A DNA stretch of 64,000 nt from IMG/VR virus record IMGVR_UViG_3300033752_000412, positions 1,502-65,501 of that record. One strand, given 5' to 3'. Shown one piece after another: positions 1-64,000 of the stretch. The translations under genes were made by a program, and so were the position numbers. The notes beneath the pieces were generated by a model that searched no databases, was not told where the DNA came from, and saw nothing but the letters and a program-made list of their open reading frames with translations. Within the stretch, counting starts at the first letter, position 1; every line of letters starts with the position of its first letter. The DNA comes from a virus (lineage: Duplodnaviria > Caudoviricetes).

Positions 1-2
1 CG

Positions 3-1103
3 CTGGACGCCTGCCTGCGTTCTCTGTTCAGCCAGCGGCGCCGGCCCAACACAGTGGTCGTTGTCGACGACGGGTCCACCAAGGTCTCCTACGACATGGT
101 GTACGGGTGGGCGCGCGTCCGAGCCGAAGCCCTCGGTATCCGGCTTCTGTGGCTGACCCAGAAGAACGCCGGTAAGCGGCACGCCCAGAGCGCAGCGGTG
201 CGGGCCACCCCCGACGCCGACGTGTACTGGACCGTCGACTCCGACACCGTATCCGACCCGCGCGCGCTCGCCGAGCTGTTGAAGCCGTTGGCCAACGAGC
301 GGGTCGTGTCGGTGGCTGGTGTGGTCCTGGCAGCGAACGTTCGCCGGTCGTTCCTGACCCGGTTCACGGACCTGTGGTTCGTCACCGGCCAACTCACCGA
401 CCGGTCCTCGCTGTCGGTGCTCGGCTCCGTGTGGGTGAACTCGGGCCCGATCGCCGTGTACCGGGCGGCCGTCCTTCGAGACAACCTGGACGGCTACGTG
501 GCTGAGACGTTCCTCGGCCGGAAAGTGCCATTCTCCGACGACTCGATGCTGACCCTGTACGCGATGCTGCGCGGCCGTACCGTGCAGCAGCCGTCCGCGT
601 TCGCCTACTCCCTGATGCCCGAGACGGTCGGCCACCACCTTCGCCAGTTCACCCGCTGGATGCGGGGCTCGTTCATCCGGTCACTGTGGAGGATGCGGTA
701 CCTGCCGCTGCGGTCGTACGCGTTCTGGGCGCACCTGCTGCGCTGGGCGCAGACCGTGACAGCGTCGGCGGTGTTCGTGGCCGTCGTGGTGGTCGGCAGT
801 ATCGCCCGCCCGAACCTTTCCGCCGTCCCGTGGCTGGTCGCGGTGCCGCTGGCCCTCGGCTACGCCACCACGCTGCGGTACATGACGGTTCGGCGGTCGG
901 ACCAGTCAACCGCCTACCAGTGGGGGACGTGGCTGCTCACCCCGGTCGCCGTCGTGTGGGCGATGACAGTGCTGCGCGCGGTGCGTTGGTGGGCGGTCAT
1001 CACCTGCTGGCGTACGGGCTGGGGCACTCGCAAGTCGGTGGAGGTGGCGATGGGCCCACAGCCGAATTCGGAACTTCCTGCCCTGGCTGGGGCTGCCTCG
1101 TGA
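3..1103 (+). CDS. GT2 processive glycosyltransferase, hyaluronan synthase/NodC-like (5'-truncated by window edge)
   Basis: Frame is open from base 3. Motifs VVVDDGS, NAGKRHAQ, TVDSDT, FSDDSMLT and QFTRW (QxxRW), followed by several hydrophobic TM segments. Confidence 0.88.
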   Translation: MDACLRSLFSQRRRPNTVVVVDDGSTKVSYDMVYGWARVRAEALGIRLLWLTQKNAGKRHAQSAAVRATPDADVYWTVDSDTVSDPRALAELLKPLANERVVSVAGVVLAANVRRSFLTRFTDLWFVTGQLTDRSSLSVLGSVWVNSGPIAVYRAAVLRDNLDGYVAETFLGRKVPFSDDSMLTLYAMLRGRTVQQPSAFAYSLMPETVGHHLRQFTRWMRGSFIRSLWRMRYLPLRSYAFWAHLLRWAQTVTASAVFVAVVVVGSIARPNLSAVPWLVAVPLALGYATTLRYMTVRRSDQSTAYQWGTWLLTPVAVVWAMTVLRAVRWWAVITCWRTGWGTRKSVEVAMGPQPNSELPALAGAAS

Positions 1104-1105
1104 CC

Positions 1106-1188
1106 GGGCGGAAGTGGGCCGCGAGTGATTCGACAGGGGCGGCCCCGGCTTCGGGCCGGCGCGGGTTCGCGACCCGGCCACCCCACCA
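1106..1188 (+). ncRNA. tRNA/tmRNA-like structured RNA candidate
   Basis: Intergenic. T-arm-like GCGGG-TTCGCGA-CCCGG, then 7 nt, then ACCA at canonical spacing. Upstream stems GGGCCGC/GCGGCCC (loop contains GATTCGACAGGG) and CCGGC/GCCGG. Confidence 0.35.
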
Positions 1189-1219
1189 GCAAAGGCCAGA
1201 ACGGGAGAAGGGGGAGCAA

Positions 1220-1639
1220 ATGGACGCTATTGCACAGTGGACGGACTGGCCGGTGGTGCTCAAGGCCATTGGTCTCATGGTCGCCGGCACGGCGCTGATT
1301 GTTGGCGTTGTGGTGGCCTACGACCGGTGGTCCCACCGCAAACCCAAGCAGCCGAAGCGGGCGAAGCCGGTGAAGGCGCAGAGGCCGTGCTGTTGCGGCA
1401 AGTGCGACACCGGGGACGACCTGGACCTGGCCGAGGCCGTGGGTGTGACACCCACCGTGGTCGCCGGGTCGGACCTTGACCGCAAGCGTCGGCCGATCGG
1501 CGAGGTGAACCGGCGCTTCGCCTCCATCGCGAAAGCGCCGGAGCTGCGGGACCTGAACGCTACCCGGATTGAGGAGTTCTACCTCGCACCGAACGGCGAG
1601 GAGTTCCGTGGGCTGATCAACCGCAGGTGGGCCGCGTGA
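1220..1639 (+). CDS. Hypothetical membrane-anchored protein
   Basis: ATG after GGGGAG. N-terminal TM segment, CCCGKC cluster. Stop overlaps the next GTG. Confidence 0.7.
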   Translation: MDAIAQWTDWPVVLKAIGLMVAGTALIVGVVVAYDRWSHRKPKQPKRAKPVKAQRPCCCGKCDTGDDLDLAEAVGVTPTVVAGSDLDRKRRPIGEVNRRFASIAKAPELRDLNATRIEEFYLAPNGEEFRGLINRRWAA

Positions 1640-2064
1640 AGCTGGGCTCCCTCTGCTCCGGCTACGGCGGGCTCGACGCCGCCGTGGCGCAGGTGCTCGG
1701 TGCCGAGCCGGTGTGGCACGCCGAAGTGGACCGGGCCGCGGCCAAGGTGCTGGAGGCCCACTGGCCCGGCCTGCCCAACCACGGCGACATCACCACCGCC
1801 GACTGGTCCACCGTGGAACCCGTTGACGTGCTCGCCGCAGGCTGGCCCTGCCCCCCCTTTTCCCTGGCAGGTAGGCGGCGTGGCCGGGCCGACGAACGTC
1901 ACCTGTGGCCGACCGGTGTGCGCCCGGCGATCGCCGCACTCGTCGGACGCAACGAAGCCATCCGGCTCGCCGGCAACGGGGTCGTACCCCAGCAGGCCGT
2001 ATACGCACTGCTGACCCTGCCCACCGTGCGGGCCATCCCGACCCAGCTTGCGGAGGTGGCCTGA
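1636..2064 (+). CDS. C5-cytosine DNA methyltransferase, internally deleted (motifs I-IV joined to motif X)
   Basis: SLCSGYGG (I), GDI (III) and GWPCPPFS (IV) lead directly into RNEAIRLAGNGVVPQQA (X). No ENV motif VI, no TRD. Confidence 0.85.
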   Translation: MKLGSLCSGYGGLDAAVAQVLGAEPVWHAEVDRAAAKVLEAHWPGLPNHGDITTADWSTVEPVDVLAAGWPCPPFSLAGRRRGRADERHLWPTGVRPAIAALVGRNEAIRLAGNGVVPQQAVYALLTLPTVRAIPTQLAEVA

Positions 2065-2765
2065 TGACCCTCGACCTGTCCGCACCCGACGGCTACTACC
2101 CGGCCGCCGCCGTAGTTCTAGCCGCTTTGGCCCTGGGCTGGCTGCTGGGCCGAGGTAACGCGCTCGACGACAAGCGGTACCAGCGGAGGCTGGAACTGGA
2201 GCTGGTCCGGGCCGAGGCGACCGCCCGGGGTCACCGCCGCGCCGGGGCGCGCATCGCAGCGCGTATCGCCGCGGGGATGGCTGGCCGGCGGCCGGTGCTG
2301 CCGACTGCGCCGGTGTCCGGGTCGGCGCCGGTGCCGCAGTGCACGGTGCCGGCGGATCCGCGGCTGTTCGACCACCTGGTGCGTCGTCCGATGGGGCGTG
2401 TCTTCGAAACGGCGTACGGGTGGGGGCTTAGGCCCCAGCCCCGCGCCTATCCACCACCTCCGCCGGTGCGGCCGGAGACGCTGGCCGACCTGGAGGCGCC
2501 GCAGGGCATCGACGATGACGTGCCCTGCCAGTGTGGTGCCTGCCCGGACTATGTGCCGCCGCGGTGGGTCCGGCTCCGGTCCGCGATCACTTCCGCCCCC
2601 CGGCGTCTGGTTGCCATGTGCCGTCGGGCGTTTGCGGCCCTCCACCTCCGGTGGGCCGGGCGGGCGGCACGGTCGCAGCAGGCCGGGGCCGCCAAGCATC
2701 GGGCTGAGGGCAGGCCCCACCAAGCCAAGCACCGCGCACCGCAAGACGGGGAGGCGGCGGCGTGA
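2064..2765 (+). CDS. Hypothetical membrane protein
   Basis: TGATG coupling. N-terminal TM segment (AAAVVLAALALGWLLG). Confidence 0.6.
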   Translation: MTLDLSAPDGYYPAAAVVLAALALGWLLGRGNALDDKRYQRRLELELVRAEATARGHRRAGARIAARIAAGMAGRRPVLPTAPVSGSAPVPQCTVPADPRLFDHLVRRPMGRVFETAYGWGLRPQPRAYPPPPPVRPETLADLEAPQGIDDDVPCQCGACPDYVPPRWVRLRSAITSAPRRLVAMCRRAFAALHLRWAGRAARSQQAGAAKHRAEGRPHQAKHRAPQDGEAAA

Positions 2766-4120
2766 CCGGCAAGGCGTTGGTCCTGCGCGGCGACGCCCGC
2801 ACCCTGCCGCTGCCCGACGCCAGCGTCGACCTGGTCGTCACATCGCCGCCGTACTTCGCCCTGCGCTCGTACACCGACGGCGGCCAGCATTACGCGGGGC
2901 AGATCGGCTCCGAACCCACCCCGGCCGAGTACATTGCCGCGCTGGTGGAGTGCACCCGGGAATGGATTCGGGTGTTGAAGCCGTCCGGGTCGATCTGGGT
3001 CAACCTCGGCGACAAGTACGTGGCCGACAACCGTGGCAGCGGAACCGACGCTAAGCGCGGCGAGGCGAAATACGCGCCAGCCGGTCGCATGGGATATGTC
3101 GGCGAAGGCATCATGCCGCGCAAGTCGCTGATGCTGTTGCCGGAGCGGTACCGCATCGCGTGTGTGGACCAGCTCGGCCTCATCGCAAGGGCCGTCGTCA
3201 TCTGGTCGAAGCCCAACGGCCTGCCGGAGTCCGTGACCGACCGAGTGCGTCGGTCGCATGAGGATTGGGTGCACCTAACCAAGCAGCCGCGGTACTACTC
3301 CGCCGTAGACGAGATCCGCGAGCCGCATGCACGCATCTGGACGCCGGGCAAGAACGGCGGCACCCGCCCCGCGCTGGTCGCCAGCAGGAGCCAGTACGAC
3401 GGGCCGGCAACGTCCGGGCCGCACCCGCTCGGCAAGTTGCCGGGCAGCGTGTGGGAGATCGCCACCGAGCCGCTGAAGGTCCCCGAGCATCTGGGCGTGG
3501 ACCACTTCGCCGCGTTCCCCACCGAGTGGCCCCGCCGGATCATCCTCGGCTGGTCGCCGTCGGGGATCTGCACCGCCTGCGGCGAAGGCCGCCGACCGGT
3601 CGTCGCCTCCGTCGGACTCGACATGAACCGGCCGCAGGCCCGCCGCGCCCAGGAGCTGGCCGACCGCGCTGGGCTCACCGAAGCGCACTTCGCCGCCCTG
3701 CTCTCCGTCGGGGTGTCCGACACCGGCCGGGGTGCGGCTACGCAGAGCGGCACCGGTAAGAACACGCCCGAGGTGTACGCCCTCGCCGCTGAGGCGCGCG
3801 CCGTGCTCGGCGGGTACGCCCGCGAGTACCTGCTGCGCCGCCCCACCGGGTTCCGTGACGGCTGCGCCTGCCCCGACGCGAGCGCACCCACCCGGCCCGC
3901 CGTGGTGCTCGACCCGTTCTCAGGCACGGGAACGACTGTGCTGGTGGCCAGCGCGCTGGGCCGCCATGGGATCGGGGTGGACATGTCGGCGGATTACTGC
4001 CGACTGGCTCAATGGAGGGTCAACGACCCGGCGCAACGGGCGAAGGTGCTCGGCGTAGCGAAACCCCCTGCTCAACTGGCTGGCCAGCAGGCTTTCCTGT
4101 TTGGAGAGGTATCAGCGTGA
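2762..4120 (+). CDS. Beta-class amino DNA methyltransferase (probably N4-C)
   Basis: Catalytic TSPPY precedes the SAM-binding VLDPFSGTGTT. Also WSKPNGLPESVTDR and HFAAFP motifs typical of phage beta-MTases. Confidence 0.92.
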   Translation: MTGKALVLRGDARTLPLPDASVDLVVTSPPYFALRSYTDGGQHYAGQIGSEPTPAEYIAALVECTREWIRVLKPSGSIWVNLGDKYVADNRGSGTDAKRGEAKYAPAGRMGYVGEGIMPRKSLMLLPERYRIACVDQLGLIARAVVIWSKPNGLPESVTDRVRRSHEDWVHLTKQPRYYSAVDEIREPHARIWTPGKNGGTRPALVASRSQYDGPATSGPHPLGKLPGSVWEIATEPLKVPEHLGVDHFAAFPTEWPRRIILGWSPSGICTACGEGRRPVVASVGLDMNRPQARRAQELADRAGLTEAHFAALLSVGVSDTGRGAATQSGTGKNTPEVYALAAEARAVLGGYAREYLLRRPTGFRDGCACPDASAPTRPAVVLDPFSGTGTTVLVASALGRHGIGVDMSADYCRLAQWRVNDPAQRAKVLGVAKPPAQLAGQQAFLFGEVSA

Positions 4121-4557
4121 AGTTCCTACTATTCCGTTTCCGCCGTGAGGTGTCCGGCGCTGTTGTCGGCTGCGGTGTGGCCCTCATCGTCTCGGCCGCG
4201 CTTCGGGCTGCCACATCCGATCGGGCGTGGCTGGTGGGGCTGATGCTGCTGGGCGTTGCCGTGCTGGTGCTGGGCGGCTTCGTCATGCTGCTGCGCCACG
4301 CCCCCGAGCCCGAGCCTGGGCCGGCGCAGCCGTTGGACCTTCCCGGTGCGGTGCGGGACCGCAGCCGCCCCCGGCCGGGGCCGCGCACACCACTGCACGT
4401 GGTGGTGGCGCACCCGCCGATGGAGTACCCGTCGGTGCAGCAGGCGGACCCCGACGCCACGGTCGTGGTGCCATCCTGTGGGGCCGCCTCCATGACGGGG
4501 CAGGTCGACCAGACCGCGGTCCTGCCCAAGGCCGGGGGTGTTGTACCCGGTGCCTAG
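4117..4557 (+). CDS. Hypothetical two-TM membrane protein
   Basis: GTG overlapping the MTase stop. Two hydrophobic helices followed by a Pro-rich tail. Confidence 0.65.
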   Translation: MKFLLFRFRREVSGAVVGCGVALIVSAALRAATSDRAWLVGLMLLGVAVLVLGGFVMLLRHAPEPEPGPAQPLDLPGAVRDRSRPRPGPRTPLHVVVAHPPMEYPSVQQADPDATVVVPSCGAASMTGQVDQTAVLPKAGGVVPGA

Positions 4558-4792
4558 CAAAAGCAACACCGAGGTCTACGACGCGAACTTCTCCGCGGTG
4601 CGCACGACAGCTGCAGCATCCGCGCGGGAGATGCGCGACCGGCAGATCCGGGACCTCAAGGCTCTCAAGTACCTGGAGGAGACGGGCAACACCCACATCG
4701 TGGTGGAGGCGTTGGGCCTGGACGGGCTGCTGACCCCGCGGCAGCGGTACCGGCTGAGGGAGCTGCTTCCCGAGCGTGGCGGTGAGGGCTGA
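4550..4792 (+). CDS. Hypothetical protein
   Basis: Coupled ORF with GC3-rich codons. Confidence 0.6.
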   Translation: MPSKSNTEVYDANFSAVRTTAAASAREMRDRQIRDLKALKYLEETGNTHIVVEALGLDGLLTPRQRYRLRELLPERGGEG

Positions 4793-5373
4793 TGCCAGGC
4801 CAGGGCTTCGCTGTGGGCGTCTGCGGGTTCGGCCGCTGCGGATCCACGATGCTGATGCAGATGCTCCACGCCGGCGGGCTGCCGCCGGTGGAGGGTTCGA
4901 TGCCAGGCTCCTACGAGCTGGCCTACGGCCGGTACTGCGACAGCGTTCCCGCGGGCCGGGCGGTGAAGCTGCTCAACCTGTTTCTGGACTGCGGGATTCC
5001 GCGCGCACCGGCATGGCGGTTCGTGTGGCTGGACCGGGACCCGTGGCAGCAGGCCACATCGCAGATCAAGTTCCTCAACATCATGGCCCCGGTGACCGGC
5101 CTGCCGCATGTGGGCGCCGGGGAGGTTGAGATGTGGGCCCACTCGTACCTGCGTGAACGGCCGAGGGCCCTCGCCAAGCTTAGACGCCACGGCCTGGTGA
5201 TGGTGCTGCGGTACGAGCGGGTGCTGGCCAACCCGCGGCGGGCGGCCCAGCAGCTGCGGCGGGTGTGGCCCGGCCTGGATGTTGACGCCGCGGCTGCCGT
5301 GGTTCACCGGCGAGACGGCACCTGCCGGCCAGACATGGCCGTCGAGTTGGCCGCCACACAGGGGGTGGGCTGA
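4792..5373 (+). CDS. Sulfotransferase-family (PAPS-dependent, P-loop fold) protein
   Basis: GFGRCGSTMLMQMLHAGG (5'-PSB loop), FVWLDRDPWQQATSQ (3'-PB motif), LRYERVLANP. Confidence 0.78.
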   Translation: MPGQGFAVGVCGFGRCGSTMLMQMLHAGGLPPVEGSMPGSYELAYGRYCDSVPAGRAVKLLNLFLDCGIPRAPAWRFVWLDRDPWQQATSQIKFLNIMAPVTGLPHVGAGEVEMWAHSYLRERPRALAKLRRHGLVMVLRYERVLANPRRAAQQLRRVWPGLDVDAAAAVVHRRDGTCRPDMAVELAATQGVG

Positions 5374-5431
5374 TGGGTCTCCCCGGGTTCGTCTACCCCG
5401 TCCGCTCCCCATTCACCCGGGCCTACGCAGC

Positions 5432-5947
5432 ATGGGCGAGCTGCGCCAGCAGCGGCACGGGGCACAGGGAGGTGACGCCGCGGTGAGAGGGCAGCAGCAG
5501 CTGGTCAATTCTGACCGGTTGCCCACCAGGATCATCCGCGGCAGCCGCGCCGACTTCGAGGCGCTCGGCTTCCGCTTCGGCGAGCCCGACCCGAAGGACC
5601 CGCTGTTCTGCGCTGCCCAACTTCCGGCGGGGTGGAAGCGTGAAGCCTCGGACCACCCGATGTGGTCGCACATTGTGGACGTTCTCGGCCGTCGCCGAGT
5701 TGACGTCTTCTACAAGGCCGCCTTCTACGACCGTGACGCGTTCATGTCGCTGATCAGCCCTTACGCGTACGTGCGCGAGGTTCTGGCGCACAACGCTCAT
5801 CTGGTGCTGGACGGCTCGTGGCTGACCCCCGCGGTGGCGGTTGCCGAACTGGTGAAGATCCGCGATGACCGCTACTCGTCCCGGGAGGAGTCGGCACAAG
5901 CCGAGGCGTACTGCGCCCGAATCGTTGCGGGGTCGGAGGCCGACTGA
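5432..5947 (+). CDS. Conserved phage hypothetical protein
   Basis: Protein-like segment DPLF..LPAGWKREASDHPMWSHIVD..GRRRV..FYKAAFYDRDA. Confidence 0.7.
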   Translation: MGELRQQRHGAQGGDAAVRGQQQLVNSDRLPTRIIRGSRADFEALGFRFGEPDPKDPLFCAAQLPAGWKREASDHPMWSHIVDVLGRRRVDVFYKAAFYDRDAFMSLISPYAYVREVLAHNAHLVLDGSWLTPAVAVAELVKIRDDRYSSREESAQAEAYCARIVAGSEAD

Positions 5948-6342
5948 TGGGCGGCGACCCGATAGGCGGACTACCGGTTGAGCCCGGCCCCGGTTTCGCG
6001 CTGCTGTGGCGGCCGAGGACCAGTGAGGATGTGGTGCTGGTCGTGGCCCGCGACGACGAGGCAGCTCGCCGGTACGAACCGGCCCTGCCCGCCGAGCAGC
6101 GGTGGGTTTTGCCCAATCTGCCCGGGGAGCCGAAGTCGTGGCCGCAGGTGTTGCAGTGGATGGACGAGGTTGGCCGTCCGCTTACCGAAGCGGTGCTCCT
6201 GTCTGACCTGGCGGATCCGAGGATCGTGCGGCTACCGATGCCAACGGCCGGGGTTAGGCCGTTGGAGGCGACGGAGGCGCACCTGCTGTACGGCCTCGCC
6301 GCCATCCGCGCACACAGGATGGGGGCTGGCAGTGGCGATTGA
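5947..6342 (+). CDS. Hypothetical protein
   Basis: TGATG coupling, plausible composition. Confidence 0.6.
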   Translation: MGGDPIGGLPVEPGPGFALLWRPRTSEDVVLVVARDDEAARRYEPALPAEQRWVLPNLPGEPKSWPQVLQWMDEVGRPLTEAVLLSDLADPRIVRLPMPTAGVRPLEATEAHLLYGLAAIRAHRMGAGSGD

Positions 6343-6652
6343 AGTGACCACCACGGCGACCGAGTACACGGTGTCCGCACTCCCCGAGGCCCACGACGAC
6401 CACCTGCTCTACGCGCTCAAGGTCGCCTACCGCGGCAAAGGGCGCTGGGCAGTAACCCGGCTCGGACGGTGCCTCGGCGCAGACGGCCAATGGGACTGGG
6501 AACCCACTCCGTCCGAGCGGACCGAAGAGTGGCGGAATACCCACCGCTTTGACCTGGAAACCGCACTCCGGCTGGCGCAGGAGGCCGCGCCGAAGGTCGT
6601 CGTCAACAGCCGAACGGTGGAGCAGGTGCTGGCAGGTGATGGAGATGAGTGA
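6332..6652 (+). CDS. Hypothetical protein
   Basis: GTG start overlapping the upstream gene. Actinophage-like RGKGRWAV..CL...G.WDWEP segment. Confidence 0.65.
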   Translation: MAIEVTTTATEYTVSALPEAHDDHLLYALKVAYRGKGRWAVTRLGRCLGADGQWDWEPTPSERTEEWRNTHRFDLETALRLAQEAAPKVVVNSRTVEQVLAGDGDE

Positions 6653-6842
6653 GTACGACGGCAGCGGGATTCCCACCGGCTACGAGTCGCTTCAGGCCCG
6701 GATCGAGGAGGCGCGGAAGGTTGTCGCCCAAGTGCCCCTCCTGCCGGACGTGGGCAAGCACGGCGACGACTGCTACCTGCGGCACCGGGACTGCCTGGTC
6801 GCCAAGCTGGACCGCATCCTGGCGGGTGGCTGCCATGGCTGA
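6645..6842 (+). CDS. Small hypothetical protein (H/C motif HGDDCYLRHRDC)
   Basis: ATG after GGAG, coupled to neighbours. Confidence 0.55.
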   Translation: MSEYDGSGIPTGYESLQARIEEARKVVAQVPLLPDVGKHGDDCYLRHRDCLVAKLDRILAGGCHG

Positions 6843-7011
6843 ACTCGTGGTCAAGCTGCTCATCTCGGCGCTTCTCACCGTGCTCATCAAGGCCGGTGTG
6901 GCCCTGCTCGGACACTCGGTCGCCTGGTGGCTGGCGGCCCTCATCGCACTGGTCGTCGTCTTCGGCGGCTGGTTCGTGATCGTCGACTCGGACGACGGGT
7001 GGTGGCACTGA
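6835..7011 (+). CDS. Small two-TM membrane protein
   Basis: 58 aa, two hydrophobic helices, TGATG coupling to the next gene. Confidence 0.65.
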   Translation: MAELVVKLLISALLTVLIKAGVALLGHSVAWWLAALIALVVVFGGWFVIVDSDDGWWH

Positions 7012-7505
7012 TGTTGGAAGAGCAGCTGGTTCGCAACGTCGTCAAACTGGCCCGCTACTGCAATGTTCTGGTGGCTCACTTCCGGCCGGCGCTGACCAAC
7101 CGGGGGTGGCGTACCCCGGTTCAGGGCGACGGGAAGGGCTTCCCGGACCTGGTCCTGGTCGGCCCGGGCGGGGTGCTGTTCCGCGAGGCCAAGTCGGACC
7201 GCGGCTCGCTGGAACCAGACCAGAAGACGTGGCGTGACGCCCTGGTCGGCGCGCACGCGGACTGGGGCGTGTGGAAGCCGCGGGACTTCCGGTCCGGGCT
7301 CATCGCCGACGAGGTGTCCGCGCTGCGCCGGCCAGAAAGGACCGCCGAGGAGAAGCTGCAGAAGGTGCTGGACGTCCTGGACGAGCTGGACGCGAAGTCG
7401 GTTGTGGACGGACCGCTGCCCTTGGACCAGCTGAGTCGCCGCGAGGGCATCGGCATCGCGGTGGAGCGGATCCGGAACGTGCTCGGGGGGAAGAGCTGTG
7501 GCTGA
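7011..7505 (+). CDS. VRR-NUC (PD-(D/E)xK) endonuclease
   Basis: GFPDLVLVG..VLFREAKSDRGSLEPDQ..W..AL. Confidence 0.85.
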   Translation: MLEEQLVRNVVKLARYCNVLVAHFRPALTNRGWRTPVQGDGKGFPDLVLVGPGGVLFREAKSDRGSLEPDQKTWRDALVGAHADWGVWKPRDFRSGLIADEVSALRRPERTAEEKLQKVLDVLDELDAKSVVDGPLPLDQLSRREGIGIAVERIRNVLGGKSCG

Positions 7506-7962
7506 CGTGAGGATGATCGCCAACACCACCGAGCCCATGCGGCACCCGTGGCCGGACGACGTGTACGTGCAGGGCGGCGCGCGGGGCGTCGTGCTCCACC
7601 GTGACGGAACCCACTACAGGACAGCCTTCGTAGAGGCGTTCCCCCGCAACTCTGACACGTTCCTGCGCGGCGAAGGAAAGGTTGTCGAGGAAGCGGAGAC
7701 CGCCTGCTGGGAGCAATACCAGCAGATGGCCGACTGCCCGACACACCCGACGCACGGCCCGTTCGAGGCGCGCGGGTTCACCGACGGGGCAGGGTTCTGC
7801 ACCCACTGCGGCACATGGTTCTCCCGGGTGTTGCCGCCCGGCCCGGCCGACCCGAACCGGCAGCCGTCCTTCATGGAACGAGCCCTGTCGGGCGACCCGC
7901 AGGCGGTCGCCAAGGTCATTACCGCGATGGCGGACGTCGAGGACGAGGCCAGCCGTGGCTAA
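7498..7962 (+). CDS. Hypothetical protein with Cys/His cluster
   Basis: Coupled ORF. CP.HP.HGPFE..GFTDGAGFC..C motif. Confidence 0.65.
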   Translation: MADVRMIANTTEPMRHPWPDDVYVQGGARGVVLHRDGTHYRTAFVEAFPRNSDTFLRGEGKVVEEAETACWEQYQQMADCPTHPTHGPFEARGFTDGAGFCTHCGTWFSRVLPPGPADPNRQPSFMERALSGDPQAVAKVITAMADVEDEASRG

Positions 7963-9004
7963 CAGAACCAAGATCGAGTGGGCGGATCGGACCTGGAATC
8001 CGCTGCTGGGCTGCGAGCGCGTTTCCCCGGGATGTGATGGGTGTTATGCCATCCGCACCGCGCGGGTTCGGGCCGGCAACCCGAACTCGAAGGTGTCCGC
8101 CGCGTTCGCAGGGATGACGGAGTACCGGGCGGGGCGACTGGACTGGACCGGTCGGCTCAATCTGCTACATGACCGGCTCCTCGAACCGCTGTCTTGGCCT
8201 AAGCCGCAGAAGGTCTTCGTCAACTCGCAGTCGGACCTGTTCCACAAGGACGTTCCCGACTGGTTCATCGCTGAGGCGTTCGCGGTCATGGCGCTCGCCC
8301 GACGGCACACGTTCCAGGTGCTCACCAAGCGGCACGCCCGCATGCGCTCACTGCTGGCGGGTGCCCGGAACAACGGGTTCTGGGACCTGATGGTCAAGGC
8401 GCTGTTCGCCCGGGGCATCTCCGGCGGCTTCGTATGGCCGCTTCCCAATCTGTGGTTGGGCGTCTCGGTCGAGGACCAGCGGTGGGCGGACATCCGCATC
8501 CCCGCACTACGGGCGACGCCGGCCGCGGTGCGTTGGGTGTCCTGCGAACCGCTGCTCGGACCAATCGACTTGGCCAGGCACATCCGGTACGAGGCCGAGC
8601 CGGGCGAGGGCGTGCTCGTTCGGCCGACGCTGTCCTGGGTGGTCACCGGCGGCGAAACCGGACCCGGTGCGCGGCCGGCGCATCCGGACTGGTTCCGGCA
8701 CCTGCGCGACCAGTGCCAGGCGGCGGGAATCGCCTTCTTCCACAAGCAGAACGGCGAGTGGGCGCCGATCGGGCCGCTGTACAGCCAGACCGGCCACGAT
8801 CAGGATGCGGAGGACGCCAGGCTGGAGGCCGCGATGGAGACCCGCAAGGTCATCCAGTTGGAGCGGTCCGGCCACGTCGTAGAAGGCCACCAGCCGGCCG
8901 ACCCGCGTACGTGGCTGATGGTGCGGGCGGGCAAGAAGGCCGCCGGCCGCGAGCTCGACGGCCGCATCTGGGACGAGTACCCGGAGGTTTCCGGTGTCGT
9001 TTGA
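7955..9004 (+). CDS. DUF5131 / phage Gp37Gp68-family radical-SAM-like protein
   Basis: TKIEWADRTWNP..GC.RVSPGCDGCYA, VFVNSQSDLFH, FQVLTKR, WLGVSVEDQ, SCEPLLGPI, WVV.GGE.G, FF.KQ.GEW. Confidence 0.92.
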   Translation: MANRTKIEWADRTWNPLLGCERVSPGCDGCYAIRTARVRAGNPNSKVSAAFAGMTEYRAGRLDWTGRLNLLHDRLLEPLSWPKPQKVFVNSQSDLFHKDVPDWFIAEAFAVMALARRHTFQVLTKRHARMRSLLAGARNNGFWDLMVKALFARGISGGFVWPLPNLWLGVSVEDQRWADIRIPALRATPAAVRWVSCEPLLGPIDLARHIRYEAEPGEGVLVRPTLSWVVTGGETGPGARPAHPDWFRHLRDQCQAAGIAFFHKQNGEWAPIGPLYSQTGHDQDAEDARLEAAMETRKVIQLERSGHVVEGHQPADPRTWLMVRAGKKAAGRELDGRIWDEYPEVSGVV

Positions 9005-9371
9005 TCTGCGGCGCCTGATCAGCGATGAGCTGTTCAGGCACCGGCTCCGCTTCGGCGCGGGCGCGTGGTCTTGCCGCTGCGGAATCACGTGCACGTCCAG
9101 GACCATGTACCAGTCCGCTTACGCGCACCTGGCCGAGGAGATCGCGGCGGCGATTCTGGCGTCGCAGCCGCACCACCTGATCGAGATCCGCCCGGACGGC
9201 TGGACCATCCAGCATTCGATGGACTGCCGGATCGCCGGCCAGCTGTTCGACTGCCCGTTCACCCGGGCCGCGCTGCGGCTGGACGGGCCACCTGCGGCAC
9301 CAGGCCGGTACGTCGTCCACCTGGACGAGGCGACCCGGGATCTGGTTCTTGCCGAGGCGGTGGCGGCGTGA
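8994..9371 (+). CDS. Hypothetical protein
   Basis: Coupled ORF with CxC and H/C motifs. Confidence 0.6.
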   Translation: MSFDLRRLISDELFRHRLRFGAGAWSCRCGITCTSRTMYQSAYAHLAEEIAAAILASQPHHLIEIRPDGWTIQHSMDCRIAGQLFDCPFTRAALRLDGPPAAPGRYVVHLDEATRDLVLAEAVAA

Positions 9372-9829
9372 GGAACTACAGGGCGCTGTCCATCAAGCAG
9401 CCTTGGCTGGCCGCGATCCTGTCCGGCTGGAAACCGGTGGAGAACCGGACCTGGGACACGTCGTACCGTGGCCCACTGCTGCTGCACGCCTCCGCCCGTA
9501 TCGACCCTGACGGCTTCGACGTCATCCGCCGGATGGACTACCGGCCGCCGGCGAAGCCACCGGTGGCCGCGATCCTCGGCGTGGCCGAACTAGTCGACGT
9601 GTGCGACGCCGTGTGGGGGGATCGGCCCGGCTTCTGCTCCTGCGGGCCGTGGGCCATGTTCGGCCAGTACCACTGGCGGCTGGCCACCGTACGCACCTTC
9701 ACCAACCCGGTGCCGGCCAAGGGGGCGCTCGGACTGTGGGCGCCTACGGGGGATGTGGCGGCTGCGGTGGGCCGGGAGTTGGCCAACATGACCGGCCGGC
9801 CCTGCGAGGGGGTGGCGCCGGATGCCTAA
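9368..9829 (+). CDS. ASCH-domain protein
   Basis: ALSIKQPW...ILSGWKPVENRTW...RGPLLLHAS. Confidence 0.88.
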   Translation: MRNYRALSIKQPWLAAILSGWKPVENRTWDTSYRGPLLLHASARIDPDGFDVIRRMDYRPPAKPPVAAILGVAELVDVCDAVWGDRPGFCSCGPWAMFGQYHWRLATVRTFTNPVPAKGALGLWAPTGDVAAAVGRELANMTGRPCEGVAPDA

Positions 9830-10184
9830 GCGGATCCAACTGCGCCGCACCAAGGGCTGGCGCCTTCCCCCCGGTGCCGTGGTAGTGGCCCGGCCGACCA
9901 AGTGGGGCAACCCGTTCCGTTGGCAGGACATCCCCGCCTACAAGTACCACGAGGACGGTGAGCCCTACCGGGTCTCGGACTGGTGGCGTCGCCGCTGGGC
10001 CGTCATTGACCTCAAGGCATCCCTTGACCCCGAGTACGGCATTCCCGTCGCCGGTTACCCGAGCCGTGATGAGATCCGTCGCGAATTGGCCGGCAAGGAC
10101 CTCGCCTGCTGGTGCAAGCTCGGCGATCCCTGCCACGCGGACGTACTCCTCGCCATCGCCAACAGCGGAGACAGCAATGCCTGA
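9822..10184 (+). CDS. DUF4326-domain protein
   Basis: RPTKWGNPF ... ELAGKDLACWC...PCHADVL. Confidence 0.88.
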   Translation: MPKRIQLRRTKGWRLPPGAVVVARPTKWGNPFRWQDIPAYKYHEDGEPYRVSDWWRRRWAVIDLKASLDPEYGIPVAGYPSRDEIRRELAGKDLACWCKLGDPCHADVLLAIANSGDSNA

Positions 10185-10596
10185 TCTAAAGCGCAACCCG
10201 CACCAGCCCTACATCGACGCTGTTCTCGCCGCGATGCCGGCGGATGTGGCGCCGGCCCAGTGCTGGGTGGACGACACCGAGACCGGCGACGACGGCGAGA
10301 CGATGGTCCTCACCGCGGTACTCACCTGGACCGGCGAGGCCAACCCGCGGCTGTGGCCCAACGGACTACTCCTGTTTTGGAGCCACGAACACGGCTGGCA
10401 GTACGCCGGTTTACGGCCGGACGGGTCGAACGACTGGCCCACCGAGTCGGGTCTGCCGTTGTGGGCCGCACCGGCTGACGTTGCCGCACTCGCCGCCGCG
10501 CTGCTGGACGAGGACCGGCCAATCCCGGCCGCCACAAATCAGGAGTGGTGCGACGCCGCGGTGAGGGATTCCGTTCGGGAGTGGATCGATGCGTGA
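10177..10596 (+). CDS. Hypothetical protein (DUF6292-like)
   Basis: LLLFWSHEHGWQYA motif resembles the actinobacterial DUF6292 W-x-E-x-x-G-W core. Confidence 0.55.
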   Translation: MPDLKRNPHQPYIDAVLAAMPADVAPAQCWVDDTETGDDGETMVLTAVLTWTGEANPRLWPNGLLLFWSHEHGWQYAGLRPDGSNDWPTESGLPLWAAPADVAALAAALLDEDRPIPAATNQEWCDAAVRDSVREWIDA

Positions 10597-10644
10597 CCGC
10601 GTACCCGCACCGCGGCCGACCACCCGAGGAGGAGTTCCCGACAA

Positions 10645-10857
10645 ATGACTCAGCGGGTCCGATGCGGGCGATGCAACCGGCTGATGAAGGTGACCTCGTC
10701 GATCCGAGGGTACGGCCCCAGGTGCGCAGAGAGGCTGGGCCTGACCGTTGTCCGGATCCGCCCGGCCGTCTCCCCACGGCCCGAGCATCAGCCCGCCGAA
10801 CCCATCGCGGACCAACTGTCCCTGCTCGACATCAACGTCCTGAAAGGTGCTGCATGA
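10645..10857 (+). CDS. DUF6011-like small Zn-finger protein
   Basis: CGRCNR.....S.RGYGPRC. Confidence 0.7.
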   Translation: MTQRVRCGRCNRLMKVTSSIRGYGPRCAERLGLTVVRIRPAVSPRPEHQPAEPIADQLSLLDINVLKGAA

Positions 10858-11975
10858 AGTTCACAGTAGACAAGGCGCCGCTCGCCGACGCGGTGGCGTG
10901 GACGGCGAAGAGCCTGCCCAGCCGGCCCTCGGTGCCGGTGCTGGCCGGGGTGATGCTGCGCGTGGAATCCGGGCTGCTGGAGGTCTCCGGCTTCGACTAC
11001 GAGGTCTCCAGCCAGATCAGCGTGGAGGTGCAGCCCGACGCGGACGGCGCCGCGCTGGTCTCCGGCCGGCTGCTCGCCGAGATCACCAAGGCCCTGCCGG
11101 CCAAGCCGGTGGACATCGCCGCGGTCGGCGCGCACCTGGAACTGGTCTGCGGCAGCGCACGCTTCACGCTGCCCACCATGCCGGTGGAGGACTACCCGAC
11201 CCTGCCGGACATGCCGGCCACCGCCGGCACGGTCGAAGCGGCCACGTTCGCCACCGCGGTGACCCAGGTCGCGGTGGCCGCCGGCCGAGACGAGACCCTG
11301 CCGATGATGACCGGAGTACGGGTCGAGATGAACGGCTCGACCCTGGCCCTGCTCGCCACCGACCGGTACCGGCTGGCCATGCGCGAGATGCCATGGAATC
11401 CGCAGGACCCGGACGTCAGCCTCAACGCCCTCGTGCCGGCGCGTACGCTCGCCGAGACCGCCAAGGCGCTCGGCCCGCTGGGTGGCGAAGTGACCTTGGC
11501 GCTGGCCGCCGGCGGCGCGGGAGAGGGCATGATCGGCCTCGCCGGCGGCAACCGGCGGACCACGAGCCGGCTGCTCGCCGGCGACAACTACCCGCCCGTG
11601 CGGACGTTGTTCCCCACCACACACGAGTCGATCGCGTTCGTCGACGTGGCGGCACTCGTCGACGCGGTGCGGCGGGTGTCGCTGGTCGCCGAGCGGGCCA
11701 CCCCGGTCCGGTTGAGCTTCATCGAGGTCGGGCTGGTGGTTGAGGCCGGTGGCGAAACGGACGCTGCGGCCCGCGAGGTGATGGAAGCCAACTACAAGGG
11801 TGAGCCGCTGACCATCGCCTTCAACCCCCAGTACCTGGTCGACGGGCTGTCCGCGCTGGGCGCGCCGACCGCGGTCATGAAGTTCCAGGGCCCGCTCAAA
11901 CCGGCCCTGATCAGTGCCGAGGGCGACCAGGACGGCTACCGCCACCTGATCATGCCGATCAAGTTCGTCAAATGA
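10854..11975 (+). CDS. dnaN: DNA polymerase III beta sliding clamp
   Basis: MKF..K..LADAV....[56 protein letters not shown]. Confidence 0.97.
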
Positions 11976-11988
11976 AAGGACGCTGGTG

Positions 11989-12471
11989 ATGGCAGGAGAC
12001 GTGACCGTCACGGTCGTCGGCAATCTGACCGACGACCCCGAGTTGCGGTACACCCCGTCCGGTATGGCGGTAGCCAAGTTCCGTGTCGCCTCGACGCCGC
12101 GGTACATGGACCTCCAGTCAGGCGAGTGGAAGGACCGCGACCCGCTGTTCCTGAACTGCACGCTGTGGCGGCAGCCGGCGGAGAACCTCGCCGAGTCGCT
12201 GATCCGCGGCAATCGGGTCATTGTCGTCGGCAAGCTGCGGCAACGGTCGTACCAGACCCGCGAGGGTGAGAAGCGGACGGTCATCGAGCTGGACGTGGAC
12301 GAGGTCGGCCCGTCGCTGCGGTACGCCGCGGCGACAGTGCAGAAGATGCAGCGCACCGGCTTCGCCGACCGGTCCGCACCGGCCGGTCACGATGACCCGT
12401 GGGCGTCCGCGACACCGGCCAGCACTGCACAGTCCTCCGGCGGCTTCGGCGACGATCAACCTCCATTCTGA
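11989..12471 (+). CDS. ssb: Single-stranded DNA-binding protein
   Basis: [33 protein letters not shown], acidic C-terminal DDQPPF. Confidence 0.97.
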
Positions 12472-12473
12472 TC

Positions 12474-13028
12474 ATGGACTGGGTGACGCTTCCAGCTTCG
12501 CGCAGCGGTGCCATAGTGCCGGTGCTCGTGGACGAGGCCGACGCCCGGCGGATTGGGACGCGGCGGCTATCGATTGGGTCGCATGGGTACGCGCAGCTTT
12601 GCACGCCTGAGGGACGTGTGACCTTGCTCCACCGCTGGATTCTCGGGCTGCGGCGAGGAGACGGACTTATCGGCGACCACCAAAACGGTGACCGGCTCGA
12701 TAACCGTCGCTGCAACCTTCGGATCGTTCATGCGAGTGGTTCCAGTCAGAACGTCGCTGGCCGTGGGCAATCGAGGTACAGAGGCGTCCACCCGACGCGA
12801 TCCGGACGTTGGATGGCACGAGTCAAGTTCAAAGGCAAGAACTACTTCCTCGGGACTTTCGACGACGAGTTAGAGGCGGCGGCAGTTGCCGATGCCAAAC
12901 GGCGGGAGTTGATGCCGTTCTACGTACCAGTCAACGAGCGTCATTCGCCCAATTTGGAGTCCTGGGACACCTTGAACTCCAACGAAGGCCGGCAGAGTGC
13001 GCCACTGGGGCTAGACGCACGTTACTAA
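12474..13028 (+). CDS. HNH-AP2 homing endonuclease
   Basis: LLHRWIL..DHQNGDRLDNRRCNLR (HNH), then SRYRGV..RWMARV...YFLGTFDDELEAA (AP2). Confidence 0.9.
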   Translation: MDWVTLPASRSGAIVPVLVDEADARRIGTRRLSIGSHGYAQLCTPEGRVTLLHRWILGLRRGDGLIGDHQNGDRLDNRRCNLRIVHASGSSQNVAGRGQSRYRGVHPTRSGRWMARVKFKGKNYFLGTFDDELEAAAVADAKRRELMPFYVPVNERHSPNLESWDTLNSNEGRQSAPLGLDARY

Positions 13029-13051
13029 CCACCCCAACCGAAGGAGACCCG

Positions 13052-13672
13052 TTGAAGACCCTCGTGTTCCTGGACACGGAGACCACGTCGAAGGGCCCGG
13101 ACCGCCGGCCCTGGGAAATAGGGCTGATCGTCCGCCGGCCCGGCAAGGCGGACGAGGAGCACCACTGGTTTATCGCCGACTACCACCTGGACTTGGGCAA
13201 CGGCGACCCGGAGTCGCTGGCGATCGGCCGCTTCTACCAGCGTCACCCGGGCTACGCGCCGCCGGAGGCGTTGGCCAACCCGGCCGATCTGTCGTGGCTG
13301 CCCAAGGACAGGTTCGCGCCACCTGTGGTGGAGGCCCGCGACGAATGGAAGGTTCTCCGCGCGGTGGAGCAGCTGACCCGCGACGCCCAGGTGTGGTGCT
13401 CCAACCCGGCCTTCGACATCCCCATGTTGGACGCCCGGATGCGGTACCACGACATCTGCCCCGCCTGGTACTACCACCACGAGGACATCAAGTCGCTGGC
13501 CCGGGGCTGGCTGCACGGCCGCAACATGCCGCTGCCCGAGAACGACTCCACCGTCGAACTGGCCAAGGCGTGCGGCATCGACCCGGGCGCCTACCCGGCC
13601 CACACGGCGCTCGGGGACTGCCGGCTCATGCGCGACCTGTACGACATCGTCACCGGCCACACAGTGGCCTAG
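13052..13672 (+). CDS. DEDD 3'-5' exonuclease (DnaQ-like)
   Basis: TTG start after GAAGGAG. VFLDTETT (ExoI), NPAFD (ExoII), HTALGD (ExoIII). Confidence 0.88.
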   Translation: MKTLVFLDTETTSKGPDRRPWEIGLIVRRPGKADEEHHWFIADYHLDLGNGDPESLAIGRFYQRHPGYAPPEALANPADLSWLPKDRFAPPVVEARDEWKVLRAVEQLTRDAQVWCSNPAFDIPMLDARMRYHDICPAWYYHHEDIKSLARGWLHGRNMPLPENDSTVELAKACGIDPGAYPAHTALGDCRLMRDLYDIVTGHTVA

Positions 13673-13690
13673 CTCGGAAGGGACCTCGCG

Positions 13691-13975
13691 ATGGTGATTT
13701 TGCTCGGCGGCCTCGTCCTGGCCGCCATCCTCATCGGCACCTTCTACGCAGGACTGGTCGTCGGTGCGATAGCGCAGGCCAGACGCGGCTTGCGAGAGCT
13801 GGGCTTCACCAAGGAGTCGGCGAAGCTCTACCACCGCGCCGCGAAGATCCTCAACCGGCTGGTCAACGTGACCGAACTGGACGGCGACTTCGCCGCAGAC
13901 ATCCTCTCCGAGGAAACCAAAAAGATCATCAACGGATGGGTTGCCGACTACAAGAAGGAGATCGAGAAAGTATGA
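13691..13975 (+). CDS. Small membrane-anchored protein
   Basis: N-terminal TM segment, coupled to the SPFH gene. Confidence 0.65.
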   Translation: MVILLGGLVLAAILIGTFYAGLVVGAIAQARRGLRELGFTKESAKLYHRAAKILNRLVNVTELDGDFAADILSEETKKIINGWVADYKKEIEKV

Positions 13976-14976
13976 GAAGGGGCCCCCGCATCATCGGCGT
14001 GGCAGCCGCGTCCGCGGCGCTCGTCGCTTCCGTCGCGGCCTGTGCGACGCAGGCCGAACCTGACGAGATCGGCCTGTACTACACCAAAGGACGAATCGAG
14101 GGAACCCACTTCCAGGAGTGCATCGAGCCCTCCACCAAGGGGCCGGGCACCATCAACGACAAGGTTTACTGGCTGCCAACGTCGCTGCGGACCTGGAACA
14201 TTCAGCCCTCCGGAGGTGACACCGACCAGCCGATCGTTGCCGGCACCAAGCCCGACGACAAAGGGCAGGCAGGCCCGCAGGTGGTGGTCTACGCGACGGT
14301 CGAGTTCTACCTCAACACCGACTGCGGCGATGGCAAGGACAAGAACAGCCCCGTCGTGCAGTTCTGGGAGAAGACAGGCCGCCGGTACAACGCCACCACC
14401 AAGAACCCCGAGGGCTGGAAGACCATGCTCCTGAACACCCTCGTCCCGGTTCTGCAGCGAACCGTCCAGGGCGTCACCCGCGACATGACAGCGGACGAGC
14501 TCGACGCGGACATCAACGGCGCCTGGGCCAAGGCCGAGGCGCTCATGCGCGACGAGTTCACCGCCCAGCTGCGGGCCAAGGTCGGCGGTGACTACTTCTG
14601 CGGCCCCGAGTACCGGCGCGGCCAGGAGGTCACCTGGGAGCAGCGCAACCCCGACGGCTCCGTCGTGGAGAAGCACGGCGTCTGCCCGCCGGTCAAGGTG
14701 ACCATCACCGACATCAACTACGCCGACAAGGGCTTGCAGGACGCCCGGGCTGCTGTGCGGAAGGCCGCCGAGGACGCGAAGAGGAAGCTCATCGAGGCGC
14801 AGTCGCAGGTTGACCAGTCCCGGCTGTTGTCGCAGGCGGCGAAGGACCCCGCCTACATGCGGCTGAAGGAGATCGAAGCGCAGCTTCAGGCGGCGCAGGC
14901 GTGTGCGGCGAACCCGAACTGCACGCTGATCATCGGCGACGGCTCCGGTGTGAACGTCAACGCCGGCAAGAAGTAG
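13972..14976 (+). CDS. SPFH/band-7-like lipoprotein
   Basis: Signal peptide with lipobox VAAC, band-7-like core (VEFYLN..FWEK.GRRY) and a C-terminal coiled coil. Confidence 0.7.
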   Translation: MRRGPRIIGVAAASAALVASVAACATQAEPDEIGLYYTKGRIEGTHFQECIEPSTKGPGTINDKVYWLPTSLRTWNIQPSGGDTDQPIVAGTKPDDKGQAGPQVVVYATVEFYLNTDCGDGKDKNSPVVQFWEKTGRRYNATTKNPEGWKTMLLNTLVPVLQRTVQGVTRDMTADELDADINGAWAKAEALMRDEFTAQLRAKVGGDYFCGPEYRRGQEVTWEQRNPDGSVVEKHGVCPPVKVTITDINYADKGLQDARAAVRKAAEDAKRKLIEAQSQVDQSRLLSQAAKDPAYMRLKEIEAQLQAAQACAANPNCTLIIGDGSGVNVNAGKK

Positions 14977-14984
14977 GAGCAGAG

Positions 14985-15018
14985 CCCGGTACGGCTCGAC
15001 TACCGGAGCCGTACCGGG
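14985..15018 (+). terminator. Intergenic 13-bp hairpin
   Basis: CCCGGTACGGCTC / GAGCCGTACCGGG, perfect inverted repeat with an 8-nt loop, just after the SPFH stop. No U-tract. Confidence 0.55.
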
Positions 15019-15027
15019 ACCAACACC

Positions 15028-15369
15028 ATGAAGGAGCGCTGGGTGGCTTACCTACTCGCCCCTATCTGTGACGGCCGGGCGGACTGGTCCCATGCGGCCA
15101 CCGTGACCCTGTTGCAGCAGCTGGACCCTGTGGCGATCGGCCTGGTCGCCAAGGAGGCCAGACAGCGCGCGGAGTTGGCCGAGAAGGAAAAGCAGATCGC
15201 GATCCTGCGTCGGCAGAAGCAGGTCGCCGAGCAGGGCCTTGACACCGCCGCCCAGGCGTTGAGGCGGCTACAGGAGCTGTTCCTGCAGAACCGGCTGAAG
15301 GCGCACATGTTCGACGACGCCATCAAGGCGGTGTACGGCGACAAGGCCCGGGCGAGGCTCACCACGTGA
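15028..15369 (+). CDS. Hypothetical coiled-coil protein
   Basis: Open frame with helical E/K/Q-rich composition. Confidence 0.6.
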   Translation: MKERWVAYLLAPICDGRADWSHAATVTLLQQLDPVAIGLVAKEARQRAELAEKEKQIAILRRQKQVAEQGLDTAAQALRRLQELFLQNRLKAHMFDDAIKAVYGDKARARLTT

Positions 15370-15694
15370 ACAGGCGAACCCACCGCGGTCGCGCGTGGTG
15401 CAGCCGGTGCGGCCCGCTGGAGGAGCTGTGGGCGTACTCCGAGCCGGCGCTGACGGCTCGCATGTCGGCCGTCAACCGCGAGCACGTCGACAAGGTCCAT
15501 CGACAGGATGCGGGCCAGGACGCGGCCGCGGGTCAGGGGCGGGGCGCGGATGGGACAGCCGTGTCTCGCGCGCCCACGCACCCGCAACGCGCCGATCCGC
15601 GCTTGAGGGCGCGAAGCGGCGCCGAGCAAATGGCCGCCTGAGCGCGGCGACTTTTTGACCAGCACGACCACATAGAGAAGGGGAGGCCCCGAAG

Positions 15695-15808
15695 ATGGCT
15701 GAGAAGGTCAGCACCGCCCTGGCGGCACTTCCCACCAGACCTGATGTGCTTCACGCCCTGTGCGGCCCATGCCAGGTCCCTCGTGAGCCGCGCCGGGTAG
15801 GGGTCTGA
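15695..15808 (+). CDS. 37-aa ORF translationally coupled to rep
   Basis: GGGGAGG RBS, MAEKVSTAL..., TGATG overlap with rep. Confidence 0.4.
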   Translation: MAEKVSTALAALPTRPDVLHALCGPCQVPREPRRVGV

Positions 15809-17001
15809 TGGCCTGGGTTCGCTACGACGACCAGTTCCCGATCAACGGGAAGGTCACTGCTGTCATCGCCGAAGACCCAGGTGCGCTAGCGCTGCACCTG
15901 TTGGCCAACACCTGGTCCAACACGACCAGGCACCCGGGCTATATCCCCGCCCACCAGCCGGGAATCCTGCTGGCGGACAAGCAGCTCGGTGCGAAGTGGG
16001 CGGACCTGCTGGTGCGCGCCGGCATGTTCCACAAGCGCGGCGAGGAGTGCGACGACTGCCGGGAGGAGTACGCCGAGCTGCCCGCCGACAAGTCGACCGG
16101 CTACGTGATCCACAACGCTGCTGACTACCGGGCACCGCAGCGGGACCGGACGACAGCGGGCACCTCGGCGGAGCTGTCGGCGAAGCGGCGCGAGGCCGGG
16201 CGGCGCGGTGGGCTGGCGTCTGCCGCGCGCCGCAAAGCGGAGGCTTCTAAGCAAAACCAAGCAAATCGAGCATGTGAAGCAAACGGGCAAGCAAACCAAG
16301 CAAACTCCGAGCACGGTGCACCGCGTCAGGAGCCGGCCGTGGAGGCCGCTGGGCCGGCTCGATTGGCCAGCGTGGACGCTGGGAAGCCGCCAACGCCGCC
16401 ACCTGCGGAAACAGGATTTGCTGTGCGAGCAAACCAAGCAAACGGGCAAGCAAGTGCTTCAAGCAAAGCCAGCAATTTGCCACTTGCTGGCGTGAGCCCC
16501 GTTCCCGTACCCGTTAATAACGTTGCTTCTAACGAAGCAACGGCTCGGCCCGAACGGACCGAGCCGGCGGAGCAAGGGGCGCTTGACGGGATGCCCGCCG
16601 ACCCGCCACCGAAGCAGCCGACAGTCCACGATCGAGCCTTCGGCTTGGCACGCTCCTGGCTGAAGACCAGGGACGACCGCGGCGTCCCCGTCGCCGCCGC
16701 CGGCCGCAACGGTCCGCTGCACGTGCTGAAAACCCTCTTCGAACCGTTCCTGAACGCCGGCTACGGCGAGGACGAGATCAACGACGCCCTCGCCGACCTG
16801 GACGAGGGAATCCCCTCCAGGCAGCAGCTTCAACGGGCGCTGGCCGCCCGTCGGACCGGAGCCCGCTTCAACCGGCAGGGCCGGCTGTCCGGCGGACTCG
16901 GCCAGCCGGCGGCGAACAGCACGCGATGGACCGGCCCGCACACCGTCGAGGAAGCCGCCGGCTATTACCGCCGGCCCCAGAACCACGGAGGTTCCCGATG
17001 A
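15808..17001 (+). CDS. Phage replication initiator (O-like Rep)
   Basis: MAWVRYDDQF..NGKV N-terminus typical of actinophage initiators. Internal iteron-like repeats. Lies directly upstream of loader and helicase. Confidence 0.78.
   Translation: MAWVRYDDQFPINGKVTAVIAEDPGALALHLLANTWSNTTRHPGYIPAHQPGILLADKQLGAKWADLLVRAGMFHKRGEECDDCREEYAELPADKSTGYVIHNAADYRAPQRDRTTAGTSAELSAKRREAGRRGGLASAARRKAEASKQNQANRACEANGQANQANSEHGAPRQEPAVEAAGPARLASVDAGKPPTPPPAETGFAVRANQANGQASASSKASNLPLAGVSPVPVPVNNVASNEATARPERTEPAEQGALDGMPADPPPKQPTVHDRAFGLARSWLKTRDDRGVPVAAAGRNGPLHVLKTLFEPFLNAGYGEDEINDALADLDEGIPSRQQLQRALAARRTGARFNRQGRLSGGLGQPAANSTRWTGPHTVEEAAGYYRRPQNHGGSR
16249..16470 (+). repeat. AAGCAAA(C) iteron-like repeats inside rep (probable origin)
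   Basis: AAGCAAA at 16249, 16259, 16277, 16289, 16298, 16436, 16461. AAGCAAACGGGCAAGCAA occurs at 16277 and 16436. Locally A-rich. Confidence 0.7.
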
Positions 17002-17690
17002 GACGCACCGCCCAGGCGCTACGTGCCCTGGCCGCGCGTCGAGGCATCGACCTGGACGCACTCGCCAACGGGGAGCCGGTGCTGAACCCGCAGGGCTGGG
17101 TACATCCCGACCCGGTGGGTTGGCGCCTGCGGCAGGCGGAGGCGCTGCTGGCCTACGAGCTGGGCAGCACGTTCGCCGACGCGCGGGCCGACCATCCGAC
17201 GGTCGCCGACTGGGTACGCCAGCACCGGGGCGACCCGACCCGGCTGCCGTGGCTGACCCTGATGGGCGCCACTGGCGTCGGGAAGACCTGGCAGGCGTGC
17301 GGGGTGGTTCGGGAGGTGGCGCTCACCGAGGCCCGCGCCAACCGGCGGTGCCGGTGGCGGATGGTCACCCACGCAGACCTGTCGGACCAGCTGCGGCCCA
17401 AGCCCGACCAGTCGCACGCCTACGTGCTGGACCGGTACGAGCAGGCCGACCTGCTGGTGCTCGACGACCTGGGTTCGGGGTCGCTGACGGACTTCGGCGT
17501 CGAAGGCACGCACCGGCTGCTCGACTACCGGTACCGGCGGCGGCTGCCGACCGTCATCACAACCAACCTGTCGTTCGAAGACCTGGTCAAGGCATTCGGG
17601 GCGCGGGTTCCGTCGCGGCTGACCGAGGGGACCGTGGTGGTCCTGGTGTGTCCGGACCGCCGGCTGGACATGGGGGAATGGCTGCAGTGA
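16998..17690 (+). CDS. DnaC/IstB-like helicase loader ATPase
   Basis: Walker A GATGVGKT, Walker B LLVLDDLG, TVITTNL, R..SRL. Confidence 0.92.
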   Translation: MRRTAQALRALAARRGIDLDALANGEPVLNPQGWVHPDPVGWRLRQAEALLAYELGSTFADARADHPTVADWVRQHRGDPTRLPWLTLMGATGVGKTWQACGVVREVALTEARANRRCRWRMVTHADLSDQLRPKPDQSHAYVLDRYEQADLLVLDDLGSGSLTDFGVEGTHRLLDYRYRRRLPTVITTNLSFEDLVKAFGARVPSRLTEGTVVVLVCPDRRLDMGEWLQ

Positions 17691-19021
17691 GCGACGGCAC
17701 GCGGATGCGGTTCGACCTGACGGCCGAGCAGGCCACGTTGGGCGCGATGATGAGCGGCGGCGGCCCGTTCGACGAGATCGTGCGGATCCTGCGCGGCCCG
17801 CAGGATTTCTACCGGCCGATCCACGGGCTGATCTTCCGGGAGCTGGTGGAGCTGCGCGAATCGGGCCGGCCGGTTGACCCGATCGAGTTGGCCGCCTCCA
17901 TGGACGCGCAGACTCTGCAGAAGATCGGCGGCGTTCCGTACCTGGCCGAGTGCATCGAGTCGGTGCCGACGCCGGCCAACGGCGCCTGGTACGCGGACAA
18001 GGTCCGCAAGTTGGCCCTGCTGCGGGATCTGTCCTTCCACGGGCAGCGGGCGATCCAGCTCGCCACATCGGCGGCGCCGGATGACGCCGACATGGTGGTC
18101 GAGTCGGCCCAGAAGATGCTTACGGACATCTCCACCACGGGCCGGTCGTCGTCGCTGCGGGCGTGGAGCGACATTGCGCCCGGCGTGATGGACGAGATCG
18201 AGCGGATCGAAGACCTGGCGAAGAAGGCCGAACTGCCGGGGATTCCGACCGGCTGGGCTGACGTGGACGAGGTGCTGTGCAACCTCAACCCAGGCCAGAT
18301 GATCATCATCGCGGGGCGGCCGGGCACCGGAAAGTCCAACGCGGGCTTGAACATCGCCCAGAACGCGGCCATGCGGCACGGCAAACGGACAATCTACTTC
18401 TCCCTGGAAATGTCCGAGGTGGAGTGTGGGCTGCGGCTGGTCTCCGCCGGCGCCGGGGTTCCCCTGCAACTGCTGCGGTCAGGGGACCTCGACGACGCGG
18501 GTTGGACGAAGGTGGCCCGCTACATGGGGGAAACCGGGGACGCACCCCTGTTCCTGGACGAGACGCCGAACATCGGCCTGGCGCACGTGCGCAGCCAGTT
18601 GCGGGCGCTGGCGAACACCGTGGGCCCACCCGAGTTGGCGGTCCTCGACTACCTGCAGCTGACGGAGACCCCCGGCTACCCGTCCCGGGAGCAGGCCGTG
18701 GCGGCCACCTCGCGTGGGCTGAAGCTGATCGCCAAGGAGTTCGGGCTTCCGTTCGTTGTGCTGTCGCAGCTGAACCGAGGCCCGGAGATGCGGTCGAACA
18801 AGCGGCCCACCATGTCGGACCTTCGCGAGTCGGGATCGCTGGAACAGGACGCCGACGTGGTCATCCTGATCCACCGGGAGGACTACTACGACGAGGAGTC
18901 CCCACGCTCCGGCGAGGCCGACTTCCTGATCGAGAAGAACCGGCACGGCCCGCGGGCCACGGTCACGCTCGCCTCGCAGCTGCACCTGTGCCGGTTCGTG
19001 TCCATGGCGGTCTTCCGATGA
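17687..19021 (+). CDS. dnaB: Replicative DnaB helicase
   Basis: AEQA.LG.M, IAGRPGTGKS, FSLEMS, LDYLQL, LSQLNR, DLRESGSLEQDAD, KNRHGP. Confidence 0.97.
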   Translation: MSDGTRMRFDLTAEQATLGAMMSGGGPFDEIVRILRGPQDFYRPIHGLIFRELVELRESGRPVDPIELAASMDAQTLQKIGGVPYLAECIESVPTPANGAWYADKVRKLALLRDLSFHGQRAIQLATSAAPDDADMVVESAQKMLTDISTTGRSSSLRAWSDIAPGVMDEIERIEDLAKKAELPGIPTGWADVDEVLCNLNPGQMIIIAGRPGTGKSNAGLNIAQNAAMRHGKRTIYFSLEMSEVECGLRLVSAGAGVPLQLLRSGDLDDAGWTKVARYMGETGDAPLFLDETPNIGLAHVRSQLRALANTVGPPELAVLDYLQLTETPGYPSREQAVAATSRGLKLIAKEFGLPFVVLSQLNRGPEMRSNKRPTMSDLRESGSLEQDADVVILIHREDYYDEESPRSGEADFLIEKNRHGPRATVTLASQLHLCRFVSMAVFR

Positions 19022-19230
19022 GCAGCGACAGCCGCGGCACGCCCTGGTACTCGGACCGGTGCCCGTACTGCCGACACCGGGTGGTCGTTGCCCCGATGGC
19101 CCGGTTCACCGCACGGCACGGCAACGGCCTGGTGGCCACCTACCAGTGCCCGGCCGGGCATCGCTGGTGGACCGGGTGGGCGTGGTGGCAGAACCGGCCA
19201 CACGAGACCGACGGGATGGAGGCCGCCTGA
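19018..19230 (+). CDS. Small Zn-ribbon-like protein
   Basis: CPYC ... YQCPAGHRW, ATGA coupling. Confidence 0.6.
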   Translation: MSSDSRGTPWYSDRCPYCRHRVVVAPMARFTARHGNGLVATYQCPAGHRWWTGWAWWQNRPHETDGMEAA

Positions 19231-19421
19231 TGCAGGTATGCCACACCTGGCTGGGCGAGGACTACCTGCGTCGCCGCGGCTACCGGATCGAAACGGACGG
19301 CGGGCAGCGCTACGCGGTGTCCGACCGGTGCCGGTGGCCGATCGACCCGCCCTGCGGGCACCCGCCCGACCAGTGCCCGCCCTTTGACCAGGACGAGACA
19401 CGGCCCGACCTGGCCACCTGA
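19230..19421 (+). CDS. Small hypothetical protein
   Basis: TGATG coupling. Confidence 0.45.
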   Translation: MQVCHTWLGEDYLRRRGYRIETDGGQRYAVSDRCRWPIDPPCGHPPDQCPPFDQDETRPDLAT

Positions 19422-19439
19422 CCCCGAAGGAGAACCGAG

Positions 19440-19829
19440 ATGCCCGGCACAGCTGAAGTCAAGACGATCAACCCCACGCTCGGGAAGGACCCGTACATCC
19501 TGATCGAACGCTTACCCGACCCCGACCGCGAGGACGAGGTCGAAGTGAAGGTCCGCACCGGCGGCGATATCGGCGACAGCGACGACATTGTGTCCCTACT
19601 GCTGCTCGTCGTGGAGCAGTTGACCGGTGTGAGCACAGACCTGTACGCGGAGCAGGTCGACCTTGCCCGCCGCGCGGCCGGGTTAGCCGCCGCCATGCCG
19701 CCTGGGGCGGACGTGAAGGAATTCCTCGCACAGGCGCCCCAACCCGCCACCGTCAAATGGCCGAACGCGGAGCAGATACAGACGGGGGAGTTGGTCATCC
19801 GCGGAGAAGACATGGAGACGTTCCTATGA
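19440..19829 (+). CDS. Hypothetical protein
   Basis: GAAGGAG RBS, acidic composition. Confidence 0.65.
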   Translation: MPGTAEVKTINPTLGKDPYILIERLPDPDREDEVEVKVRTGGDIGDSDDIVSLLLLVVEQLTGVSTDLYAEQVDLARRAAGLAAAMPPGADVKEFLAQAPQPATVKWPNAEQIQTGELVIRGEDMETFL

Positions 19830-20206
19830 CCCGGACGATGCCGGCCGGAATCACCGAGCTGGACTACACCTGCTGGGAACTGCGGTACGACGACGATCAC
19901 GAGGTCCACGACGGCGACGGGGTTCCGCACTTCAAGACCGAAGACGAGGCGCAAAACGCCGTACACCACTACGAGCGAGACCGGGTTGGCCGGCCGAATC
20001 CGCGCCGGCGCGACCAGCCCTGCTTCATCATCACGGCCGCCTGCGGCCACCTGCTTGACGAGGACGGTGGGACGCCCATGCACCACGACACGGCCGAGGA
20101 AGCCGCGGCCGTCGCCAAGTCGTACGGGTGGAGGCCGCGCGGCGATGGGCGCCTGCGCTGCTCGGCCGACTGCGACCAGGGCTGCAACGAGCCAGTGGAG
20201 GACTGA
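19826..20206 (+). CDS. Hypothetical protein
   Basis: Coupled ORF, acidic, several Cys/His residues. Confidence 0.65.
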   Translation: MTRTMPAGITELDYTCWELRYDDDHEVHDGDGVPHFKTEDEAQNAVHHYERDRVGRPNPRRRDQPCFIITAACGHLLDEDGGTPMHHDTAEEAAAVAKSYGWRPRGDGRLRCSADCDQGCNEPVED

Positions 20207-20209
20207 AAG

Positions 20210-20500
20210 GTGGCTGAGACCAGCGAGTTGACGAAGCTGACCGTGACCGTCGTCCCCGGCGGGATTGTCGACCACGCCCTGAGCGCGCTGGGCGACGACC
20301 GCCAGGAGGCCGCCGAACGGGCCCTCCGCGTGTACGCCCACGCCACCGACCTGACATCGGGCGAAAAGCTGCGCATCATCCGCCGCGACGGCACACGGAT
20401 CACCCTGCTCCGCGTGGACCACATGTACTACGCCGAGCGGATCGCCATCGTTGCGGCGCTGGTGCTCGCCGCACTTCTGATCGGGGTGGTGCTGTCGTGA
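20210..20500 (+). CDS. Hypothetical protein with C-terminal TM
   Basis: GTG after GAAAG. Hydrophobic C-terminus. Confidence 0.6.
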   Translation: MAETSELTKLTVTVVPGGIVDHALSALGDDRQEAAERALRVYAHATDLTSGEKLRIIRRDGTRITLLRVDHMYYAERIAIVAALVLAALLIGVVLS

Positions 20501-21264
20501 GCGAGACCAGCGACTTCGTGCTGCGGGTACTGGACCTGATCGCCCGGGCCGACCTGCACGACGACCTGTTCTGGCGCACGGACGGCCCACACGCCCCGGT
20601 CACGTTCTGGGTGAACTGCTCCGACGTGTTCGCCTGGGGCTGCGGCGACCTGGAGCCGCTCACCGAAGAGCGGCTGCCCGAGTTGGAGCGTGCCCTACGC
20701 GACGTAGCCGAGGCGTGCGGGGACGAACTCTACAGGCCAGATTACGGGCCAATGCTGTACTGCGCCCGGATGCGGGCCATGCGCCCGCAGGGTGCCGCCT
20801 ACCCGGACACCGTTCAAATGTGGCCGCTGCTCGACGCCTGCGGTCCGGAGCGGGAGATCGGACCGCACAACCCGTACCGCCCCGGGGAACGGACGCGCGG
20901 CCGGCAACGGGCGTACTCCGCGGTGCTGGCCGAGCTGGCGCGGGAAATGGAACGGCAAGATCAGCTCCACCCGTCCGGCTATCCGCCGACCCGCGACGGC
21001 GTGTTCCTGGGCATCCGGACCGCCATCCACGAACTGGAGGGCCCGGGCGAGGCACTTGACGCCTGGTCCGAGGAACGGTGCAAGTGCCCGACACCGCAGT
21101 GCGGGCACGCCACCTGGTCCAAGACGCGCGCCGAGGTGCTGCAGGCGGCTGCGGTCTGCATGCGCACAGTCCGGTCGATCCCGGCGCCGGCCGAACCGGG
21201 CTTGCCCGTATCCGGAGGCCCGCAGGCGCGTAGGGCTCTTCAGGGCGACGGAGGTGACCGGTGA
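20497..21264 (+). CDS. Hypothetical protein (possibly two fused domains)
   Basis: N-terminal VNCSDVFAWGCGD..LYCAR.R.MRPQGA.Y domain, plus a C-terminal helical E..E..Q.AAV segment reminiscent of MazG-like folds. Confidence 0.6.
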   Translation: MSETSDFVLRVLDLIARADLHDDLFWRTDGPHAPVTFWVNCSDVFAWGCGDLEPLTEERLPELERALRDVAEACGDELYRPDYGPMLYCARMRAMRPQGAAYPDTVQMWPLLDACGPEREIGPHNPYRPGERTRGRQRAYSAVLAELAREMERQDQLHPSGYPPTRDGVFLGIRTAIHELEGPGEALDAWSEERCKCPTPQCGHATWSKTRAEVLQAAAVCMRTVRSIPAPAEPGLPVSGGPQARRALQGDGGDR

Positions 21265-21779
21265 GCCGCCGTCGGTACGTTCCCCGGGACCGGGTAGCCG
21301 AGCTGGAGGACCTGTACGCCGAACTGCCGCCGCTGGAATGCCGGGGCAAATGCCAGGAGTCGTGCGGGCCGATCGACATGTCCGACACGGAGCGGCGCCG
21401 CATCCGGAACGCGGGCGTGGACATTCCGCCACTGCTCGACCGGGCACGCCGCGGCGAGCTCACGCGGTCCTGCCCGGCCCTGTCGCCGATGGGCACATGC
21501 TCCGTGTACCGGCTCAGGCCCCTGATCTGCCGCTTGTGGGGCCTGGTCGAAGCGATGGCCTGCCCGTACGGCTGCAGGCCCGAGGGTGGCTGGCTGGACG
21601 ACACCACCGGCCTGGAGCTGATCGCCCGCAGCCTCGACATTGGAGGTCGCACCTCCACTATGGACGGGCCACCCGCCGCTGCGGTACGGCAGCTGATGGC
21701 CAACCCGAGGATCGCATCGATGGTCGGCGCCGTGATGCGCGGAGGTGTCGTGAAGGGGGTGGCCGATGTCCAGCGTTAG
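21261..21779 (+). CDS. YkgJ-family Cys-cluster (Zn/Fe-S) protein
   Basis: C..KC..SC ... CPAL...GTCSVY..RPLICRLWG. Confidence 0.82.
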   Translation: MSRRRYVPRDRVAELEDLYAELPPLECRGKCQESCGPIDMSDTERRRIRNAGVDIPPLLDRARRGELTRSCPALSPMGTCSVYRLRPLICRLWGLVEAMACPYGCRPEGGWLDDTTGLELIARSLDIGGRTSTMDGPPAAAVRQLMANPRIASMVGAVMRGGVVKGVADVQR

Positions 21780-22227
21780 CTGCCGGCCGGGATACGTGTA
21801 CGTGGCATCGTCCTGGCGCAACCCCACCTACCCCGCAGTCATCCACGCACTGCGCGCCGCCGGCATCGACCACTACGACTTTCGCAACCCACCGGACGGG
21901 GCCGCGTTCAACTGGGCTCAGATCGGCGGTCCAGCCGGCGGCGCCACCGTCCCCCAGGCCACCTACCTGACCATGCTCGACCACCCGGCCGCCAAGGCCG
22001 GATTCGCCGCCGACATGGCCGCCCTCCAGCGGGCGGACGTCTGCGTGCTCGTGCTCCCCTGCGGACGCTCCGCCCACCTTGAGCTCGGCTGGGCGGCCGG
22101 GGCCGGCAAACGCACGGCCGTGCTGCTGGACGACCCGACCACGCCGGAACTCATGTACCGCATGGTTGACCACCTGTCCCCAACGATCCCCGATTTGATC
22201 CGTTGGCTCGGGGCAGACCACATCTGA
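21766..22227 (+). CDS. Nucleoside 2-deoxyribosyltransferase-like (NDT/RCL fold) protein
   Basis: VYVASSW ... D..AL..ADVCVLVLPCGRSAHLELGWAAG.GK. Confidence 0.8.
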   Translation: MSSVSCRPGYVYVASSWRNPTYPAVIHALRAAGIDHYDFRNPPDGAAFNWAQIGGPAGGATVPQATYLTMLDHPAAKAGFAADMAALQRADVCVLVLPCGRSAHLELGWAAGAGKRTAVLLDDPTTPELMYRMVDHLSPTIPDLIRWLGADHI

Positions 22228-22288
22228 GAGGAGATCACCGATGCCTGACCACCTGACCCCGCAAGCCTTCGAACCGAGGAGAACCGCC

Positions 22289-22897
22289 ATGGCTGACGAG
22301 GTGGACGAACTCGCCTCGGCCATCACCGACGCGCACGCGAACGGCATCAAGTACGGGCCGTACTCGCTGGCGCGCTGGCTGTTGCAGGCCGGCTACCGTG
22401 CCGAGGCCCGGGTGCGTGCCGAGGTAGCCATCGAGATGACGGACACGCTCGACAACAAGATCCTCCGTATCCATGAGATGGCAGAAGCCACTCGCGCCCT
22501 CGCAGATGCGTGCCGGAACGCCTTCGCCGACCAGCCGATGCCCGAAGCGTGGCGCGACCTGTTCGCTCGCGTTGACGAAGCGTACGCGGCGGTGCCGTCC
22601 GGGACTGTAGTGAACCCCGTCCAAGACCGTCCCGGTGACCCCAAGGACCCTGGCGAACTGCTGACCGACGTGATTCACCACGCGATGCACGCCGCCGGCG
22701 ACGCGGTGATCGGGAAGACGTTCCGAACCCACGCCGAAGAGATCCGGGCCGCTGTCACCGCCGCGTTCGAGCTTGCCGCCGGGAACGGGCTCATCCGGCT
22801 CACACCGCGCGCCGAGTGGCCCGAGTGGATCGTTCTGCAGCCGCCGTATGACCTGTTCGCGCAGCCGGCAAGCCGGGAGGAGCCTACCGATGGCTGA
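22289..22897 (+). CDS. Hypothetical protein
   Basis: AGGAG RBS before ATG 22289 (alternative start 22241). Confidence 0.6.
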   Translation: MADEVDELASAITDAHANGIKYGPYSLARWLLQAGYRAEARVRAEVAIEMTDTLDNKILRIHEMAEATRALADACRNAFADQPMPEAWRDLFARVDEAYAAVPSGTVVNPVQDRPGDPKDPGELLTDVIHHAMHAAGDAVIGKTFRTHAEEIRAAVTAAFELAAGNGLIRLTPRAEWPEWIVLQPPYDLFAQPASREEPTDG

Positions 22898-23231
22898 GTT
22901 GATCGGCCCGCTGACCGCCGAGGAGTGGTGCTCGCTACGGCTGGGCACCGACGACGACCCATTCCAGTGCTGCGCCGAGACGAGCGCCCTGCGGGACGCC
23001 GCGTTCCATGCGCTGCGGATGGGTGGCGAGGAGTATCACGGCACCGCGTTCTATATCGCCTGGCTGCGGGTAACCGAGTCCCACCCAGACCACAGGTTGG
23101 CAGAGCATCCGATCGTCGGCAAGCTGTACCAGTACTACGTCGAGGGCAAGGAGCCGCTGGCGGAGGCTACGGTCATCATGCGCACGGTCCGGTCGCTCCC
23201 GGCCCCTTCGGCCCCAGCCGGGGAGGGCTGA
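22890..23231 (+). CDS. Hypothetical protein
   Basis: Coupled ORF. Confidence 0.55.
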   Translation: MAELIGPLTAEEWCSLRLGTDDDPFQCCAETSALRDAAFHALRMGGEEYHGTAFYIAWLRVTESHPDHRLAEHPIVGKLYQYYVEGKEPLAEATVIMRTVRSLPAPSAPAGEG

Positions 23232-23234
23232 GCG

Positions 23235-23474
23235 GTGCCGAAGCGTGGCCTGAACACCCGGCTGGGTGGCCACCCCCGGACCGTCCGGGAACGGGGCATC
23301 GTGGCGAACCCGCAGGGATCGCGGGAGGAACGTCGGGCAGCTGCCCGGCTGGCCCGCAAGGCGTCGCCGCGGCCGGTGTGCCTGTCCCTGCCGGCCGAAC
23401 CCGGCCCGGCGCATGGTCCGGTAGGTGCGGATGCTCAGCGTGGCTCTCAGGGCGTCGGAGGAGGCGGACGCTGA
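23235..23474 (+). CDS. Small basic hypothetical protein
   Basis: TGATG-coupled to the AcrVA2-like gene. Confidence 0.4.
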   Translation: MPKRGLNTRLGGHPRTVRERGIVANPQGSREERRAAARLARKASPRPVCLSLPAEPGPAHGPVGADAQRGSQGVGGGGR

Positions 23475-24532
23475 TGGGGAAGGCAAGCCGGATCAAGGCC
23501 CGCGACAGGAGGACCGGCCGGCACATCAAGGTCGTCGACGCCGCCCAGGTGATCGCGATGGCCGAGCAGTGGGACAACCCGCAACTCCTGCGCAGCCCGA
23601 TCCAGGGAGAACGGTGGATAGCCGGCGTCGCCCACTTCGTGCTTGAGGAGTGGCGCAAGACCCGGGTGGTGCTGCGCGCCGACCTGGAGTTCGTGGGCGC
23701 CCTCCTGAACTCGGACACCAACGTCGAACTGGTCCCGGACTGGCTCGACCGGTCCCCCTTCAACTCGGTCGCGTTCTCCTTCCCAGAGCCGATCTCGCTC
23801 CACGACGGCGACAGGCTGTGCCACTACCACGGGTTCATCGCGGCCGGCATACGCAGCGGATCCCCCGAAAAGGGGGCCGGCGATATGCAGCGGGTTTACA
23901 CCCGCTACGGCCCGCTTCCCTGGGGGGATGGGGTCCGCTTCCTGTGGGTGTTCAACGTCGACGGTGACCCCACAACCCACTGCCAGACCGTCAGCATGTT
24001 CGTCCGCGGCGAGCACGCCAAACCTGACATTCGGACGCTCGCAGACCTGATCAAGGAGCGGGAGGCCGGCAGTCAGGCGTTCGGGTTCCAGTGGGGTAAG
24101 GACGAACTTGCTGCCCTCGTCCCCATTTCGGTGCAGCTGATGCTGTATCTCACCGCCACCGAACCCGACCTGGACTGGCTACCGCCGGAGCAGATCCGCC
24201 GCCCACACCAACTGCAGGCCGCCCGGGTCGGCAACGTGGGCTGGCGCGTGGGTTCCGCGATGCGCACGTGGCGGCGCGGGCAGCCGGCGGCCCCTACCGG
24301 ACGGCGGCTGAGCGGCTGGCGGCTGCCGCCCCACATCCGCCGCGCCCACTGGCACCGGGTGCGGGTGGCCACCCGCGCTGCGGACGGCACCGTGGTCGGC
24401 AGCCGAACCGGTGTGCAGGGTGTCGACTGGAACTACGAGATGCGCTGGTATCCGCCGACGCCGGTCAACGTGAGCGACGACGTTCCACCGGACCCGACCG
24501 TCCGCGAGGTCATCTCGGACGGTGCCCGGTGA
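23474..24532 (+). CDS. acrVA2: AcrVA2/FinQ-family protein
   Basis: Ordered matches to recalled AcrVA2 blocks: WRKT....D, L.R.P, LLYL.ATEPD, VG.RVGS..R, PPHIRRAHWH, MRWYPP..VN. This is a family-level call; the target is unknown. Confidence 0.75.
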   Translation: MGKASRIKARDRRTGRHIKVVDAAQVIAMAEQWDNPQLLRSPIQGERWIAGVAHFVLEEWRKTRVVLRADLEFVGALLNSDTNVELVPDWLDRSPFNSVAFSFPEPISLHDGDRLCHYHGFIAAGIRSGSPEKGAGDMQRVYTRYGPLPWGDGVRFLWVFNVDGDPTTHCQTVSMFVRGEHAKPDIRTLADLIKEREAGSQAFGFQWGKDELAALVPISVQLMLYLTATEPDLDWLPPEQIRRPHQLQAARVGNVGWRVGSAMRTWRRGQPAAPTGRRLSGWRLPPHIRRAHWHRVRVATRAADGTVVGSRTGVQGVDWNYEMRWYPPTPVNVSDDVPPDPTVREVISDGAR

Positions 24533-24705
24533 GCACGCAGCCTCCCGGCGTGGTGGAGCAGAAGGTGCGGGACCTGATGCGGGCCGAACTCATCCGCCAG
24601 ACCGTGCCGCTCATCCTGCGCCAGAGCCGACGAGTGGACTGGGCGCGGGTGCTCATCGGGCAACGCTGCCGGTCGGCTGGAGGTGGTGGCCGTGGCCGCC
24701 CCTGA
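24529..24705 (+). CDS. Small hypothetical protein
   Basis: GTGA coupling. Confidence 0.4.
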   Translation: MSTQPPGVVEQKVRDLMRAELIRQTVPLILRQSRRVDWARVLIGQRCRSAGGGGRGRP

Positions 24706-24737
24706 ACCCCAACAGACGGATCACATTCGAGAGGAGA

Positions 24738-24872
24738 ATGCCAATGTCTGACCTGATCTGGATTCGTTCCACCCGCTGCTCGACCGCGACGAACTGCGTC
24801 CAAGTCACCGACCGGGATGGCTTGGTGAAGGTTGGCAACTCCAAACTCGGCGACGCGACCGGGGAGGCGTGA
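24738..24872 (+). pseudogene. Truncated DUF397-family protein
   Basis: WIRSTRCSTATNCVQV....VKVGNSK matches W.KS.RS...NCVEVA...V.VRDSK, then stops before the usual F...W..F helix. Confidence 0.65.
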
Positions 24873-25153
24873 TGGACAACCCGAATGTGTCGGTATACGA
24901 GCCGGTCCCGACGTTCATCTGCGGCCCGGGCGGCTGCTTCGTCACAGTCGACCACCAGGTGCGGCCCGAGCGGGAGATTGCCGGCAACTTCCTGGAAGAG
25001 ATGACCGACTGGCTGACCAGCCTGGAGCGCGAGAAAGCACCTGCATGTGTGCTGTTCGCACTGCGCGCGGTGCATGACGCCGCCTGCTGGTGGACGGACG
25101 AGTTGGACAAGCCGCGGCCGGACCAGCCGACCGAACCTCACCGGGGAGCGTGA
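24869..25153 (+). CDS. Hypothetical protein
   Basis: GGGGAGG RBS, coupled. Confidence 0.55.
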   Translation: MMDNPNVSVYEPVPTFICGPGGCFVTVDHQVRPEREIAGNFLEEMTDWLTSLEREKAPACVLFALRAVHDAACWWTDELDKPRPDQPTEPHRGA

Positions 25154-25344
25154 TGGAGATCGTGAAGCGGCTGATCGTCGTCGCGTTGGAGCGGGCCTGC
25201 AGCGTTGTCGACTACCTGTGGGACTGGCCGCCGCCATTCCAGTGGGTGGCACGGTGGCTTGGCTGCCCCTCCGGGCTGGCCCTTTGGTCATCGGCGCTCG
25301 ACGAGCGCTGGAACACCGGCATCTGGGAGGCGTGCGATGGGTAA
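25153..25344 (+). CDS. Small Trp-rich hypothetical protein
   Basis: TGATG coupling. Confidence 0.5.
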   Translation: MEIVKRLIVVALERACSVVDYLWDWPPPFQWVARWLGCPSGLALWSSALDERWNTGIWEACDG

Positions 25345-25396
25345 CGTGGTGACGATCCGGCCCGGTGACACGCTCCTGGCGTGTTGGTAAGGGGAG

Positions 25397-25780
25397 ATGA
25401 AACTGATCGACAAGGGCCGCGCCTGGATCGGCGGCCGACTGCGGCGCCTGGCCGACAGGATCGACGAGGCGGGAGCACCGCGTGCGATGCACTGGACGTT
25501 CACGTTCGAGGACCGCGAGGGCATCCGATTCCGCGAGGACGGCAAGGGCTGCCGCCTGTGGTACATGGGCGACGCAGACTTCGAGCGTGCGCACAGCGAC
25601 GCGGACACGGCGCATGTCCGGGTCGACTGGACCAACATGACCGCGCGTTACGTGGGTGGGGGGGGACAGCTTGATGGACGTCGAAGACCTGCTCCGCGAG
25701 GTCCGGCGCGAAGCCGACTACACCCTCGCCCCGGAGCTCAGGTTCATTACTCCGCGTCGTCGGCGTCGGCGAAGCCTTGA
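25397..25780 (+). CDS. Hypothetical protein, probably frameshifted at G8 tract 25658-25665
   Basis: GGGGAG RBS. Sequence loses protein-like character after the G8 tract. One extra G would end it at TGA 25672-25674, coupled to ATG 25674. Confidence 0.55.
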   Translation: MKLIDKGRAWIGGRLRRLADRIDEAGAPRAMHWTFTFEDREGIRFREDGKGCRLWYMGDADFERAHSDADTAHVRVDWTNMTARYVGGGGQLDGRRRPAPRGPARSRLHPRPGAQVHYSASSASAKP

Positions 25781-26207
25781 GGTGTGGACCGAGTGAAGAT
25801 GGGCGCTCTCGACCCGCAGGCCGGCCGCGAGATCGTGGTCCGGTTCAGCCTGGGCGACCTTCTCTACCTGGCTCAGGCGGTCGCGTACACGGTGCGGTGG
25901 CGCGATCCCGGTGTGCTGCGTGGGGCCCTGTGGGTGATGCGGGAGAACCGCCGGCGCGGCACGTGGCGGCCGACCACCCTCGGGGACTACGTGGTGCTGC
26001 ACCGCTTGCGGCGGCACTTGTCCAGTTGGCCGCGGACCTGCCCCCGGCCGGCGCCGTGGCGACATAGCCGCGGCCGGGCCGGGCAGCGGATGAGGTGCGC
26101 CGGTGGCCCGGCAGCCCACCTGCCGGACCACCGGCCCTGATACCCGACAATCCCCGCGTCGAGATCTCCGACAGCCTACCTTCAGCAGCGCGAACGGAGA
26201 TCAACAT

Positions 26208-27164
26208 ATGGTTAAGACGTCCTGCCCCGTTGACTGCGCCTGCCACACGGGCCCCTACGCGTCGTGCTCTGTCCCGGGCGGCTGCGGATCCCATGGATGC
26301 GGCCGGACCACTGTGGAGGCGCCGCGGCGGAAGGTGGACGAGCGGGCCTGCCGGCTGTGTGTCGTGTACCGGCCCAACGCCGAACCGCTACTGCCCGAGC
26401 CGGGTCTTGCCCCGGTATGCGGCCGGGACCGGGCCCGCCTCGACCGTGACCTGGCGGCGCTTCCGGACCTGCATGCCCGGCTACGCAACCCGGACCTGTC
26501 CACCGGGGACGAGCGCAGCATGTACCGGGTGGCCCTGGACAGGCAGGGCCGGCGGGCGTGGAACACGGTGCCGGCGGGGCCGACCGCCGGCCGCACCAAC
26601 CAGCCGCTGGTGTCCGGTTCCCGGCCGCGCCGCGAGCCGGCCGACCTGACCGCCGTCGACCTGACCGCCCCGGCCCACGGCACGAACCTGACCGCGCAGG
26701 GTCGGCGGCATCCCGACGACCACGTCGGCCACCTGTCGGTGGCCACCATCCTCGACGGCTGGGTGCAGGTGTGGCGTGACGAGCTGTTCCCCGGCCAGCA
26801 CCGGCCGCCAGCGCTGGTGGACGAGCTGGTCGGCTGGCTGCGGGACCGGGTCGAGGAGGCGTGCAGCCGGCTGGACGTGGACGTGCTGGCGGACTTCGCC
26901 GACGAGATCCGGCGGCTGCGCGGCGCGCTGCACGCCGCCCTCGGCGAGGTGCGGGCGGAGCCGGACATCAAGTTCGGGGTCAGGTGCAAGCAGTGCGACG
27001 CCATGTCCACATTGGCGCAGGAGCCGGGCGAGGACTGGGTGGAGTGTGGCAGCTGTGGGCTGTTGTACTCGCAGGAGGAGTACCGCCGCTGGGTTGAGCA
27101 CAACGCCGGCTACCAGCGGTCGAAGCACACCTCCGAGCAGCTGCGGCAGCTGATGGGCCGCTGA
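26208..27164 (+). CDS. Zn-ribbon protein, candidate late transcription regulator
   Basis: GGAG RBS. Multiple CxxC motifs (C..C..H, CRLC, C-terminal CKQC...CGSC). Last gene of the replication arm. Confidence 0.6.
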   Translation: MVKTSCPVDCACHTGPYASCSVPGGCGSHGCGRTTVEAPRRKVDERACRLCVVYRPNAEPLLPEPGLAPVCGRDRARLDRDLAALPDLHARLRNPDLSTGDERSMYRVALDRQGRRAWNTVPAGPTAGRTNQPLVSGSRPRREPADLTAVDLTAPAHGTNLTAQGRRHPDDHVGHLSVATILDGWVQVWRDELFPGQHRPPALVDELVGWLRDRVEEACSRLDVDVLADFADEIRRLRGALHAALGEVRAEPDIKFGVRCKQCDAMSTLAQEPGEDWVECGSCGLLYSQEEYRRWVEHNAGYQRSKHTSEQLRQLMGR

Positions 27165-27179
27165 CCGGGAACACGAAAG

Positions 27180-27219
27180 GGCGCCCCCGCGCGAGGGAAA
27201 TCCCTCGCGCGGGGGCGCC
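27180..27219. terminator. Bidirectional hairpin between the convergent arms
   Basis: GGCGCCCCCGCGCGAGGGA-AA-TCCCTCGCGCGGGGGCGCC, 19-bp perfect inverted repeat. Confidence 0.8.
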
Positions 27220-27257
27220 GGTTAGATCGGCCTATCGAAGGGGTGGAACGGGACCCG

Positions 27258-27461
27258 TTGACGTCCTCCCCGGCGTGAACGCCGGGGATTCCTCCTGCGC
27301 GGCTCATGCCGCGCTCCGGTGGGTTCCTGCTTCACCGGCGTCCGCCACCCCGAAGGGTGGTCTTACGTCGCCTCCACAGGCGTTTAGCCTGTCCGCCCGT
27401 CCGGCGGCCAGGATGGCCTAACCCCGCCCTGAAGGACGGGGCTTGCGGCCAAGATTTCGGG
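27258..27461 (-). mobile_element. 204-bp non-autonomous IS200/IS605 element (LE + tnpB 3' tail/omega-RNA-like scaffold + RE), copy 1
   Basis: Minus strand: follows TGAC. LE hairpin GCCCCGTCCTTCAGGGCGGGG, tnpB-tail ILAAGRADRLNACGGDVRP, RE hairpin TCCCCGGCGTTCACGCCGGGGA, ends TCAA. Confidence 0.88.
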
Positions 27462-27462
27462 G

Positions 27463-27819
27463 TCAGGGTTCGCCGCCGGGCTTCGGCGGCACCGGGGCGG
27501 TCACCTGGGTCCTGTTGAAGGCCCCGGCGACCATGGTCACGAACGCCATCACCACGGCCTGCTGGTCCGCGGTCCAGTCGAGACCGTAGCCCACGGCGAG
27601 GGACAGGAGCGCCTGGGCCAGGCCGAGCACGGCGGCGACGATGCCGTCGTGGGCGATGATGGCGACGGCGAGGCCCATGGCGGCGGCGAGGACCGCGTTG
27701 CACCAGGACTGCTGCTCCGGGGTGAAGCCGGCCCAGAACGCGCCGACGAGTTTGAGCGCTGCCGCGGCGACGGCCAGCCACACGGCCGGTTCGCGGCCGA
27801 AGATCCGTACCTTGCTCAC
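27463..27819 (-). CDS. Holin
   Basis: IFGREPAVW N-terminus, several TM segments, downstream of the lysin, AAGGAGG RBS. Confidence 0.75.
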   Translation of the reverse strand: MSKVRIFGREPAVWLAVAAAALKLVGAFWAGFTPEQQSWCNAVLAAAMGLAVAIIAHDGIVAAVLGLAQALLSLAVGYGLDWTADQQAVVMAFVTMVAGAFNRTQVTAPVPPKPGGEP

Positions 27820-27858
27820 GTCGCCCTCCTTGGGCTGAGGTTCTGCTCCCCAGGACTG

Positions 27859-28100
27859 TTGACTTCCTCCCCCGCCTAAAGGCGGGGGATTCCCGCCCTC
27901 ACGGGCTGGGCTTCCTGCTTCACAGCCGACCGCACCCGGGAGGACCCGGGATGTCTTACGTCAGCTCCACAGGCCGACACCGCTCGACCAGCGGCCAGGA
28001 TGTTCTTGGCGGCGTTGATGTCCCGGTCGTGCCGGGTGCCGCAACCCGGGCACGTCCAGTGCCGGGTGGAAAGGCTCAGCTCGGCGTTCAGCCCGCGCTC
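27859..28100 (-). pseudogene. tnpB: IS605 tnpB C-terminal remnant with right end
   Basis: [35 protein letters not shown] (Zn ribbon/RuvC-III), omega-RNA-like tail, RE hairpin TCCCCCGCCTTTAGGCGGGGGAGG, terminal TCAA. Confidence 0.9.
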
Positions 28101-28119
28101 CGGGTGGAAAGGCAGCAGC

Positions 28120-28323
28120 TTGACGTCCTCCCCGGCGTGAACGCCGGGGATTCCTCCTGCGCGGCTCATGCCGCGCTCCGGTGGGTTCCTGCTTCACCGG
28201 CGTCCGCCACCCCGAAGGGTGGTCTTACGTCGCCTCCACAGGCGTTTAGCCTGTCCGCCCGTCCGGCGGCCAGGATGGCCTAACCCCGCCCTGAAGGACG
28301 GGGCTTGCGGCCAAGATTTCGGG
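28120..28323 (-). mobile_element. 204-bp non-autonomous IS200/IS605 element, copy 2
   Basis: Identical by eye to 27258-27461. Follows TGAC (28324-28327), ends TCAA. Confidence 0.88.
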
Positions 28324-28467
28324 GTCACCGTCGGCGCGATCGTCGAAGACGCCGTGGTGGTGGAGGCGCCGCCCACCGTCCGGGACTGGGTCGGGCAGGA
28401 CGCCCACGCGCTGTGGCGGCTGCAGAAGCGCCGCGCCGACCTGGTCGAGTGGATTCCGGACCGCTGA
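28324..28467 (+). pseudogene. 3' remnant of a small phage gene interrupted by copy 2
   Basis: Removing 28120-28323 gives a continuous frame SGWKGSS|VTVGAIVEDAVVVEAPPTVRDWVGQD...WIPDR*. No start codon is left. Confidence 0.5.
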
Positions 28468-28482
28468 CCTCCGGCCGGGCGG

Positions 28483-28665
28483 TCAGCCCACGCGGCCCAG
28501 CACGGCCCCGACCATGCCGCCGCCGGCCATTGCCACCCCGGAGGCCCACCACAGGGCCTGCTCCAGCCGTCGAATGCGTGCCTCGTGGTCGCTGGCCCGG
28601 GTCAGGTGCATGTCCAACTTGGTTTCCAGCCGGGCCAGCCGCTCGACGATGTCGTTGTCATCCAT
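28483..28665 (-). CDS. Small lysis-cassette membrane protein (coiled coil + TM)
   Basis: RLARLETKLD..DHEARIRRLE followed by a TM segment. Lies between lysin and holin. Confidence 0.75.
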   Translation of the reverse strand: MDDNDIVERLARLETKLDMHLTRASDHEARIRRLEQALWWASGVAMAGGGMVGAVLGRVG

Positions 28666-28668
28666 GCG

Positions 28669-29505
28669 TCAGGTGACTGGGTTGTGGTAGGCGGCGTACC
28701 AGGTCTTGGGGCCGAGCAAGCCGTCAACCTTGAGATGCTGGTCGCGCTGGAACGCTTCGATCAGCTCCCGGTACTCCGGCCCGTACTTGCCGTCGTTGCC
28801 ACAGCGGTGCAGGTACCGCTTGCCCTTGCCGACCGGCCAGCCGCGCCGGGCCAGCTGGGTCGCCCACATGCGTAGCCAGTCCCGGTCGAGCTTGCCCTTG
28901 AACCGGCGGCCGTAGTAGCCGCTGACGCTGTGGTTGCCGCCTTCCCGCGGGCCGAAGTAGTAGCCGGCCGGCAGCGGGAACGGCACAGGCGGGCCAGGTG
29001 CCGGCCGGGCGGCCGGGTTCGGCGCCGGCTTCGGCTTCGGCGCACCCTTCAGGTCGTCCAGATGCCAGTTGGTGCCCGTGACCGTGTCCGCTGCCTGGCT
29101 GAAGTCCGAGTTGACGTGCACGTGCTTGTCGTGCGGGTTCGACCCGGTGTAGACGCGGGTCTTGAAGCCGTCCCGCTTGTGCCAGATGCGTCCCTTGTAG
29201 ATGATGTACCGCACCCACCACAGGACGCCGCGGCGGGCCAGGGTCACCCACAGCTGGACGACCTGCTCCATCGTGACCCCAGCGGGGTCGCGCAGGTCGG
29301 CGTCGAAGTCCCGGGCGCGCACCTCGTCCTTGCTGTCGCCGTCCCGGTACTCGGGGTTTCCGGTGCGGTCCGGGTTGTGGCTCGACACGCCGGCCTGGTG
29401 CCGGGTGTCGCCGATCGACCCGTCGCTGGTCTTGTCACGGTTCGGGAACCGCGCGTTGAGCTGGTCGCGTGCCTCGTCCAGGCACGGCACCACTACCCAC
29501 CCCAT
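28669..29505 (-). CDS. Endolysin: M15-like Zn peptidase + peptidoglycan-binding domain
   Basis: SDG.IGD..H...SSHNPD..ARDFD..YII..GRIW..H.KHVHV. C-terminal DG.YGP..FQR...L.VDG..GP.TW. Confidence 0.9.
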   Translation of the reverse strand: MGWVVVPCLDEARDQLNARFPNRDKTSDGSIGDTRHQAGVSSHNPDRTGNPEYRDGDSKDEVRARDFDADLRDPAGVTMEQVVQLWVTLARRGVLWWVRYIIYKGRIWHKRDGFKTRVYTGSNPHDKHVHVNSDFSQAADTVTGTNWHLDDLKGAPKPKPAPNPAARPAPGPPVPFPLPAGYYFGPREGGNHSVSGYYGRRFKGKLDRDWLRMWATQLARRGWPVGKGKRYLHRCGNDGKYGPEYRELIEAFQRDQHLKVDGLLGPKTWYAAYHNPVT

Positions 29506-29627
29506 CAGCCGGTCACCTCCTCGTTTGGCCAGTCAGGCTGCTTGGGGTCCGCCCACGGGTCGGGGATCTCGTCTCCGATGTGCCGCTCCGGGTCCTCATC
29601 GGGAACCGGGTGAGGATCGGTCGACAT
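29505..29627 (-). CDS. 40-aa acidic Pro-rich protein
   Basis: GAAAGGAG RBS, TGATG coupling to the lysin. Confidence 0.6.
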   Translation of the reverse strand: MSTDPHPVPDEDPERHIGDEIPDPWADPKQPDWPNEEVTG

Positions 29628-29715
29628 GCGTGCTCCTTTCTGGGCATGCGCGGCCAGGCCGACACCGGGGCCGGTGCTGGCCTGGTCGTGGTCGGGCAGG
29701 CTGGAATGGCCGCTG

Positions 29716-30660
29716 CTACGTCTCGTCGAGGGGGAACGCGACCGCGGCGAACACCCACGAGCTCGTCGAGATCCCGTGGCTGAAGTTCGGCTGCAGGATG
29801 ACCGCACCCGCCGGCGAGATGTAGGCGTTTGTCGTGTGGTCCGGCGAGGACAGCAGCGCCACAAAGACCGTGTTGTGGGAGGGCCGGAACCCGGCCGGCA
29901 ACGTACCTATCTGGGTGGCGGTGGAGGAGCCGATGTTGCCGCCGCTGCGGAAGCCGCTGATCTCGACCGTCACCCAGCCGTTCTTGCGCCGGACGAAGAA
30001 CCCCTGCGCTGTCCAGCCAGAGGAGGCGGGGAAGGTCACCCAGCCGGTGTCCTCGGCCAGCACGATCCACGTGCCGCCGGCGCCGGTGGACTGCAGGGTG
30101 CGGTTGGTGTCCAGTTCGCGGATGATCCTGCCGGCCTGGTGCGGTGGCCGCGTGGTCGAGGTGCAGAGGATGTTGCCGTCCTCGCCGACGAACCAGGCGC
30201 GCGGCTTCACCGCCGACCCGGGAAGGTTCACCACACCGCTTTGGACGGTGACCTCGGCCAGCGGCAGGTCCCAGAATCCGGTCGACCCGGTCTGCTGCAC
30301 CGGCGACGGCGCACCAGCACCCGGTGTTCCGGTGATGACGGTCTCAGTAACCGAGTAGTCGGTGCGGGACAGCCGCAGCACCACCAGGTCGATGCGGGTG
30401 GCCCCGGACGAGTTGGCCGCCAACGACCCGAGGGTGATGTCGTTGTCCCCCGACTCGTACAGGCTGCCGCGGACGAGCGCGAACCGGTTGGCGCGGATGC
30501 GCACCTGCCGGGTGCCGGCGCCGTCGGCGTACACCATCGGCGCGTCGGTCGGGTTGCCGATCAGCCCGTCTGGCGCGAGTGCGTTGACGAGCCGCTCGTG
30601 CTCCAGTTCGGTGACCGCGCCGCCGTTGTATCCGGAGCGGGGGTACGACTTGGACGCCAC
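29716..30660 (-). CDS. Minor tail protein
   Basis: SGATRIDLVVLRL..W.LPLAEV, typical of actinophage minor tail proteins. Beta-rich C-terminal domain. Confidence 0.8.
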   Translation of the reverse strand: MASKSYPRSGYNGGAVTELEHERLVNALAPDGLIGNPTDAPMVYADGAGTRQVRIRANRFALVRGSLYESGDNDITLGSLAANSSGATRIDLVVLRLSRTDYSVTETVITGTPGAGAPSPVQQTGSTGFWDLPLAEVTVQSGVVNLPGSAVKPRAWFVGEDGNILCTSTTRPPHQAGRIIRELDTNRTLQSTGAGGTWIVLAEDTGWVTFPASSGWTAQGFFVRRKNGWVTVEISGFRSGGNIGSSTATQIGTLPAGFRPSHNTVFVALLSSPDHTTNAYISPAGAVILQPNFSHGISTSSWVFAAVAFPLDET

Positions 30661-30680
30661 CGGTCAGACCACCTTCCACA

Positions 30681-30828
30681 TTGACTTCCTCCCCCGCCTA
30701 AAGGAGAAGGTCATGAGCGCTTCGCGCTTTGGGCTGTCCCGGCTTCGCCGGGCCACCCCTTCCGGGGTCCGGATTCCTCCCCGGCCTGAAGGCCGGGGCC
30801 TCCTCCGGAGGTCTTGGTGAGGACTGGT
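30681..30828 (-). mobile_element. 148-bp IS200/IS605-derived palindromic mini-element (PATE-like)
   Basis: Follows TGAC (30829-30832). LE hairpin CCCCGGCCTTCAGGCCGGGG. Terminal 24 bp identical to the tnpB-remnant RE, but the RE hairpin left arm is lost. Ends TCAA. Confidence 0.8.
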
Positions 30829-30829
30829 G

Positions 30830-31597
30830 TCAGGGGACGGGATCGACCGTGTACCACGACTGGCTGCTGAACGTGGTGTATTGGCCGCCCTGCGCCTCGG
30901 CCACGACCACCAGCGTCTTCGGCCCGGTCTGTGTGGCCAGGTACTCGCGGATGAGCAGCGCGGTCTGGGAACTGGTGGTGACGGCTTCGAACTCGGTTAT
31001 CGCGCCGCGTACAACGGCGCCGCTGATGTTGTCCTCGCGGACATGTAGCCGTATGAGGGTTCCGATGGTGGAGGCGGAGCCGTTGGGCATGGCCGTCACC
31101 CGGTACCGCTTTCCGGCTTTCTGGTTGAACGCCAGCGTCGCGATCACCTGGGCAGTGGTGATGTTCGGAACTGACGCCCCCGCCGTTTCGAGTGCGCGGG
31201 GAAGCATCTGCTGCGTGAGTGCGTCCAGGTTCGCCTCGGCCGTTGCGAGCCGGGTGAACAGGTCTGTGGTGGACGGGGGTATCCGGTAGTAGACGGTGCT
31301 GTCGGTGGTCAGCCACAGGTCGGCGGTGTAGTTGTCCGGCCCGTAGAACGCCGGCACCCGGCCCAGGTCCCCCAACTCGGTCGACGTGCTGACCGTGCTG
31401 ATCGGCGACCCGGACTCGTCCAGCAGGTCGGTGACCTGGTTGCCGTCGACCGAGTCGTACACGTTGAACACCACCGCGCCCTCGGGGATCAGCGCGGTGC
31501 GGCCGGTCGCCTCCGGGATCACGTCGGGGATCTGAACCGAGCTGCCCAGGGCGACCGCGAAGTCGGCCGGGGTTCCCCCGTACAGCAGCCTCGCCAC
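30830..31597 (-). CDS. Minor tail protein (anchor + coiled coil + head)
   Basis: GGTPADF..VTDLLD..G.P...GRVPAFYGPD anchor domain, in tail-tip context. Confidence 0.75.
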   Translation of the reverse strand: MARLLYGGTPADFAVALGSSVQIPDVIPEATGRTALIPEGAVVFNVYDSVDGNQVTDLLDESGSPISTVSTSTELGDLGRVPAFYGPDNYTADLWLTTDSTVYYRIPPSTTDLFTRLATAEANLDALTQQMLPRALETAGASVPNITTAQVIATLAFNQKAGKRYRVTAMPNGSASTIGTLIRLHVREDNISGAVVRGAITEFEAVTTSSQTALLIREYLATQTGPKTLVVVAEAQGGQYTTFSSQSWYTVDPVP

Positions 31598-31638
31598 GGC
31601 ACCTCCACACTGGTCTGGGGTCGTATCGGGCAGGCGTG

Positions 31639-32814
31639 TCAGGCGGCGGGAAGCATGCGACGCTCAACCTGGCCGACCCGGCGGTCGATGTCCCGCAGCC
31701 GCTTCACCCACTCCGGGTCGTGGGACGCCTCCTGGGTGCCGACCATCGCCGACACCAACTCGCCGGCGGTCGCCCACGCCTGCAGGTGGACCAGCCGCAC
31801 CAGCTCGGAGATCTCCAGCCCTGTGTCGATCTGCACCGACACCCGGTCGCCGAGGCCGTAGTCGATGCCGAACCGCATGTCGTCGGTGTCGTAGGCCGCG
31901 GTCTGCAGCCGCGCCGTCTCGGACGTTTCGGCCAGGGCGTCGTCGCCTTCCTTCTCCAGCTCGCTGAGGTCGATGTCGCCCGGCTGCGGCACCAGCGTCT
32001 CCAGCCGCCACCACGTGGTTTCGTCCGCGGTGCGGTTTCGTTCGGTGACGAACTTGCCCGCGCCCTCACCCTGGCCGCCGACGATGGCGGTGGTGGCGGT
32101 CGGCGCCTGCCGCTCGTAGGCCAGGTACCGCAGGTTGCCCAGGCCGAACCCGAACCGGATCTGCCCGGTCAGGTCCGCCGGCTGGTACGTTTCGAACACG
32201 ATCTGGGTTCCGACCTGCCTGGTACGGAACCCGAGGCCGCCGCCGTCGAGGGCTGCCTTGCGGGCCACGTCGAGCAGCGGCTCCCAGCCTGACTTCACGG
32301 TCGCGCTGGTGCCAACCCCGGCGGGCGAGCCGAGAACCAGTTTCGGCACCTGCCGTGGCGCCAGCGCCCCCGGGCCGGCGTTGAGGTTGACCAGGTTCCG
32401 GATGGCCGTTTCGGCGTTGCCGGTGAACTCCCAGAAGTCGCCGGTCTGCTGCGGCGGTGTCAGCGACGGGTCCGGGTAAACGAGGCGGCCGGCAATCAGC
32501 GCCAGGTCGTCAGCAAAGTAGACCGTGATCTTGCCGATGCCCGCGTTTTCCCCGTTGTCCGACTTTTCGATCATGTACCGTTCGATTGGCCCGGCCATGA
32601 ACACCTGCTGGGCGCGGATCACCACGATCCGGTTGCCAGCGTCGATCTGCTGTCGGATCCACGGGTAGGCGGGCGCGGTGAACATGCCCGACGCGGGCTC
32701 GTTGAACCGCAGCGTGCAGTCCAGTGTGTCCCACTGGGTGATCGGGTCGCCGACGACGGACAGGTTGCGGTCGGTGACCAGCAGGAAGATCTCCGGGCGG
32801 AACAGTGGCTGCAT
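31639..32814 (-). CDS. Minor tail protein (ReqiPepy6 Gp37-like hub)
   Basis: Follows Dit. LRFNEP, P...AIVGGQGEG..R, FG.DYGLGDRVSV. Confidence 0.85.
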   Translation of the reverse strand: MQPLFRPEIFLLVTDRNLSVVGDPITQWDTLDCTLRFNEPASGMFTAPAYPWIRQQIDAGNRIVVIRAQQVFMAGPIERYMIEKSDNGENAGIGKITVYFADDLALIAGRLVYPDPSLTPPQQTGDFWEFTGNAETAIRNLVNLNAGPGALAPRQVPKLVLGSPAGVGTSATVKSGWEPLLDVARKAALDGGGLGFRTRQVGTQIVFETYQPADLTGQIRFGFGLGNLRYLAYERQAPTATTAIVGGQGEGAGKFVTERNRTADETTWWRLETLVPQPGDIDLSELEKEGDDALAETSETARLQTAAYDTDDMRFGIDYGLGDRVSVQIDTGLEISELVRLVHLQAWATAGELVSAMVGTQEASHDPEWVKRLRDIDRRVGQVERRMLPAA

Positions 32815-32817
32815 GGG

Positions 32818-33774
32818 CTACGCCGCCTCGTACCTCGGGTAGAACTCCAACACGATCGACGTTCCCGGCCCGGACCCGGTCACCTGGAAGTCGACGTCGT
32901 TGTTGCCGGGCCGCAGCGGCCACAGCTGCGCGGAGGGCCAGTCGAGCGCGCCGACGATGTTCTCCCCGTTTGGGCCGCGCAGCATCGGACGATGGGTGCG
33001 GATTGTCGCCGTCTCCCCCGCCCCGAGCATGTAGGTGAGGGTGAACGACTGGCCGGCCGAGTTGTTGGTGGCGACCAGCGACTCGGCCGGGCCGGTGATC
33101 GTCCACGTTGGCCATGCGTCGACGTCGCCCGGGTTCATGATGACCGTCTCCCCGAGCACCCGGCCCGACGACACGGTCGGGTACGGGTCCAGGTAGGGGA
33201 CGCCTTGGACGAATCTGCGTTCGACGCTGATCGGTGTGGCATCCCGCCAGTACCCGTCCGGGCAGTACAGGGTCAGCACCGGGTTGGCGTACACCCAGTT
33301 CTCGCCCGGCTCGCCACCGAATCCGGTCTCGTAGAAGGCTTCGATCTCCCGGGCGGTGCCGTCCGGCCGGGCCACCCGCAGCACACCTGGCTTTCCCCAC
33401 TGGGTGGTTTGGGTGAAGGCTCGCATCAAGGCCCGGTACCGGTGGACGAACGTCATGTGGGTGACCACGCCGTCCTGTTCGCCGTGGATGTGTAGCGGCC
33501 AGGTGAGCCGCCGCGGTAGCGAGCGGATGGTGCGTACCTGTTCCCCGCCCCGCGCGTCCGGGTCGGTGACGATTTCGATCGGGGTGGCGCCCCAGCCGCC
33601 GATGCCGTTGGTTGTCAGCCAACCGTGGTTCGGGTCCGGGCTGGACAGGTCCCACAGGGTTCCGTCGGGTGCGGTCCACGTGGCCCGCATCGTCCCGACC
33701 GGCGGCGGTGGTGCGGGCGGTGCGGGCGGTGGCAGCGGCGGCGGCGGGGTGGGGCCGACGACAACGAGAGGCAC
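32818..33774 (-). CDS. Distal tail protein (Dit)
   Basis: Follows the tape measure gene. N.GDVDAWP.WTITGP, LWPL.PG.N, FYPRYE. Confidence 0.85.
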   Translation of the reverse strand: MPLVVVGPTPPPPLPPPAPPAPPPPVGTMRATWTAPDGTLWDLSSPDPNHGWLTTNGIGGWGATPIEIVTDPDARGGEQVRTIRSLPRRLTWPLHIHGEQDGVVTHMTFVHRYRALMRAFTQTTQWGKPGVLRVARPDGTAREIEAFYETGFGGEPGENWVYANPVLTLYCPDGYWRDATPISVERRFVQGVPYLDPYPTVSSGRVLGETVIMNPGDVDAWPTWTITGPAESLVATNNSAGQSFTLTYMLGAGETATIRTHRPMLRGPNGENIVGALDWPSAQLWPLRPGNNDVDFQVTGSGPGTSIVLEFYPRYEAA

Positions 33775-33789
33775 GCCGACCCCCTTCCG

Positions 33790-36700
33790 CTACCTTGGCC
33801 GGCCCGGCCGGGCCAGAAGTTCCTGCGCCCGCTGCCGGTCCTGGATGGCTTGCAACAGCTGCGGGGTGAGCGTCGTGTCCCGAAAGTTGAACTGGTTCAC
33901 AGTGGACGGCGAATCGCCGCCACGGGCCGCGCGGGCGATCTGCCGCCACTGCTGGTCGGTCAGCACCGGCTCGGGTTTGCCGGTGCCGTTCCAGATCGGC
34001 GGGTTCCAGCCGGGCTGCAGCATGCCGCCGGAGTCCATCGCCCAGTGGATGTGGGCGTTGGGCATGCCGGCGACGCCGTGTTGCCGCAGCAGGGCGTCGG
34101 AAAACTTGTGGTGGCGGCCGTTCCAGATGTTCCGGTACTTGTCGCCCAGCCAGATCAGCTCACGGGTCTGCCGGAAGTAATGGTCGTGGATCCAATCGAA
34201 CACCTCCCGGATCGGGGGAATGTCCACGGCCCGGCCCGGGTCGCCGTCGGCGGCGATCATGGCGTGGTAGGACAGCGACCCGGACGCGGTCCGCGACCCC
34301 GGCCGGTAGCCGGAGTACATGGGCAGGCCGGGGAAGACGCGCCGCAGGATGCGCATCATGTCCGCCGAGCCGATGCCGCCGGGCGACACCGCCGGCACCA
34401 CCTTGCTGATCACATCGTCCAGCGTGGGGACGAAGGTGTGTTCCAGGTCGACGGTGAACGGGAACCTGACCAGGCCGCCGCGGGCGAAGCCGGGCAGCAC
34501 CTCGCGGGGGATGCGCCGCCGTCGGATCGCCTCCATGAAGTCCTGGCCGTAGTAGTCGACTGCGGCGGCCGGCTGGACGAACTCGCCGTTTGACAGCCGC
34601 GCCAGGATCGAATCCGAGGTGGCCGTGCCCGGGCCGACGATCGGCCCACCGGTCTTGTGCCCCGGCGCCGCCGGACCCTGGAACCCCTTGTCCCAGAACT
34701 CCGTCTGTGTCTTCCAACGCCGCTGCGCCTGCTCCAGCGTCCACCCCTTGGTTAGGGCCTCCTGGATGAACTTGAGCTGCCGTAGCTCGTTCCAGACCTG
34801 GTCGAAGTTTTTGGTCTTGAAGGCGGTCTCCACCTTCTCCGGCACGTCGCCGTAGGTCTTGATGAGCTTGTCCGTCTCGGTCTTGCTCAGCCCAGCCCTC
34901 GCGGCCTCTTCCTTCAGCGCCCTGATCCGATCCTGGTGCCGCTTGGTGGCCTCGTTCATCGGCACACCGGAGGCGATGTCCTGCAGGTACAGGTCCCGGG
35001 CCGCCAACGCGGCCTCTTCCACCGCGTCCCGGTTCCGCAGCCCGGCCTCCGTGTTGAGGTTCATGCTGGCGGCGTGGGCGTCCCCGGCGGCCTTGGCGTT
35101 CCTGACCTGGGCGGTCAGGTTGACCAGGGCCTGGCGGAACCGTTCGTCGGCCTCGTTCGCGCTGATGGCTGCGGAGGTTTGCAGCTCGACGGCCTGCCGA
35201 AGCGCGTTGACCCGGTCGGCGGCGGTCGCCTCCGAGTTGGAGAACGCGTCTACCAGCCCTTGCAGCGCCTGGATCTTGGTGGCGTTGTCGGCGAACGCTG
35301 CGGACAGGTTCACATGCGGCGGACGAAGCGCGGTCGTGGACTGGTTCAGCAGCTGGTTGGCCCGGTTCGCCAGGCGAAGCTGCTCCGAGTAGTCGACAAC
35401 CGCCGCCCGGATCCGCTTGAGCTCGTCGATCCGCTTGTCGGCCTCCCGCTCACCACCGGCAAACGACGCGCTGATCCTGAGGAACGAGTTTTGGGCGCTG
35501 TCGCCGAGGGCGTCCAACTCCTGCTCAATGCGGCCCAGGATCGCCGACAGGTCCGACTGGCTGCCGGCGGCCGCCCGGGCCAGCTGCTCGAAGCTGACAC
35601 CCATCGCGTCGAGGGTGATGACGGCCCGCTGCATGTCCGGGTTGTTGCGGACGATGCTGCGCAGCATGTCGTCGGTGGCGCGGGCGGCCGTAGCGCCGTC
35701 GCTGCCCAGCTCCCGGTAGGCGTCGCCTAGGGCGCCGAGGGCCAGCCGCAGCCCGTCAACCTTCGCCTTCTGCTCGGCCTGCTGCTCCAGGAAGAACCCC
35801 ACGCCCAGCGTGGCCGCGGCCAGGGCCGCACCCCACGGCCCGGTCAGCACGCCGGTCACCGCGCCCAGGCCCCTGGCGGCGTTGCGGCCCGACCGCTGTA
35901 CCCCGTCCAGCGACCGGGACAACCGGCCCGACTCGTCGGCGGCGCCGCTGAAGGAGCTGCGCAGCCGGTCCACGATGCTGGTCGCGTTCCTGGTAGCGGC
36001 ACCGAACAGCTCGATCGCCCGGCTGCGCAGGGCCAGCACGGACAGGCCCAGCGAGATCGCCGCGATACCGCTGGCGATCATCGTCAGAACGGGGATCGGG
36101 ATCCGGTTGAGCGCTTCGAACAGCTCGATGAACAGGCGGGTCACGACCGAGCCGACCGGGGCGGCGGCCTGGATGAACCGGACCACGAACTCTGTCATCT
36201 CGCCGATGAGCTCGACCACCCGGGGGCCGTTCTCCCGCACGTAGGCGAGGAACTGTTGGAAGCTCGGGTTCTGTTCGAGAGTCGTCGACCACCGGCCGAA
36301 CCGCTCGGTCAGCCGCTCCAGCCCCGAACCAATGTCCTCATTGAACGGTTCGAAGGCGTTGACCAGCCCAACCATGCCCGTGCTGACGTTGCGGCCCATC
36401 CGCCACAGCCGCTCCAGGGTCGGCACAGTCTGCTGGTCGACGTTGGTGAAGAACCGCCGCCACGTCCGATCGGTGCTCAGGAACTTCGACGTCTCGTCGA
36501 ACAGGTCACCGACGGCGCCGGCGGACCGGGCGATGTAGTCGCGGAAGTCCGGCAGCCGAGGCAGCAGCCGCTCGATGGACGACTGGACCCCGGGCAGAAG
36601 GTTGTCCGCCGCGGCGGCCCGCAGGTCCAGGAACTCGTCCCGCAGGTCGAAGATGAACCGGGCGAACCGCTGCGCCGTCGGCGACAGCTTGCCCATGATC

Positions 36701-38997
36701 GTGTTGAGGTTGTCCAGCGCCTCACCGCCGGCAACCCCGGCCCGGACCGCGGCCGACTCGGCCTGCCGGTGCGCGTTGATCACCGCCTGCTGCGCCTGCG
36801 CGACCGCGAAAGCGGCCTGCCGCTGCTGGTCGGCCTGCGCCGCCACCGCGTCGGCGACCCGCTGCTGGGCCACCGCAACCCGCTCGTTGGCCTCCTGCAC
36901 CCGCCGCTGCGCCTCGGCGATCCGCTCGTTGGCGTCGGCGACCCGCTGCTTGGCGGCCACTACACGGTCGGACCCCTCAACACCCTTGCGGTTCGCCTCG
37001 TCCTGGTCGGCGTTCAGCCGCTCCTGCTGAACGGCGAGCCGTTCGATCCGCAGGGTGATCTCTTCGTAGGCGAGCCGGGCGGCATCCCGCTGCGCCTGCG
37101 TGGCCCGCGGGTTGGCCAGCAGCGCGTCGAGCTCCTTCTTGGCCTCGGCCTGGTCCAGCAGGGCCCTGCGCTGGTCGAGCGCCAGCTGCTTGACGTCGAA
37201 CGCCATGTCCTGCAGGGCACGGCGGGCCTCTTCCCGGGCCCGGTTCAGGTCCAGCTGGGCCTGCCGGGCGTCGGCCTGCGCCCGCGCAAGGTTGCGCTCG
37301 GCGTCCTCAACACCGCGGACAGCGTCGCGGACCCCACGCTGGGCGTCCTCTACCGCTCGGGCGGCGCGGCGGGCCGCGGAGGCGTTGTTGGCCCGCACGT
37401 TGGCCAGGCTCCGCTCGGCGGACTCGATCGCCGCTGCGGCGCCGGCGATACCCAGCTCGGCCCGGGCCAGCGACGCGGCCGACTTCTTCGCGTCGTCCTC
37501 GTACTTGATCAGCGCCTGGACGGCTTCGGCGACGCCGGAGAACCCGAGCACCACGGCGCCGATGCCGCCGGCGGCGGACGCCGCGGCGGTGCCGATGAAC
37601 CCGATGGCCGATGCGGCAGCGGCGGCGGCCGGCACCAGCACCGTGCCCAGGGACAGGCTGAGCGCGATGATCTGCTCAAGGCGGGACAGGGCCAGCCGGC
37701 TGGACTGGGCAACCTTGTCCAGGCCCGACCCGTCAACGTCGATCTTGGCTGTTCTGCCGTCGAGCTTTTCCAGCTCCTCCCGGATAAGACGCAGCTGGGT
37801 GCCGGCGGCTGCGGCGTCGACCCGCACCGAGATGTCCGGGTCGTTGCGGGCCAGGAACCCCAGCTCGGCTTCCAGCGCCCGGATCTGCGTCAGCGCCCGG
37901 GTGGTGTCGACGTCGACGCCGATCCGCTTATCCGACAGCTGCTGCAGCTCGTCGCGGATCGACTGCAACGCCACCCGGCTGTCGGCGGTGAAGATGCCGG
38001 TACGGACCTCGGGCAGCGACTTGACCGCGTCCTCGATCCGCTTACGGACCCGGCCGGCCCAGGTCGCGTTGAACTGCTCCTCGGCGATCCGCGCGGCGGC
38101 CCTCTGCAGAAACTCGATGGACCGCTCATGCTCGCGGCGGACCTGCTCGTCGAACCTTTCGTTCTGCCGCAGCGCCCGCTCGAAGGCGATGTCCTGCTGC
38201 CGGACGATCTCGCGGACCTCGGCCCGCAGCTGGCTGAACGCCCGGTCCTGCTGCTGGCGGAACCTCTCGTCGAACCGGGCGTTGTCCCGCAGCGCCCGCT
38301 CGAAGGTGAGGTCTTCCCGCCGCTCGATCTCGCGGACCTCGGCGGCCAGCGTACGAAGAGCCTTCTCCTGCTCCCGGACCGCCCGGTCGAACTCGCGGTT
38401 GAGGGCGTTGGCGGCCCGGTGGGCCGCCTCCTGGGACCGGGTTTGCAGGTCGACGAGGAACCGGTCGATGGCGCGTGCGGCCTGGTCGGCGTCGACCCGG
38501 ACCTGCACGGCGGTGCGGGGGCCACGGGAGATCTGGTCGAACAGTTCCCGGATCCGCTGCAGCCGCTGCAGAAGCCGCGCCTCGTCGATGTCGACGCCGA
38601 TCTTTTTGTCGTCCAGGGAGTCGATGAGCCGACGCGCCTGGGCGATCGCCCGGTTGAACCGGGACTGGTCAGCGCCGATCCGCACATTGGGCAGGTCCCG
38701 GTTGAGCCGGGCCAGCGCCTCGCGGACGCCGCGTTCGAACGCGTCATTGACGCCGGCGGCGACCTGCTCCCCGGCCTCCTCGCCGGCCTTCCTGACGTTC
38801 TTGGCGGCCTTCTTGACCGTCTTGTCGACGTCGCGGGTGGCCTGCTGAAGGCCGGCCGACGCGGCCTCGGCGGTGTTCTTCTCCACCGCCTTGCCCAGCC
38901 GGTTACCCAGCTGGTCGGCCAGGTCGGCCATCTCCTTCTCGATGTTGCGGAAGGAGGGGACGACCTGCAGGTAGGCGGTACCAGCGTCGTACGCCAC
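33790..38997 (-). CDS. Tape measure protein with C-terminal peptidoglycan-peptidase-like domain
   Basis: 1735 aa, MAYDAGTAYLQVVPSF start, long helical repeats, GPGT.TSDSI.ARLSNGEFV, C-terminal SGYRPG..SYH..AVD..HIHWA. Confidence 0.95.
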   Translation of the reverse strand: MAYDAGTAYLQVVPSFRNIEKEMADLADQLGNRLGKAVEKNTAEAASAGLQQATRDVDKTVKKAAKNVRKAGEEAGEQVAAGVNDAFERGVREALARLNRDLPNVRIGADQSRFNRAIAQARRLIDSLDDKKIGVDIDEARLLQRLQRIRELFDQISRGPRTAVQVRVDADQAARAIDRFLVDLQTRSQEAAHRAANALNREFDRAVREQEKALRTLAAEVREIERREDLTFERALRDNARFDERFRQQQDRAFSQLRAEVREIVRQQDIAFERALRQNERFDEQVRREHERSIEFLQRAAARIAEEQFNATWAGRVRKRIEDAVKSLPEVRTGIFTADSRVALQSIRDELQQLSDKRIGVDVDTTRALTQIRALEAELGFLARNDPDISVRVDAAAAGTQLRLIREELEKLDGRTAKIDVDGSGLDKVAQSSRLALSRLEQIIALSLSLGTVLVPAAAAAASAIGFIGTAAASAAGGIGAVVLGFSGVAEAVQALIKYEDDAKKSAASLARAELGIAGAAAAIESAERSLANVRANNASAARRAARAVEDAQRGVRDAVRGVEDAERNLARAQADARQAQLDLNRAREEARRALQDMAFDVKQLALDQRRALLDQAEAKKELDALLANPRATQAQRDAARLAYEEITLRIERLAVQQERLNADQDEANRKGVEGSDRVVAAKQRVADANERIAEAQRRVQEANERVAVAQQRVADAVAAQADQQRQAAFAVAQAQQAVINAHRQAESAAVRAGVAGGEALDNLNTIMGKLSPTAQRFARFIFDLRDEFLDLRAAAADNLLPGVQSSIERLLPRLPDFRDYIARSAGAVGDLFDETSKFLSTDRTWRRFFTNVDQQTVPTLERLWRMGRNVSTGMVGLVNAFEPFNEDIGSGLERLTERFGRWSTTLEQNPSFQQFLAYVRENGPRVVELIGEMTEFVVRFIQAAAPVGSVVTRLFIELFEALNRIPIPVLTMIASGIAAISLGLSVLALRSRAIELFGAATRNATSIVDRLRSSFSGAADESGRLSRSLDGVQRSGRNAARGLGAVTGVLTGPWGAALAAATLGVGFFLEQQAEQKAKVDGLRLALGALGDAYRELGSDGATAARATDDMLRSIVRNNPDMQRAVITLDAMGVSFEQLARAAAGSQSDLSAILGRIEQELDALGDSAQNSFLRISASFAGGEREADKRIDELKRIRAAVVDYSEQLRLANRANQLLNQSTTALRPPHVNLSAAFADNATKIQALQGLVDAFSNSEATAADRVNALRQAVELQTSAAISANEADERFRQALVNLTAQVRNAKAAGDAHAASMNLNTEAGLRNRDAVEEAALAARDLYLQDIASGVPMNEATKRHQDRIRALKEEAARAGLSKTETDKLIKTYGDVPEKVETAFKTKNFDQVWNELRQLKFIQEALTKGWTLEQAQRRWKTQTEFWDKGFQGPAAPGHKTGGPIVGPGTATSDSILARLSNGEFVQPAAAVDYYGQDFMEAIRRRRIPREVLPGFARGGLVRFPFTVDLEHTFVPTLDDVISKVVPAVSPGGIGSADMMRILRRVFPGLPMYSGYRPGSRTASGSLSYHAMIAADGDPGRAVDIPPIREVFDWIHDHYFRQTRELIWLGDKYRNIWNGRHHKFSDALLRQHGVAGMPNAHIHWAMDSGGMLQPGWNPPIWNGTGKPEPVLTDQQWRQIARAARGGDSPSTVNQFNFRDTTLTPQLLQAIQDRQRAQELLARPGRPR

Positions 38998-39036
38998 AGC
39001 CCGCCCCCCTTCAACATGGGGGGCGGGCCCCCGTCT

Positions 39037-39504
39037 TCAGCTGTTCACCCGATGCGGCAGGACCCGGGCGACCAGCGCCCGGTGCTTGTCTTCCCGACGC
39101 CGCTTCCTCAGCCGCTGCGAAGCCGTGGCCGGCCGCGGCGCCGGCCGCGGCAGCTTCGGCTTCTTCACCCCATTGGCTGCGGCCACCACGGCGATGAGCT
39201 CGCCGAGCCGGTCCATCAGGTCGGTGAGGCGTTCTAGCTCGGGCGAGTACTCCGACATCCGCACCGTCGGCGTCGGCTCGTCGTCATCCCGGTCAAGCAG
39301 CTGCTCCGCCAACTCCTCGTCGTTGACGAGGGCCTCCATGTAGTGGGAGTTGCGGGGCAGATGGTCGATGAGGTTCAGCAGGTCCCGGAACTGCCGGTTC
39401 CTCCACAGTGCCCGCAGGTCGGTGCCCGGATAGTAGTGGGCGAAGTCCGCCTTTATCGCGTCACCGTACCGGTTGAGGATTCGGACGAGCCTCGCGATTC
39501 CCCC
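39037..39504 (-). CDS. Tail assembly chaperone T (C-terminal part, reached by -1 frameshift)
   Basis: The -1 frame after GGGGGAA reads GIARLVRILNRYGDAIKADFAHYY..DLRALW..LLNLIDHLP..S.Y.EAL. Confidence 0.85.
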   Translation of the reverse strand, partial: GGIARLVRILNRYGDAIKADFAHYYPGTDLRALWRNRQFRDLLNLIDHLPRNSHYMEALVNDEELAEQLLDRDDDEPTPTVRMSEYSPELERLTDLMDRLGELIAVVAAANGVKKPKLPRPAPRPATASQRLRKRRREDKHRALVARVLPHRVNS

Positions 39505-39782
39505 CGGCTGCCGATCCCGTAGTGGTCCTCGTAGGCGTCTAGGATCTTTTCCATCAGGAATCCGTCCACTTCGGGCAGTGCGACGAACTCGTCGTACTGG
39601 TCGCCGAGGACCGCCTTCAAGTGTTCGGCGATGCCGCGCCGCTCATGCAGGTTGGACCACACCGAGTAGTGCAGCCCTTTCGGATGCGGAAAGGTAAACA
39701 CCTTGCCGCTGCGGGCGACGAACTCGAACGGCTCCGGCCGCTCGATGTCCTTCTCCAGGTCGTCGACAGTCAGTCGGGCCAT
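39453..39782 (-). CDS. Tail assembly chaperone G
   Basis: Position before the tape measure gene, AAAGGAG RBS, slippery site near the 3' end. Confidence 0.85.
   Translation of the reverse strand: MARLTVDDLEKDIERPEPFEFVARSGKVFTFPHPKGLHYSVWSNLHERRGIAEHLKAVLGDQYDEFVALPEVDGFLMEKILDAYEDHYGIGSRGESRGSSESSTGTVTR
39498..39504 (-). promoter_or_regulatory. Programmed -1 frameshift site GGGGGAA
   Basis: In-frame CGG GGG GAA. The -1 frame is open to 39037. Confidence 0.85.
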
Positions 39783-39809
39783 GTTGGGTGGGCTCCTTTA
39801 CTTGCGTGG

Positions 39810-39989
39810 TCAGCTGGTCTGCGGTGCCGGACCGGCCGGCGTGGCGGGCTTGGGCATCCGCTTCGGCGGCACCTCAACCCAGCCGTCGAACTTGAACTTG
39901 ACCGCCTGGGCGGGCGTGTACGCGATACGCCTGTACTTACGTCCGTCGATGGTCTTGGTGAACTCGCCGTACGGGGTGGCGTTGGGCAC
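39810..39989 (-). CDS. 59-aa hypothetical protein
   Basis: GAGGAGGAG RBS and GTG start. MPNATPYGEFTKTIDGRKYRR... Confidence 0.65.
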   Translation of the reverse strand: MPNATPYGEFTKTIDGRKYRRIAYTPAQAVKFKFDGWVEVPPKRMPKPATPAGPAPQTS

Positions 39990-40002
39990 GGCTCCTCCTC
40001 AC

Positions 40003-40062
40003 GTGGGTGGGCTGGGCAAAGGTCGGGGTGGCGAGCCCACCCACACAGGCGCCACCCCGACC
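40003..40062 (-). ncRNA. Interleaved inverted repeats (H-type pseudoknot / RNA switch)
   Basis: 13-bp pair 40050-40062/40021-40033 interleaved with 11-bp pair 40034-40044/40003-40013. Both pairs are perfect. Confidence 0.65.
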
Positions 40063-40144
40063 GCCTGGAAGTCGGCGCAGAAGGGGCGCGGGAACCTGCC
40101 CGGCGTGCCCCTTGCGCGCGGTGGCAGCTACGGCTGCGCGTGCG

Positions 40145-40804
40145 CTACGACGTGGCCTGGGTGATGCCCATCTCGTTCAGCAGGGCCAGCCAGCCCGGGC
40201 CGCCGAAGATCCAACGGTGGCTGTAGCCGACCGTCGAGTCCTCGAAGCCGGTCATCGTGACGCCCCACAGGATGGCCTCGTCGTCGTTGTTGAATGCCTG
40301 CTCGGCGAACTCGGTGACCCGGGCCCGGGGCATGTACCGGGCAATGTAGATTTCGCCGTCGTTGGTCTCGTCCACGAACAGGCCGAGCACCCGGTAGTAG
40401 CGGAAGCCGGGCACGTTGGGCTTTTCCACCGAGAACTCGCCGGTGGTCAGCGCCGCCTGGGTGGACGACAGGTCCGCACCCGACGCCAGCTCGATGGACA
40501 GGCGCTTGGTCTCCTGCATGGAGAACTGCAGCGTCATCGTGTCCCGGGTGATGTCCGACCGGGTCGGCTCGACGGAGCCGAACGAGTTGATGTCGGACTG
40601 CTCGGTCTCCCGGCCGTAGCTGGCGCCGGCCGTGGTCATGAACCCCACGTCCTCCCAGTCCGGCGGGAGCGTGATCAGGTCCGCGGACGCACCCGAGGTC
40701 AGGTTCGTGATCCCGTCGGCGGTGATCGGAGCGGCGAACACGGAGCCGTCGCGGGCCTTGCGGATCAGCTCGGTCTTCTTGTCGCGCAGGGCAGAGTACG
40801 GCAC
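40145..40804 (-). CDS. Major tail protein
   Basis: ELIRKA..GSVF.AP, ..GA...E.....SFG..EPTRSDI, LF.D...G..Y..R..PRA.V. GTG after AAAGGGG. Confidence 0.88.
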   Translation of the reverse strand: MPYSALRDKKTELIRKARDGSVFAAPITADGITNLTSGASADLITLPPDWEDVGFMTTAGASYGRETEQSDINSFGSVEPTRSDITRDTMTLQFSMQETKRLSIELASGADLSSTQAALTTGEFSVEKPNVPGFRYYRVLGLFVDETNDGEIYIARYMPRARVTEFAEQAFNNDDEAILWGVTMTGFEDSTVGYSHRWIFGGPGWLALLNEMGITQATS

Positions 40805-40882
40805 GAAGAGCCCCTTTCGAAGAGTCGGAGCGACGCGTTGAAGCCCCGACATGCGGGGCCGGCGAACAACAGGCGGGTGGGC

Positions 40883-41302
40883 TCAGCTGGTGAGTCGGTG
40901 GGCGCGGAAAACGCAGGTGTAGGTGGCGCCGAAGCGCCGCACGGTGGCCGTGTCGGACCAGGGCAGCTCCTGCGGGGAGCTGTCGCAGCCGATCCGGTCG
41001 AAGATCAGCCCGTTGGCCTTGTGGGGGCCGTTGAACAGCAGCCAGTCGCGGATGCGGCCGGCCAGTGGTTCGGCGACCGCGTAGGTGTCGGCGAACACGT
41101 CCACCAGCAGGGTGGGCGCGTCGTTGACCCGGTCGGTGGGGCCGCCGGTCCGGCGTACACGAATGAACGGCAGCCGGTCGTCAAGGTCGGCCGGGGCGCT
41201 GGTTCCGATGCGGCCTGGGTCGTTGTCGACGAAGGGCCGCAGCAGCACCGTCCACGCCTTCGCCACGTCACCGAATCCGTACGCCGGCACAGGCTGGCTC
41301 AC
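40883..41302 (-). CDS. Tail terminator protein
   Basis: LPFIRVRRTGG..D..ND.P...VD.FA. Position before the major tail gene. Confidence 0.8.
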   Translation of the reverse strand: MSQPVPAYGFGDVAKAWTVLLRPFVDNDPGRIGTSAPADLDDRLPFIRVRRTGGPTDRVNDAPTLLVDVFADTYAVAEPLAGRIRDWLLFNGPHKANGLIFDRIGCDSSPQELPWSDTATVRRFGATYTCVFRAHRLTS

Positions 41303-41685
41303 GTCTGGTCCCTGGTGGCGTGCAGGAACTGCAGGGTGTTCTGCAGCACGAAGTGGCCGGGGATCTCGTAGGTTTCGCCGTGCAGCTTCACCCGGGCGCC
41401 AACCTCCACGACGGTGGCGTGCCGGGACGTGTTGAGCAGCCGGGTCATGGCCCGTACGCGGATGGCGTCGATGCCTCGGTCGCGGGTGTCGAAGCCGTCC
41501 TCGATCTCGAAGGACTGCACGTAGTGCTGGTGGCGGCGGCTGGACACGGGGGAGATGGCCTTGGCGAACGGTCCGGCCTTGGTCTCCACCACGTGGTGGC
41601 AGGCGCGCCGCAGTTCCGGGCCGACCGCGGCCATGGCCATGCCGACGCGGCTGGGCTTGTAGCGGACGGCGACGACCCGGAACAT
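41299..41685 (-). CDS. Neck protein (HK97 gp10-like)
   Basis: Position, plus AISPV..HY..SF and HA.VVE.G motifs. Confidence 0.7.
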   Translation of the reverse strand: MFRVVAVRYKPSRVGMAMAAVGPELRRACHHVVETKAGPFAKAISPVSSRRHQHYVQSFEIEDGFDTRDRGIDAIRVRAMTRLLNTSRHATVVEVGARVKLHGETYEIPGHFVLQNTLQFLHATRDQT

Positions 41686-41702
41686 GCTGGCCTCCCCCCG
41701 GT

Positions 41703-42029
41703 TCAGCCTGTGACCAGCCGCAGCGGCACCTCCACCCCGTAGCCGGCCCACACCCGCGGCTTACCGACGACGTCGTACAGGTCGCCTCGGGCACGTACCC
41801 GGTCGGTGGGTCGAATGTCGGTGCCGTCGGGCATGTACACGGTGGCGTCGGCGACCACCTGGTCGGCGCCGTCGAGGTTCTCCGTCGACCCGCCGGGGGC
41901 GAACAGGCAGCCCGGAACGTCCACCTCGGACCCGGTGCCGGGCAGCGGGTCGCCGAAGGTGTCCTTGGCCGGTGGCCGCACCCGGGTCACCGTCTCCGTC
42001 TTGCCGGCGAGGGAGAACGGGAACGCCAC
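41703..42029 (-). CDS. Head closure/stopper protein
   Basis: D.FGDP, VPGC.FAPGGSTE, D..PTDRV..RG..Y.V.G.P. Confidence 0.85.
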   Translation of the reverse strand: MAFPFSLAGKTETVTRVRPPAKDTFGDPLPGTGSEVDVPGCLFAPGGSTENLDGADQVVADATVYMPDGTDIRPTDRVRARGDLYDVVGKPRVWAGYGVEVPLRLVTG

Positions 42030-42032
42030 CGG

Positions 42033-43781
42033 CTACCACCACCGCCGCAGTTCCCGCGCGGTGCGCACCCCGACCGGCCACCGGGCCAGGCCGGGCCGCG
42101 CCATCACCGTGCCGATCGGCGACACGGTGGCACCCTGCGGGGCCAGGATCGCCTCCTCGGCGTCGGTGATGACCAGCAGCCCCGCCGCGCCGTCGTTGAA
42201 GAAGGACTGGCTGAACGGGCCGACCCGGACGCTGGCCAGCGGCGGCAGGCCGGCCGGGTTCCGCATGACCCGCAGCACCATTTGGATGGCCGCCAGCGCC
42301 GCCAGGTCGGCCGGCAGGGTGCCGGCGGCGACGCGGGCGTCCAGGTCCGGGAACCGGGCGCGCAGCAGCGCGGACGCGTACCGCAGCAGGGTCCGCGCCA
42401 TCGCCTGCTCGGCGACGCTCATGGGCCGGAACAGCCCTTCCAGCTCGTCCACTGTGGCCAGCGGCGGCGGGCCGGGAACCGGCTGGACGCGGATCCGGTA
42501 CGTCTCGACGGCGGTGGCGGTGCCGACCGCGTAGAACACGGCCGTCCACAGTCCGACCTTGGTGGGCAGGTAGGTGTAGGGGAAGTCACCGGATCCGGCC
42601 GGTGATTCCGGCACCTGTTCGTGGTCGATGACCAGGTTGCCGTCCGGATCCCACCACGACACCGACACGGTCGCGCCCGGGGTGGTGGAGAAGGTCAGCT
42701 GGACGGCGTCCCCCAGGTCGACGGTGCCCGGCTGCGGGTTGTTACCCACCGTTGGCGGCGGCCCGGCGGCAAGCTGCGCCGACACCATGTCGGTGAGGCC
42801 GGCCAGGTCCTGCAGGCTGCGACCGGCAGCCAGGGCGGTGGATACGGTGTCGACGACCCCGGCCGTGTCGGTGACGGTGGCAGCAAGGTCCTGGGCGCCG
42901 CTGAAGGAGACCACCAGCTCGTCCAACATGCCCACCTGGTCGGCGGACGTTTCGCCGACCGCGGTGGACAGCGGATCGTCCTCGTCGGACAGGCCGACCT
43001 GGTCGTCCACGGTCCGCGGCTTCGAAACGGCGGCACCGACCGTGTCGGTCAACCCGCCGGTGTCGTTGACCGTGGACTCGACCACCGACCCGGCTGCTTT
43101 GACCACGATCTGCAGGCCGCACCAGGGAACGGACTGCGGGATGTTGTCGGCGTCCCGGGCGTGGAAGGTGCGCGTACCGGTCGGCCCGGACGCCGCCAGG
43201 GTTTCGATGGCCCCGGCCAAGCTCATGAAGGGGGTCTTGGTGTCGTAGACCTCCGACATGCCGGCCGGCGGCTCGTACTGGGCGGCGGACGCGCCACTCA
43301 TCGTGTTGACGTGGCTGATCAGCAGCCCGCCCGCATTACCCGGGGACAGCCCCGGAAGCTCCTGGTCCGCCTGGGAGGCCGTGGAGAACACGCCGACGAC
43401 GTCGTCTATCGGGTTGTCCAGGTCCGCGCCGGCGAGCACGTAGGCGACCAGACCCTTGTCCTCGTCGGCGGATCCCGTCTCGGTCACGGACAGGGCCACG
43501 TCACCGGTCGCCGTGACTTTGTACAAGTAGGGCTTGATGTGGCCGAAGTTGCTGCCGGCGTCGACCGGCACACCGGTTCCGGTGATCTCCTCGACACCGT
43601 CCGCCGACCCGTTGACGGTCGGCTTGTTCGGCATGTCAGCCAGCGCGTAGAAGTTGTTGCAGTGCACGATCAGCAGCAGATCGCCTGCCTGCGGCTGACG
43701 TGCGCCGTTGAGTGTTCCACTGACCGGGTTGTCGGTTGTCGCCACAACCAGCGGTGTGCCGCCGCGGACCGTTACCGCCAC
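42033..43781 (-). CDS. Head-tail adaptor fused to a long N-terminal extension
   Basis: C-terminal ~145 aa LATV.EL..R..LL..AS.LLR...RV.RNP.G....GPFS.S adaptor. It is preceded by an Ig-like domain, D..G..D.V repeats and a beta-rich domain. Confidence 0.8.
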   Translation of the reverse strand: MAVTVRGGTPLVVATTDNPVSGTLNGARQPQAGDLLLIVHCNNFYALADMPNKPTVNGSADGVEEITGTGVPVDAGSNFGHIKPYLYKVTATGDVALSVTETGSADEDKGLVAYVLAGADLDNPIDDVVGVFSTASQADQELPGLSPGNAGGLLISHVNTMSGASAAQYEPPAGMSEVYDTKTPFMSLAGAIETLAASGPTGTRTFHARDADNIPQSVPWCGLQIVVKAAGSVVESTVNDTGGLTDTVGAAVSKPRTVDDQVGLSDEDDPLSTAVGETSADQVGMLDELVVSFSGAQDLAATVTDTAGVVDTVSTALAAGRSLQDLAGLTDMVSAQLAAGPPPTVGNNPQPGTVDLGDAVQLTFSTTPGATVSVSWWDPDGNLVIDHEQVPESPAGSGDFPYTYLPTKVGLWTAVFYAVGTATAVETYRIRVQPVPGPPPLATVDELEGLFRPMSVAEQAMARTLLRYASALLRARFPDLDARVAAGTLPADLAALAAIQMVLRVMRNPAGLPPLASVRVGPFSQSFFNDGAAGLLVITDAEEAILAPQGATVSPIGTVMARPGLARWPVGVRTARELRRWW

Positions 43782-43799
43782 TCAGCCCACCACCTCGAC

Positions 43800-44747
43800 T
43801 CACGGGTTCGGGTTGTCGACGATGTTGCCGTCGCCGTCGCGGTTGCCCGACCACACGGCGACGCTGCCCGGCTCTTCCACGGCCACCAGGCCGAACTCGC
43901 CCGCCGGGTCCGGCGCCGGCCGCAACACACCCAGGTCGTTGTCAGTGCATACGATGTTGTGCATGCGGCGGCCGAACCGAAGGTGGTAGGCGCCTCCGAG
44001 GAAGGCGTTGTTGTGGACCCGAGCGGCCAGCAGGGCCTCGCCGTTGTTCGCCGGCGGCATCCCCATCGTCGCGGCGGCGTTCATCGCCTCACCGTTCGGA
44101 CCGAACACCGCCTCGACCAGGCAGTGCTCGATCGTCACGTAGGTTTCGACGGACTGCTGCTGGAAGATCTGTATGCCGTCCAGGTGCTGCGTCGGGTCGA
44201 TGTACGACAGGTCGTGTATCCAGCACTGCGAGATGATCGAGCCGTCGGGGAAGCCTGTGCCGGGTTGAGCTACGGCGTGGATGCCGTCCCCGGACCCCGA
44301 CACGTCGCAGCGGCGCGCGATCAGCCGCGAGTCGGAGGAGATCCCGTTGACCTGTGGCTCCAACGTGTCCAGGTCTGGGGTTCCGACGATGGTGGTGTCC
44401 TCGACGGTCAGCGTGCCAAGGCCGGCGCCGTTCAGGGTGACGCAGAAGATCTGCCCCGCCGGCGGGGAGATCACACAGTTGCGCACCACCGGGTCGGCGC
44501 CGCCCATGAACACCAGCGCCGCGTTGATCCGCCAGCCGTTGACGACCAGGTTGTCGCCGCGGGCCTCAAGGGTGGCACCGGCCCATGTCGACGAGGTGCC
44601 CTCGAACGGTGTGCCCGTCAGGCTGTCGCCGGGGTTGAGGACCTTCAGGTCGGCGGCCTTGCCCCGGTAGCCGACCTGGCCGGGGATTGCCCGAACTCCG
44701 GCGGGGAGGGTGCGCCAGCCGACGGTTACCGAATAGTGGCGGGACAC
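43800..44747 (-). CDS. Right-handed beta-helix (pectate-lyase-like) protein
   Basis: Repeated V.NC.I / VED.TI / RRCDVSG..DGI / I.QCWIHD..H.DGIQ coils. Confidence 0.75.
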   Translation of the reverse strand: MSRHYSVTVGWRTLPAGVRAIPGQVGYRGKAADLKVLNPGDSLTGTPFEGTSSTWAGATLEARGDNLVVNGWRINAALVFMGGADPVVRNCVISPPAGQIFCVTLNGAGLGTLTVEDTTIVGTPDLDTLEPQVNGISSDSRLIARRCDVSGSGDGIHAVAQPGTGFPDGSIISQCWIHDLSYIDPTQHLDGIQIFQQQSVETYVTIEHCLVEAVFGPNGEAMNAAATMGMPPANNGEALLAARVHNNAFLGGAYHLRFGRRMHNIVCTDNDLGVLRPAPDPAGEFGLVAVEEPGSVAVWSGNRDGDGNIVDNPNP

Positions 44748-44772
44748 CGTTTAGTCCTCGGTGTGCGCGGCG

Positions 44773-45378
44773 CTAGGCGCCCAGAGCTTTCCAGTTCCAG
44801 GTGATCTCCAGCGAATCCTCGGCTCCCTTGTCGAGGGGCGTCAGCAGCGCCCGGGCGTAGGTGTTGGCCGTGGCCGAGGTGGCGTCCGTGGCGGCGTCGT
44901 TGACGATGACCACCTCGGAGATGTCGTTCGCCGTGGCGGTGCCGGCCGCCCACGAGCACTTGTAGACGGCGTTGACGCCGTTGCCCGAGCCTAGGTTCGC
45001 CGTCTGCGGGTAGCCGGAGTCGAAGGCCGCGTTGGACCCGGAGACGTAGCTGACCAGGGCGGCTCCGGTGGACGCCTTCGCCACCTCCGTGGTCCCGGTG
45101 CCCAGCTTCATCCCATTCGCCCGCGTGGGTGCGGGCGGCGCCGCCGGCGCCACGCCGGCGATGATTTGCGCGGCCACGTAGGCGTCGCCCGCGTCCGTGA
45201 TGAGGTTGGCAAACGGGACCAGCGTCTTGGTCTTGCCGTCGCCATCGAGCAGGTGCGCAACGCCGTAGCCGACCAGGCCCAGACCATCCGGCCGCAGCCG
45301 GCGGGCATCGTCCAGGGCAGCCTCCATGGCGTCCCGGTATGCGCTCGTGCGGGTGATCAGGTGCATGGGGGAATCCAC
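44773..45378 (-). CDS. Tail-collar/fibre-anchor-like structural protein
   Basis: NLIT.AG..., .GTG.T, TAT...ISEV.I, ARA....DK...DSL.ITW. Confidence 0.55.
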   Translation of the reverse strand: MDSPMHLITRTSAYRDAMEAALDDARRLRPDGLGLVGYGVAHLLDGDGKTKTLVPFANLITDAGDAYVAAQIIAGVAPAAPPAPTRANGMKLGTGTTEVAKASTGAALVSYVSGSNAAFDSGYPQTANLGSGNGVNAVYKCSWAAGTATANDISEVVIVNDAATDATSATANTYARALLTPLDKGAEDSLEITWNWKALGA

Positions 45379-45402
45379 CTCCGGGCGGGGGTGATGGACG
45401 GT

Positions 45403-47844
45403 TCAGCCCGTGCGCCGGATCAGGCCGCGGGCGACGCGGGCGACGATGCGGTGCGGGGCCGCATGATGTTGGGTGGCGCGGCTGACTGCCTGGGCGGCGA
45501 GGACGAACATCCGCGCCAGGATGGTCGCCGGGGTGACCGTGTAGCCGGCGGACAGGCCCGGCCGGGCCACCTCCGCTACGGCTGGCACGGCGGGTGGGGT
45601 CGCGGCCGAGCCAGTGGACAGCCCCGGCGCGGGCACGTCCGCCTGCCCGGCCACGGTGTCCGGCTGGGCGGTGCCGAAGCCGCTGGTGGTGACGGGCGGC
45701 ACGGCAACGGCGCCGGCGGCAGCCACCGTGGCCGGGGTGGCCGTGCCCAGGATGGCCAGGTCCGGGGCGGGCACGGCGCCGGCGGCGGCCACCGTGCCCG
45801 GTGCGGCACGGCCTGCCCCGGCCACCGCCGGGGCCGGAACCGCACCCACCGACCCCACCGGCTGCGGGGTGACCGCAGCGTGGGCGGCCACGGTGGGCGC
45901 CGGTACGGCCAGCCGGCCGGCCACGGCCAGCGGGGTGGTGAAGCCGCTGCGGATGACGGTCGGCGTGGGGATGGTGGTGGCCGCGGCGACTGGGGCCGGG
46001 TTGGCGAACCCGGGTGTACCTTCCGCCCCCTGGCCGACGGCGACCTCGGCGTAGATGGCGTGGATGCCGACCGGCGCCGCCGTGTTGTCGGAGAACCCGA
46101 TGCGGAACGCCAACGCGTCCAGCTCGACCTGGGTGTGCACGTCGGCGGCCGGCAGCTGCCGGCACAGCCAGGCCGGGTTGGTGGTGTCGGCGTCGAAGTT
46201 GGGGTCGGCGGTGGGGGAGAGGACCGATTCGGTGATGCCGTTCCACGACCGGAAGCCGATAGTCGCCGCCGTCCCGGATGCGGCCCACCCGCATGCCAGC
46301 ATCCGCACACCCATGACGGACTCGCCGTCCTGCAGGGTGTAGCTACTCATCGGCACCTGCACGTAGTCGCCGGGGGCCGCCGCGACCTGCGCGATGCCGT
46401 CCGCGGCCGGGCCAACCTTGGGCGCCGCGTCCGCGATGGCCGACCGGGCAGTCGACGCGTCCCAGGCGGCGAGGGTGCCGTTGGCGGTGAACGTGTTGAA
46501 GTTCGCCGTGTCGCCGTTGACGGTCAGCGGCGACCCGGTGCCCAGGTCGAACCCGGCCGGTACGTCGTCGCGCACCGCCACCGTTCCGGTGATGGCCGTC
46601 TGGTCCGCCCCACCGCCGGTGGCGTCCTGCACTGGAACGCCGGCGCTGGGCTGGGTGAACGGCAGCAGCACCACAGGAGAGGAGTCCACCCACGCCTGCA
46701 GCGACGAGGCGAGCTGCTCGACCGTGGTGTTGTCCAGTTTGGAGTCCCACACGCCGACGAGGGCCAGCCGCATGGCGCCGAACTCGGAGCTGGCGAACCA
46801 GCCGATCCGGATCTCGTCCGGCACCTCGGCGGTGCCGGTGAGCTGGGTGAGGGTGGGGTGTGTCCAGGTGCCGGTGTCGAAGTCGTACCAGTGGCCGACC
46901 GGCGCCGGGTCGTTCCCTTCGGCCTTGCCCGCACCCGTGATCAGCCAGCCTTCCGACCCGCTGTAGGGCATGGAGGTGAAGTTCCCGGCCGACACGTACA
47001 CGTTGCCGTCGTCGTACGGGTTGATGCCGATGACGGTGGTGCCGGTGTCCGTGTCGACCGCGCGGATGAGGCAGCCGCGGTCCAGGCCGAGCGGCTTCCA
47101 CAGGCACAGCACGGTCAACGGGCCGGTGGCCGGTGGCACCGCGCCGACGGCGGTGATGATGCGGTCGTCGATCCCGTCAAACTCCCGCACCGCCGGCGCG
47201 TCAACGGTCAGCAGCTCCACCTTGTGCTCGCCCAGCGGATAGTCGCCGGGGGTGGCGGAGATCAGCAGGTCGTCGAAGTCGACGGAGGCGAGCGCGGCAC
47301 CGGAGGTGGGGCAGCCGAACCGGATCCGGTTGAACGTGGACGCGGCCCCTGGCCCGGTCGCCTGGGACTGTGGGCTGCCGTCGATCTGCCACTCGAACAC
47401 GTGCGGGCTGGCGGAGATGTCCCAGCGGAAGTCCAGCCGATACCAGGTGTCGGCGGCGACGACGACCGAGGACGCCTGCTCCGTGCCGCCCGCGCTGGCG
47501 TAGACCCGGGCGTTGGCGGCGTTGAACTTCAGGTAGGCGACGTTGGTGCCGGCGGCGGTGTCCAGGGACAGGAACACCGCGTCCGCGCCCGGCAGAACCG
47601 TCGGGAACCGGAAGTACAGGGAGCCGACGACGACCGTGCGGCCCGACCCGACGGTGGCGGTGGTCCACGCCACCCACGAGGTGGACAGGCCCACCCGCAG
47701 GCCGTACCTGCCGCTGCGGGCGGCGTCCGGGGTGACCGTGTACGAGCCGGCCGCCGAGTCGAAGACGCGGTTGCCGCTGTTGCCGGTGGTCAGCCCGGCG
47801 GCGGTGCCCCATTCGAACCCGGCGTGGACGACGACCTCAGCCAC
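45403..47844 (-). CDS. Appendage protein with LamG/ConA-like carbohydrate-binding domains and P..V....V..P repeats
   Basis: Beta-sandwich segments (DTWYRLD..W, FDDL.IS, FDG.DD.I, IG.F....F...A...VW..L), followed by about 10 Ala/Pro/Val/Thr repeats. Confidence 0.7.
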   Translation of the reverse strand: MAEVVVHAGFEWGTAAGLTTGNSGNRVFDSAAGSYTVTPDAARSGRYGLRVGLSTSWVAWTTATVGSGRTVVVGSLYFRFPTVLPGADAVFLSLDTAAGTNVAYLKFNAANARVYASAGGTEQASSVVVAADTWYRLDFRWDISASPHVFEWQIDGSPQSQATGPGAASTFNRIRFGCPTSGAALASVDFDDLLISATPGDYPLGEHKVELLTVDAPAVREFDGIDDRIITAVGAVPPATGPLTVLCLWKPLGLDRGCLIRAVDTDTGTTVIGINPYDDGNVYVSAGNFTSMPYSGSEGWLITGAGKAEGNDPAPVGHWYDFDTGTWTHPTLTQLTGTAEVPDEIRIGWFASSEFGAMRLALVGVWDSKLDNTTVEQLASSLQAWVDSSPVVLLPFTQPSAGVPVQDATGGGADQTAITGTVAVRDDVPAGFDLGTGSPLTVNGDTANFNTFTANGTLAAWDASTARSAIADAAPKVGPAADGIAQVAAAPGDYVQVPMSSYTLQDGESVMGVRMLACGWAASGTAATIGFRSWNGITESVLSPTADPNFDADTTNPAWLCRQLPAADVHTQVELDALAFRIGFSDNTAAPVGIHAIYAEVAVGQGAEGTPGFANPAPVAAATTIPTPTVIRSGFTTPLAVAGRLAVPAPTVAAHAAVTPQPVGSVGAVPAPAVAGAGRAAPGTVAAAGAVPAPDLAILGTATPATVAAAGAVAVPPVTTSGFGTAQPDTVAGQADVPAPGLSTGSAATPPAVPAVAEVARPGLSAGYTVTPATILARMFVLAAQAVSRATQHHAAPHRIVARVARGLIRRTG

Positions 47845-47865
47845 AGCACCCCCACACGGCCGGGG

Positions 47866-48324
47866 TCAGGGTGTGAAGTCCCAGGTGCCGATGCCGGCCG
47901 CGGCCCACTGCAGGTCGAGGGTTCCGGCCACGGTGGACACGGGCGTGACGAAGTCGGCCAGCAGGATCAGCTCGTCCGCGGAGGCGGCGCCGCCGCGGGC
48001 GAAGTAGCACACCGCGGCCATGGCGTCGGTGATGGTTGATGACACCCACTGGGTGTTGGCCGCATCCCAGGTCAGCAGCCCCGACGCCACGGTCAGGGTG
48101 GTGCCGGTCAGCAGGTTCCCGCCGGTGGTGTAGCCGTTGCCGTTGGGGACCTCGCCGGTGATGTCGTCGCGGAAATCGTGGTTGGTGTAGTCCGGCGTGT
48201 ACGAGTCGGTGACCAGCAGCACCTTGACCGCGGTCTCCGAGTCCAGGCCACCGGCGGGCAGGGACGCGGCGGACAGCATCTTCTGCAGGGTCTTGCCGTA
48301 CCAGCCGGCCGCGGTGATGCTCAT
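47866..48324 (-). CDS. Virion appendage base-like protein
   Basis: VKVLL....YTPD...HDF..D...EV..G.GYT.GG..L......WDAA...W, a recurrent phage structural domain. Confidence 0.65.
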   Translation of the reverse strand: MSITAAGWYGKTLQKMLSAASLPAGGLDSETAVKVLLVTDSYTPDYTNHDFRDDITGEVPNGNGYTTGGNLLTGTTLTVASGLLTWDAANTQWVSSTITDAMAAVCYFARGGAASADELILLADFVTPVSTVAGTLDLQWAAAGIGTWDFTP

Positions 48325-48581
48325 TCCTGTCGGCCCTCCTGCTGCTGTTCGGCGGACCAGCGGGTGTAGTAGGCGGCGCAGGCACGGTTGGTGTGCCCGT
48401 CGCCCCGGGCCAGGGCGTCCCGCTCCTGCTGCGGACCGCCGCGGGCCACCCACCGGGCGTACCGCACCTGCTCCTTCTGCTCCTCCAGCGTTTCGGCGTC
48501 GCCGGACTGCTTCAGCTGGGCGAGACGTTCCTCCGCCTCGGCGAGGGCCAGCTGCGCCCTCAACTCGTCCACACGGGACAT
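48321..48581 (-). CDS. Small coiled-coil protein
   Basis: ATGA coupling. Confidence 0.55.
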   Translation of the reverse strand: MSRVDELRAQLALAEAEERLAQLKQSGDAETLEEQKEQVRYARWVARGGPQQERDALARGDGHTNRACAAYYTRWSAEQQQEGRQE

Positions 48582-48582
48582 G

Positions 48583-48822
48583 TCAGCGGCCTCCAATCCG
48601 GGGCACGGGCAGCACCATGCGGACCGTCGCCGGCCGGACGACCGCGTCCAGCCGCTCGGCGGTCTCGATGTGGGTAACCGTGCCCGAATCGTCCACGGTG
48701 ACCTTGGCCCGTTCACCCGTCGGCAGGGTCACCGTCCTGGTCCTGGCCCGGAACCGCAGCAGGCTGATGCTGCGCGGCACGAGCAGGCCGGACTTGTGCT
48801 GCCCAAACTCGGGCATCGGCAC
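48583..48822 (-). CDS. Small hypothetical protein
   Basis: AGGGG RBS, in operon. Confidence 0.5.
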   Translation of the reverse strand: MPMPEFGQHKSGLLVPRSISLLRFRARTRTVTLPTGERAKVTVDDSGTVTHIETAERLDAVVRPATVRMVLPVPRIGGR

Positions 48823-48828
48823 CCCCTA

Positions 48829-49218
48829 CTACTCGGCCGGGATGACGCCGGCCCGCTCGCAGGCGGCGATGATCTCGTCCCGGCTGGCCCCGTCTGGGAA
48901 TTCGACGTCGTGGTCGACGGCGAATGCCTGCCACGCGTCGAGGCCGGAGCCGCGTCCGGACCGGGGTGGTGCGGGCACCCGCTCCCGGCCGTCGGCCGCC
49001 TCGGCCGGCGCGATGGGCTTGTCCGGATTGGCTGCCGCGTCGCGAGACGGGTCGTCGGCCGCCGACTCCGCGTCTGCCTTGACGTCGGGCAGGTCGGGCA
49101 GCACGCCACCCTGCCACGCCTTCGGATTGGTGATGCGGGCCGCCACCTCGGGCGGGGGCATGTCGCCGGGCCGGTACCACTGCCCGGCGACATGCACGTA
49201 CGCTGCGAGCCTTGCCAT
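48829..49218 (-). CDS. Capsid-adjacent protein with C-terminal HeH/LEM-like helix pair
   Basis: Coupled to the MCP stop. GSGLDAW.AFA...V.FPDGASRDEIIAAC. Confidence 0.65.
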   Translation of the reverse strand: MARLAAYVHVAGQWYRPGDMPPPEVAARITNPKAWQGGVLPDLPDVKADAESAADDPSRDAAANPDKPIAPAEAADGRERVPAPPRSGRGSGLDAWQAFAVDHDVEFPDGASRDEIIAACERAGVIPAE

Positions 49219-50249
49219 CACAGCACGTCCGCGACCATGAGCCGCAGCGGGTCGGTGATCATCGGCATGCCGACGGCGCCGACCTTGGTCCACACCCGCA
49301 CCGGGTCGCCCTCCTTGAGGACGACACCGACCAGGCCGGGCAGGTCCTCGAACAGCAGCCCTGGGTTGTCGCCGGTGGCCAGCTCCAGGGCCTCCGCGGT
49401 GATACCCCAGGCGGTGAAGCCGAGGGTGGACGGGTCGGCCGGCAGCAGGATGACCCGGTCGTTGGGGATGACCCGCTGGTTGACCCCGTTGACCTGCAGC
49501 TGCGTGTTGTACTCGAAGATCTGCGGCAGGCTGAACGCCTGCAGCACCTGGTTGAGCTGCGGCAGGGTGATCAGGTTCGGCACACCGTACGGGGTGGTGA
49601 ACAGCTCCCGGATCTCCTGCGACAGCACCATGTTGTTGATCACCGTGTTCGAGGTGACCATGGTGCCCGGCCGCTCGCCGGTGTCGTCCACGTACTTGTC
49701 CACCCACGTCTTCAGGTCCTGAAGCGGGGTGGAGTTGGTGTGGTCGGACCAGGCCGTCGCGGCGGTGACCAGGTGGTCGCCCGGCACGCCGAAGTCGGCC
49801 TCGATGGTCAACCCGTTCTCCCCGGACAGGGTGAACTTGCCGTCGACCAGCACGTCGCCGCGGGCGAGCTCCATCCGGTTGAGCACGGCCCGGGTGTTGA
49901 TCTCGGCGTCGTCGTAGATGGCGCGGACGTAGCCGTCACGGTTGTCGCCGCCGGTGCGGATCCGCTCCAGCTGCAGCCGCTCGTACTCGCCGATCGGGGT
50001 CTTCTGGCCCAGAGGGGGCAGCTTGACCTTCGAGCGCTGGAACTTGTCACGCTCGCCGATCGGGGTTTCGGTGTCCCATGCCCGGAACTGGGCGGCCCGG
50101 TTGGTGCGGGTCACCATGTCGAACGCGGCCTCGATGTCGGCGATCTGCCGGTCGGGCAGGAACTGGTTCAACACCAGGTTCACCGGCGACGGCACGTTGC
50201 GGACGAACCCGGTCAGGACCGCCGGCTCGATGTAGTCGTCAACGATCAC
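49218..50249 (-). CDS. Major capsid protein (lambda gpE-like family)
   Basis: Follows decoration and scaffold genes. AQFRAWDTE.PI, LPPL.QK..IGEYE, NRME..RG..L..GK, DP...W.K..A.GMP. Confidence 0.92.
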   Translation of the reverse strand: MIVDDYIEPAVLTGFVRNVPSPVNLVLNQFLPDRQIADIEAAFDMVTRTNRAAQFRAWDTETPIGERDKFQRSKVKLPPLGQKTPIGEYERLQLERIRTGGDNRDGYVRAIYDDAEINTRAVLNRMELARGDVLVDGKFTLSGENGLTIEADFGVPGDHLVTAATAWSDHTNSTPLQDLKTWVDKYVDDTGERPGTMVTSNTVINNMVLSQEIRELFTTPYGVPNLITLPQLNQVLQAFSLPQIFEYNTQLQVNGVNQRVIPNDRVILLPADPSTLGFTAWGITAEALELATGDNPGLLFEDLPGLVGVVLKEGDPVRVWTKVGAVGMPMITDPLRLMVADVL

Positions 50250-50261
50250 TTGTGGTTCCTC

Positions 50262-50666
50262 CTACTCGAACCGGAACTTCGCGGCCAGGTCGGTGCGGGC
50301 GTTGGAGTCCAGGCCGCCCGGCGCGGTCGACTGGATCGGCAGCCGGGACGTGCGGATCACGCCGCGCCACTGCAGCGGCGCACCCACGTCGGGGCCGCCG
50401 GCGCGGACTTGAGTGGAGTTGAACAGGAAGCCCTCGGCGACTTCCTGGCCGTTGGTGAGCGCGTCGTTGTACGGGCCGTACAGTCCGGTCGCGGTGATCC
50501 TGCCGAGGACGGTGCCGGACGGGATGTACCCGTTCGGGTAGTGGGTGGCCTGGTCGAAGGCGCTGACGTCCAACGTCACGCTGCGGGTGAACTCGGTGCC
50601 GTCCCGGGACCCGAGCCACGACCGGTCCTCGACCGTGTACTCGGTCTTCCGGACAGAAATGTCCAT
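50262..50666 (-). CDS. Head decoration protein
   Basis: H.P.G.IPSG..L....ATGLY.PY..A..G.E...GFL, G.I...LP. Lies before the MCP gene. Confidence 0.88.
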   Translation of the reverse strand: MDISVRKTEYTVEDRSWLGSRDGTEFTRSVTLDVSAFDQATHYPNGYIPSGTVLGRITATGLYGPYNDALTNGQEVAEGFLFNSTQVRAGGPDVGAPLQWRGVIRTSRLPIQSTAPGGLDSNARTDLAAKFRFE

Positions 50667-50734
50667 AGTGGACGCTCCTTTGTTGCTGGTGAAAGTTCTG
50701 GTGGCCGGACCGCAGGCTCAGGTCCCGCGCGCCG

Positions 50735-51730
50735 TCAGGCGGCGGTGGTCGTCTTCTTGCCGTAGCGGGCTTCGGCGATGGCCTTCCCGGCGGCCAGCCC
50801 TGTCGGCTTGACGGGGTCGGTGGGGCCTTGGCCCATGTCGGGAACCTTGCGAGTCGTGCCCGTGGCGGGCGTGGCGGGCGCCCCCGGCGCGGCGGGGGTC
50901 GAAGACGGCGCCGGCGCCGGCTGGGCCGGCTGCGGCGGGGCGACGACGTTGGCGAACGCGACCACCTTGTCGGTGTCCACGCTCAGCCCGTCAGCGGTGA
51001 GGAACGACGACTTATCCAAAGGCCCGACGATGGCCTGGATCTCGTCCTCGGTCTTACGGTTGGTCAGCACGGCACGGAAGAACTGCTCGACGAGCTTGCT
51101 GCCGGCCTCCTCCAGCGCGGCCTGCCGGCCACGCTTCTCCGCCTCGGCGACCGCCTTCTGCTGCTCGGTCATGTTGGCGGCCTCGATCTCGGCCAGCTTG
51201 GCCTTGATCTGCTCGTAGTCCGACATGGACTTCCAGCGGGCCTCGTGCTGCCGGGCGTGGTGCTTCCAGTAGGCCAGCTGCTGCTCGATGGTCATTTCGG
51301 CCAGCGGCGTGTTCTCCGGGTACCCGTTGGGCCCGTTGGCCGCGGCCTGGTCGGCCTTCTGCTGGCTGGCGATTGCGTCGGCCAGCAGCATCTGCGCTAA
51401 CGCATCGTTGTCCCCTGCCGGGACTGCGGGTGCGGGGGCAGGAGCAGGAGCCGGCGCGGGGGCCGGAGCAGGTGCGGGCGCGGGAGCGGGTGCCGGCGCC
51501 GGGGCAGGTGCGGGTGCCGGGGCAGGAGCCGGTGCGGGTGCCGGCGTGCCCGGCGCTGGTTCGCCCATTGGTTGGGAGCCGCCGAGGACCGGCCAGATGA
51601 TGCGCCCGTTCTTGGTGGTGCCCAACGCCTGCAACGGCTGCCCGGTGATCGGGTGCCGCAGTGTCGGATGGACCAGCCTGCCGGCCTCGTCCACGACCGC
51701 GGCAGTAGGCGACAAAACATCGATGTTCAT
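50735..51730 (-). CDS. Capsid scaffolding protein
   Basis: YWK.HAR.HE, E.A..TE..KA...A..RG. N-terminal HP.TG..L..LG..K.G..IWP..GGS leader and a (PA)n linker. Confidence 0.85.
   Translation of the reverse strand: MNIDVLSPTAAVVDEAGRLVHPTLRHPITGQPLQALGTTKNGRIIWPVLGGSQPMGEPAPGTPAPAPAPAPAPAPAPAPAPAPAPAPAPAPAPAPAPAPAPAVPAGDNDALAQMLLADAIASQQKADQAAANGPNGYPENTPLAEMTIEQQLAYWKHHARQHEARWKSMSDYEQIKAKLAEIEAANMTEQQKAVAEAEKRGRQAALEEAGSKLVEQFFRAVLTNRKTEDEIQAIVGPLDKSSFLTADGLSVDTDKVVAFANVVAPPQPAQPAPAPSSTPAAPGAPATPATGTTRKVPDMGQGPTDPVKPTGLAAGKAIAEARYGKKTTTAA
51425..51544 (-). repeat. (Pro-Ala) x about 20 linker in scaffold
   Basis: Dipeptide repeat with scrambled synonymous codons. Confidence 0.9.
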
Positions 51731-51739
51731 GCGATCGTT

Positions 51740-51776
51740 TCCCCTGTCGGGAGTTGTGGGTGACGCCCATGGCGGG
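51740..51776 (-). promoter_or_regulatory. Leader motif shared with terS (CCCGCCATGGG..TCCCGACAnGGGA)
   Basis: The same two blocks, in the same order, lie upstream of both the scaffold and terS genes. Confidence 0.6.
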
Positions 51777-51780
51777 CATG

Positions 51781-51808
51781 AAAAAACCGGCACGTCACGG
51801 GTGCCGGT
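51781..51808 (-). terminator. Intrinsic terminator upstream of scaffold
   Basis: ACCGGCAC/GTGCCGGT stem followed by TTTTTT on the - strand. Confidence 0.75.
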
Positions 51809-51837
51809 GGCCTGAAAGGAAAAGGGGTGGGCGGCGG

Positions 51838-52083
51838 CTACTCCTTGAGGGACCCGTCGGCGTTCCACGTGTCGGGGATCAGCGACATCAGCCCCAACGC
51901 CCGGGCCCGCTTGATGATGAACCTGCGCACCAGGCGCCGGCCGGCCTCGCCGCCCTTGGCCCGGCCAACCGCCCGGATCGCCCTCAACAGGTCTTCCCGG
52001 TTCCGGATCGGGAACTGGCCGCCCGGCAGCGCCTGGCCACGCTCCGCGGCCCGGCGCCGCTCGGCAGCGGTCAGATCAGCCAC
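51838..52083 (-). CDS. Stand-alone DUF6582-like domain protein
   Basis: ALP.G.FPI.N..DL..AI.A.GRA......RR.I.KRA.ALG....IP..W. Confidence 0.65.
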   Translation of the reverse strand: MADLTAAERRRAAERGQALPGGQFPIRNREDLLRAIRAVGRAKGGEAGRRLVRRFIIKRARALGLMSLIPDTWNADGSLKE

Positions 52084-52792
52084 GACCAACCCCCTTGCGC
52101 AGCGCGTGAACCTTCTCCACGTCGCCGGCCAGACCGTTGGCCAGCCAGCACTGCCAGGCCGCACCGTCGCGGGCGTGCTGGTCGCCGGAGTTGAACCGCC
52201 GGTACTGGTCGTCCCACTCGGCGCGGCCGGCGAACGGATGCATGTGCTCGATGTGGACGTCCGGCAGCCACCGCAGGCAGCCGGCCGCGTTGGCCAAGTC
52301 CATGACCGCGTTGTCCGAGTACAGGTGCTCCACCGGGGCGGGAACCATCCGGCCGAGTACGCGGACAATGTCGGCCGTCATCGCCCACTCGGTGCACAGG
52401 TGCCGCCCCTGGAAGCCGTCGTCGCCGTACACGACGCCGCTGCCCAGGTCGGCCAGCTCGTCCACGTACCGCCTGGCCCAGCCGACGGTGCGGGGCAGGT
52501 GGTCGTCGCCGGCGAAGCCCAACGCGAACCAGTCGCCGCGGCGGGCGCAGGTCACCGCCTCCCGGTTCAGCTTCGGCACCATCCGCGCGGGCGGGCCGGG
52601 CAGCACATGCAGCCCGTCCTGGCCCAGCTCGTCGGCCGCCTGCAGGTACGCGTCGAGCTGCGGGTCGTCGACGTCGACGGCGAACAGCAGCTCGGCGTGG
52701 TCGAACCCGCCGGTGTCCCGCCACGCCTGCACCACCGTGGGCAGGTTGTGGGGGCGACTGCGGGACGGGACGATGACAAGCAGGTCACGCAT
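52076..52792 (-). CDS. GT-A fold glycosyltransferase
   Basis: LLVIVPSRSRP, VD.DDP, FAGDD (DxD-like), YGDD, HLYSDN, IEHMHP. Confidence 0.8.
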   Translation of the reverse strand: MRDLLVIVPSRSRPHNLPTVVQAWRDTGGFDHAELLFAVDVDDPQLDAYLQAADELGQDGLHVLPGPPARMVPKLNREAVTCARRGDWFALGFAGDDHLPRTVGWARRYVDELADLGSGVVYGDDGFQGRHLCTEWAMTADIVRVLGRMVPAPVEHLYSDNAVMDLANAAGCLRWLPDVHIEHMHPFAGRAEWDDQYRRFNSGDQHARDGAAWQCWLANGLAGDVEKVHALRKGVGRG

Positions 52793-53546
52793 CGGTGCTG
52801 TCCGGCGGATCGTTCCCGCGCTGGCCTGCCGGGGCCGCCCCACCGCCGGTGGCCTGCCTGGCCGCCTGCTGCGCCCGGTACGTGTCCGCCCCGACGGCCA
52901 CGTCCTTGATGTGGCCGATGTGGACGCCCGTGTGCACGAAGATCGGGAAGCCGCGGTCGCGGGCGCGCAGGCAGAAGGTGAGGTCCTCGGACACCCGGCC
53001 GCCGGAGTTCTCCGTCTCCTGGAACCAGGGGAACACCTTCGAGTAGCCATGGTCCCGGACCGCTTCGAAGACCCGACGGTGCACCAGCAGGAACGCCGCC
53101 CCGGTGCCGTCGACCGGCATCAGCTGCCCTTCGGGCCAGTCGTAGTAGCGGTAGAACCGCCACTCGTCGCTGCCGGGCACCGCTTCCAGTTCGAACAGGG
53201 TGGGGAACACCGTCCCTGTCCGGGTTTCCCGGCCGAAGCACAGGCCGCCGACAATCGGCGCAGTGTCCGGGTCGGCCACGGCGAGGAGCCGGTGCAGAGC
53301 CTCCGGCGCCCACACCATGTCGGTGTCCACCATCCACAGCCAGTCCGCGGACGTGCTGGTCAGGAACCAGTTGACCAGCTGGTTCCGGGCGTCGGACACG
53401 TTGGCCGAGCTGACCACCCGCTGGAATCCGCCGATGCGGCCACCGCCCACTTCCTGGTCGAACCGCAGGGTCAGCAGCAGACAGTCGAGGAAGTCCCCGT
53501 CGACCAGCCGCGGCCGAACCCAGCCGACGATGACGTCCCCGCTCAC
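52785..53546 (-). CDS. GT-A fold glycosyltransferase
   Basis: ARN.LV..FL, WLWMVDTD (DxD), TGAAFLLVHR.VFE, SEDL.FC.RA, H.K. Confidence 0.85.
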   Translation of the reverse strand: MSGDVIVGWVRPRLVDGDFLDCLLLTLRFDQEVGGGRIGGFQRVVSSANVSDARNQLVNWFLTSTSADWLWMVDTDMVWAPEALHRLLAVADPDTAPIVGGLCFGRETRTGTVFPTLFELEAVPGSDEWRFYRYYDWPEGQLMPVDGTGAAFLLVHRRVFEAVRDHGYSKVFPWFQETENSGGRVSEDLTFCLRARDRGFPIFVHTGVHIGHIKDVAVGADTYRAQQAARQATGGGAAPAGQRGNDPPDSTDA

Positions 53547-54559
53547 GCCGTCACCGTCTCCGCATCCCAGGCGTTACGGACACGCTCCTCGTCGATCATG
53601 GACCTGATTCGCGCCCTCGCGAGGACCGGCCAGATTCCGGCGGCTACGGAAAAGTCGCTGACCTCCACAGCTGAGCCGTAGATGCGTCCGCGACCGCCCG
53701 GCTTGGTCGGGATGCCCGACTCGCTGGTCCAGTCCACGGACCACGACAGCCGCTTGCGACCCCGCCGCCGCCCGTACGTGACCCGCTGCAGTTGAAGCCG
53801 CAGCTCGTAGCGGTCGTCGGGCCCCATCCACAGCGTCTGCGGAACCGGGTCGCCGACGTTGGTGTAGTCGCACCGCCGCCGGCCGAGCAGGATGGTGCGC
53901 GGGTCGATCGGTGCCGACCCGTCCCGCAGCCGCTGCCGCAGGGAGGAAGGCGTGGTCCAGCCGCCGTAGCGGTCGGCCCACAGCCGCCACCAGAGACGGC
54001 CGTTGTGCGCGTCGACGGAGATCACCTTGGACTCGTAGCTGCCCCCGTTGAGCAAGCGCACGAGTCCCGACCCGAGCCGCCCGGTGTTCAGGTACAGCGA
54101 CCCCAGCCACGGCAGGTGCAGGTCGAGGCCGAGGCTGTTCTCCGAGCCGCGGTTGCCGACCTTGACCGTGAACCCGGCGTCGGGGTTCCGGCGGAACAGG
54201 ACGACCTGGCCGCTGAGTGCCCACGTCGGCCTGGCCGGCCACGGCCCGGGCAGCGTCCCGCCGGCGCCGCCCGGGCCGTCCCCCCACGGGCCGTCGTACC
54301 GGTCCCCCACGTTCCACACCGCCGGGTCGAGACTGCCCTGCGGCTTGGGCCGCTCCGCGCAGCGCCGGCACTCGACCCAGCGGGCGACCCGCAGGCCGGG
54401 CCCGGACGGGCCGACGCCGTCCACGATGGGCCGGTGCCCGAACAGCCGGCACCGCAGCAGTGGCCGGGGGATGCCGTGCAGCCAGAACCCGACCGACACC
54501 CGGCCGCCGGCGTGGTCCGCGCCGTCGACCTTGCGGTAGTTGACGGTGTGCCACTGCAT
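53543..54559 (-). CDS. Hypothetical Trp-rich protein
   Basis: TGATG-coupled start, GTGA-coupled end, 338 aa. Confidence 0.6.
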   Translation of the reverse strand: MQWHTVNYRKVDGADHAGGRVSVGFWLHGIPRPLLRCRLFGHRPIVDGVGPSGPGLRVARWVECRRCAERPKPQGSLDPAVWNVGDRYDGPWGDGPGGAGGTLPGPWPARPTWALSGQVVLFRRNPDAGFTVKVGNRGSENSLGLDLHLPWLGSLYLNTGRLGSGLVRLLNGGSYESKVISVDAHNGRLWWRLWADRYGGWTTPSSLRQRLRDGSAPIDPRTILLGRRRCDYTNVGDPVPQTLWMGPDDRYELRLQLQRVTYGRRRGRKRLSWSVDWTSESGIPTKPGGRGRIYGSAVEVSDFSVAAGIWPVLARARIRSMIDEERVRNAWDAETVTA

Positions 54560-54717
54560 CAGCCGGTCACCGCCGCCTCGTCGCCGGCCGCCGCCTCGAT
54601 GCGGGTGGTGGAGTCGTAGAAGTACTTCAACGTGGGTGGGCTCCAATTTCGGGGATGGTTGGGGATGTGTGAGGAGCCGACCGGCGCGCATCCCCACCGC
54701 GCCGGCCGACCCCCGTC

Positions 54718-55938
54718 TCAGGACGCTGCGGCAACCTCGGCGCGCAGCTTCTCGACCAGGCTCTCCTGGTACTGGATGGCCAGCCGCATCCGCTCGTCGC
54801 CGGCCTCCAACTGGCGGCGCATCCGCTCCAGCGACGCCTCCACCCGGGCCAGCCGCTGCGCCGGGTCCATGGCGGGCCGACGCGACGCGACCACGTCGCG
54901 GGCGCCACGCCGGCCGGGGGAGGGCCGGCTGGTCTTGGGCGCCTCGACGAGGATCGGACCAAGCTCGCCGTGCTCGCCGACGGCGACCCGCACCTTCTTC
55001 AGCTGCCGGCCCGCGGTGGACTGGCCACCCGGGCGGGCGGATGCGGCCCGGTACAGCTCGTCCAACTGGGCCGCGGTCAGGTTCAGCCCCGGGTCGTTGA
55101 AGGTGGTGACGGGCAGCACGTCGCAGCGGCAGTTGGCGTGGATGGGCTGCAGGTCTTCCCGGTGGTAGATGCGGTCCGCCGCCACAATGCACAGGCCGCA
55201 CACCGGCCCGCCGGTCTGCCGCTTGCCCTTGAGGATGCGCCGGTAGCCGATGACCCGCCCCGGGTCCTGCTGCCGCAGCACCCGGTTGGCCTGCGCCCGA
55301 TGCGCCAGGGTGATGTCCGTTTCGGCGATGGTCGCCGCCCGGGCCAGCGCATCCTCGGCCGCCTGGGTTTCGGCAATGCCCTCGGTGACCTCGAACCGGT
55401 ACTGGGCGGCCACCCGCGAGTACACGTTGACCGGGTTCTCCGGCTGGACCAGCCGCAGCTGGTCCTCCTCGGTCGCCTCCACCAGGGCGTCCTCACCCCG
55501 GTCGGGCTGCGGCTGCGGATCCGGCTCGTCCTGGTCGAAGAACCGGTCAATGTCCAACCGGCCCTCGGGTTCGAGGATCCGAAGCCGCGTGCTGAGCCGG
55601 TCCGCGACGGCCTCGTCCACCTTGCGCCGCAGCCGGGTGACGTCGACCGCCCCAACCGGCCGCACCGTACGGCCCAGCTGGATCGACAACGCCCGCGCCA
55701 GGTAGGCGTCGGTCACCTGCGCCATCCGCAGCTGGGCCGCCTGCACGACCCGCAGCGTCTCCAACGCGGTGACCACAACCTCGTCGGTGTCCCACCAGTT
55801 CCGGATCGACCGGAACGCGGCCGTCGCCGCCGCCACCGCGATCTGGGTCAGCTGCTCCCGAACCGCCTGCTGCGCCTCGATGAGCGCGGCCAGCTTGGCA
55901 ATCTCGGCCGCGGTCAGCCGCCCACTCGGGGTGGGCAT
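54718..55938 (-). CDS. MuF-like minor head protein
   Basis: GYRR.L......CGLC.VAADR.Y...DL.PIH.NCRC...P. Follows the portal gene. Confidence 0.85.
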   Translation of the reverse strand: MPTPSGRLTAAEIAKLAALIEAQQAVREQLTQIAVAAATAAFRSIRNWWDTDEVVVTALETLRVVQAAQLRMAQVTDAYLARALSIQLGRTVRPVGAVDVTRLRRKVDEAVADRLSTRLRILEPEGRLDIDRFFDQDEPDPQPQPDRGEDALVEATEEDQLRLVQPENPVNVYSRVAAQYRFEVTEGIAETQAAEDALARAATIAETDITLAHRAQANRVLRQQDPGRVIGYRRILKGKRQTGGPVCGLCIVAADRIYHREDLQPIHANCRCDVLPVTTFNDPGLNLTAAQLDELYRAASARPGGQSTAGRQLKKVRVAVGEHGELGPILVEAPKTSRPSPGRRGARDVVASRRPAMDPAQRLARVEASLERMRRQLEAGDERMRLAIQYQESLVEKLRAEVAAAS

Positions 55939-55939
55939 G

Positions 55940-57454
55940 TCAGCTCACCGGGCCAAGCTCGGCGGCGGCTTCGGTGGGAATGGGCGGCAGAACAGCGGCA
56001 CCGCCCGGCTGCTGCACCGGCTGGGCCGGCACCGCTCCGGCCGCCAGCACCGGCACCGCCGGCGGCTGCTGCTGGCCGGCGGTGGCGGCGGCGATCTGCG
56101 CCGCCAGCAACAGGTCGTCGGCCCGCTCCGACGCCATCCGGTCCACCTCGGACGGACTGAACCCCCAGATGCGGATCATCTTGGTCCGCCACGGCACATC
56201 CTGCGCCTTGCTGGCCGCGTCGGCCCGCTCCGCCAGCGACATCCACTCCGGGTTGGCCCACAGCGTCTCCAACCCCGCCAGGTCCGCCCGCCGCTCGTCG
56301 CCCATCTGCCGGAACGCCAGCGACATGACCTGCGCCCACGGATGCGAGGTGCGGGCGATCCGCATGCCGGTCTTCTTGACCAGGCCCTCCCGCTGCGCCG
56401 ACGCCCCCTGCGCGGACTGGTTCACCCCGGACGGCATCAGCATGTACAGCGGGGTGCGGGTCACCGCGGCGAACTCCTGCAGGTCGTCCTTGACCGCCGA
56501 CAGGATCGGCGTCAAATCGACCTGCCCGGACTCCCAGATCTCCGCCGACTCCGGCAGCTGCCACAGCGCCGCCGGGTCCAGGGTGAACATCTCCGAGTAG
56601 TCGATCTCCTGCCCGGCCCTCGGATGCCCCGCCGGATACGTCAGCGGCAACCCCTTGATCGCCCGCTGCCGGAACGCCTGCATCGTGGCGATCGTCATCC
56701 GCTGCAGGATCTGGTGGCTGATCCGATCCAGCACGTCGAGATGCTTCTCGAACTCGCCGCAGCCGTCCTTGTTCAGGAACCGAACCACCGGCATCTGGTC
56801 ATGCACCAGATCACCGGAGCGCTCCTCATCCCACTCCCACGCCTTCGGGGAGAAGTAGGCAACCCGGCCGCCGGTGGACTTGCCCATCCGCCGCGCCACC
56901 CGCACCCGCCCCGGCAGGTACAGGTACGCGAAGTCGACGTCCTCCTCGTCGTCGTGCTTAACCTTCAACGCCGCACGCAGGAAGTTCGGGTTCGTCTGGT
57001 CCGGGGCGCCGACCATCCACCGCGGATCCTCCGCCGTGATCACCGGCGCCTTGGTACGCGAATCGACCTCGCCGACGATCACGTACGCCTCGGACATCGT
57101 CAGCATCAGGTCATGCAGGTCGGCCGAGACCACACTCATCCCGGCCCGCTTCCAGATCGCCGCCGCCTCGGCGTCACCCGTCTCGTCGGAGTCCACCCCG
57201 GTCCGGAACCCGGTGACGATCATCCGCTCCGACACCGCAGACACCGCCAGCTCGGCAAAGTTCGCCCGCGCCTTCCGCTGGAACGCCCGATACGCCTCAG
57301 CCGCGTTGTCCGCACCCTCCGGCAGCCGCGGCCGACCCTGGTAGTACTCGTGCAGCAGGTCCAGCCGCTTACGCCGCTCGCGGTCGTTCAGCTTGTCGAA
57401 CAGCCGCTTCATCCACCAGCCGTCGGAGCGGGGCTGGTCCACGTCGATCGGCAC
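55940..57454 (-). CDS. Portal protein (SPP1 gp6-like)
   Basis: YY.G..RLP, NFA.L.V....ER..V.GFR, PVV.F.N..G.GEFE, D.I, AFRQRAIKG, W.NP. Confidence 0.95.
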   Translation of the reverse strand: MPIDVDQPRSDGWWMKRLFDKLNDRERRKRLDLLHEYYQGRPRLPEGADNAAEAYRAFQRKARANFAELAVSAVSERMIVTGFRTGVDSDETGDAEAAAIWKRAGMSVVSADLHDLMLTMSEAYVIVGEVDSRTKAPVITAEDPRWMVGAPDQTNPNFLRAALKVKHDDEEDVDFAYLYLPGRVRVARRMGKSTGGRVAYFSPKAWEWDEERSGDLVHDQMPVVRFLNKDGCGEFEKHLDVLDRISHQILQRMTIATMQAFRQRAIKGLPLTYPAGHPRAGQEIDYSEMFTLDPAALWQLPESAEIWESGQVDLTPILSAVKDDLQEFAAVTRTPLYMLMPSGVNQSAQGASAQREGLVKKTGMRIARTSHPWAQVMSLAFRQMGDERRADLAGLETLWANPEWMSLAERADAASKAQDVPWRTKMIRIWGFSPSEVDRMASERADDLLLAAQIAAATAGQQQPPAVPVLAAGAVPAQPVQQPGGAAVLPPIPTEAAAELGPVS

Positions 57455-57469
57455 GTCCGCACCGCCCCT

Positions 57470-57910
57470 CTACGTCGCCGGCGCGGTCCTGTACGCCGGT
57501 TCGACGAGGACCCCGAACGGGCCAGCGGTCACCTTCACGGCCATGCCGCCGCTGAGCCGCCCCCAGTCGACGGACAGCCCCACGTGCCGCCAGTTCCGCC
57601 ACGTCGACACGGTCCGGCCACCCACCTGCCGGCGAACCACCGTCGACTTCGGACGCTCCCAGCCCGCCGCTGCGCGCCGCGACGCCCGCGCGGACGGGGC
57701 AGCCATGACGTGCAGCGCCAGCGGGCCCAGCCACAGGTCCGCGTACCGGCCATCACCGTCGGACACCCAATCCACGGACGCCCCGAAGTGCTGCCAGTCC
57801 ACACCCGTACTCACTGCGACCGTGCACGCGTACTCCCGCGTCGGCGGACCGAAACACCAGGTACGCCAGCCCCACAGCCGCTCAACAGCCCGGCGCAACA
57901 ATCCGGACAA
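57470..57910 (-). CDS. Hypothetical protein with internal duplicated motif
   Basis: GGAGG then TTG. STGVDWQHFGASVDW repeated as STWRNWRHVGLSVDW. Confidence 0.5.
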   Translation of the reverse strand: MSGLLRRAVERLWGWRTWCFGPPTREYACTVAVSTGVDWQHFGASVDWVSDGDGRYADLWLGPLALHVMAAPSARASRRAAAGWERPKSTVVRRQVGGRTVSTWRNWRHVGLSVDWGRLSGGMAVKVTAGPFGVLVEPAYRTAPAT

Positions 57911-57927
57911 CAGCACCTCCGGACAGT

Positions 57928-59646
57928 TCAGCGCAGCCGCTTCGGCAGGTAGCTCACCTTCTGTCTCGGCTTGGCACCCGCGGCGACCGCGTCGCCGCGC
58001 GCCTCCCACGCCAGAACCGCCGCCACCAGGGCGTCGATCTTTTCCGGCGACTTCGCGTAGGGCTTGCGGACCCGCAGATGATCCCCGACCTTGGTGGTCT
58101 CGGCGATGGCGTTGAGCACGTGCTCTTTCAGGATGGTCGCCATCGCGGCCTCGTGGCCGGTGCGGTCCTCCGCCGGCGTGTACGACAGCGCCTTCGACCG
58201 CACCGCGTCGCGGAACCGCTTCAACGCCTCCGACATCGGCTTGGGCCGGTTCGTCCACCACTCAAGCGGACGCACCCGGGACGCCTTCACCTGCATCTTG
58301 TCGCCGTAGTCGCGGCTCCACGCGTTGACGAACTCGCGCCAGTGCGGCGGGTCGCAGTAGAACGCGGCAACATCGAACCGTTCCATCGCCGCGGTCACCG
58401 CGTCGTCCACGGCGTCGGTGTCCACCTGCCAGTCGTCGCCGGCGTCCTCCGGCTTCTCCCAGCAGTCCAGCAGCTCCAGATGCCCGTCCTCGACGCGGCA
58501 CGCCACCAGCGCGGTCGAGTCCGCATCCGGGCCACCGATCGACCCGTCGAAACCCAACGTGACGAAGTCGCCGTCGCGCAGCGCCCGGTCCGGGCGCCGG
58601 CAGTCTTCCCACTCGGGTGCCTTCAGGTAGGCGTTTGCCCGACCCGATCGGGCGTTGAGGTAGTACCGCCGCGTGTCGTTGATGTTCTTACGCGGGTCGT
58701 AGAACTCGTCGACGATGCCGTCCAGGTCGTTCCAGGCGATGGCGTCGCCGAACGCGTCCAGGATCGCCGCGCGCAGCTTTTCCTCGTCCGCCAGGTCCTC
58801 GTCGGCGCACACACCCCAGCGGTGGTCGTACAGCAGCCGCGACCGGCGGGTACGGCCCTTGAGGATGTTCTCGGCGAGCTCGTACGTCCGCTCCGCGACC
58901 GAGTCCTCACCGGCGGCGAACATGGTAGTCGTTTCCAAGTACCAGGTGCCGCCCGCGGTCTTCTTCCGCTTCCGCAGGTTACGGGTGACCGTGTTGTACA
59001 TGTCCCGCAGCTCGCGGGTCTTGTACAGGTGGGTCTCGTCGAAGCAGGCGAACGTCTCCAGCCCGCCGTCCTTGCTCGCCGCCGCCGCGGTGCTCGGCCG
59101 GATCTCCCCACCGAACGGCAACACCACCCGCGTCAACCCGGCGTCCAACCCGGGAATCTTCGACAGCGGGCAACGGTCGTCGGTCAGGTTGAAGTAGATC
59201 GAGTCGTAGACGTTGCCGCTCTGCTCCTCTTCGGTGGCCAGCACCCGGATGAACGGGTCCACCACATGCCGGCCCATCGGCTCGCCGGGCGAGTACACGT
59301 ACCGGAACCCGAGCCCCCACGGGTCCTCGTACACCTCGCCACCCTCGGCGAAGCCGGCGAACCGGCACGGCCCGAACGCCTCGAACAGGCAGAACCGCGA
59401 ACCGTGCCCGGACTTGTCGCACCCCTTCGGCCGCGACAGGAACGCCGAGTCGTACGCCATCCGCCCGTTGGGCAGCACCGCGTAGGCGTCGACCACGAAC
59501 CCGGCGTACTCGTCACCCAGATGAACCTTCTCGCCCTGCACGTCACCGCGGCCGTGCCGACAGAAGAACTCCATCCACTCGACGGCCAGCCACCCCAGCG
59601 ACCGGTGACGGTTCGTGCCAGGAGCGCGCACCAGCGTGCGCGGCAC
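57928..59646 (-). CDS. terL: Terminase large subunit
   Basis: Walker A RPKGCDKSG, Walker B FACFDETH, RNase-H-like LGFDGS..DSTAL and KIDALVA. Confidence 0.96.
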   Translation of the reverse strand: MPRTLVRAPGTNRHRSLGWLAVEWMEFFCRHGRGDVQGEKVHLGDEYAGFVVDAYAVLPNGRMAYDSAFLSRPKGCDKSGHGSRFCLFEAFGPCRFAGFAEGGEVYEDPWGLGFRYVYSPGEPMGRHVVDPFIRVLATEEEQSGNVYDSIYFNLTDDRCPLSKIPGLDAGLTRVVLPFGGEIRPSTAAAASKDGGLETFACFDETHLYKTRELRDMYNTVTRNLRKRKKTAGGTWYLETTTMFAAGEDSVAERTYELAENILKGRTRRSRLLYDHRWGVCADEDLADEEKLRAAILDAFGDAIAWNDLDGIVDEFYDPRKNINDTRRYYLNARSGRANAYLKAPEWEDCRRPDRALRDGDFVTLGFDGSIGGPDADSTALVACRVEDGHLELLDCWEKPEDAGDDWQVDTDAVDDAVTAAMERFDVAAFYCDPPHWREFVNAWSRDYGDKMQVKASRVRPLEWWTNRPKPMSEALKRFRDAVRSKALSYTPAEDRTGHEAAMATILKEHVLNAIAETTKVGDHLRVRKPYAKSPEKIDALVAAVLAWEARGDAVAAGAKPRQKVSYLPKRLR

Positions 59647-59649
59647 CGC

Positions 59650-60099
59650 TCAGCCCGCTTCTGCGATCCGCCGGCGCCGCTCCTGCATCGACACCACGTT
59701 CCCCTGCCCGGCGGCCTGCTGCTGCGACGCCTTCTCCTCGGCCTTCTCCGCCGGCACGTACCGGATACGCAGCTTCCGCCGCGCCTCCACCGTGGTGCCC
59801 ATCTGATCCTCACGGCGGCGGATCTCGGTCGACTTCGTCGAGTGCACCACCCCGCCGAAGTACTCCAGCCACCAGTCCTGCTTCATGTACGCCGTCTCGA
59901 TGGCGAACACCCAGTCGCTGGGCGACCAGAGCACACAGTGCGGCATCTGGACCAGCTGCTCCCACCAGGCTTCCACCTGCGGGAACCACTTCTGCTTGCC
60001 AGGCAGCTTCGGCAGCTTGGGATGCGGCCCGTCGTATGGCACGTCGGGCACGTCAATCCAGTCGGTCTTGGGATTACCGACAGGTCCGGGGCGAGCCAT
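59650..60099 (-). CDS. terS: Terminase small subunit
   Basis: W...PH...W...DW.FA..TA, EIRRRE..MG.T.EARR.LRI. Directly upstream of terL. Confidence 0.85.
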   Translation of the reverse strand: MARPGPVGNPKTDWIDVPDVPYDGPHPKLPKLPGKQKWFPQVEAWWEQLVQMPHCVLWSPSDWVFAIETAYMKQDWWLEYFGGVVHSTKSTEIRRREDQMGTTVEARRKLRIRYVPAEKAEEKASQQQAAGQGNVVSMQERRRRIAEAG

Positions 60100-60111
60100 C
60101 TCGATCACTTC

Positions 60112-60145
60112 TCCCATGTCGGGACGCCGGACACCCCATGGCGGG
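60112..60145 (-). promoter_or_regulatory. Leader motif shared with scaffold gene
   Basis: CCCGCCATGGG (60135-60145) then TCCCGACATGGGA (60112-60124). Confidence 0.6.
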
Positions 60146-60220
60146 AACACCCGACGATTCGTAACGCACAGTCACCAAGACCGGGTCTCGGCCCGGACTT
60201 GAAGATCACAAACGGCGAAT

Positions 60221-60604
60221 TCAGCTACCCTCAGTAGTCCTCAACGTGGCCGGCGGAGTCGGCTGATCATCCGGAACCTCACGAAGGTCCGGCGACTCGA
60301 CGACCAGGCACAACAGCAACGGTTCGTCCACCACGGACATCCGCACGATCCGCATCGACGGCGGCAACCCCAGCAGGTCGGCCAACTCCGGCGTGGAGAG
60401 CTCGAACCGGGCCCGCCGCGACGACACCTGCCGACCCCCCGACCGCAGCTCCGCGCACACCGCACAGTCCTGGTGCTTCTGCAGCACGTACGGCTGCCGC
60501 ATCACGTTTCGCCACGTCGCCACCGGGTCGGCCCGCATGTCCGTGTGCACCTCGTCCGGGTCAAACGGCGAGTACCGCTTCCCCTCCGGAACCGGCCCGC
60601 TCAT
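60221..60604 (-). CDS. Hypothetical protein
   Basis: ATGA coupling. Confidence 0.55.
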   Translation of the reverse strand: MSGPVPEGKRYSPFDPDEVHTDMRADPVATWRNVMRQPYVLQKHQDCAVCAELRSGGRQVSSRRARFELSTPELADLLGLPPSMRIVRMSVVDEPLLLCLVVESPDLREVPDDQPTPPATLRTTEGS

Positions 60605-60873
60605 CCCCGCAACGCCTTCGCCACACGGCGGATACCGTCCGCGTACGGCCGATCCAGCTCCTGAACCTCGGCCGATAGCTGCTCAAACGGAACGATGCTC
60701 GGATGCTCCGGCCGGGTCCGGTGCCTCCACAACGCCCAGGCGTCGTGCACATCGGCCAGGCTCGTCGCCTCACCCTTGACCAGTGCCAGCAGCGCATACA
60801 GCTGGACGAGCTCACTGTCCAGGTCGGGCAGCTCCGCAGAGACGCCGGCCAGCGCGTCGGCAACGTAGGTCAC
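60601..60873 (-). CDS. Small conserved actinophage protein
   Basis: LYALLAL.KG..T...DVHDAW..W...T.P.H.S.VPF..L..VQ.LD..Y. Confidence 0.7.
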   Translation of the reverse strand: MTYVADALAGVSAELPDLDSELVQLYALLALVKGEATSLADVHDAWALWRHRTRPEHPSIVPFEQLSAEVQELDRPYADGIRRVAKALRG

Positions 60874-61046
60874 CGGTCGCCCTCCCGAAACTCGCGCCCG
60901 TCCAACGAGTGGTGGGTAATCAGCCACCCCATCGACCCGTCGTCCCGCGGCACAGGCTCGATCCGGGGCCCGCACACGCAGCCGTCGCCGTCGGTGTCGT
61001 GGCAGACCAGGTCGCCAAGCGGGTACACATGCACCGCGCCGGTCAC
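60870..61046 (-). CDS. 58-aa His/Cys-rich protein
   Basis: HVYPLGDL..H.....C.CGP..E.V...DGS.GW...HHSLDGRE. GTGA coupling at both ends. Confidence 0.65.
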   Translation of the reverse strand: MTGAVHVYPLGDLVCHDTDGDGCVCGPRIEPVPRDDGSMGWLITHHSLDGREFREGDR

Positions 61047-61285
61047 CGCTCGTCCGCCGCCGCGAAGTCGGCATGCATCCGGATCCGAGCCGCCTCAACG
61101 ATCCCGAGCGCGGTGTGCCACGGCATCGACCCGTGGGGGTAGATCGTCATGATGCCCGACGTGTCTTCCTCACCGTCGTGGCTGACGGTGGCGGCTATCG
61201 CAACCCATCCCGTCACGACACCGTCCACGCCGGACGACTTCGCGAACTCCCTGATCGCCTCGTCGATGGCGTCCTCGGCGCTCAC
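61043..61285 (-). CDS. Small hypothetical protein
   Basis: Coupled ORF. Confidence 0.6.
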   Translation of the reverse strand: MSAEDAIDEAIREFAKSSGVDGVVTGWVAIAATVSHDGEEDTSGIMTIYPHGSMPWHTALGIVEAARIRMHADFAAADER

Positions 61286-61297
61286 CCGCAACCCCCC

Positions 61298-61606
61298 TCA
61301 CAGCAGGCCCGGGTGCTTCATCGGCGGCTCCCGCTTCCACCTGGCCGCCGCGGCCTCGCGGCCCGTCTTCTCCCCGTGGCAGTTCCGCTTGGAACGGCCC
61401 GCACGCACGTCCCGCTTGGAGTGGATCCAGTCGAGGTTCTCGGAGGCGTTGTTGGTCCAGTCCCCGTCGATGTGGTCAAGGTCGGTGCCGCCGGGCTTAC
61501 CGCACCAATGGCAGATGTGCTCCGGGTTCCTCCGGTGCGCATCGTCCCGCAACTGCTCCCAGTTGGGTGGAAGCCGGCTCGCCCGGTCCGACCCGGCGAA
61601 CGGCAC
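61298..61606 (-). CDS. Terminase-associated HNH endonuclease
   Basis: RLP.NW..LR, C.WC......DH......N...NL..., CH..KT..EA, .HPGL. Confidence 0.85.
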   Translation of the reverse strand: MPFAGSDRASRLPPNWEQLRDDAHRRNPEHICHWCGKPGGTDLDHIDGDWTNNASENLDWIHSKRDVRAGRSKRNCHGEKTGREAAAARWKREPPMKHPGLL

Positions 61607-61717
61607 CCGCTCACCCCGGCCGGACACCCCGTCCAGGATTTGGCGGCGGCTCGCCGTCGAATTGGTGTCGCCAGCCGCGCCGGCCGCCGCCAAACCTGTT
61701 GCACCCACCAGGGCAAG

Positions 61718-61792
61718 TCGCGGAGGCAGGATTCGGACCTGCGACCTCAACGGGTTATGACCCCGGCGCGCTGACCACTGCGCCACTCCGCA
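61718..61792 (-). tRNA. tRNA-Met(CAT), initiator-like, deviant
   Basis: Cloverleaf: TGCGGAG/CTCCGCG acceptor, GCGC D-stem, GGG/CCC anticodon stem with CAT, GCAGG-TCCGAAT-CCTGC T-arm. No encoded CCA. Confidence 0.8.
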
Positions 61793-62053
61793 TCACGCGG
61801 CCAGCCCAGGCCGCGCAGCCGGCCGGCGCCGTGACTGGCCCGACCGGTAGGTGTGCTTCTCCGCCTCCAGCAGGTCCCCGAGCCGGTACTCCAGGTCCCG
61901 CCGGTTCCGCATCCGCGACGTCAACCGCCGCCGCTTGCCATCCGGGCCGATCCAGCCGCGGGCCTGCCACTTCGCCACGGTGGTGACCGACACCCCGAGT
62001 AGCAGGGCGGCCTCCGCCCGAGTCAGATAGGCGTCCAGGTTCAGCTTCGCCAC
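61793..62053 (-). CDS. MerR/excisionase-like winged-HTH DNA-binding protein
   Basis: LTRAEAALLLGVSVTTVAKWQARG ... YRLGDLLEAE. Confidence 0.8.
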   Translation of the reverse strand: MAKLNLDAYLTRAEAALLLGVSVTTVAKWQARGWIGPDGKRRRLTSRMRNRRDLEYRLGDLLEAEKHTYRSGQSRRRPAARPGLAA

Positions 62054-62080
62054 CCGACCACCACCCCACTCAGGGCATAG

Positions 62081-62113
62081 AAAAGGCCCCCGACCAGCAC
62101 GCCAGTCGAGGGC
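62081..62113 (-). terminator. Leader terminator between the late promoter and the first late gene
   Basis: GCCCTCGACTGG-CGTG-CTGGTCGGGGGC stem (with G:U pairs) followed by CTTTTC on the - strand. Confidence 0.55.
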
Positions 62114-62150
62114 TACGCACCTTTCGGGCAGCATCTACCTACCCGCGCGA

Positions 62151-62180
62151 ATGATGACACGACGGACGGGTCACCCGCAA
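62151..62180 (-). promoter_or_regulatory. Sigma70-type promoter for the virion operon
   Basis: TTGCGG -18 nt- CATCAT, with TG of an extended -10. Confidence 0.5.
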
Positions 62181-62718
62181 GCAAGCAGGGCAAACAGGCG
62201 GATGCGTGCGCGCGGGCAAGCCGCTCAGGTGACGCGCAGATATATAGTGGAGGGCGAGACGCACCCCCGCCGAGAACTTGCGGGCACCATCCGCGTAGAT
62301 CCCCCTCCGGCACGATAGTCCACATAGCACGGTGCCGGAATCCCTTACGCGAAGTTTTTGATCTATCTCGCGCCGCGAGGCCCAGACCTTGCCGATGCGG
62401 AAGGAGCGCGGGGGTGGGGGTGGTCCCCCTGGGTGCCTACGCGCGTGCGTACGCGTGCTGCTGATATCGCGCGCGTACGCGCGGGCAGGCACGGCAGGGA
62501 GCGTGAAGGTGAGTAGCTCGCGATGGGCGCGGGCAGGGTAGCAACGGGGATCCACATAGGACAGTGCCCAGTGATTCGGGCATTCTGCCGCAAGCCGAAC
62601 CGGTTTCTGTCGGGTACCTGACAGAAACCTTGCGCTGACCTGGCCTGCATACGAATGTCTCGCATCGTTTCCGCTACCTCGCCCGGGAAACGGGCAACGA
62701 TGCGATGGGAGGATCGCA

Positions 62719-63609
62719 ATGGCACGCACAGCACGGGCAACGGCTAAGGCTGCTACCGGTACCCGGTCGGGTACCCGTACCCGTAGCGGCAAGCCTCAGC
62801 CGGTCATTACCCACGGTCCGGACGGAACCGTGTTGCAGTTCCCTCCGTACGCGCCGTGGGTGTACGGCCGGCTTGGTTGGAAGTTCCGCCGTGAACTCGG
62901 AAACGTGTACGTGCACGTGGGTAGCGAGGGCAAGGCAAGCGCGGACATGCGCGCGGTGAACGAACTTGTGAGCCTGTTCGCGCAGAGTGGCACGCACATC
63001 GAAGTCGCGCTTACGGCAAAGGGCACGCCGCGTAAGCGTGCCACGGCAGAGACCTCGCCTAACGTGCCTGAGAGCGTGCCTGCAAGCGCGGACGATCTTG
63101 CCGATACGCTGCGCATGCTCGGATGTGCGCCGCACGTGATCGAAGCCGCCGTTGCGGCCGCGCTGAAGGGTCCGGACGCTACGCCGGTCAAGGCAACCGG
63201 CCGGAAGTCCGCGCGTAAGGCACAGTCCGCGCGTGAGCCTGAATCCGCGCGTGAGCCTGAAAGCGTAAGCGTTTCGGATGAGATTTCGGATGAGATTGCA
63301 AGCCGTCGGTACGCGTTGTCGCGTGGCGTGCGGGCCCGCGCTACTGCCACGCACCCGGACGTCAAGGTGAGCGCTACCCGCCAGGGTACGCGTGTGTACA
63401 CCCTGCCGGAGGGTATGCGTGTGAAGGCAACGGCTAAGGCTGTGCGTGTGGCGATCGCTGCCGACGTTCGCGCGGGCGGCGTTTGCAAGGGTGGCACGTG
63501 GCACGTGTACGTGGATCGTGCGGCGCGCACGCTCACCGTTGCGCGGGAAGATGACGCGCGGGTGAGCGCAGAAATCGACGCGATCGTTTTGCGCGCCATC
63601 AACAGTTAA
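62719..63609 (+). CDS. Basic Ala/Arg/Thr-rich early protein
   Basis: GGGAGG RBS. Codon style differs from the rest of the window (many NNT codons). In-frame tandem repeats. Confidence 0.75.
   Translation: MARTARATAKAATGTRSGTRTRSGKPQPVITHGPDGTVLQFPPYAPWVYGRLGWKFRRELGNVYVHVGSEGKASADMRAVNELVSLFAQSGTHIEVALTAKGTPRKRATAETSPNVPESVPASADDLADTLRMLGCAPHVIEAAVAAALKGPDATPVKATGRKSARKAQSAREPESAREPESVSVSDEISDEIASRRYALSRGVRARATATHPDVKVSATRQGTRVYTLPEGMRVKATAKAVRVAIAADVRAGGVCKGGTWHVYVDRAARTLTVAREDDARVSAEIDAIVLRAINS
63226..63295 (+). repeat. In-frame tandem duplications (18 bp x2, 12 bp x2)
   Basis: TCCGCGCGTGAGCCTGAA at 63226 and 63244. TTTCGGATGAGA at 63272 and 63284. Confidence 0.9.
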
Positions 63610-63615
63610 CGCGAT

Positions 63616-63654
63616 TGGGAGCGCACGCGTTACCGCGTAGCGCGTGCGCTCCCA
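63616..63654 (+). terminator. 14-bp hairpin after the early gene
   Basis: TGGGAGCGCACGCG / CGCGTGCGCTCCCA. Confidence 0.6.
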
Positions 63655-63700
63655 TCACAATTCCGGCTGACAAATCGATACGTACGGAGGGATAGAAACA

Positions 63701-64000
63701 GTGTACGCAAAGTTGCCTGTATACCCGTTTGAGATCATCGATCATGTCGCATTTCGCGAGTACGTCTTCTCAGACGACGCTGACCTTGACGCGATCGCGC
63801 GTGCGATCCTGTCCGCGCTTGACGAAGTGCGCACGGTAGTACGAAAGGACCCTGACTGGCTTGACCCATACGGCGTGTGGAGTGCGGAATGGGAAGTGCG
63901 CAGGGAAGAAGACAATTCCCTAGCCGTTTACAACGAATACGAAGATGAGATGGGTGGTGATCTTGACGAATTAGTGTATTACGCTTACCTGCGTGCCTAG
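63701..64000 (+). CDS. Small acidic early protein
   Basis: GGAGG RBS and GTG start. 24 D/E versus 9 K/R in 99 aa. Confidence 0.75.
   Translation: MYAKLPVYPFEIIDHVAFREYVFSDDADLDAIARAILSALDEVRTVVRKDPDWLDPYGVWSAEWEVRREEDNSLAVYNEYEDEMGGDLDELVYYAYLRA

Follow-up and report, generated by a model that had tools for sequence, protein, structure and literature searches.

The lysis region of an actinomycete prophage contains two identical 204-nt segments, one on either side of the holin gene, and neither encodes a protein. This raises the question of what these mini-elements are, how they came to lie there, and whether they act for the phage or only for themselves. The stretch of DNA analysed, referred to here as the window, is 64 000 nt long and belongs to a 65.5-kb IMG/VR provirus of approximately 70% G+C, the host lineage of which is an actinomycete of the family Micromonosporaceae. 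A first-pass annotation had described the segments as protein-free IS200/IS605 derivatives consisting of a left end (LE), a right end (RE) and an omega-RNA-like scaffold, and had suggested that they serve the phage as guide cassettes. The comparisons described below indicate that the two copies are very probably non-autonomous, MITE-like derivatives of an IS200/IS605 element, that is, palindrome-associated transposable elements (PATEs), and that the parent resembled IS605/IS608 in having tnpA and tnpB genes in divergent orientation.

Both copies are read on the minus strand. Copy 1 occupies positions 27258..27461 and copy 2 positions 28120..28323. Comparison of 27258–27465 with 28120–28327 reveals 100% identity over 208 nt, comprising the 204-nt element and a common TGAC, as had been reported for the two 204-bp copies. 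In each copy, the minus-strand order is TGAC, 20 nt, the LE hairpin, the pentanucleotide CATCC, a tnpB-derived 3′ part, the RE hairpin, and 9 nt ending in TCAA. In copy 1, the TGAC target, or putative target-adjacent TAM, lies at 27462..27465, its TGA being the stop codon of the holin gene (27463–27819). It is followed by the LE hairpin (27441–27422), the CATCC junction (27415–27411), and the tnpB-derived putative omega-RNA scaffold with the RE (27415–27258), within which are the RE hairpin (27288–27267) and the final TCAA (27261–27258). The TGAC of copy 2 is at 28324..28327.

The ends of the mini-element are subterminal imperfect hairpins without terminal inverted repeats, and LE and RE are not inverted copies of each other. 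Folded as single-stranded DNA, the RE hairpin has 9 bp and a TTCA loop (z = -3.1) and lies 9 nt from the end of the element; the LE hairpin, also with a TTCA loop, has 8 bp and a weaker score (z = -1.7) and lies 20 nt from the left junction. The composition given in the first-pass annotation (LE hairpin, scaffold, RE, terminal TCAA) stands, with the exception of its count of about 19 tnpB codons. The retained tnpB frame runs for about 35 codons to its stop (...ILAAG...EAGT...stop), or about 21 if counted to the stop position of a full-length relative on phage contig L075. This frame tail has neither a start codon nor the N-terminal domains, and the coding capacity of the mini-element is nil.

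The right flank of copy 1 (27242..27257, minus strand) and that of copy 2 (28104..28119, minus strand) supply the predicted 16-nt guides, and the guides predicted previously are indeed these flanks. Each is unique in the window, and that of copy 2 is the 5′ edge of a truncated tnpB remnant described below. The two flanks have TTCCACCC in common, at offsets +10 and +11; this is read as coincidence, because it is absent from the flank of a third copy, found in another genome (G001, below).

The parentage of the mini-element can be traced through both of its ends. A 30-nt LE probe identified phage contigs L075–L078, in which the LE is identical to that of the mini-element at 51/51 positions. These contigs carry a complete 1735-nt IS605, the tnpA and tnpB genes of which are oriented divergently. 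The tnpA product is 138 aa in length and matches Y1_Tnp (E = 3e-43), and that of tnpB is 402 aa in length, with HTH, OrfB_IS605 and Cas12f1-like TNB domains. The gene order in L075–L078 is HNH endonuclease, the IS, terminase, portal and protease. The tnpB 3′ end and RE of this IS are 79% identical to the mini-element. The right 158 nt of the mini-element match a tnpB remnant in viral contig L013 at 95% identity and contig L025 at 81%, and positions 51–208 of the mini-element have homologues in 38 of 301 Micromonosporaceae genomes, all of them tnpB 3′ ends, at 67–81% identity. No homologue of the LE was found in the 301 genomes searched, and the INPHARED phage collection contained no near match to the region.

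The LE and RE homology blocks overlap at CATCC (mini-element positions 51–55), which is present immediately inside the LE and again in the tnpB codons for N-I-L. Because the blocks overlap there, the mini-element is best read as a single microhomology deletion derivative of a tnpA–tnpB element. One internal deletion between the two CATCC microhomologies would have removed tnpA, together with tnpB up to the 5′ edge of its structured 3′ RNA region, and would have left the LE, a full omega-RNA-type scaffold and the RE. As to the cognate tnpA and tnpB genes that the first-pass annotation proposed to look for in the host, the 65.5-kb provirus record contains neither tnpA nor a full tnpB. The searches revealed no TnpB with an omega-RNA nearly identical to that of the mini-element; in that region, the closest full-length relatives are 79–81% identical.

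The structure of the retained RNA region is conserved. Positions 51–208 of the mini-element align to the tnpB 3′ end and RE of 24 relatives, all ending in GTCAA, and the resulting alignment of 25 tnpB 3′ ends was examined for covariation. The consensus structure has 36 pairs in eight helices, with compensatory changes in 23 of the pairs. Some 94.6% of cells are paired, compared with 35–47% when the partners are slid, and the observed values were reached in none of 500 shuffles. All eight helices are kept in the mini-element, the RNA of which has a minimum free energy of -117 kcal/mol over 204 nt. Extension of the full-length relatives by 90 nt beyond the junction, on its upstream side, added no covarying helix, so the deletion appears to have retained the whole structured region and essentially nothing else. 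This supports the view that the mini-element carries a complete omega-RNA-like scaffold, as the earlier description as a protein-free derivative with LE, RE and scaffold had supposed.

All eight differences between the mini-element and L013 fall in unpaired columns, although 72 of the 158 columns are paired (probability by chance approximately 0.008). This confinement reflects selection in the family, and not necessarily in the mini-element, where selection cannot be read because its three copies are identical. No Rfam 15 family matches the mini-element at its gathering score. The sub-threshold matches are to HgcC (RF00062; 26.8 versus 50 bits, E = 8e-4) and sot0042 (RF02656; 16 versus 88 bits), and the mini-element belongs to neither, since these scores are far under the gathering thresholds. 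HgcC and sot0042 are non-coding RNAs associated with tnpB 3′ ends; their 3′ hairpin and GGAGGA-GTCA tail align with the RE hairpin of the mini-element.

On the minus strand, the genes are ordered as follows: minor tail genes, endolysin, XhlA-like protein, copy 2, a tnpB remnant, holin, copy 1 and a terminator-like hairpin. The endolysin (28669–29505, with a PG_binding_1 domain), the XhlA-like small membrane protein (28483–28665) and the holin (27463..27819, phrog_9752), all on the minus strand, constitute the lysis cassette that frames the insertions. The hairpin (27180..27219, minus strand) is perfect, with 19 bp (18 as counted by the terminator scan), is G+C-rich and is followed by a T-rich tail; it is likely to be the terminator of the late/lysis operon. 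It begins 38 nt past copy 1, which places copy 1 within the transcript, and beyond it lies a plus-strand gene convergent with the late operon. A sigma-70 scan, which is of little value in actinomycetes, revealed no promoter-like site at the locus. The earlier placing of both copies after TGAC and in sense with the late/lysis operon is borne out.

Two further IS605-derived pieces, missing from the list of the first-pass annotation, lie nearby. The first is a 5′-truncated tnpB remnant (27859..28119, minus strand; Pfam PF07282, phrog_506) that abuts copy 2. It derives from a different member of the IS605 family, keeps the zinc-ribbon/RuvC-III C-terminus of tnpB, an omega-RNA-like region and an RE ending in TCAA, and is about 68–70% identical to the mini-element. 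It is 99% identical to an IS tail at positions 1–140 of contig C130 of genome G001. The second is a composite scrap of 149 nt (30681..30829, minus strand) that ends in the 3′ half of a remnant-type RE hairpin and TCAA, and is preceded by a TGAC containing the stop of gene 30830–31597. A 52-nt palindromic module in this scrap recurs in contigs L077 and L080. TGAC precedes both of the 5′-truncated remnants, that at 27859–28119 and that in L013. Cleavage by TnpA at an internal TGAC was considered as the origin of such remnants; the breakpoint in L013 is ambiguous. Elsewhere in the window, the AcrVA2-like ORF at 22925–24532 has no Pfam family, and nothing connects it with the mini-elements.

An exact RE probe identified a third, identical mini-element (206/206) in the Micromonosporaceae MAG DASVCA010000130 (G001). 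The contig that carries it, C130, is 36 kb in length and contains a prophage collinear with window positions 28463–64000 at 95–96% identity. The G001 mini-element lies upstream of a gene other than the holin, and its site is empty in the window (54653..54672, minus strand), where TCAC (54672–54669) precedes the 16 nt corresponding to the right flank, or would-be guide, of the G001 copy. The minus strand of the window reads ...GGCTCC-TCAC-ACATCC... at this point, and G001 reads ...GGCTCC-ACAC-[204 nt ending TCAA]-ACATCC.... The filled and empty alleles differ by exactly 204 nt, inserted 3′ of the tetranucleotide and without target duplication. Precise insertion of this kind is the signature of the IS200/IS605 family, and it confirms independently the element boundaries that had been drawn from the window. 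The annotation had also advised looking for empty alleles in relatives; the window itself supplies one for the G001 copy (54669–54672), whereas none was found for the two window copies. The empty site of the G001 copy was also sought in other Micromonosporaceae by means of a flanking conserved gene, where the intergenic region proved not to be conserved. Five genomes marked as unpublished (G213, G106, G066, G138 and G217) supplied none of the loci described here.

The mini-element has moved recently, as the identity of the two window copies had already been taken to imply: three identical copies occupy three sites in two prophages that are 95–96% identical, and one of these sites has a known empty allele. 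Because the copies are identical in prophages that differ by 4–5%, transposition postdates the split of the two phages. The G001 genome offers candidates for factors acting in trans, namely an intact tnpA–tnpB IS605 and at least one further full tnpB. The LE of this autonomous IS is unlike that of the mini-element, and the G001 omega-RNA regions are at most 81% identical to it.

The left junction is TGAC in four of five independent cases (the two window copies, L075–L078 and L079), and the right end is TCAA in all copies. The fifth case is the G001 copy. The target proposed previously, TGAC, holds for both window copies but not for this third one, which follows TCAC in the empty allele and ACAC in the filled allele; the target and TAM are, for this reason, either not strict or not fully defined. 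In IS608, the cleavage site is reportedly recognized by base pairing with the tetranucleotide that precedes the hairpin, bases 1, 2 and 4 of the site being matched to bases 2, 1 and 4 of the tetranucleotide, respectively (Barabas 2008; Guynet 2009). If the same rule is assumed here, CAAG, which immediately precedes the LE hairpin, would predict TGAC. At the RE, the mini-element has GAAT and TCAA as does IS608, which we take to be the same pair.

These observations suggest the following course of events. Since the mini-element encodes no protein, it would require an outside TnpA, and a Y1 TnpA from elsewhere in the host, or from a co-resident phage, may move it. Transposition would follow the single-strand 'peel-and-paste' route, with insertion 3′ of TGAC (less strictly, T-G/C-A-C) and no target duplication. 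In this high-G+C DNA, TGAC often contains a TGA stop codon, so that insertions would be harmless just behind genes and would be read through by the upstream operon. Copies could in this way accumulate behind genes and be co-transcribed in sense. With a compatible TnpB in trans, the read-through RNA might be processed into omega-RNA with a guide of about 16 nt taken from the sequence after TCAA, and TnpB would then cut the 'empty' allele, that is, TGAC and the flank. The filled allele would be protected, because TCAA stands where the TAM would be.

Cutting of empty alleles would amount to the ordinary selfish retention, or homing, of IS605 elements, from which the phage would gain, if at all, only incidentally. 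PATEs often encode omega-RNAs for which TnpB is needed in trans, and the restorative-homing model has been set out for such elements (Meers et al., 2023; PMC10055086). Targeting of its own empty site is built into every IS605 omega-RNA, and this part of the idea is established biology, not an adaptation of the phage.

The reading of the first-pass annotation goes further: the mini-elements would be protein-free omega-RNA genes that borrow a TnpB from the host, to which a co-resident source may be added, and direct the cutting of related phages or prophages lacking the insertions, giving the phage RNA-guided marker exclusion, superinfection exclusion or homing. Such an adaptive role seems unlikely, but several of the observations fit it. 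It follows from the known TnpB model, given a compatible TnpB (PMC10055086). The copies lie in sense orientation inside the late transcript, and the deletion kept exactly the scaffold supported by covariation. A natural filled/empty pair exists in prophages that are 95–96% identical, with the window offering an 'empty' target that matches the guide of the G001 copy at 16/16 positions after TCAC. Other phages bear full IS605 elements with the same LE, and TnpBs are encoded in the genome that carries the sister prophage.

Against this, a cognate TnpB was not found, the best omega-RNA regions being 79–81% identical. There is also no sign of co-conversion around the G001 insertion, the flanks of which (~97% identical) have diverged like the background. 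Insertion of IS200/IS605 elements shows a strand bias, and the sense orientation of the copies is equally expected from it. The guide of copy 2 would target only the edge of a degenerate IS remnant, which is unlikely to mark a competitor, and selfish restorative homing explains the retention of the omega-RNA without any benefit to the phage.

In addition, searches of IMG/VR, metagenome contigs, 401 Micromonosporaceae genomes and four sequencing runs revealed no empty allele of either window copy. Relatives of the holin in IMG/VR and the JGI metagenomes reach at most 81% identity and their downstream sequence cannot be aligned; the nearest of them (81%) is followed by an ordinary terminator and has no mini-element. 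Relatives of the endolysin (approximately 70% identity, 48 loci) are accompanied by different holin modules. Exact scans of viral contigs for TAM plus guide gave 0 matches, and the right flank of copy 1 is absent from the 401 Micromonosporaceae genomes searched. Logan contigs from four metagenome runs (phyllosphere and mixed culture) contain filled junctions only, with none joining across the element; contigs of this type cannot reveal rare variants and are uninformative on excision.

The fuller form of the idea is that actinophage mini-transposons hijack the TnpB of the host or of other phages, cut sibling phages at co-infection or superinfection, and home together with the flanking lysis markers. 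We consider this improbable. If it were true, the mini-elements would play, under RNA guidance, the part that free-standing homing endonucleases play in T-even phages, with the window phage and the G001 prophage as a natural donor/recipient pair.

A second alternative is that the mini-elements are inert debris, dead remnants spread by recombination or segmental duplication, with a structured RNA that is out of use. The locus has some of the character expected of this: two decayed IS pieces lie within the same 3.6 kb, the region is mosaic between the window prophage and that of G001, and the provirus record has no transposase. This explanation is nevertheless very improbable, as it does not account for three copies that are 100% identical over 204 nt when the surrounding prophages differ by 4–5%, that have unrelated flanks and exact element boundaries, and one of which has a clean empty site obeying the IS200/IS605 rule. 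The identity, the unrelated flanks and the clean empty site together argue for recent TnpA-type transposition and not for duplication or old debris. A third possibility, an exapted cis-acting RNA acting independently of TnpB as a 3′-UTR that stabilizes or terminates the holin or late mRNA, draws on the position of copy 1 between the holin stop codon and the terminator and on the stability of the fold (-117 kcal/mol over 204 nt), but can be given almost no credence, since identical copies lie in unrelated places (in G001, upstream of another gene), the closest relative of the holin gene has an ordinary terminator and no mini-element, and the pattern of covariation is shared by the tnpB-linked family as a whole.

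The preferred reading, that of PATE-type derivatives of an IS605/IS608-like element, places the mini-elements among known relatives. The PATEs of Geobacillus stearothermophilus (Meers et al., 2023; PMC10055086) and Haloquadratum (Dyall-Smith, 2011; PMC3119063) likewise have no ORF, occur in multiple identical copies, and combine the LE and RE hairpins of a tnpA/tnpB IS with an omega-RNA region. They depend on TnpA and TnpB in trans, as the mini-element presumably does. Unlike those PATEs, the mini-element is found in a prophage late/lysis operon, that of a Micromonosporaceae phage; its parent can be traced by way of a full, phage-borne IS605 with the identical LE, and it is represented by a filled/empty pair of sister prophages.

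A gene-less IS200/IS605 derivative has also been described in a tailed virus, the haloarchaeal HRTV-DL1 (PMC10544981). Near-identical copies of this PATE are present on other replicons of the same host, and the mini-element is similarly shared. The HRTV-DL1 element differs in being archaeal and 489 bp in length, and was strongly transcribed during infection, as determined by RNA-seq (PMC10544981); the sequencing runs in which the present locus occurs are DNA contigs.

With IS608 of Helicobacter pylori and ISDra2 of Deinococcus radiodurans, the mini-element shares an LE hairpin approximately 20 nt from the left cleavage site, an RE hairpin 9 nt from the TCAA end, and insertion 3′ of a tetranucleotide without duplication. 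The arrangement in which the omega-RNA is formed by the tnpB 3′ end and RE, with the right flank as its guide, is also common to these elements. The targets differ, being TGAC for the mini-element, TTAC for IS608 and TTGAT for ISDra2. In contrast to IS608 and ISDra2, the mini-element has no genes, and its sequence is unrelated to theirs beyond short motifs.

The kind of element described here, and the idea of its use of TnpB in trans, are already in the literature and will not surprise specialists. This case is distinguished by its traceable parentage, by a defined target rule and by the filled/empty pair of prophages. The mini-element shows the decay of an IS605 to the minimum that could still be moved, by means of its LE and RE, and still be defended, by means of its predicted omega-RNA. 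It also documents the transport of such minimal elements by phages from one actinomycete genome to another. Two prophages that are 95–96% identical, with the same 204-nt element present in one and absent from the other at a defined site, constitute a natural test system in which the putative TAM (TGAC/TCAC) and guide can be read directly from the sequence. Combined with a TnpB of this family, this pair would permit a direct test of whether the guide RNAs of gene-less elements can drive homing between phage genomes.

In the sister prophage, carried on contig C130 of a Micromonosporaceae metagenome-assembled genome (G001), comparison of C130 1–361 (L137) with the window reveals an IS tail with 99% identity to the 5'-truncated tnpB remnant at window 27859–28119, but in the opposite orientation. 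This tail adjoins a holin-like gene (C130 143–361, minus strand) that is different from the window holin; the TCAA that ends the IS, when read on the opposite strand, provides the stop codon of this gene. The end of the contig falls within the IS. The inverted tail and the different holin-like gene show that the lysis module, between the XhlA-like gene and the holin, is rearranged around IS copies between the two phages.

The sister prophage has nothing equivalent to the 135-nt stretch (window 28328–28462) between mini-element copy 2 and the XhlA-like gene. Read on its plus strand, this stretch amounts to the last 47 codons of an ORF whose N-terminal part is lacking; it gave no match in Pfam or PHROG searches. 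This may be a gene cut down by an IS-associated rearrangement. The right flanks of both mini-element copies in the window (27233–27257 and 28095–28119, minus strand) share TTCCACCC, at offsets of +10 and +11 from the end of RE. It is absent from the right flank of the mini-element copy in G001, and its presence in both window flanks is possibly due to chance. The tnpB remnant carries, at its 5' edge, two occurrences of a 13–14-nt direct repeat (GCCTTTCCACCCGG).

Other differences separate the two prophages, which are otherwise 95% identical. The gene at 30830–31597 (phrog_27064) adjoins the minor tail genes, and its C-terminal half is unrelated in the two (window 30833–31227 versus C130 2624–3086). 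The pattern resembles the exchange of a distal module that may be related to host recognition. C130 also contains an additional 1.3 kb (24935–26272) relative to window 54610–54612. It opens with a gene whose N-terminus includes KYFYDTEFLDDG, and of which the window retains the first 18 nt only; the first ~100 nt of this gene have matches (about 80–89%) in 206 of 301 Micromonosporaceae genomes. A 535-aa ORF in the window (22925–24532), flagged from sequence as AcrVA2/FinQ-like, matched no Pfam family at E ≤ 0.001.

Part of the 149-nt IS605-derived piece within window 30681–30833 is a 52-nt palindromic module, a hairpin whose loop is TTCA. A further copy (98% identity) lies at 758–809 of L077, a phage contig with a full IS605, ~300 nt from that element and in the opposite orientation; another (84% identity) is at 272–319 of L080, a Micromonosporaceae genome. 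The module may represent a separate small repeat family.

Solitary tnpB-3'/RE remnants, situated in intergenic gaps in sense orientation, are also found in the actinophage contigs L075 (8520–8554) and L013 (1700–1906), and seem to be common in these phages. The L013 remnant follows a TGAC that includes the stop codon of the upstream gene. The 35-nt RE hairpin of the mini-element, with its TCAA tail, has exact matches in Actinoallomurus, Microbispora and Lentzea genomes (L015, L016 and L017), where the sequence upstream is quite different. This conservation in three other actinomycete genera, behind different sequence, means that the RE module is common to otherwise diverged elements.
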